Below are positions 1 to 64,000 of a stretch of DNA of 64,000 bases, piece by piece. The DNA comes from Magallana gigas (lineage: Eukaryota). The position numbers and the translations under genes are program-made. The notes beneath the pieces are model-generated. The model saw nothing but the letters and a program-made list of their open reading frames with translations, ran no database searches and had not been told where the DNA came from. Location of the stretch: the NCBI RefSeq assembly GCF_963853765.1, contig NC_088860.1, positions 13,702,001-13,766,000 on the forward strand. The letters run 5' to 3'. Position 1 is the stretch's first letter; the number at the start of each line of letters is the position of its first letter.

Positions 1-38877: not shown

Positions 38878-41800
38878 CTAAAACCCCTTCAAAAATGGCG
38901 GAAAAGCAGAGATTTCTGATCCTGTTCGAAGAGTCATCTCGACACTGACCAGATCAGGGTTGTATGTACCGAATACCGGATAAAGCGCCTCCGTGAAGTC
39001 GATTCCAGTAAACGTGTGCAGTTTCTTCTGCTTTCCAACGTCTGCAATTGTCCACTTCCTTCGTCTTGTGTCCACCAACAAACCGTAGGTAAGATCCACC
39101 GTGATTCCCGCTGTGTTATCAGACAGTGGAACGTAGGTCAAGAGGTCACGGTTGTGCCAGAACTCGTGGGCCAATTTGCCGTCTTCTGGGTATCTTGCAA
39201 CGTAGCAGGATCGCGCATGCTCATGGCGCTCCACTGTGTGATGGGTGTCAATAATATCCTTACGACAAATACCCAGTTCATAGACTAGCCAGGTTTGCTC
39301 CAGGGGCTGATAAATAGTAAAGGAGACGTCGACTTCATAGTAATATTTCCCAAGTTCCTTGAAGGGAAAATTACCTACAATTCCCTTGTAGTTTTGGAAT
39401 TGTTTTTCCGCGGTTCCGGAACTGCTTGGTTTACCAGTCTTCCGATTTCGTAAGATTTTGCCATCCAGGGAGACTTCACGCTCGTTATGAATAGTCAGGA
39501 CATCAAATGTGAAATCCGGACCTGTAACACAGTGAAATAGGAAGTATACTACATGCGGTGTGACCTATTGATTTTCATATCGACATACATCAAGTTTTTG
39601 GTATTTGATAACACTCGTCAGACTAGAACACAAAATGTAAAAATTATCTCAATTGATCCACAAACAAACACAAAACTTACAAACAATATCCCCATACACG
39701 ACACCAGGTAAGTTCTTCAGTTCTGAAACATAAACTTTCGATTAGTCTTTCAATCAACCTTCAATTTCAACTTGAGCCCCTGATCAAGAAATCCCACGGC
39801 TACTAGTATGTGTCTGATATGACGCCAATATCGATAAATCATTACTCAGCGACAAGATATGACGATATTGAACACGTTTGAATAAAAACATTTTTAGGTT
39901 GTTCAATATACAGTACGACAAGCTTATAGTGAAGTGTTATGCAAGGACGAACATTTTAAATTCGTTCTATGAAATACGTTTATAAAACTGAATTTACTGT
40001 AAGTTTGAGAAATTCATTGAAAGCGTGTTCGTTGTAACTGTGTTTTACTTACAATGTATCTATCGGGGTTGTAGCATGACCATACTACAGGATAATTACT
40101 CGTACCTTTCTTGCTTACCAAACTTTTCCCATACTCTTTAATTTCAACTTACCAGGCGGCATGGTAGTGGGAGTCTTTGGGGAGATGGGAGAGGTGACGG
40201 GCTGGAACGGTCGGTCCGGACTCAACTGTTGGAAGGACTCCCGATTGGCCTGGGCTGTCTTCTCTGTAAAAGAATCCCGCTGAATCAACATTTACTAAAT
40301 AAATTCTTAATTCTTTTTTAGAAAACCTTACATTTGGTTTTAAAACAGCAGTAGTGTATGATCTCTTTTATCTGTCACATACCAGATTTCTTCATCGGCA
40401 ACTCCCCTCTCATTTCTAGATTTCCTGTTTAAAAGGTTGACAGACGTGTTAGTATAAAACGTTGAAGATTAGTAAGACAGTAAATGAAAGATTAACAGTA
40501 AAAGGAGAAAGAAACGAAACGTGAAATAATCTTTGAAATATGACAACATGATTTGATTATATGTATATTTATGTTAGTCTTCTACGTATACAAGTATAGG
40601 AAAAACGCTAAGTCTAATATTCAAAACTCGAAAGAGAAAATCTGGAATATTTTATACAAACATGCAGAAACTGCAATTTGCAACAAAGGATAGAGTACAT
40701 GCACATGGGGCGGAACTACTTACGCAAAAAGTCCCCCAAACCTAATGGTTGAGATGGTTCCAATTTTAATGGGGAAGGACGTGGTTTCTTTTCAGTGACG
40801 TCAGCAGTCACGTGATCATCAGGTGCTATGAATTTGATTGAAACCACAATAAAAGCGAGAAGCATTATTGTATAAATTTCTGTCTAACATAATGCAGGTA
40901 GAAATATAATGTTACCACACCAAATAAGGCAAAACCAGAGATGAAAAAATAGATCTGAATATATGCATCATAGAAGATCTGATAGTTTTGCAAATAAGCT
41001 CATAATATTCGATGCGCCGCTTACAAGATTATGGAAGTAGGTGTGAAGATTTTAAATTATTTTTAATATTTTACAGAGAACGTAATTAGAGTTGTATTTA
41101 TCTTATACTTCAGTAAGAAAAGCCCAGGTTAAAATTACAAAAGTTTCAACTTATCTGATACACCTTAAGGATTTCAATTCATTTCCGCTAGCAATGTTTT
41201 AGTTTGATATTAACATCAAATAAGTTAATGATTACAATGTCTGCATCTTTGGTGAATAATGGCGTAATGAAACAGAGAGTGAAAGAAACCAATATCAAGT
41301 CTATTGCACTGCACGAAGAAACAATCAATCATAATGGCTCATCCACCTAGGGTTAGTAATCATCTAGTTCATGTCCCACAAACGTAAACTACCCCAACCC
41401 ACATTCCAGAAGACTAAATGTAACACACACCATCTGTCACACAAATTACATTACTTTGGTATTATTTCATGATTGAACCATATTTCAAACAATATGGTAA
41501 AAATTGATCTTTCACGGGGCGCAATTGAGAAATACTCCAAACATATGTGGAAAAGTTGAGTCATCACACTAAATAAGTTTCTATTGCACGCATTTCGTTT
41601 TACAACTAAGTCCCTGATACCAAAAAAAAAACCGAGAATGAACTGCATTGGCTAGATTTAATACAAAGCATTCCCTTTCTCTGTGACTTTTCATTTCTAG
41701 CACGTGACTTACGTTTCGCTTTGCTGAAGAAAGATGTTTTCTCTTCTGCCGGGGTTTTGGGCATGCCATTCATCATGGCTACCGTGCTCATGTTTTTCTT

Positions 41801-43180
41801 CTCTTCCAACGGCGCGGGAAGACTGGTTTGTCTCTGAACTGGTTCTCTGATCGGTGTTGCTGCTGCTGCTGGAATGCTCATCTGTCGACTCACCGCAATC
41901 GAATCGCCGACTCGCTTGACAGACTGAGGAGTTGTTGGGGTGACAGAGGTGGTATTTCTTGGAGCTTCGCTAGGTGGCGTTCTAGCTGGTGAGCGCGAGA
42001 GTTCCTGGTTTATCGGCGAGGTATATTCGGACCTGCCAGACTTCATTGGTCCGGTGTCAGAGTGCCCGTTATGTAGCGTGCTCTGTGGAATTGGACTTTC
42101 TCTAGAAGAGACGTTTCCTATACCGTTAATCAACTGCACAAAAGAATCGTCACTGACCCCTCGCAAAAATCTTAGTGCAACATCGTCTTTTGCCGGAATT
42201 GACACGTTCACATTTTTTAGCTCAAGTATTCTTCTCAGTATCACGTTTTTAAGGTTAAGGAACTCTGTTGCTGTGGTATAAAGCAGAACGCGATTAGTAA
42301 AGTCTGTGGCAGTTTTAACGTCAGTGGTATAAGACTTCAACGTCTTGACTTTTTCTTGAAGATCTCGCTTTTTCACTTGACAGTGGTTTTGAACTTCCAT
42401 CTGCAGTTGATATCTTCGCTCGTTAAGAATCTTCTGGTATTTATCGAAGATGGTATCAATTTCCTGACTGATGTCGGTTTCTGTAGCCGCCAGTTCGTCT
42501 ACGACCTTCTCCAACTGGTCCACAGCTTCCGACATGGGCGTACCACGAGCGTTGATCTCGCGAATAACGCTTTGTACGACAGTCTTGGAATCTTCGTACA
42601 CATCGCTCAGATTCCGAATGAGGTGACCGTTGGTTTGGTTATGGTCGCAGACGGCACACAGCGTGCAGATGGGAATATCACATCCTCGTCTGTCGCAGTA
42701 GAACGTGAAGACTTGCTCCTCGTGCCCCGGTTTGTTGCACGTGTCTTTTCGGTGGAATTCATTAAGTCCCGATTCTTTCAGTTCACTGACGGGAACTACC
42801 AAGTGTTTGCGGGTGATGGCAGTTCTCTTGTGGGCAGTAGTGCACTCTGGACACATGAAGGTGAAACATTCCTTGCAGAAGGAAGAAGCAGACGATTGGT
42901 CTGGACAGTCCGTGCATTGTATGTCTGTTGGTTTCCGTTGGATGCGGACGAAGTCCAGGTAATTTCGACATGCCGTGTCAAGAGGTAGTTCCTTGCAGGG
43001 ATCACTGGAAATTTCGGTTTGGGAGTGGCAATCCGGACAAAAGATTTGTTTTCCACTGACGATTCTCTCTAGACAAGAAGAACAGCAGGTGTGAAGGCAA
43101 GACAAGACGTGCGGATGTCGTCTGCTTTCATCAAATTCATTATGGCACTGGATACAGTTGGTAAACGCCGTGTTTTCCAT
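38878..43180 (-). CDS. TRIM-family E3 ligase: RING, B-box1, B-box2, coiled coil, S/T/P-rich linker and divergent PRY/SPRY (B30.2)-like domain; 754 aa, 4 coding exons
   Basis: Minus-strand exons 43180-41713, 40424-40383, 40263-40153, 39521-38878 (2265 nt, in frame). C3HC4 RING (CIQC..CLHTCCSSC..CPDC), B-box1 (CTDC..CKECFTFMCPECTTAH) and B-box2 (CNKPGH..CDRRGCDIPICTLCAVCDH). The last exon has FTFDVLTIH..VSLDG, GKYYYEVDV and LYPVFG, which are SPRY-like. Confidence 0.88.
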
Positions 43181-45005
43181 ATTACCTGCAGAAAAAGAGT
43201 GTAGTTTGTTGAATGTTAAATTCTTTTTAATCTGGAGTTGAATTAAAGCCAATTTCTTTTCTTACATATCAAGTCGCTTGAAGCGGTAAATGTTCAATGG
43301 TATTTTATCCAGGCAGTTTAAAGCCTGAATCTATGTTTGGTCAAAAAAATGATAAAATCTATTGAGCTTGTTTAAAACATATCACATTCTTTAGATATAC
43401 AAAGTACTCAATCAATTGATAAAGTTTATCGATGCTTAACTCTTAGATGTGATTAACACAATATGAAAAGTAAAGCAAACACATGGCGGAAAAGTCTTCA
43501 AACGGTCTCTAAGCTACCTTAACTCGAGTAAAGTTTGGCCGGTGGTATATTTATACGTTTAATTGATTTAATTTATGGAATGTATAGTCCTATTGAAGTA
43601 GTTATATTATACGGGCGACGTTGTCCTCTTTTACACCAAATAAGGAGACCTTGTTGACCCATTATTTACAAGAGATGTTAAGAAAGATTGAGCATCGATC
43701 ATTGTGGGGGGTTTAAAAAGATCATTGTGAAAGATGACAAAAGGAATATTTGTATGAATTACTACATTCGCCCCCCCCCCCCTCTTTCTCTCCCAGCATT
43801 TACTTTTGATATAGAACTCCTTAATCGTAACAGTTATATATACATGTATACTAGTATGCATAAACATTTATTTCATAATTTAGGTCGGAGTATAATTTGT
43901 TTTCGAGTATTATTGAATTGTGTTTTTATTTTGCTTTGGATTTTTTTAATTTTTAGATATATATATCGAAGATTCAATGCAGGTTATTCTCATCAGATCT
44001 TTTTTTTTTATAAAGATTGAAATTTTAGGATATCGAGAAAATGAAGTATAGTGTATCAGCATTCATTTTAAAACAAGTTCCCTTAATGCAATAGAGTAGT
44101 TCATGATGATGCGTATTAAGTAATATGAGTTGGCCGCTCAGTTGTAAAATAAAGAAAAACTAGTACTGTATTCAAATCTTGTTCTGTATTTATTGGCCAA
44201 AGATACTGTTTGATTTCAAAACAATGAGTAAATTCCGATGTATATATAAACGAGAAACATGTCTGAACAAATTCACGCGCGATCCTACTTACTCTACCGA
44301 TAAATTCTTCATTTAAATTAGATAAGCAAAATCGTTTTTATTTGATATCATTAAAGACTTTGTATGTTCACTGCAATAAAATACTTGGGTAATCTTCACA
44401 CAATACTTCCTTACCCCCAAAAGACTAGAAACTGTCAATCCAAAATGTGACTATTCGCTGACAGATCTGATTATAATATTTAAATGTCTCTTATGCAGCT
44501 AACAAAAGGTGCACAGGAATTTGATACTTACAAGTGCAAAATTTTGAAAATTTCTCTTCCAGAAGATTCACGCCATCACAAATCAGAAGTCGTTCGGCTT
44601 TCTACACGCCGACGTGCACTGATTTGCAGAAAATAACTTCCAAGTCGGTCACAGATTGAGGTGTAACCCAGTAGTAATTTTTTTTTCAATGGGTTAGCAG
44701 GTATTTAAATCTGCAGACGTATGGCGCGGTCCTTTAAATCCTGTGTATACTCAATAAAAACCAATTATGAATACACATGTATATACAGGGGAAGCTTCCA
44801 ATCTCCGAGGCAAGATCAACAGCTTAATTATTAAGTAGCGATTACGATTGCATGTTCCTTCTCAATGCGAAGAAATGTGATCAATTAAGTAAATATATTC
44901 CCTATATATCAATTCTATTATCATGTAGTCAACAGACATTTAACATGTTTATTCTCTAATCGTTGATTTATTGTCATCGAATGAAGACTTATGCTCTGTT
45001 CTTTT

Positions 45006-45010
<5 letters not shown>

Positions 45011-45045
<35 letters not shown>

Positions 45046-45090
45046 CAGACTGACAGAGACACAGAGAGAGACACAGACAGACAGACACAC
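45011..45090. repeat. (GA)n microsatellite decaying into (GACA)n
   Basis: Direct reading. Confidence 0.95.
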
Positions 45091-46306
45091 AAACCTGTAT
45101 TTTCATTTATAGGAATCAAACGGGGCTAACTCGCGATCTCTTCTTTAGATTATTTTTTATTTCAATAAAGTTTATATAATTAAAAGTTTTAGACAATCTC
45201 TGTAAACCGGGGTGATGGGGGCGCTTTGTTTGCAAAGATTGATATTATAGACTTAATGAGATGGTTTTTTTAATGATTTTGTTTTCTTTTGCTGGTAAGA
45301 ATTTGGATTAGTCTGCCATCCCAACCCCCACTATTTCAATTTTTCTTTCCTTAGCCGCCTATGGCATTAATGGATGATTTTAGAAAAATTCAAATATATT
45401 AAAACTGAAATATTTGGAATTTTTCTTTATTAGATAATGTTAATGACAAAAATTATTATTCTCAAAAATTTTAGGTAAATCTGATAGGAAATTAGCCTCC
45501 GCACTTCATCTAATGCTCCTTTGATTTACTGCTATAGTAAGTCACTGCTACTTCTCCTAAATAGTGTTAAACGTTTGATTATTCAAAGCGGAGACATAAA
45601 TATGTCATTTATGTCTCTGTTCAAAGAAATCAATGTAATTATGAAGAAGTTCTTTTCGATCGGGTTCGAGGTTTGAAACCTTAAAATCACGTGGTTAAAT
45701 TGCGGGAAGAATGAAAATACTTGTCAGTTGTATGAAATGTACATATTTTAACGTTTGAACGTCAACGGGCCATATTATCATTATAACCAGTACATAAGTA
45801 ATGTAAGTATTAATGATAAACAGATTATTCAGTTTGTCTCAATTTTAAACAGTCGATCAGTATTTTGGTTTAAAATAAGAAAGAAAAGTCATAGTGTAAA
45901 AACTAATGAAATCCTCTTGTTGCTTTACTTGATAAACAAATGCAGGTTGGGACCAATGAAGCTTTCGTGACTTAGGTGTCCACTTACTCCTAATATTAAA
46001 GTGCTATCTGAATCATGTTTGTTAAGCTTTTAATTTTGTTTAAATTTTTAATATTTTGAGTATCGTTTTCATCACGAATTTCCTTCATCACCTGTCAAAA
46101 TATTCAACAAGGCAATTGTGAGCAGTGGAAGTACCAAGCAAAATCAGACTTTATACACGTAACCTGTCAACCTGGCCTACTGCTTGGGAGGTTGATCCCT
46201 GAGTAGGTCACACACATAGGATTAATCTCAGAAAGTGTAGGTCTATACAGGGACACATATATACCTCCCTGGTCCACAAAAGAACTTGATCAACAAATTA
46301 ATGGAT

Positions 46307-46493
46307 TACTGTATACTGGGAAATATTCGCCCCCGTTTTATTTTTGCCCTTGTTGTCAGCGGCCGAATTTAAGACTTGACAAATACGAATGTTCCAAGTT
46401 TTCTCTTTAGTACACAATCTTGTCTGGGCGAATTTAAGACAGGGCAAAACCATTTGCAAGCGCAGAAGGTCGAATATAACCCTGAACACAGTA
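46307..46493. mobile_element. MITE-like element with TA ends and diverged terminal inverted repeats (Tc1/mariner-type)
   Basis: Left end TACTGTATACTGGGAAATATTCG versus reverse complement of the right end TACTGTGTTCAGGGTTATATTCG. Internal duplicated CGAATTTAAGAC. Confidence 0.6.
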
Positions 46494-46684
46494 TATATAA
46501 ATCTATAACAAAAGATACCAAGTGATATTGCAATGTAAAATTATATCACATTTTGGAATTTTGTCGATTATTGAGCTATTGTTATTGTATAGCTGTTTTA
46601 ACCACTTTGGGTGGTTGGTCCCAACCTCCTAAAATGAGATTGATCTTTGCTTTTTTTTTTTCTTAGAAATTAAAGTCTATAAAA

Positions 46685-49109
46685 ATGGCACACTTCAATT
46701 TTGAAAAAATGCTGAACGAAGCTATCAAGCTTGATGGACCTTTGCAGAATGGACCAAAGTTTAGATACGAAAGAAAACCTATGGAGAAAAAAGGATCAGA
46801 GTCTAGCTTGGGTACTGAATTATTTCATAATATTGTTTTCATGTCAGCATCGTTATGAATTTATTTGAAAGACATACAATGTATTTAGGGATACACTTCT
46901 ACAGAAGTGTAAACATTACTTACATTAGACATTTTATTTCTTATATACAATTTAATTTAGGTTTGTCACCTAGACCCAAATTGAGTGAAAATTCAACAAA
47001 AACACCAAAAGGTCTGTCTCAATCAAAAACACCTGGAAAATACAGCAAAATGCCAACCCAGAAAGGGAAGACTCCCAGCAAAACCCCAAACAAGCAGTCT
47101 GGTCCAGACAGGTTAGATACCCAAGTCTCTAGCTATATAGCTCTGTAACGGTACACATTTATGTATCATAACTATATAGGATTATGTGTCGGTCATTGAC
47201 TGTCATATTGATTGACAATGTGTAATAATTTAATAATTAACTTTGCATTGTATATACAGGTACCGTAAATGATATTTTGAAATGACTAACAAGAAAACAA
47301 CCCAGATTAAGTCATATTTAAAATAACGTTATACAAAACCATTATTTTTGTAGATTTATTCCGAGCCGTTCATCCCAAGACATTGATCTCAGTCACTTTG
47401 CCATAATGAAAGAGAAAGGTGAAAATGAGGAGAATGACCCAGACTGGTCCCCTTCTAAAGCTCCCTACCAGAACCAGCTAAATACCGTCCTTAACAAGGG
47501 AGATAATCCACAGGATACAAAGATTCTGTCATTCAACAATAAATGTCCAGCAGCCACAGGTATAGTGTTGAAGAGCAAACATTCTGTTATTGTTTAATTT
47601 ATGATGAAAAAGTTTTACCTTTTAAGGACTTGCTCCTGTTTGAAAATACTAGCAGATTTGAATTAATGTGATAAATTTCACTGTTAATAAAGTTTTTTTT
47701 CCTTCAAATCCATGACTTTAAAGTTCTTGAATTGTAACAAATTTTACTTACAATTTGAATCAGGATACATGAACATGTATATTGGTAAAAAATTATTGCA
47801 GGTCACAGCAACAGAATGAAAGTATTGTACTCCTACAGTAAAACTACTGTCCCTAAATCCGCTGCACGGAACATTCCACAGCAACCAGATAGGATACTGG
47901 ATGCTCCCGATCTTCTGGATGACTACTGTAAGAACAGTTTTGACATATAGTTTTGAGTCCAACCAAATTACTTCGGCAATGGAAGGAAAAAATATGGGTG
48001 TTTGGCATAATACCAATTATAGATTTTGAATTTGATTTTTCTAGCTATAAAGTTACTTAGGAAAAATCCACAACTTAATGGTTTGTTGAAATTTAAATAA
48101 AAAATGAATATTTTCATTACAGAGCTCTTCTTGTCCAATGCGTTTAAATTAACTTAAAGTATTAAATTGGCCGTGCCAATTCAGCCCTATTAGCAGTTTT
48201 AATCATTTTGCTATTTTAATCATGGTTTTGGACAGTTTCCTTGTCTGAATTAAATTTTTACATGCATTTGACAGATTCTAACTTATTATCGTCTGAAGTT
48301 TATGCATGCTATCTTCCAAAGACTTACATTAATATACAAAAGCTATATATATTCCAGATTTGAACCTGTTAGATTGGTCAACCTCGAATATCTTGGCTGT
48401 AGCCCTTGGGACGGCCATCTATCTCTGGAATGCCACCACATGTACCATAGCACAGCTTCTAAACATGCAGTCCGAGAACGATTACATAACAGGTTTGTCC
48501 TGGACCCCAGAAGGAGGAATCCTAGCGGTGGGGACTAATGCAGGGGCGGTACAGGTATAGAATAAAATTGGAATACTTATATATTACATGTTACTTATTG
48601 CAACATTGCATAGTGCATACATACAAAGATAAAGTTATAGTGAAGCACTAGGGATGAGCAATTCTGATTTGCTATTAATGTTATTTATTATATAGGTCTA
48701 TGATAGGTTCATAATACTGTACATTTAAAAAATTAGAAATTAGGGGAATTGAATAGACTTCGTTGTAAGCAGATTTACTGTAACTATGTTTATTTTAACA
48801 GGACTTTTTATTATCTTAATGTAGTATGTGAAAGATTCAGGTAGTATATTTATAGTATAGATTGAAGAGTAATGTGAGCCCTGGTGTTTTGTAGCTGTGG
48901 GATACAGAGGCGGAGAAGTTATTACGCGTGATGACAGGACATGCGGCTAGAGTTGGCGCCCTGTCCTGGAATTCACACATTGTCAGCAGGTGGGCTCTTA
49001 TCATTCGTGTCTTTTTACAAATAGTAATACATGTATAACAAATTAAGGTATTCATTGAAATCATTCTATTATGGTAGTGCATGAAAAAAAAATTGTTAGT
49101 TTGAGGGAG

Positions 49110-49183
<74 letters not shown>

Positions 49184-50867
49184 AAATTCTGAAAATGATA
49201 AATATGTACTTGTAATGGCAGCCATTAATGCATAAAAAGTTTGATTTTGAAGTTTGAGGTATCTAATTCTGCAATTGATTATCCAGTATTACCTGTAACA
49301 TTTTGAACTTGATGTTGACAAAGTGGATCAACTTTAGCATCACACTGTACAATGCAGTGGAATGTGTACTTGACAATGACTTTCACACAACCCTTTATCC
49401 TGTAGTGGGTCTCGTTCTGGAGCTATCCACCACCACGATGTGCGGGTCCCTGACCACCATGTGGGGTCTTTGATTGAACACACCCAGGAGGTGTGTGGAC
49501 TAACTTGGTCCCCGGACGGACGCCACCTGGCGAGTGGTGGCAATGACAATGTAGTAAATGTGTGGGACACCACCTTGGCTCTAGAAGGAGTCTCCCCTGT
49601 ACAGACCTTCACACACCATCTTGCAGCAGTTAAGGTACATGTTTTTTCTTCTATTTATTTCTTGCTTGCTTGCACCTTTTGGTTCCTAAGCTCAAAGGTG
49701 GTGAATATATTTAGAAGGAAACATTCATCATATAATATATTTATTGTAAACCAACTTATCCGTGTTTAAGGAAATTTACCAATTAAAATTTACATGTCAC
49801 AAAAAATGGTCACTGCAAACCAGTTTATCACTGATAATGATGCAGCAAATTAAAGTTTGTTTACAGTTCATGTTTGTTCAAAACAAATAGAAATGGGTGT
49901 TATATTGAAATTTCGCTAACACCCAGAGAATAATAGAGCTTGGATTGTCTGTAGGCTTTAGCCTGGTGTCCATGGAATCCTGTGATACTAGCCTCAGGGG
50001 GAGGGACTGCAGACCGACACATCAGACTCTGGAACATTTCTAATGGTTCTTGTGTAAATGCCATAGACACAAACTCTCAGGTGACTTACTATTATCTAAC
50101 AAGTTTATCATGATGAGTGAAACAGAAGCATGTTTATTTTATCTGAGACATATCCCTTGATCTTTGATAATTTTTGCCAATCTTAATTTCCAAGTTTAAT
50201 TTTTACTTGTTATTTGTTCCACATGATTTTAGTAGAAATGAATAAAAGAGTTTATGCTAAAAAATGTTGGTCTTTTCTTATGAAATGACCTACAATATAC
50301 CAAATTGTTAAGGTTAATTTGAAATTTTTGTTTTTCATCAAGATGAACAATCTTTCTTATATTTATGAAAATGATTGCTATATTTCAACACTATATATGA
50401 ATCTGCTTTTGTGAAACCATTGCCTTTTAGGTGTGCTCCATTCTATGGTCCACTGAGCTTAAAGAAATGATCTCGGGTCATGGCTACTCACAGAACCAAC
50501 TGACTATCTGGAAGTACCCACAAATGAACAGAATCGCCGAGCTTACAGGTTTATAATATCAAGTTTGAGTTTTAATATTCATTATAATTTCAAACAGATT
50601 CTCTGAATTTTTTTTTGTCTTACGAATACTGGTCCGCACCTTTTTAAAGTCTGGAGTTTGACTACAGCTATGATTTGATTTGTAGGACACGAGGCTCGAG
50701 TCCTGAGTCTGACTATGTCCCCCTGTGGTACGACTGTGGCCAGTGCAGCAGCTGATGAGACCATCAGGTTATGGAAATGCTTTGCCAAGGACAAAGAGAA
50801 GGTCAAGAAAACTGCTCAGACCAAATCGGTGAAGGAAACATTCTCCCTGCCATCCAGGATCCGCTAA
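46685..50867 (+). CDS. CDC20: Cell division cycle protein 20 (APC/C activator, fizzy); 518 aa, 10 exons
   Basis: Exons 46685-46811, 46961-47111, 47354-47559, 47802-47927, 48358-48554, 48895-48989, 49406-49634, 49955-50080, 50431-50548, 50686-50867 (1557 nt). C-box DRFIPSR, KILSF (MAD2-interaction-like), [21 protein letters not shown]40 repeats ([30 protein letters not shown]) and a C-terminal IR tail. Confidence 0.96.
49101..49160. repeat. (GA)n microsatellite in a CDC20 intron
   Basis: Direct reading. Confidence 0.95.
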
Positions 50868-52489
50868 TTCATTGAAGTCCAACACAGGACCTTCTTGTCA
50901 TCGATTTTAAATGACGAGCTATTGGTAAAAGGACGTGCAGGCATGTATATGTATGATGGGTTAAAGCCAAAAATTTATTGCTCCTGAAACCAGATGAAGC
51001 TCAATGAAACAAGAGTAAAATTGATGATACTGGACAGGTGCTGTTTGCATGTATTTCTTGGAATTCTCATGTCTGTACCGTGTACAGTTTGTCACTGAGC
51101 CAATCAGATCAGCCAGAGCTGTGGGTTTGAAAGGGGACATCTGGAGAGACTGGGAATGCCAGATAGCTTTTAATATCCCTCTTTAAAAATCATCTCCTTT
51201 GTTTTAATATCCATTGATAAGTATAATACAATATTGATAATAATTATTTTGAATTGATGTTTGCATTTTAGCATTCCTGATTTAGTTCAATTGTGGATCA
51301 ATTTTCATTCTGTTTACCTATGTATACATGTCATCCAAATGCTTCAAGTTTCTTTTTATTTTGCATGTAATTTTTGTTTTGTTCAATTTTAATGCCATAT
51401 CCTGTTCAGTTACTACATGTGTCTTGGACTATGTTGAGGCCATTTAAAGTTTGCAGAAATTTAAATAAATAAAAAATTTTCTTAATACTTATTGTTGTCA
51501 AAATTTACATTGATATTGTGAAAAACAAAATATAGATATACTATTCAGTGAAAACCTAATGGTTAACAAATGCAAGAAGTACCGGTATATTTTCCAAGAA
51601 AAAGCAAAACTTCATAATCTGCCTAATGCACGCATCATTTATTTAGATAATGTTTTGTTAAGCAGTTTAGAGAAACAATTTGATCGCTTCCAAATGAAAC
51701 ACCAAAAAAAAAACCATTTTATATTTACTTCAATCTTTAATTTTTTTTTAATTACCGGTATGCATTCATAACTGTACAATTGCACTTTTACATAAAACCA
51801 AGAAAAACTTTTGAGAAAATGTTCTTTACCTTGTCTACGTATTTTGAAATGCAACAAATGATATTATTGATTAAAATATAACCACTTATTAAACGTGTAA
51901 ATATTTATTGCAAAGTAGAGATGCAATACAGTGGAGTTCAGTTGGTATTTATAAATTTCTAATATTTCCTTATAAGGAAAAATAAAATACTCGTTATTTT
52001 TTACGTTTTAAACATGAATTATCTGATACACGTGAAAAAGTCGTTCATCTAGGTAAAGACCTTTTCATTGAATAGATATAATACTATTTAATTGAGTACC
52101 AGTAGAATTGTGTAAGCTATAAACTTTCAACAAAGTTGGAGAATTTAGAGATTCATGAAATCGATTTCCAGAAATATAAAGCAGCCCTCCATTTCTGAAA
52201 AGGGGATAAAGTTTATATCTTTTGAGTTAGGAATGAAATGGAATCTTACCGTTAATATAACGACGATACATTTCAATATTTTTATTGATGAAGCACATCA
52301 GTAAAATATAAATCTTTAAAATGTATCAAACAGTAATATTGTAACAGAATTTGAAAGACCTATCAATCAGAATTGCACATTATTATCACTCACAGTGGGT
52401 TTTTTAAACAAAATAAAATATAAATTTCATTTTCATGATCATACTCATAATATTTTAAAATCATCATCTTTATCTCAGCAGCAGCAGCT

Positions 52490-55400
52490 CTACTCCCGCC
52501 TTCTCCGAACAATTCTGGACACAAATTGTCGAAATCTTTTCAACAAACCTGGTCTCTTTTCTTTCTTCTCTTCTCTCATTTTCTAGAATGTCATTTTTTT
52601 CTTTTATTAGAAGTAGAATTTTATTTGTGTAATTACTGAATTATTTTTTCAAAACTCGAATTGTCTTAAAATTTAATCTGATTGGACTTTGCTTGATGAT
52701 CTTATACCTTAACATACAATGGTTTAGACCGCTTTGTGTAACAGCAAGGCAGACACAGCATGACTCCTGTGAACGACTCCACGCTTTCTTCTTGGATTAT
52801 TCCCTTTTCGATCACATCTTGTATCTGTGAAATAATGATTTAACTATACATATTAACATGATAAAACAAACCTACATGTACATTATGTAAATTATTTCAT
52901 TTGACACTGAAAGTCACATTTGTCTGCAATACATTACGTATACCTACATGTGCATTTTCTTCTCTTATGGAGAGTTCGTTATTCCTCAGTTCCTCATGCT
53001 GCAAAAAAATAATCATTTTAAAGTAAATGGATGAATACAAGTTATGACCCTGTATTTACAATTTTTTACTTTCTCAGCTGAACTTATATAGCAATACTTA
53101 CCACGATCTCGTAAGCGGAGTCTTCGCTGTCCAGTTGGTGATAGCTGGCACCTGGGTATCCCGACCTCACTAAGCTAAAACGTAAAACCTATATTATATA
53201 TGTAAAATATGATGAGAGAGAGAGAGAGATGTTTGGAATTTTTATATTCAGTATGCATGTAACATATTGGATGGTTGAAGTTAATGGGCGGTGTTACTCA
53301 ACGTGACCTACATGTTGACATCGTGCTGTCGTATGGACTGGAAGAACTCCTCCACGGTCATTTTGTCTGGTTCACTCTGTGTCTCACTCATAGACATCAG
53401 GAGGGTGGAGCTGTGGAGAAGGGGGGGGGGGGGGTTTACAAATCATAGCCAACCTGGACTTATGCTTGTTTCAAACATCGCAAAGCGAGGAAAGTTACAT
53501 TTACAATTTTTTTAGGTATTGCGATTATTTTATTTACCTGGAACCTGCCCCCGGAAAGCCGACCCTCGGTAATCTATAATTAAACACAGGTAATATGAAA
53601 AGATTTATGTAGGATATGTATTGTATAATAATATTATACTAGTACAATAGCAAAGTTACATGAATTATGCTGTTTTCCGTCATATATTAAGTGACCATTC
53701 TAAATTTATCATTTTAATTTTTGTTTTAATTTGTCTATTATGACTTTATACCCTCCATAAACTGACGTCTCCATTTCTCTCTGTCTGATTTTCTGGTACA
53801 GTTCCTCAGGAGAGATAGGCGGGATATAATTATTTTCCAACAATTGTTTGCTTGATCTGAAGAATAGAAAAAAAACATTTGAATTAAAATTATCAATTCA
53901 TAAATTACTCTAACCAATAGCCTATAAGATACCAATGTATACATTTTTATTCTAAGTGAACGGAAAAAGAAGAAATCTTACAAATGAATATTATTTAATT
54001 ATAAAATACTATAGTTTACACTTAATCTGATTTTTAGATTGGGGGGGGGGGGGGTGTAGCATAAAAAATACAGCCGACTTTATCAGACCTGTTTGTCAGT
54101 GACTGCTGAGCTATACTCTATTTTTGTTTTTTTACATCTTTGATATTAAGAAGGCTGAATGGTTGTGACCTTTTACTAGACTATAAAAATCTTCTTCGAA
54201 GAAGAGCTCAGTAAAAAAGATACAGCAAAAAGTTAAAAAATTTCAAGGTAAAATATTTGATATATTTTTTCTACATTGGTTTATATAGCTACTCAAATCA
54301 TACCTAAAAATTTCAAGAAAATCGGATGGCAAATTTGTTGACCACTCAGTTAAGAGTATCCAAAAGCAAGTTTTTCCTAGCCCATATTTATCAGTCTTTT
54401 ATGGTTAAGAATAGAATAGAAAAGCGATATACATTTTTTTTAATGGTTAGATTTTGAAGCAAAAGACGAAAATTGTTTTAAAGTAAACAAAAATATAAAG
54501 ATGAACTTCAAAGGTAAAAATTGTATATCTGCATTGTTGAAGGATAGATATGAATCTTGCGCGAGCTTACGTTAGAATATCTTTTTGTCCGAGTTTCTGC
54601 AACTTTTCTTCCACTTGAAGAACCGACTGGCTTTGTGTTTTGTCGTCTCCAGAAAGGTTTAATTCAGAGCTGTAAAAACCAAGGTTCATTTCCAGATTAA
54701 AATGTTAATAATGAATTTAATCACGAGAACAAAAGATTTCACAAAATTCTCAACACACTCACCTGAGAGCGGCAGCTGAATTTTGTTTATTTTCCTCGTC
54801 CAATATCATTATATCTTCCTTTTCTTTTTTCTCCTTTCCTTCACCATTTTGTTCGAATTTGTCTACTGCCATCTCAGCCTGTCCGTTAGTTTCCGGAAAC
54901 CCTGATCTCAAAAGTCTGTTATGGAATAACCAAACGGGTTGCAAAATTGGCAAAATACACGGTAAGTGACTTCTACGGCAAACACTATTTAAATAAAAAA
55001 ATATTGGAGACTTTCAATGGCTTACATCTCCATTTCTCTCTGTCTCATATTCTGGAATATCTGTTCTACAGGGACAGCGGACTCCTCCTCTACTCCAAAG
55101 TCTTCTGACAGTCGTCTATAGGCAGTGATTTCAAACATTTTGATCATTAAGTTAGAGTTGTTTAATAAATGTAAATTTTTACACAAGTCACTTTTATACG
55201 AAATACATTAGAGTTTTACCCGGACTTTGCGGAATCATCACTTTGACCAATGTCCACAGACACCACCTGGTGTGGATCATCAATATACACCTCCTGTTGA
55301 ACAGAGTGAAATTGTTAATTACTTTACCCTTGTCAATTGCAACGTAAATTTAACTTTCAAATTGCCTTTTTTATGTTTTTAACCGAGTATTCAAAAGGAA

Positions 55401-55649
55401 AAATCCGGTTTTTGAAATTGTGAAAATGGTGGGTGGCTGCCAAAAGTGTACTCCTATTGTACGGATAACTTCTCCTACATTTTTCAAGGTAGGAAGTTGT
55501 TCTTTTGCAGGTCAATTGTACATCCATGTATATCAGAGATGTGCATATTACTTGTATTTGATTTTTGTTAATTTATGGGGGAAAATACAACCTGTTGTAT
55601 TTAGTTATTATTTCATTTGTTTCCTTTTAAAAGTGTTTCTTACCTCCAT
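52490..55649 (-). CDS. Uncharacterised acidic protein with a triplicated motif and polybasic C-terminus; 331 aa, 12 exons
   Basis: Minus-strand exons 55649-55644, 55293-55220, 55115-55026, 54915-54763, 54669-54571, 53856-53752, 53573-53538, 53410-53312, 53174-53102, 52998-52948, 52824-52708, 52582-52490 (996 nt). All introns are GT-AG, phases are consistent and there are no internal stops. Starts MEEVYIDDPHQVV, ends KRPGLLKRFRQFVSRIVRRRRE*. Confidence 0.8.
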
Positions 55650-55700
55650 ATCTTCAATGGTAAAACAGCGCTTGAAAACGTGTTCGAGTATCAACTCGAA

Positions 55701-55708
55701 TGACGTCA
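55701..55708. promoter_or_regulatory. Full CRE/ATF palindrome TGACGTCA, 52 nt upstream of the orphan gene ATG
   Basis: Motif seen directly; function is inferred only from position. Confidence 0.3.
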
Positions 55709-55910
55709 CAATTGAAAATCATTACGCGGATTACAATCATAACGTCACACAACACCCTTGTAGACTTCCTGGTTACTACGCCACAAAATATAGCGATATA
55801 AATTTTTTTTTGATATATTTTGTATATGAAATACATAGTCACTTTTTATTTAATCGATTAAATCGTTCCTATGAAAGAACAAAATAATATGCAATTAAAG
55901 AATGCGTTTC

Positions 55911-55913
<3 letters not shown>

Positions 55914-55990
<77 letters not shown>
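55914..55990. repeat. (GA)n microsatellite
   Basis: Direct reading. Confidence 0.95.
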
Positions 55991-56001
<11 letters not shown>

Positions 56002-56119
56002 ATTTTAATTTAATTGATGGAAATGCAAATACAGTTTAGGTTAAGGATGACAATCTTGTGTTTTATTGTGCGGAATTTCCGCAGTGTAGTAATTTTATAG
56101 TCGTCTTGTATCAGATATT

Positions 56120-56213
56120 GATTGGTATGGCGCGCCATAGTGTCCTCCTTGAAGCGTCGCATTGGTAGACCGCACGTTCACATCAGATAGCATAGGTGAT
56201 ACTGGTATTCAAG
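56120..56213 (+). promoter_or_regulatory. Putative promoter and non-coding first exon of the nitrobindin gene
   Basis: Reverse CCAAT (GATTGG, 56120), 14-bp palindrome TATGGCGCGCCATA (56126-56139) and consensus donor AAG|GTAAGT at 56213/56214. Confidence 0.4.
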
Positions 56214-56953
56214 GTAAGTAGGCTCTAAATGCAACCCCACAAACTTTTACACTTTAGAAAATGTGTTGTCCTTCCATACCGATAAAAATTAAATATCAAT
56301 TTGAGCTTCGAAATCAGCTACTTTTGATTTTTAAATTCCTTCGATCGTCATCTTCGTGTTTTGGTATTCTTTACGACTTACCTAATTAATATTTAATAAC
56401 TTCAAACGCAGAACCAAAATGAGATATAAAATAAAAATTAAAGTCAAACTTTTTAGCTTGTGAACGTGATGAATGTATAGCGGCACGTTAGTGCTATTTT
56501 GTATTGTTAAATATAAATAAAATAATTCAAGTACCTGTATTTTAACCAACATTGAATTTTCAATTTTAGTTTTTTAAAAGAAAACGGACAAACACGGTTA
56601 TAAAATCAGTAAAATATTTTTTGACGGTTCATTCTGGTATTAAGGAAGCGGGAAAATTACATTATCATCACTGACCACGTATAAGCCGTATTAGGTATAC
56701 ACTACAAAATTTGTCACTGATACTATTTACGAATTAGATCAATACAAATTTAATTGCAATTTAATTGTCTGTGTATGAACATCAGACTGTATCTTTAACC
56801 CTTACTGAACTGTTAAAAAAATTGCTTTTGTTTATTTTTTTAAATAAAGTAGACTTTATAAATACTGTAACCAATATGACCTTAATTTTGTTAAAAATAT
56901 AAGATTATCAAAAATATTAATTTAATGTTGTTCAATATCTTATACTTACGAAG

Positions 56954-56957
<4 letters not shown>

Positions 56958-57037
<80 letters not shown>
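56958..57037. repeat. (CT)n microsatellite
   Basis: Direct reading. Confidence 0.95.
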
Positions 57038-57043
<6 letters not shown>

Positions 57044-57574
57044 TCGATATACATGTACACATAGTATCGAAAATACAAACTGACGACAGATTCTTTTTTG
57101 GCTTTTCCGTCTAAATGTAACTTTTTAAAAGATTACCCTATTGTGTATAAACCCCCCCCCCCTTCTGTGAATTGCAACCGTTAAATCTCTTTCAATGGAA
57201 AAGCAGCAGACAAATCTTTCGTACCATTCTCTTTTACAATAGTTTACATATATACATACATATTTCATTTGCCTGCCTTTATTTACTTTTATTTGCATTA
57301 AATAGTGTTCGAACATTGTTTGCAACTGCAAAAGTCGTTTCAAACCATGTTGTTTTTTTGGTCGTTGGAATTGCAGTGCTACATGATCCGAGACTTCGGT
57401 TAAATATTTTTTCTGCACTGCCCACAACTACTACATTCCGATGAACAAAAAAGAAACATATTGTTAAAATTCTTTTTTTAATAACTTTGGTACTTTGCTT
57501 TAGACTTTTTGTGTTCTTCAAAATATTGCACTTTTTATTTTGTCGGCAGGGCAAAGAAACTTGAAGAAATAGAC

Positions 57575-59303
57575 ATGGCAGCTAAAGGTATTAAATATGT
57601 TTTTATATAAGACTGTATAACTGATTGTTTTTGTAGATATCAGGTTAAATTTGCTATAGGCCGCAGTAATATTATTTTCCAAAACATCTCTCGACAGATG
57701 TACCGTTACACGAGGCGGCGAAACCATTGCAATGGTTGCTTGGCAAATGGAAAGGCCAGGGCAAGGGAATCTACCCTACCATCAAAGATTTTGAGTACAT
57801 TGAAGACCTGGAGTTCTTCCATGTTGGTCAACCAATGCTCCAGTTCAGGTACGTTGAAACCAAAAAGTATTTTGGTTTTTTAAATAAATGACAATTTCAG
57901 AAAAATTGACCAATATCCACGTACTTGTATTTAAAAGATGTCTTAGCAATAAGAGCCTTTTATTTTTTAGTGAAATCCGAATTAAAATTGAAATACAGAA
58001 TGATGATTTCAATATGAATTGTAGGCCGTTTAGGAAGTGGATGGGTCGGTGGGACATATTCATCTTGTGACGTACTTTCTTTAGCAATGAACTAATAAAA
58101 TGAATTTTAATTTTAATTTTTCTGTAGTCTAGCGTATCGCAATTGGTTACTAACAAACAGTTCACGCCTCTTCTTGGCTCGAAATTATTTGTACACGGAT
58201 TTAATTTACATGCGAATGTATCTTGCGAGTCTGTATATTTTGGATTAGATTTACTTAATTTTATTTTTCATAACCTCTTTTACGCCTCGCTTCTTGTTAT
58301 GCATTGATTTCTTCTTAATCATTAGCGTATAATATATATATGTATTTTTTAAAAAGTCGTTAATGATGTTCAGAGTTATCGCTCTTTTCAAAAGCTATTT
58401 TTAAAAGGTCTGTTATTACAACGTATTTTTTCCCTCAGCTTTTATTCTGTACACAAAGACACCAATAAAATCCTGCACAGAGAAGTTGGGTTTCTTCGAA
58501 TCAAACCTGGAACCAATCAAGTGGCATTCATATCATCTCACAACAACGGTATGTATAAGGAAAATACATGTACTATGAAGGAATATATATAACTAAAATT
58601 AAAATATTTTTTTCTATATCATTTCTATACATAAAGTTGATTGATATCATTCCGCCAGGTGTCAGTGAGATGGCTGAGGGGACGGTGGAGGGTCAGAGTG
58701 TCGGCCTGGAATCGCACACTCTAGGACGCATGTCTTTCGGTAAAGATCCTCAGACAAAGAAGGTGATTGCTTTTATAATTTTTGGTAATTACTCGATAGA
58801 TTCTACGGAATATTTCGTAACTTTAAGGAATAACAAACGAGTGTGTATGTTACCGGCTTCTTGGAATGATGTACCCGGTATATTAATTTATTTTCTTTTT
58901 CGTGGGAAAACAATCGGTAATTTATTATATGTTGCACTCTGAAATGATTCTGACTTGGAAAAGAGTTCTGCTTCATTGAGATGTTCTTAAGTTTCATATC
59001 TCCATGTATTTGCATTAATAAAAGTATCAACTTTTGGGGTTTTTTTTAATTAAAAAAAATGTGTTTGTAATACAAAAGTTTTGCTGTAGTGTTGGTAGGA
59101 TCTGTGAATTCATAACTATCAGCAAGATGGCTGACGGTAATCTTTTACAGTACATAAATCTGTAATGCTTTTGTTTTCCTTTTTAGTTGAAGAGAACCCT
59201 AACGCTAGAGGGAGACACACTACATCAGGTGTTGTTTATGGAGACAAGTAACGTCACTATGACTGAACATTTACGAGCAACTTATAAAAAGGTGGAATAC
59301 TAG
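57575..59303 (+). CDS. Stand-alone nitrobindin (THAP4 C-terminal-like heme beta-barrel, peroxynitrite isomerase); 164 aa, 5 exons
   Basis: Exons 57575-57587, 57698-57848, 58439-58548, 58659-58762, 59187-59303 (495 nt). Motifs PLQWLLGKWKGQGKGIYPTI, HVGQPMLQFS, LHREVGFLRIKP and LGRMSFGKDP, plus the C-terminal heme-ligand His in TEHLRATYKKV, all match nitrobindin. Confidence 0.9.
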
Positions 59304-59665
59304 TAGTTCAATGGAACCCAAAGTCATTAATTAATTATGAATGAGTTCCATTCACAGTGATTCAGGCGTACTCTATACATGTACTTTGATCATTGTTGAT
59401 CTGAGAGTGTGGTTAGCTTTTTTCTTCTAGTCAATACCGCCATCTTTTGCCAGTTGCTTACAAAGATCTACGACACAAATTGCTCTCAGAACCATAAGGA
59501 ATAGCAATGTACATGTATAATACATATATAAGAAGACTTATTGTTAAGCTACTTAATCAAAATAAACTCTGGAAGAAACATTTTTTTGTTTGTTGCTTTT
59601 ATAAATGATAAGGTATGCGATCCAGTGTACATCTGCACAGCTTATAAATGTAACAATGGTGATTG

Positions 59666-60930
59666 TTATACTTTCATGTTAAATACTGAAATCTGATTGG
59701 TTAAGACGCAGTTCATAATCCGTTCTATTACCCTCAGCGTTAGCAACACACTTAGCAACGGGTACATTAAAAATTGTTACATGCGCGAAAATTATGCGCG
59801 TACGGTTCGCTGTAGAATTCACGTTATTCCTATATAAAAGCAGTAAAATTTTCTTAAAAATTAAGACATTCAGTGTAACAAAATAAATAGTGCCTGTTTG
59901 GGAGGATAACAGTTGAAATTGACACCCCTCGAAAACCATTGTAAACCTCCGCTTCGCGTCGGTTGACAATGGTTTTCTCGGAGTGTCAATTTCAACTGTT
60001 ACCCTCCCAAACAGGCACTATTTATATAATAAAAGTTGGAGATCATTCAAGGGACGAGACAAACAGCTTGATTTGAAATTCTTAAAGAGATTGCAGGTTT
60101 AAACTTTAATTGTTAGTATTAAATGGTTTTATTAACAAGAACCATACGGTTTATAGATAAAACGTAAATCTGTTATTATTTGTTACAAATAATATTATTA
60201 TACTTTCATGTTAAATACTGAAATCTGATTGGTTAAGACGCAGTTGATAATCCGTTTTGTTATACTTTCATGTTAAATACTGAAATCTGATTGGTTAAGA
60301 CGCAGTTCATAATCCGTTCTATTACCCTCAGCGTTAGCAACGCACTTAGCAACGGGTAACATTAAAAATTGTTACATGCGCGAAAATTATGCGCGTACGG
60401 TTCGCTGTAGAATTCACGTTATTCCTATATAAAAGCAGTAAAAATTTTCTTAAAAATTAAGACATTCAGTATAACAAAATAAATAGTGCCTGTTTGGGAG
60501 GATAACAGTTGAAATTGACACCCCTCGAAAACCATTGTAAACCTCCGCTTTGTGTCGGTTGACAATGGTTTTCTCGAGGTGTCAATTTCAACTGTTACCC
60601 TCCCAAACAGGCACTATTTATATACTATTACCCTCAGCGTTAGCAACACACTTAGCAACGGGTAACACAACGAATTTTCACATGCGCGTAAATTATGCGC
60701 CTACGGTTCGCCGTAGAATTCGCGTCATTTCTATATAAGAGCAGTAAATATTTCTATAAAAATAAGACATTCAGTATAATAAAATAAATAGTGCCTGTTT
60801 GGGAGGATAACAGTTGAAATTGACACCCCTCGAAAACCATTGTCAACTCCCGCTTCGCGTCGGTTGACAATGGTTTCCTCGGAGTCAATTTCAACTGTTA
60901 CCCTCCCAAACAGGCACTATTTATATAATG
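59666..60930. mobile_element. Three clustered copies of a roughly 365-bp non-autonomous element with a long subterminal hairpin (family uncertain, possibly Crypton-like)
   Basis: Copies at 59666-60030, 60198-60625 (5' 63 bp duplicated) and 60626-60930 (5'-truncated). Each carries about 65-bp inverted arms AAATAGTGCCTGTTTGGGAGGATAACAGTTGAAATTGACACC.. around a CCGCTTCGCGTC-type loop. Confidence 0.8.
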
Positions 60931-62845
60931 TTTCTTCAAAATATACTTCATATTGTGACGTCATCGTATTGGGACATAGCAAGAGCTCTCTGTTATAAAG
61001 CAGGCTCACCGTTGATTCAAGAACCTGCTACACAGCACTCAAGGATTAAATGTGAATATTTTTTTTGTAACGTAAAATGGGAAGTTTCTGCTTTATTATT
61101 CAAAATAAACATCAAAGACGGTAAACTTCCGTGACTTAAAATACCGTAATAAATTACTAAACAGGAATGAAACACATAAATTAAAATACATAAAATTGTC
61201 TTTATTTATTTCGTCATAATACTGCAGACAGATGAGTCGTAACATCCCTTTTTATTATTTTTCCTTTATTTTGATTCCATTAGTGCAAGAACAGGTGCCC
61301 GTGAAAAATTCCCCGTGCTTTAAGGACAACATTCTGGTTAGTGGCAACAAATGTGACATTTTTGTTTCCTTTTGAGACTTGACAATTTTTTAACTGTTGC
61401 ACTGTATATATATAGTGATGGCTGATAGACACATATTTTCACAACTAACAAAAAAAAAAACCCCCACCAAAACAATGACACCATCGAAAATAGAACAATT
61501 ATATTGAACAAAAAAATGAAGCTGCTGTCTGGTACCCATTAAAACTTGAATAGAAAATTCTTATTTTTTTCTTCAGTTTGATTATCATAGCTGATAGCGA
61601 TACATGTCACAATCTGCAACACACTTGGCAAATTTTGTAAATAACAAGAATAAAAAAAAATAAATTGACATATAATTTGATAGTCTCGATTGATTGTTAA
61701 AGATACAATATCGTGTTAAATGACAAGCACTAGTTGCATATATCGAAGTTTTCTGTAAAACTAAATAAAATCATGTCTGATGTATTTATGCTTTCAAATA
61801 AAGAATCAGCATTGATTAAAGTTTTATAATTTCACGTAAATATACGTTGGCACGTAAACCCGAAATTCCCCGTACATCTACAGAATTGCAGCATTCAATA
61901 AACAAAATAAAATCCAAGTTTTTTTTTAGATTAAAATTGACGAGAATTAATTTGAAACCTTACCATAACAAATATTTTTTGATTGATTGTTTTCAATTAC
62001 ATGTACTTCATTTACTTGTTGATTAATATGACAATTCAATTTACACGTACATCGGTCTTAGAACGTTGATTGGTAAATTTTAGCTCTCTAAAACTTATGT
62101 TTCCCAGGATTTTAAGCATGCACGCATGTCATTACACTTGCTTGTCTAATAACAGGTTGATATAGCCTTTTTGATGACTAAGGTTTATTTGTACTCAAAA
62201 TAATGAGACATATAGACTGGGAATAATATATACCCAGGAGCACAACGTGTCAATTTCATAGGGCTGCAATGTACATGTAATGTAAAAAGAAAATCTAGTA
62301 CATAGTATCTTTGGACCAATTTTGATTAAAGGAAAGATAACGATTTTCGTCGCGATGTCTATCGGAATTTATGAAAAGGCGGAGACAAAACAAGAATTTT
62401 CGAACAATTGCCAACCAAAAAGCAGGGATTTAAAAATGAAAATAAAATCCCGTGATAAGATTCCATTTAAATGACAAATCTTTTTATCAAAAACTAAGTA
62501 CTATTATCTTATTAGACAGAGACGTTTTGCCAAGCATTATCCTTACTAAGTTTTAATTCCTGTCGTCCCTTTATTTGTTGAATTTCTATATTGTTATAAA
62601 CATTCCTAAAGCTGGCGATCATACATCCAAAAATGATTAAGTGGTCCAAGATTAAAAAAATAAAATTACAATGCTTTATCTACAGCCAAAAACCATAATA
62701 TATGAAACTGGCTGAGAGCGACTTCGCTATGGGAATCAAATTCTTTGCGAAGAAAATTAATGTTACAGACTACTAGTATACATTTACGCTTTCAAACTTT
62801 AAACACCATTTATTCAAACTTCCACCTCTATTCGGTATATACGCG

Positions 62846-63891
62846 CTAAACTGCGTCTGCAAAATCGTCCTCATTGTCCGACATACACACGTAGAACTCC
62901 TCCTCCTCGTCAGAATGACACACGGGATCCGCCCAGATGTCTCCCGGAAGTCCTTCCGCCGCCGTCATGAATTTCTCCTCCGTGGCGTACACGCGACCTT
63001 TGGTGGTGCGCGACCTAACGACCACTGCATCCACCGAATCCCATTCCTCGTCCTCCCGCGGTGACGTCAGAGACGGGTCAGGGGCGGCGCTAGTGCGATA
63101 AACCCGCCTGGTTCCTTTGATTGTCATTTGAGGTCTCTTCTTCTTTCCCAACGCGTCACTTTCTGCTTTTGTCAATGGGCTGTGCCCCTTTGTTGATTGT
63201 TGCGCGTCACTTCCGCTTTTTCGACGCAAACTTCCTTCTTTCATTTTGCTGACAAATTTGCTTAATCGCTGTCGGTTCTTTTTACTTACCCGTTGTAAAT
63301 TATTGATTTCGTTCACAGATATCGGGATCTTTGGTCCATTTTCGCGTTTGTTTTTAATAACGTCTGCTATCACATTCTTGATGTCCTCGACATGGAGTAA
63401 TGTATTAAATTCAGTCAGTTTTGAAAGTCTTTTGAATGCTTCGTGGGAATACTTGAAGTTAAACGTAGAATATGGCGATTCTTTGTCATCGAATATATCA
63501 AACGCGGCAAATTTGATTTCTTCGTTTGTTTCTCTCGGTACACCTGAGTTACAACAAAAAAGAATGTTTGTAAAGTATGTACACAACTTTCCAAATGATA
63601 CTTTTACCTTAAACTTATATATGGGTAACAATGAGTTTAGAAATTTAGATTTATGTATATCATTTATTAAACGCACTATTCTAAATAAAACACCATAAAC
63701 TCACCTGGAGCTTTAAATCTGCGAAATTCAATATTAACGAGACAAAAATGGAGAACTATTGGACAGTATGGATCTGTTGGATGCTTGAATATATACAGTT
63801 CTTTCATTCCTTCTCGATCAAAGACCGTTACGTCAATCGGGGGAAAAGGCAGTTTGTTCAGATTGGCCCATTTCTCCGCCAGTTTGAGTTC
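62846..63891 (-). CDS. PLA2G4A: Cytosolic phospholipase A2 (group IV, PLA2G4A-like), last two exons; gene continues beyond the window
   Basis: Minus-strand exons 63891-63705 (ELKLAEKWANLNKLPFPPID..FDREGMKELYIF..FRRFKAP) and 63543-62846 (GVPRETNEEIKFAAFDIFDDKESPYSTFNFKY..AFKRL..FNTL). Both closely match the cPLA2-alpha C-terminal region. Confidence 0.92.
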
Positions 63892-64000
63892 CTACAAGCA
63901 CAGCAAATGTGTTAAGGTAGTTCACTACCGAATCCGCCTGGGGCTTCCGTTTATATTTACTGAATTAAATTTTTGGGAAAAGAAAATTCGACTGATTTGA

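What the first reader, a model, noticed from the sequence alone, without database searches (positions are those of the whole stretch)
52490..55649. Orphan 12-exon gene with an exon-duplicated motif, a Cys cluster and an amphipathic polybasic tail
This gene is missing from the ORF track because its exons are tiny, yet 12 exons splice cleanly into 331 aa. Three copies of one motif occur: PVEQIFQNMRQREMEI-LLRSGFPE, SPEELYQKIRQREMETSVYGG-LPRVGFPG and TVEEFFQSIRQHDVNI-LVRSGYPG. Each is interrupted by a phase-2 intron at the equivalent point, which is evidence of exon-pair duplication. Seven consecutive phase-2 introns would allow in-frame exon skipping. The C-terminus has MLCLPCC (palmitoylation-like) and LLKRFRQFVSRIVRRRRE (basic amphipathic helix, membrane- or calmodulin-binding-like). 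Inference: a membrane-tethered multivalent scaffold of an undescribed family.
Basis: partly seen in the sequence, partly recalled or inferred. Interest (0 to 1): 0.7.

Follow-up and report, generated by a model that had tools for sequence, protein, structure and literature searches.

The report
Oyster-only repeat protein gene, annotated, uncharacterized
This is a real, transcribed 12-exon gene of the Pacific oyster, already in RefSeq as an uncharacterized protein, and it encodes a disordered acidic protein from a small oyster-only family that gained copies of a ~25-residue motif by exon duplication and ends in a conserved cysteine cluster and basic helix that probably hold it on a membrane.

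Summary
On the minus strand, 12 GT-AG exons join into 331 aa. Contigs from RNA runs of three studies show the junctions of introns 2-11 to the base; one low-depth contig shows intron 1. The protein is letter-for-letter RefSeq "uncharacterized protein LOC105340796 isoform X1" of Magallana (Crassostrea) gigas. So the gene is annotated but unstudied, and it is not a strict orphan. A 44-46% identical paralogue (LOC105340794, four repeats) lies 89 kb away. Two Saccostrea proteins carry at least six or seven repeats and the same C-terminal end. I found nothing outside oysters, and Pfam, NCBIfam and PDB gave no credible match. Every repeat in all three mapped genes is split by a phase-2 intron in the same codon, which confirms growth by duplication of symmetric exons. 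RefSeq isoforms X2 and X3 lack exactly exon 7 or exon 8, in frame. AlphaFold2 (pLDDT 38) and the ESM Atlas model (0.43) indicate disorder. Constraint is strongest on the repeats and the tail (omega 0.06-0.19, against 0.47 in the linkers). The membrane-tethered multivalent scaffold reading fits all of this, but neither lipidation nor any binding partner was tested. Interest is moderate to low.

The parts
55644..55688 (-). Exon 1: 5'UTR (reaching at least about 55688) plus ATG GAG (CDS 55649-55644), then donor GT
   Evidence: model. In one search, one X4 contig joins 55293 to 55644 and runs on upstream, with a 16-nt indel in the UTR. This is the only RNA support for intron 1.
55220..55293 (-). 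Exon 2 (74 nt), acidic N-terminal region
   Evidence: Joint 55115|55220 is seen in X2 and X4.
55026..55115 (-). Exon 3 (90 nt, phase 2-2): linker plus half-1 of repeat 1 (repeat 1 = 55075-55026 plus 54915-54888)
   Evidence: Joint 54915|55026 is seen in 3 runs. dS against the paralogue is only 0.36.
54763..54915 (-). Exon 4 (153 nt, phase 2-2): half-2 of repeat 1 (LLRSGFPE) plus a K/E-rich linker
   Evidence: Joint 54669|54763 is seen in X1 and X2. This exon was the query that recovered the database proteins.
54571..54669 (-). Exon 5 (99 nt, phase 2-2): decayed fourth half-repeat (54623-54571), aligned with the paralogue's intact second repeat
   Evidence: Joint 53856|54571 is seen in 3 runs. 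The paralogue's following 129-nt exon is absent here, and intron 5 holds no relic of it.
53752..53856 (-). Exon 6 (105 nt, phase 2-2): half-1 of repeat 2. The last 15 nt (53766-53752) are an extension beyond an older donor-like site (GAGAC|GTCAGT)
   Evidence: Orthologue P0009 lacks the 5 extra residues. Joint 53573|53752 is seen in 3 runs.
53538..53573 (-). Exon 7 (36 nt, phase 2-2): half-2 of repeat 2 (LPRVGFPG). It is skipped in RefSeq isoform X2
   Evidence: Joint 53410|53538 is seen in 3 runs. P0006 and P0005 lack exactly these 12 residues.
53312..53410 (-). Exon 8 (99 nt, phase 2-2): linker plus half-1 of repeat 3. It is skipped in isoform X3 and looks homogenised with the paralogue
   Evidence: DNA is 89% identical to the paralogue over 254 nt, including flanking intron (53463-53214). 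dS is 0.23, against saturation elsewhere.
53102..53174 (-). Exon 9 (73 nt): half-2 of repeat 3 (LVRSGYPG) plus an acidic Y..L / Y..V stretch (53146-53102)
   Evidence: Joint 53174|53312 is seen in X2 and X4. Against the paralogue, omega is 0.06 at dS 1.6.
52948..52998 (-). Exon 10 (51 nt, phase 0-0), a helix-prone acidic segment that the paralogue lacks
   Evidence: Joints 52998|53102 and 52824|52948 are seen.
52708..52824 (-). Exon 11 (117 nt): conserved SFTG...C..CC.Y.KR box (52776-52717; Cys286, 289, 290)
   Evidence: It aligns across Magallana and Saccostrea.
52490..52582 (-). Exon 12 coding part: K/E/R linker, then EKRPGLLKRFRQFVSRIVRRRRE (tail helix 52549-52493) and stop 52492-52490. The 3'UTR continues to at least about 52300
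   Evidence: Joint 52582|52708 is seen in 3 runs, plus a second haplotype of the same junction. This segment has the highest hydrophobic moment in the protein, 0.65. Omega is 0.14. An AATAAA lies at 52286-52281.
55688..55793 (-). Proximal promoter blocks shared with the paralogue: an ETS-like CAGGAAGT and a palindromic CRE, TGACGTCA
   Evidence: 75% identity over 106 nt; alignment. Function was not tested.

Best explanation
SHOWN: window 52490-55649 (minus strand) is the Pacific oyster gene LOC105340796. It is a transcribed 12-exon gene whose 331-aa product is annotated only as 'uncharacterized protein'. It belongs to a small family seen so far only in oysters: this gene, an inverted paralogue 89 kb away, and Saccostrea proteins of about 570 aa. 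Family members have a variable number (3 to at least 7) of a roughly 25-residue motif, consensus about VEELFQQMR.KE.EILLRAGFP, separated by fast-evolving charged linkers. They end in a conserved module: SFTG, a cluster of three Cys, basic residues, then EKRPGLLKRFR.F.SR..RR. The repeat number grew by tandem duplication of symmetric phase-2 exons, because each repeat is cut in the same codon. This gene has lost one repeat. Two half-repeat exons were homogenised with the paralogue. INFERRED mechanism: the protein is an intrinsically disordered, strongly acidic cytoplasmic protein. S-acylation of the Cys cluster, together with the adjacent polybasic amphipathic helix, holds its C-terminus on the cytosolic face of a membrane. 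Each repeat (a short helix followed by an extended L..R.GFP piece) is a docking site for the same, still unknown, partner, so the protein gathers several copies of that partner at the membrane. Skipping of exon 7 or exon 8 lowers the number of complete sites from three to two.
For: Gene and transcript: model; RNA-contig joints at introns 2-11 in 2-3 runs each and intron 1 in one; identity to RefSeq isoform X1, P0007. Family: paralogue and Saccostrea P0015 and P0016. Only these two genes in the 564-Mb genome carry the motif. Exon duplication: the identical phase-2 intron position in all 7+4+3(+1) repeats. No known family. Disorder: AF2 pLDDT 37.7 and pTM 0.18, with helices only at motif half-1 and the tail; Atlas models at pLDDT 0.43 and 0.39. 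Cytoplasmic and peripheral: no signal peptide or TM segment in any member; net charge -32 for residues 1-290 and +14 for 291-331. Functional constraint sits where the model needs it: omega is 0.19 for the pooled motifs (R3 0.06), 0.14 for the tail and 0.47 for the linkers. The Cys box and tail align residue by residue across genera, although overall identity is only about 30%. Valency isoforms: X2 lacks exactly E7 and X3 lacks exactly E8.
Against: No experiment or predictor for S-acylation was available, and three Cys next to basic residues are only suggestive. The basic C-terminus also fits a loose bipartite nuclear-localisation pattern. No partner is known, and the motif matches no catalogued motif or domain. 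The dN/dS counts per region are small (1-9 changes each). The X2 and X3 isoforms come from RefSeq models and were not seen among the joints listed for the four runs I laid (contigs drop rare forms). The Cys-box segment itself is not strongly constrained (omega 0.46), although the Cys residues are kept. Raw poly(A) reads from one run showed no coverage in a 1% sample, so expression may be low or tissue-restricted.
Confidence: 0.45

Rival explanations
1. It is a nuclear or nucleolar acidic disordered protein. The basic C-terminus would be a nuclear-localisation signal rather than a membrane anchor, and the acidic repeats would bind basic nuclear proteins or act as a chaperone-like sink.
For: KR, about 10 residues, then a K/R-rich stretch and a final RRRR fit a loose bipartite or monopartite NLS pattern (read from the sequence). 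The body is very acidic. The automatic names of relatives ('DNA ligase 1-like', 'nexilin-like') reflect K/E-rich similarity to such proteins.
Against: The conserved three-Cys box immediately upstream has no role in an NLS, yet its Cys residues are kept in all members. The tail conserves hydrophobic positions (LL..F..F/V) and has the highest amphipathic moment in the protein, which a plain NLS does not need. No DNA- or RNA-binding or ligase domain was found.
Confidence: 0.2
2. It is a cytoskeleton regulator. The repeats would be a diverged actin-monomer-binding motif (WH2-like: an amphipathic helix, then a basic L..R element), as in tandem-WH2 nucleators, or a GoLoco-like G-alpha-binding helix.
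For: This rests only on my own reading: hydrophobic pair-x-x-[IM]-R-Q, then L-x-R, recalls the WH2 pattern LL..IR.G..LKKV. Tandem arrangement with disordered linkers is typical of WH2, GoLoco and RPEL proteins. AF2 places a helix on half-1 and an extended piece on half-2, at low confidence.
Against: The full-length proteins give no hit to Pfam WH2 or GoLoco, even at E <= 10. The spacing between the helix and the L.R element is 2 residues longer than in WH2. There is no [DE]QR triad as in GoLoco. No PDB peptide matches the repeat profile.
Confidence: 0.1
3. It is a secreted shell-matrix-type protein. Such proteins in molluscs are also acidic, repetitive, disordered and lineage-restricted.
For: The composition and lineage restriction resemble many molluscan shell-matrix proteins (general knowledge; the literature context came up).
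Against: No member has a signal peptide or any hydrophobic N-terminus. The conserved Cys and polybasic C-terminus are cytoplasmic-type features. The accession names appear in no indexed paper.
Confidence: 0.03
4. It is a young, fast-evolving gene that is transcribed and spliced but has no specific molecular function, with repeat conservation maintained mainly by gene conversion.
For: Taxonomic range is restricted. Overall omega is high, 0.37-0.45. There is evidence of conversion at E3 and E8. Allelic protein divergence is high (P0005 against P0006).
Against: Omega is well below 1 in the motifs, the tail and E9 (E9: 0.06 at dS 1.6, where conversion cannot explain it). The architecture and C-terminal module are retained between two oyster genera at only about 30% overall identity.
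Confidence: 0.07

Closest known systems
RefSeq LOC105340796 (Magallana gigas uncharacterized protein, isoforms X1-X3) and UniProt K1QRC0_MAGGI
   Same: It is the same gene. Isoform X1 (P0007) is identical to the window's 331-aa product. X2 and X3 are its exon-7 and exon-8 skipped forms.
   Different: Nothing differs in sequence. The database entries carry no function, family or motif annotation. K1QRC0 is an older model that lacks E7 and E10 and uses another acceptor in the last exon, which RNA contigs here do not support.
LOC105340794 (M. gigas paralogue) and the Saccostrea cucullata / S. echinata proteins auto-named 'nexilin-like' and 'DNA ligase 1-like'
   Same: They share the repeat motif, the phase-2 intron position inside each repeat, and the Cys box and basic tail.
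   Different: Repeat number differs: 4 in the paralogue and at least 6-7 in Saccostrea, against 3 plus one decayed copy here. Saccostrea has one exon per repeat unit, whereas Magallana has an exon pair. The automatic names are not backed by any nexilin or ligase domain.
Lipid-anchored disordered membrane proteins of the GAP-43 / paralemmin / MARCKS type (analogy only, from general knowledge)
   Same: Cys residues flanked by hydrophobic and basic residues next to a basic amphipathic, calmodulin-binding-like helix; otherwise acidic, disordered chains with no TM segment.
   Different: There is no sequence relationship (no Pfam hit). The module is C-terminal here. Acylation is untested. Those proteins lack this repeat.
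Tandem short-motif scaffolds: WH2 (Spire, Cobl), GoLoco (LGN/AGS3), RPEL (MRTF, Phactr)
   Same: Several copies of a 20-30-residue helix-forming motif, separated by disordered linkers, each able to bind one copy of a partner. Copy number varies between relatives.
   Different: The motif sequence fits none of these. Pfam models are silent and the defining residues are absent. The partner is unknown.

Membership tests
RefSeq gene LOC105340796 of Magallana gigas | Protein sequence identity to the annotated product | tested here: met
   P0007 (isoform X1, 331 aa) equals the window's spliced product letter for letter.
The oyster repeat family itself (this gene, LOC105340794, Saccostrea P0015 and P0016) | At least 3 copies of the roughly 25-residue motif, each split by a phase-2 intron in the codon before L..R.GFP | tested here: met
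   mapped all three genes onto genomic DNA. Searches give the repeat alignment A3 (invariant E5 and R12; Q9, E15, L19, G23 and F24 at 90% or more).
The oyster repeat family itself | C-terminal SFTG / three-Cys box followed by EKRPGLLKRFR.F.SR..RR | tested here: met
   Alignment of the C-termini of five members from two genera.
WH2 (Pfam PF02205) | Match to the family model; amphipathic helix followed at fixed short spacing by LKKV/LRKV | tested here: not met
   WH2 is absent from the Pfam hits of P0002, P0007, P0010 and P0015 at E <= 10. The spacing is 2 residues longer and the element reads L.R.G (from the sequence).
GoLoco (Pfam PF02188) | Match to the family model; [DE]-Q-R triad after the helix | tested here: not met
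   No hit. No repeat has a [DE]QR triad.
FANC_SAP (Pfam PF18081) | A domain-level match above the gathering score | tested here: not met
   P0015 reaches 30.6 bits for the whole protein only by summing weak repeat matches; 0 stretches pass on their own. The M. gigas proteins give no hit.
Nexilin / DNA ligase 1 (the automatic names of the Saccostrea relatives) | Presence of the families' domains (nexilin Ig domain; ligase adenylation and OB domains) | tested here: not met
   None appears among the Pfam or NCBIfam hits, and PDB phmmer finds nothing.
Molluscan shell-matrix (secreted) proteins | N-terminal signal peptide | tested here: not met
   The N-termini are acidic. The highest 10-residue hydropathy in the first 30 residues is 0.46 or less for the full-length M. 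gigas proteins. No signal-peptide predictor was available.
S-acylated peripheral membrane proteins (functional class) | Thioester-linked fatty acid on the Cys cluster; Cys-dependent membrane association | not testable with these tools
   Context only: three conserved Cys flanked by hydrophobic and basic residues, with no TM segment.

The most novel reading that the evidence does not exclude
The roughly 25-residue repeat (a helix plus an extended L..R.GFP cap) is a previously undescribed partner-docking motif. The family would then be an oyster-specific, S-acylated membrane scaffold whose valency is set in two ways. In evolution, it is set by gain and loss of symmetric phase-2 exons (3 to at least 7 sites). 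Within one animal, it is set by skipping exon 7 or exon 8, which removes one half of a site.
Probability: 0.3. Interest if true: 0.5.

Novelty: new variant of a known kind. Interest (0 to 1): 0.33.

Why it matters
The gene gives a clean, fully documented example of how a disordered protein gains and loses binding-site copies through duplication, loss, donor-site shift, conversion and skipping of symmetric phase-2 exons. All of these states are visible in two paralogues and a second genus. It also defines a motif and a C-terminal module that no database describes, which can now be searched for in other molluscs. If the membrane-scaffold reading is right, the family is a lineage-specific addition to oyster cell signalling or membrane organisation. 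The partner is unknown and the family is narrow, so the wider impact is modest until a function is found.

Tried and rejected
(1) Pfam on nine single exons gave nothing at E <= 10. (2) Pfam and NCBIfam on the stored full-length proteins gave only sub-threshold or summed-repeat matches (VanY, DUF4874, FANC_SAP, DhaM, PPR), which I reject as noise. (3) PDB sequence searches with the repeat profile and with P0015 gave only an 8-residue resemblance to the ankyrin consensus VEVLLKAG at E > 1. (4) Two ESM Atlas look-ups gave no feature hits and TM scores of 0.31 or less. (5) A relic of the lost repeat exon in intron 5 was not found. (6) I considered an X-box/RFX (ciliary) promoter motif and dropped it, because only an ETS-like site and CREs are shared with the paralogue. 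(7) The very deep RNA coverage at 55375-55636 is a dispersed repeat, not an exon or an RNA gene of this locus. (8) A joint 53412->55026 in one run would be an out-of-frame E3-to-E8 skip with a non-canonical end. Its shorter side is 26 letters, below the k-mer length of the contigs, so I treat it as doubtful. (9) By eye I considered FFAT, PP1 RVxF, IQ, MIM, NES, AKAP and B56 LxxIxE patterns; none fits all repeats. (10) No complex prediction was run, because there is no candidate partner and no eukaryotic reference chain on hand. (11) Papers: the accession names occur in no indexed paper. (12) The joined 331-aa model was never sent to a search tool. Searches went exon by exon by reference, and then used database proteins that those searches returned.
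Full report
WHAT IS THERE. Every intron is GT-AG, and introns 2-8 are seven consecutive phase-2 introns. The protein has net charge -32 over residues 1-290 and +14 over 291-331. It has no hydrophobic stretch long enough for a signal peptide or TM segment. Its highest helical hydrophobic moment, 0.65, is in the last 18 residues.

IS IT TRANSCRIBED AND SPLICED AS CLAIMED? Yes. RNA runs hold 15-24% of the sampled words of the 3.5-kb stretch, about what exons plus UTRs would give. I laid contigs from RNA runs of three studies on the region. They show joints exactly at 55115|55220, 54915|55026, 54669|54763, 53856|54571, 53573|53752, 53410|53538, 53174|53312, 52998|53102, 52824|52948 and 52582|52708, each in two or three runs and all with CT..AC ends, which is GT..AG on the minus strand. 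One low-depth contig joins exon 2 to the ATG exon and continues into the 5'UTR with a 16-nt indel. Two variant joints at the last intron carry the letters of a second haplotype (NKG instead of KMR), which also appears in older database entries. Raw poly(A) reads of a fourth study gave no coverage in a 1% sample, so expression there is low. Very deep coverage at 55375-55636, inside intron 1, comes from a dispersed ~240-nt repeat with about 1,900 first-look candidates in the genome.

IDENTITY. Pfam found nothing in nine exons. Exons 4, 6 and 11 hit only themselves in the 564-Mb genome. The 'orphan' claim rests on absence of relatives, so I sent exon 4 to the exhaustive search. It returned a 288-aa UniProt entry, K1QRC0 of Magallana gigas, and two fragments. 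From that stored protein, the word search returned RefSeq 'uncharacterized protein LOC105340796' isoforms X1, X2 and X3. Isoform X1 (P0007) is identical to the window's 331-aa product. So the window is Pacific oyster, and the gene is annotated but uncharacterized. An earlier scan note had already called this genome oyster. No indexed paper names the gene or its paralogue.

FAMILY. The same searches found LOC105340794 (P0010, 361 aa, 44-46% identical). Transcript-derived orthologues of both genes came from another oyster (P0009, P0011). With the family alignment as query, Saccostrea cucullata P0015 appeared (566 aa, 5'-partial). With P0015 as query, S. echinata P0016 appeared (570 aa). Nothing outside oysters turned up. 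The searches are word-seeded and a short motif is hard to detect, so this is a lower bound on the range. The paralogue lies on the same chromosome at C8:13,662,262-13,665,428 (+). Its 3' end is 89 kb from, and convergent with, this gene's 3' end. A profile of the repeat finds only the seven half-repeats of these two genes in the whole genome.

THE REPEAT. The three copies here score far above shuffled controls. The paralogue has four copies. Its second copy aligns with exon 5 of this gene, where only a decayed half-repeat is left, and the paralogue's next exon (129 nt) is missing here with no relic in the 714-nt intron 5. Saccostrea has seven (P0015) and at least six (P0016) well-kept copies. 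Twenty repeats align without gaps over 27 positions. The consensus is about VEELFQQMRQ.EIEIL.RAGFP.T, with E5 and R12 invariant and Q9, E15, L19, G23 and F24 kept in 90% or more.

EXON DUPLICATION. I mapped the three proteins onto their genomic DNA. Every repeat (7 in Saccostrea, 4 in the paralogue, 3 plus the decayed one here) is cut by a phase-2 intron in the codon just before L..R.GFP. In Saccostrea one symmetric exon runs from half-2 of one repeat to half-1 of the next. In Magallana a second phase-2 intron divides the linker, and the paralogue repeats even that position (QNSA..|S), so the duplicated unit there was an exon pair. In repeat 2 of this gene the site matching the other donors still reads GAGAC|GTCAGT, but splicing uses a donor 15 nt further on and adds five residues. 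The orthologue P0009 lacks them. RefSeq isoform X2 lacks exactly exon 7 (half-2 of repeat 2) and X3 lacks exactly exon 8 (half-1 of repeat 3), both in frame. I could not count these forms in reads, because the one read-laying run showed only the best-supported joints.

EVOLUTIONARY CONSTRAINT. Against the orthologue (dS 0.22), omega is 0.37 overall. It is 0.19 in the three motifs pooled (0.16 in R1, 0.06 in R3), 0.14 in the tail and 0.47 in the linkers. Counts per region are small. Between the paralogues, synonymous sites are saturated except in exon 3 (dS 0.36) and exon 8 (dS 0.23). Around exon 8, 89% DNA identity runs 50-100 nt into both introns. That points to gene conversion of the two half-1 exons. 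Exon 9 shows real constraint (omega 0.06 at dS 1.6). The C-terminal module is the best-kept part between genera: SFTG, three Cys within five to six residues, basic residues, then EKRPGLLKRFR.F.SR..RR.

STRUCTURE AND KNOWN FAMILIES. AlphaFold2 with the family alignment gives mean pLDDT 37.7 and pTM 0.18, with helices only on half-1 of each motif, in 88-149, in 238-284 and on the tail. The ESM Atlas's own models score 0.43 and 0.39. Pfam, NCBIfam and PDB give no credible match. The scores for the Saccostrea proteins are sums of weak repeat matches with no stretch passing alone. The automatic names 'nexilin-like' and 'DNA ligase 1-like' have no domain support.

HOW IT MOST LIKELY WORKS. What is shown: a cytoplasmic-type, disordered, acidic chain; repeated short motifs under the strongest constraint; and a conserved Cys-plus-basic-helix end. 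What I infer: the Cys cluster is S-acylated, and together with the polybasic amphipathic helix it fixes the C-terminus on the cytosolic face of a membrane. Each repeat then docks one copy of an unknown partner, and exon skipping changes the number of complete sites. I give this about 0.45. Rivals are a nuclear acidic protein with a C-terminal NLS (0.2), a WH2- or GoLoco-like cytoskeletal or G-protein regulator (0.1, and the membership tests failed), a secreted shell-matrix protein (0.03, no signal peptide), and a spliced but functionless young gene (0.07, contradicted by the constraint pattern).

VERDICT. The gene is not a strict orphan and is already annotated, but its family, motif and C-terminal module are undescribed. 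Novelty: a new variant of a known kind, namely lipid-anchored disordered multi-motif scaffolds. Interest is moderate to low until a partner or a localisation is shown.

Noticed in passing
window 55375-55636 (intron 1 of the gene): A dispersed ~240-nt repeat, about 80-82% identical to at least 40 scored copies (about 1,900 first-look candidates) on all chromosomes, often followed by tandem ~170-180-nt sub-repeats. It explains the very high RNA depth there. Raw reads fit only about 55484-55523 and then run on unlike sequence.
   Followed up: partly
window 53214-53463, compared with L013:2952-3203: 89% DNA identity between the two paralogues across exon 8 and 50-100 nt of both flanking introns, while the rest of the genes is saturated at synonymous sites. 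Exon 3 is similar (dS 0.36). This is probably gene conversion, or conserved intronic splicing signals around a skippable exon.
   Followed up: partly
window 55688-55793 and L013:599-702: The promoter-proximal blocks shared by the paralogues contain an ETS-like CAGGAAGT, a TGACGTTA and a palindromic CRE, TGACGTCA, about 55 nt upstream of the ATG.
   Followed up: no
window 55899-55985 and 53218-53232: A long (GA)n microsatellite lies just upstream of the promoter, and a short one lies in intron 8. The paralogue's locus has a (GA)n tract too (L013 about 3183-3258).
   Followed up: no
window 53421-53433 and 54041-54055: Poly-G/C runs of 13-15 nt lie right at the acceptor of intron 7 and inside intron 5. 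The first sits next to the skippable exon 8.
   Followed up: no
window 53102-53146 (residues 231-245): An acidic stretch with Y..L, six residues, then Y..V, preceded by SEDS. By eye it resembles ITAM-like or LC3-interacting (LIR) patterns. It is highly constrained (omega 0.06-0.10), but the paralogue P0010 lacks the second Tyr.
   Followed up: no
L014 and L015 (Logan transcript contigs): The database proteins P0009 and P0011 start with a GTG read as Met. This is an artefact of bacterial-style gene calling on eukaryotic transcripts. The open frames continue upstream.
   Followed up: yes
P0016 (Saccostrea echinata): The repeats alternate between two linker types (…DTKDKIKSA.DDTK… and …DTKQQTRSK…), a higher-order two-unit repeat that suggests recent tandem amplification of exon pairs.
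   Followed up: no
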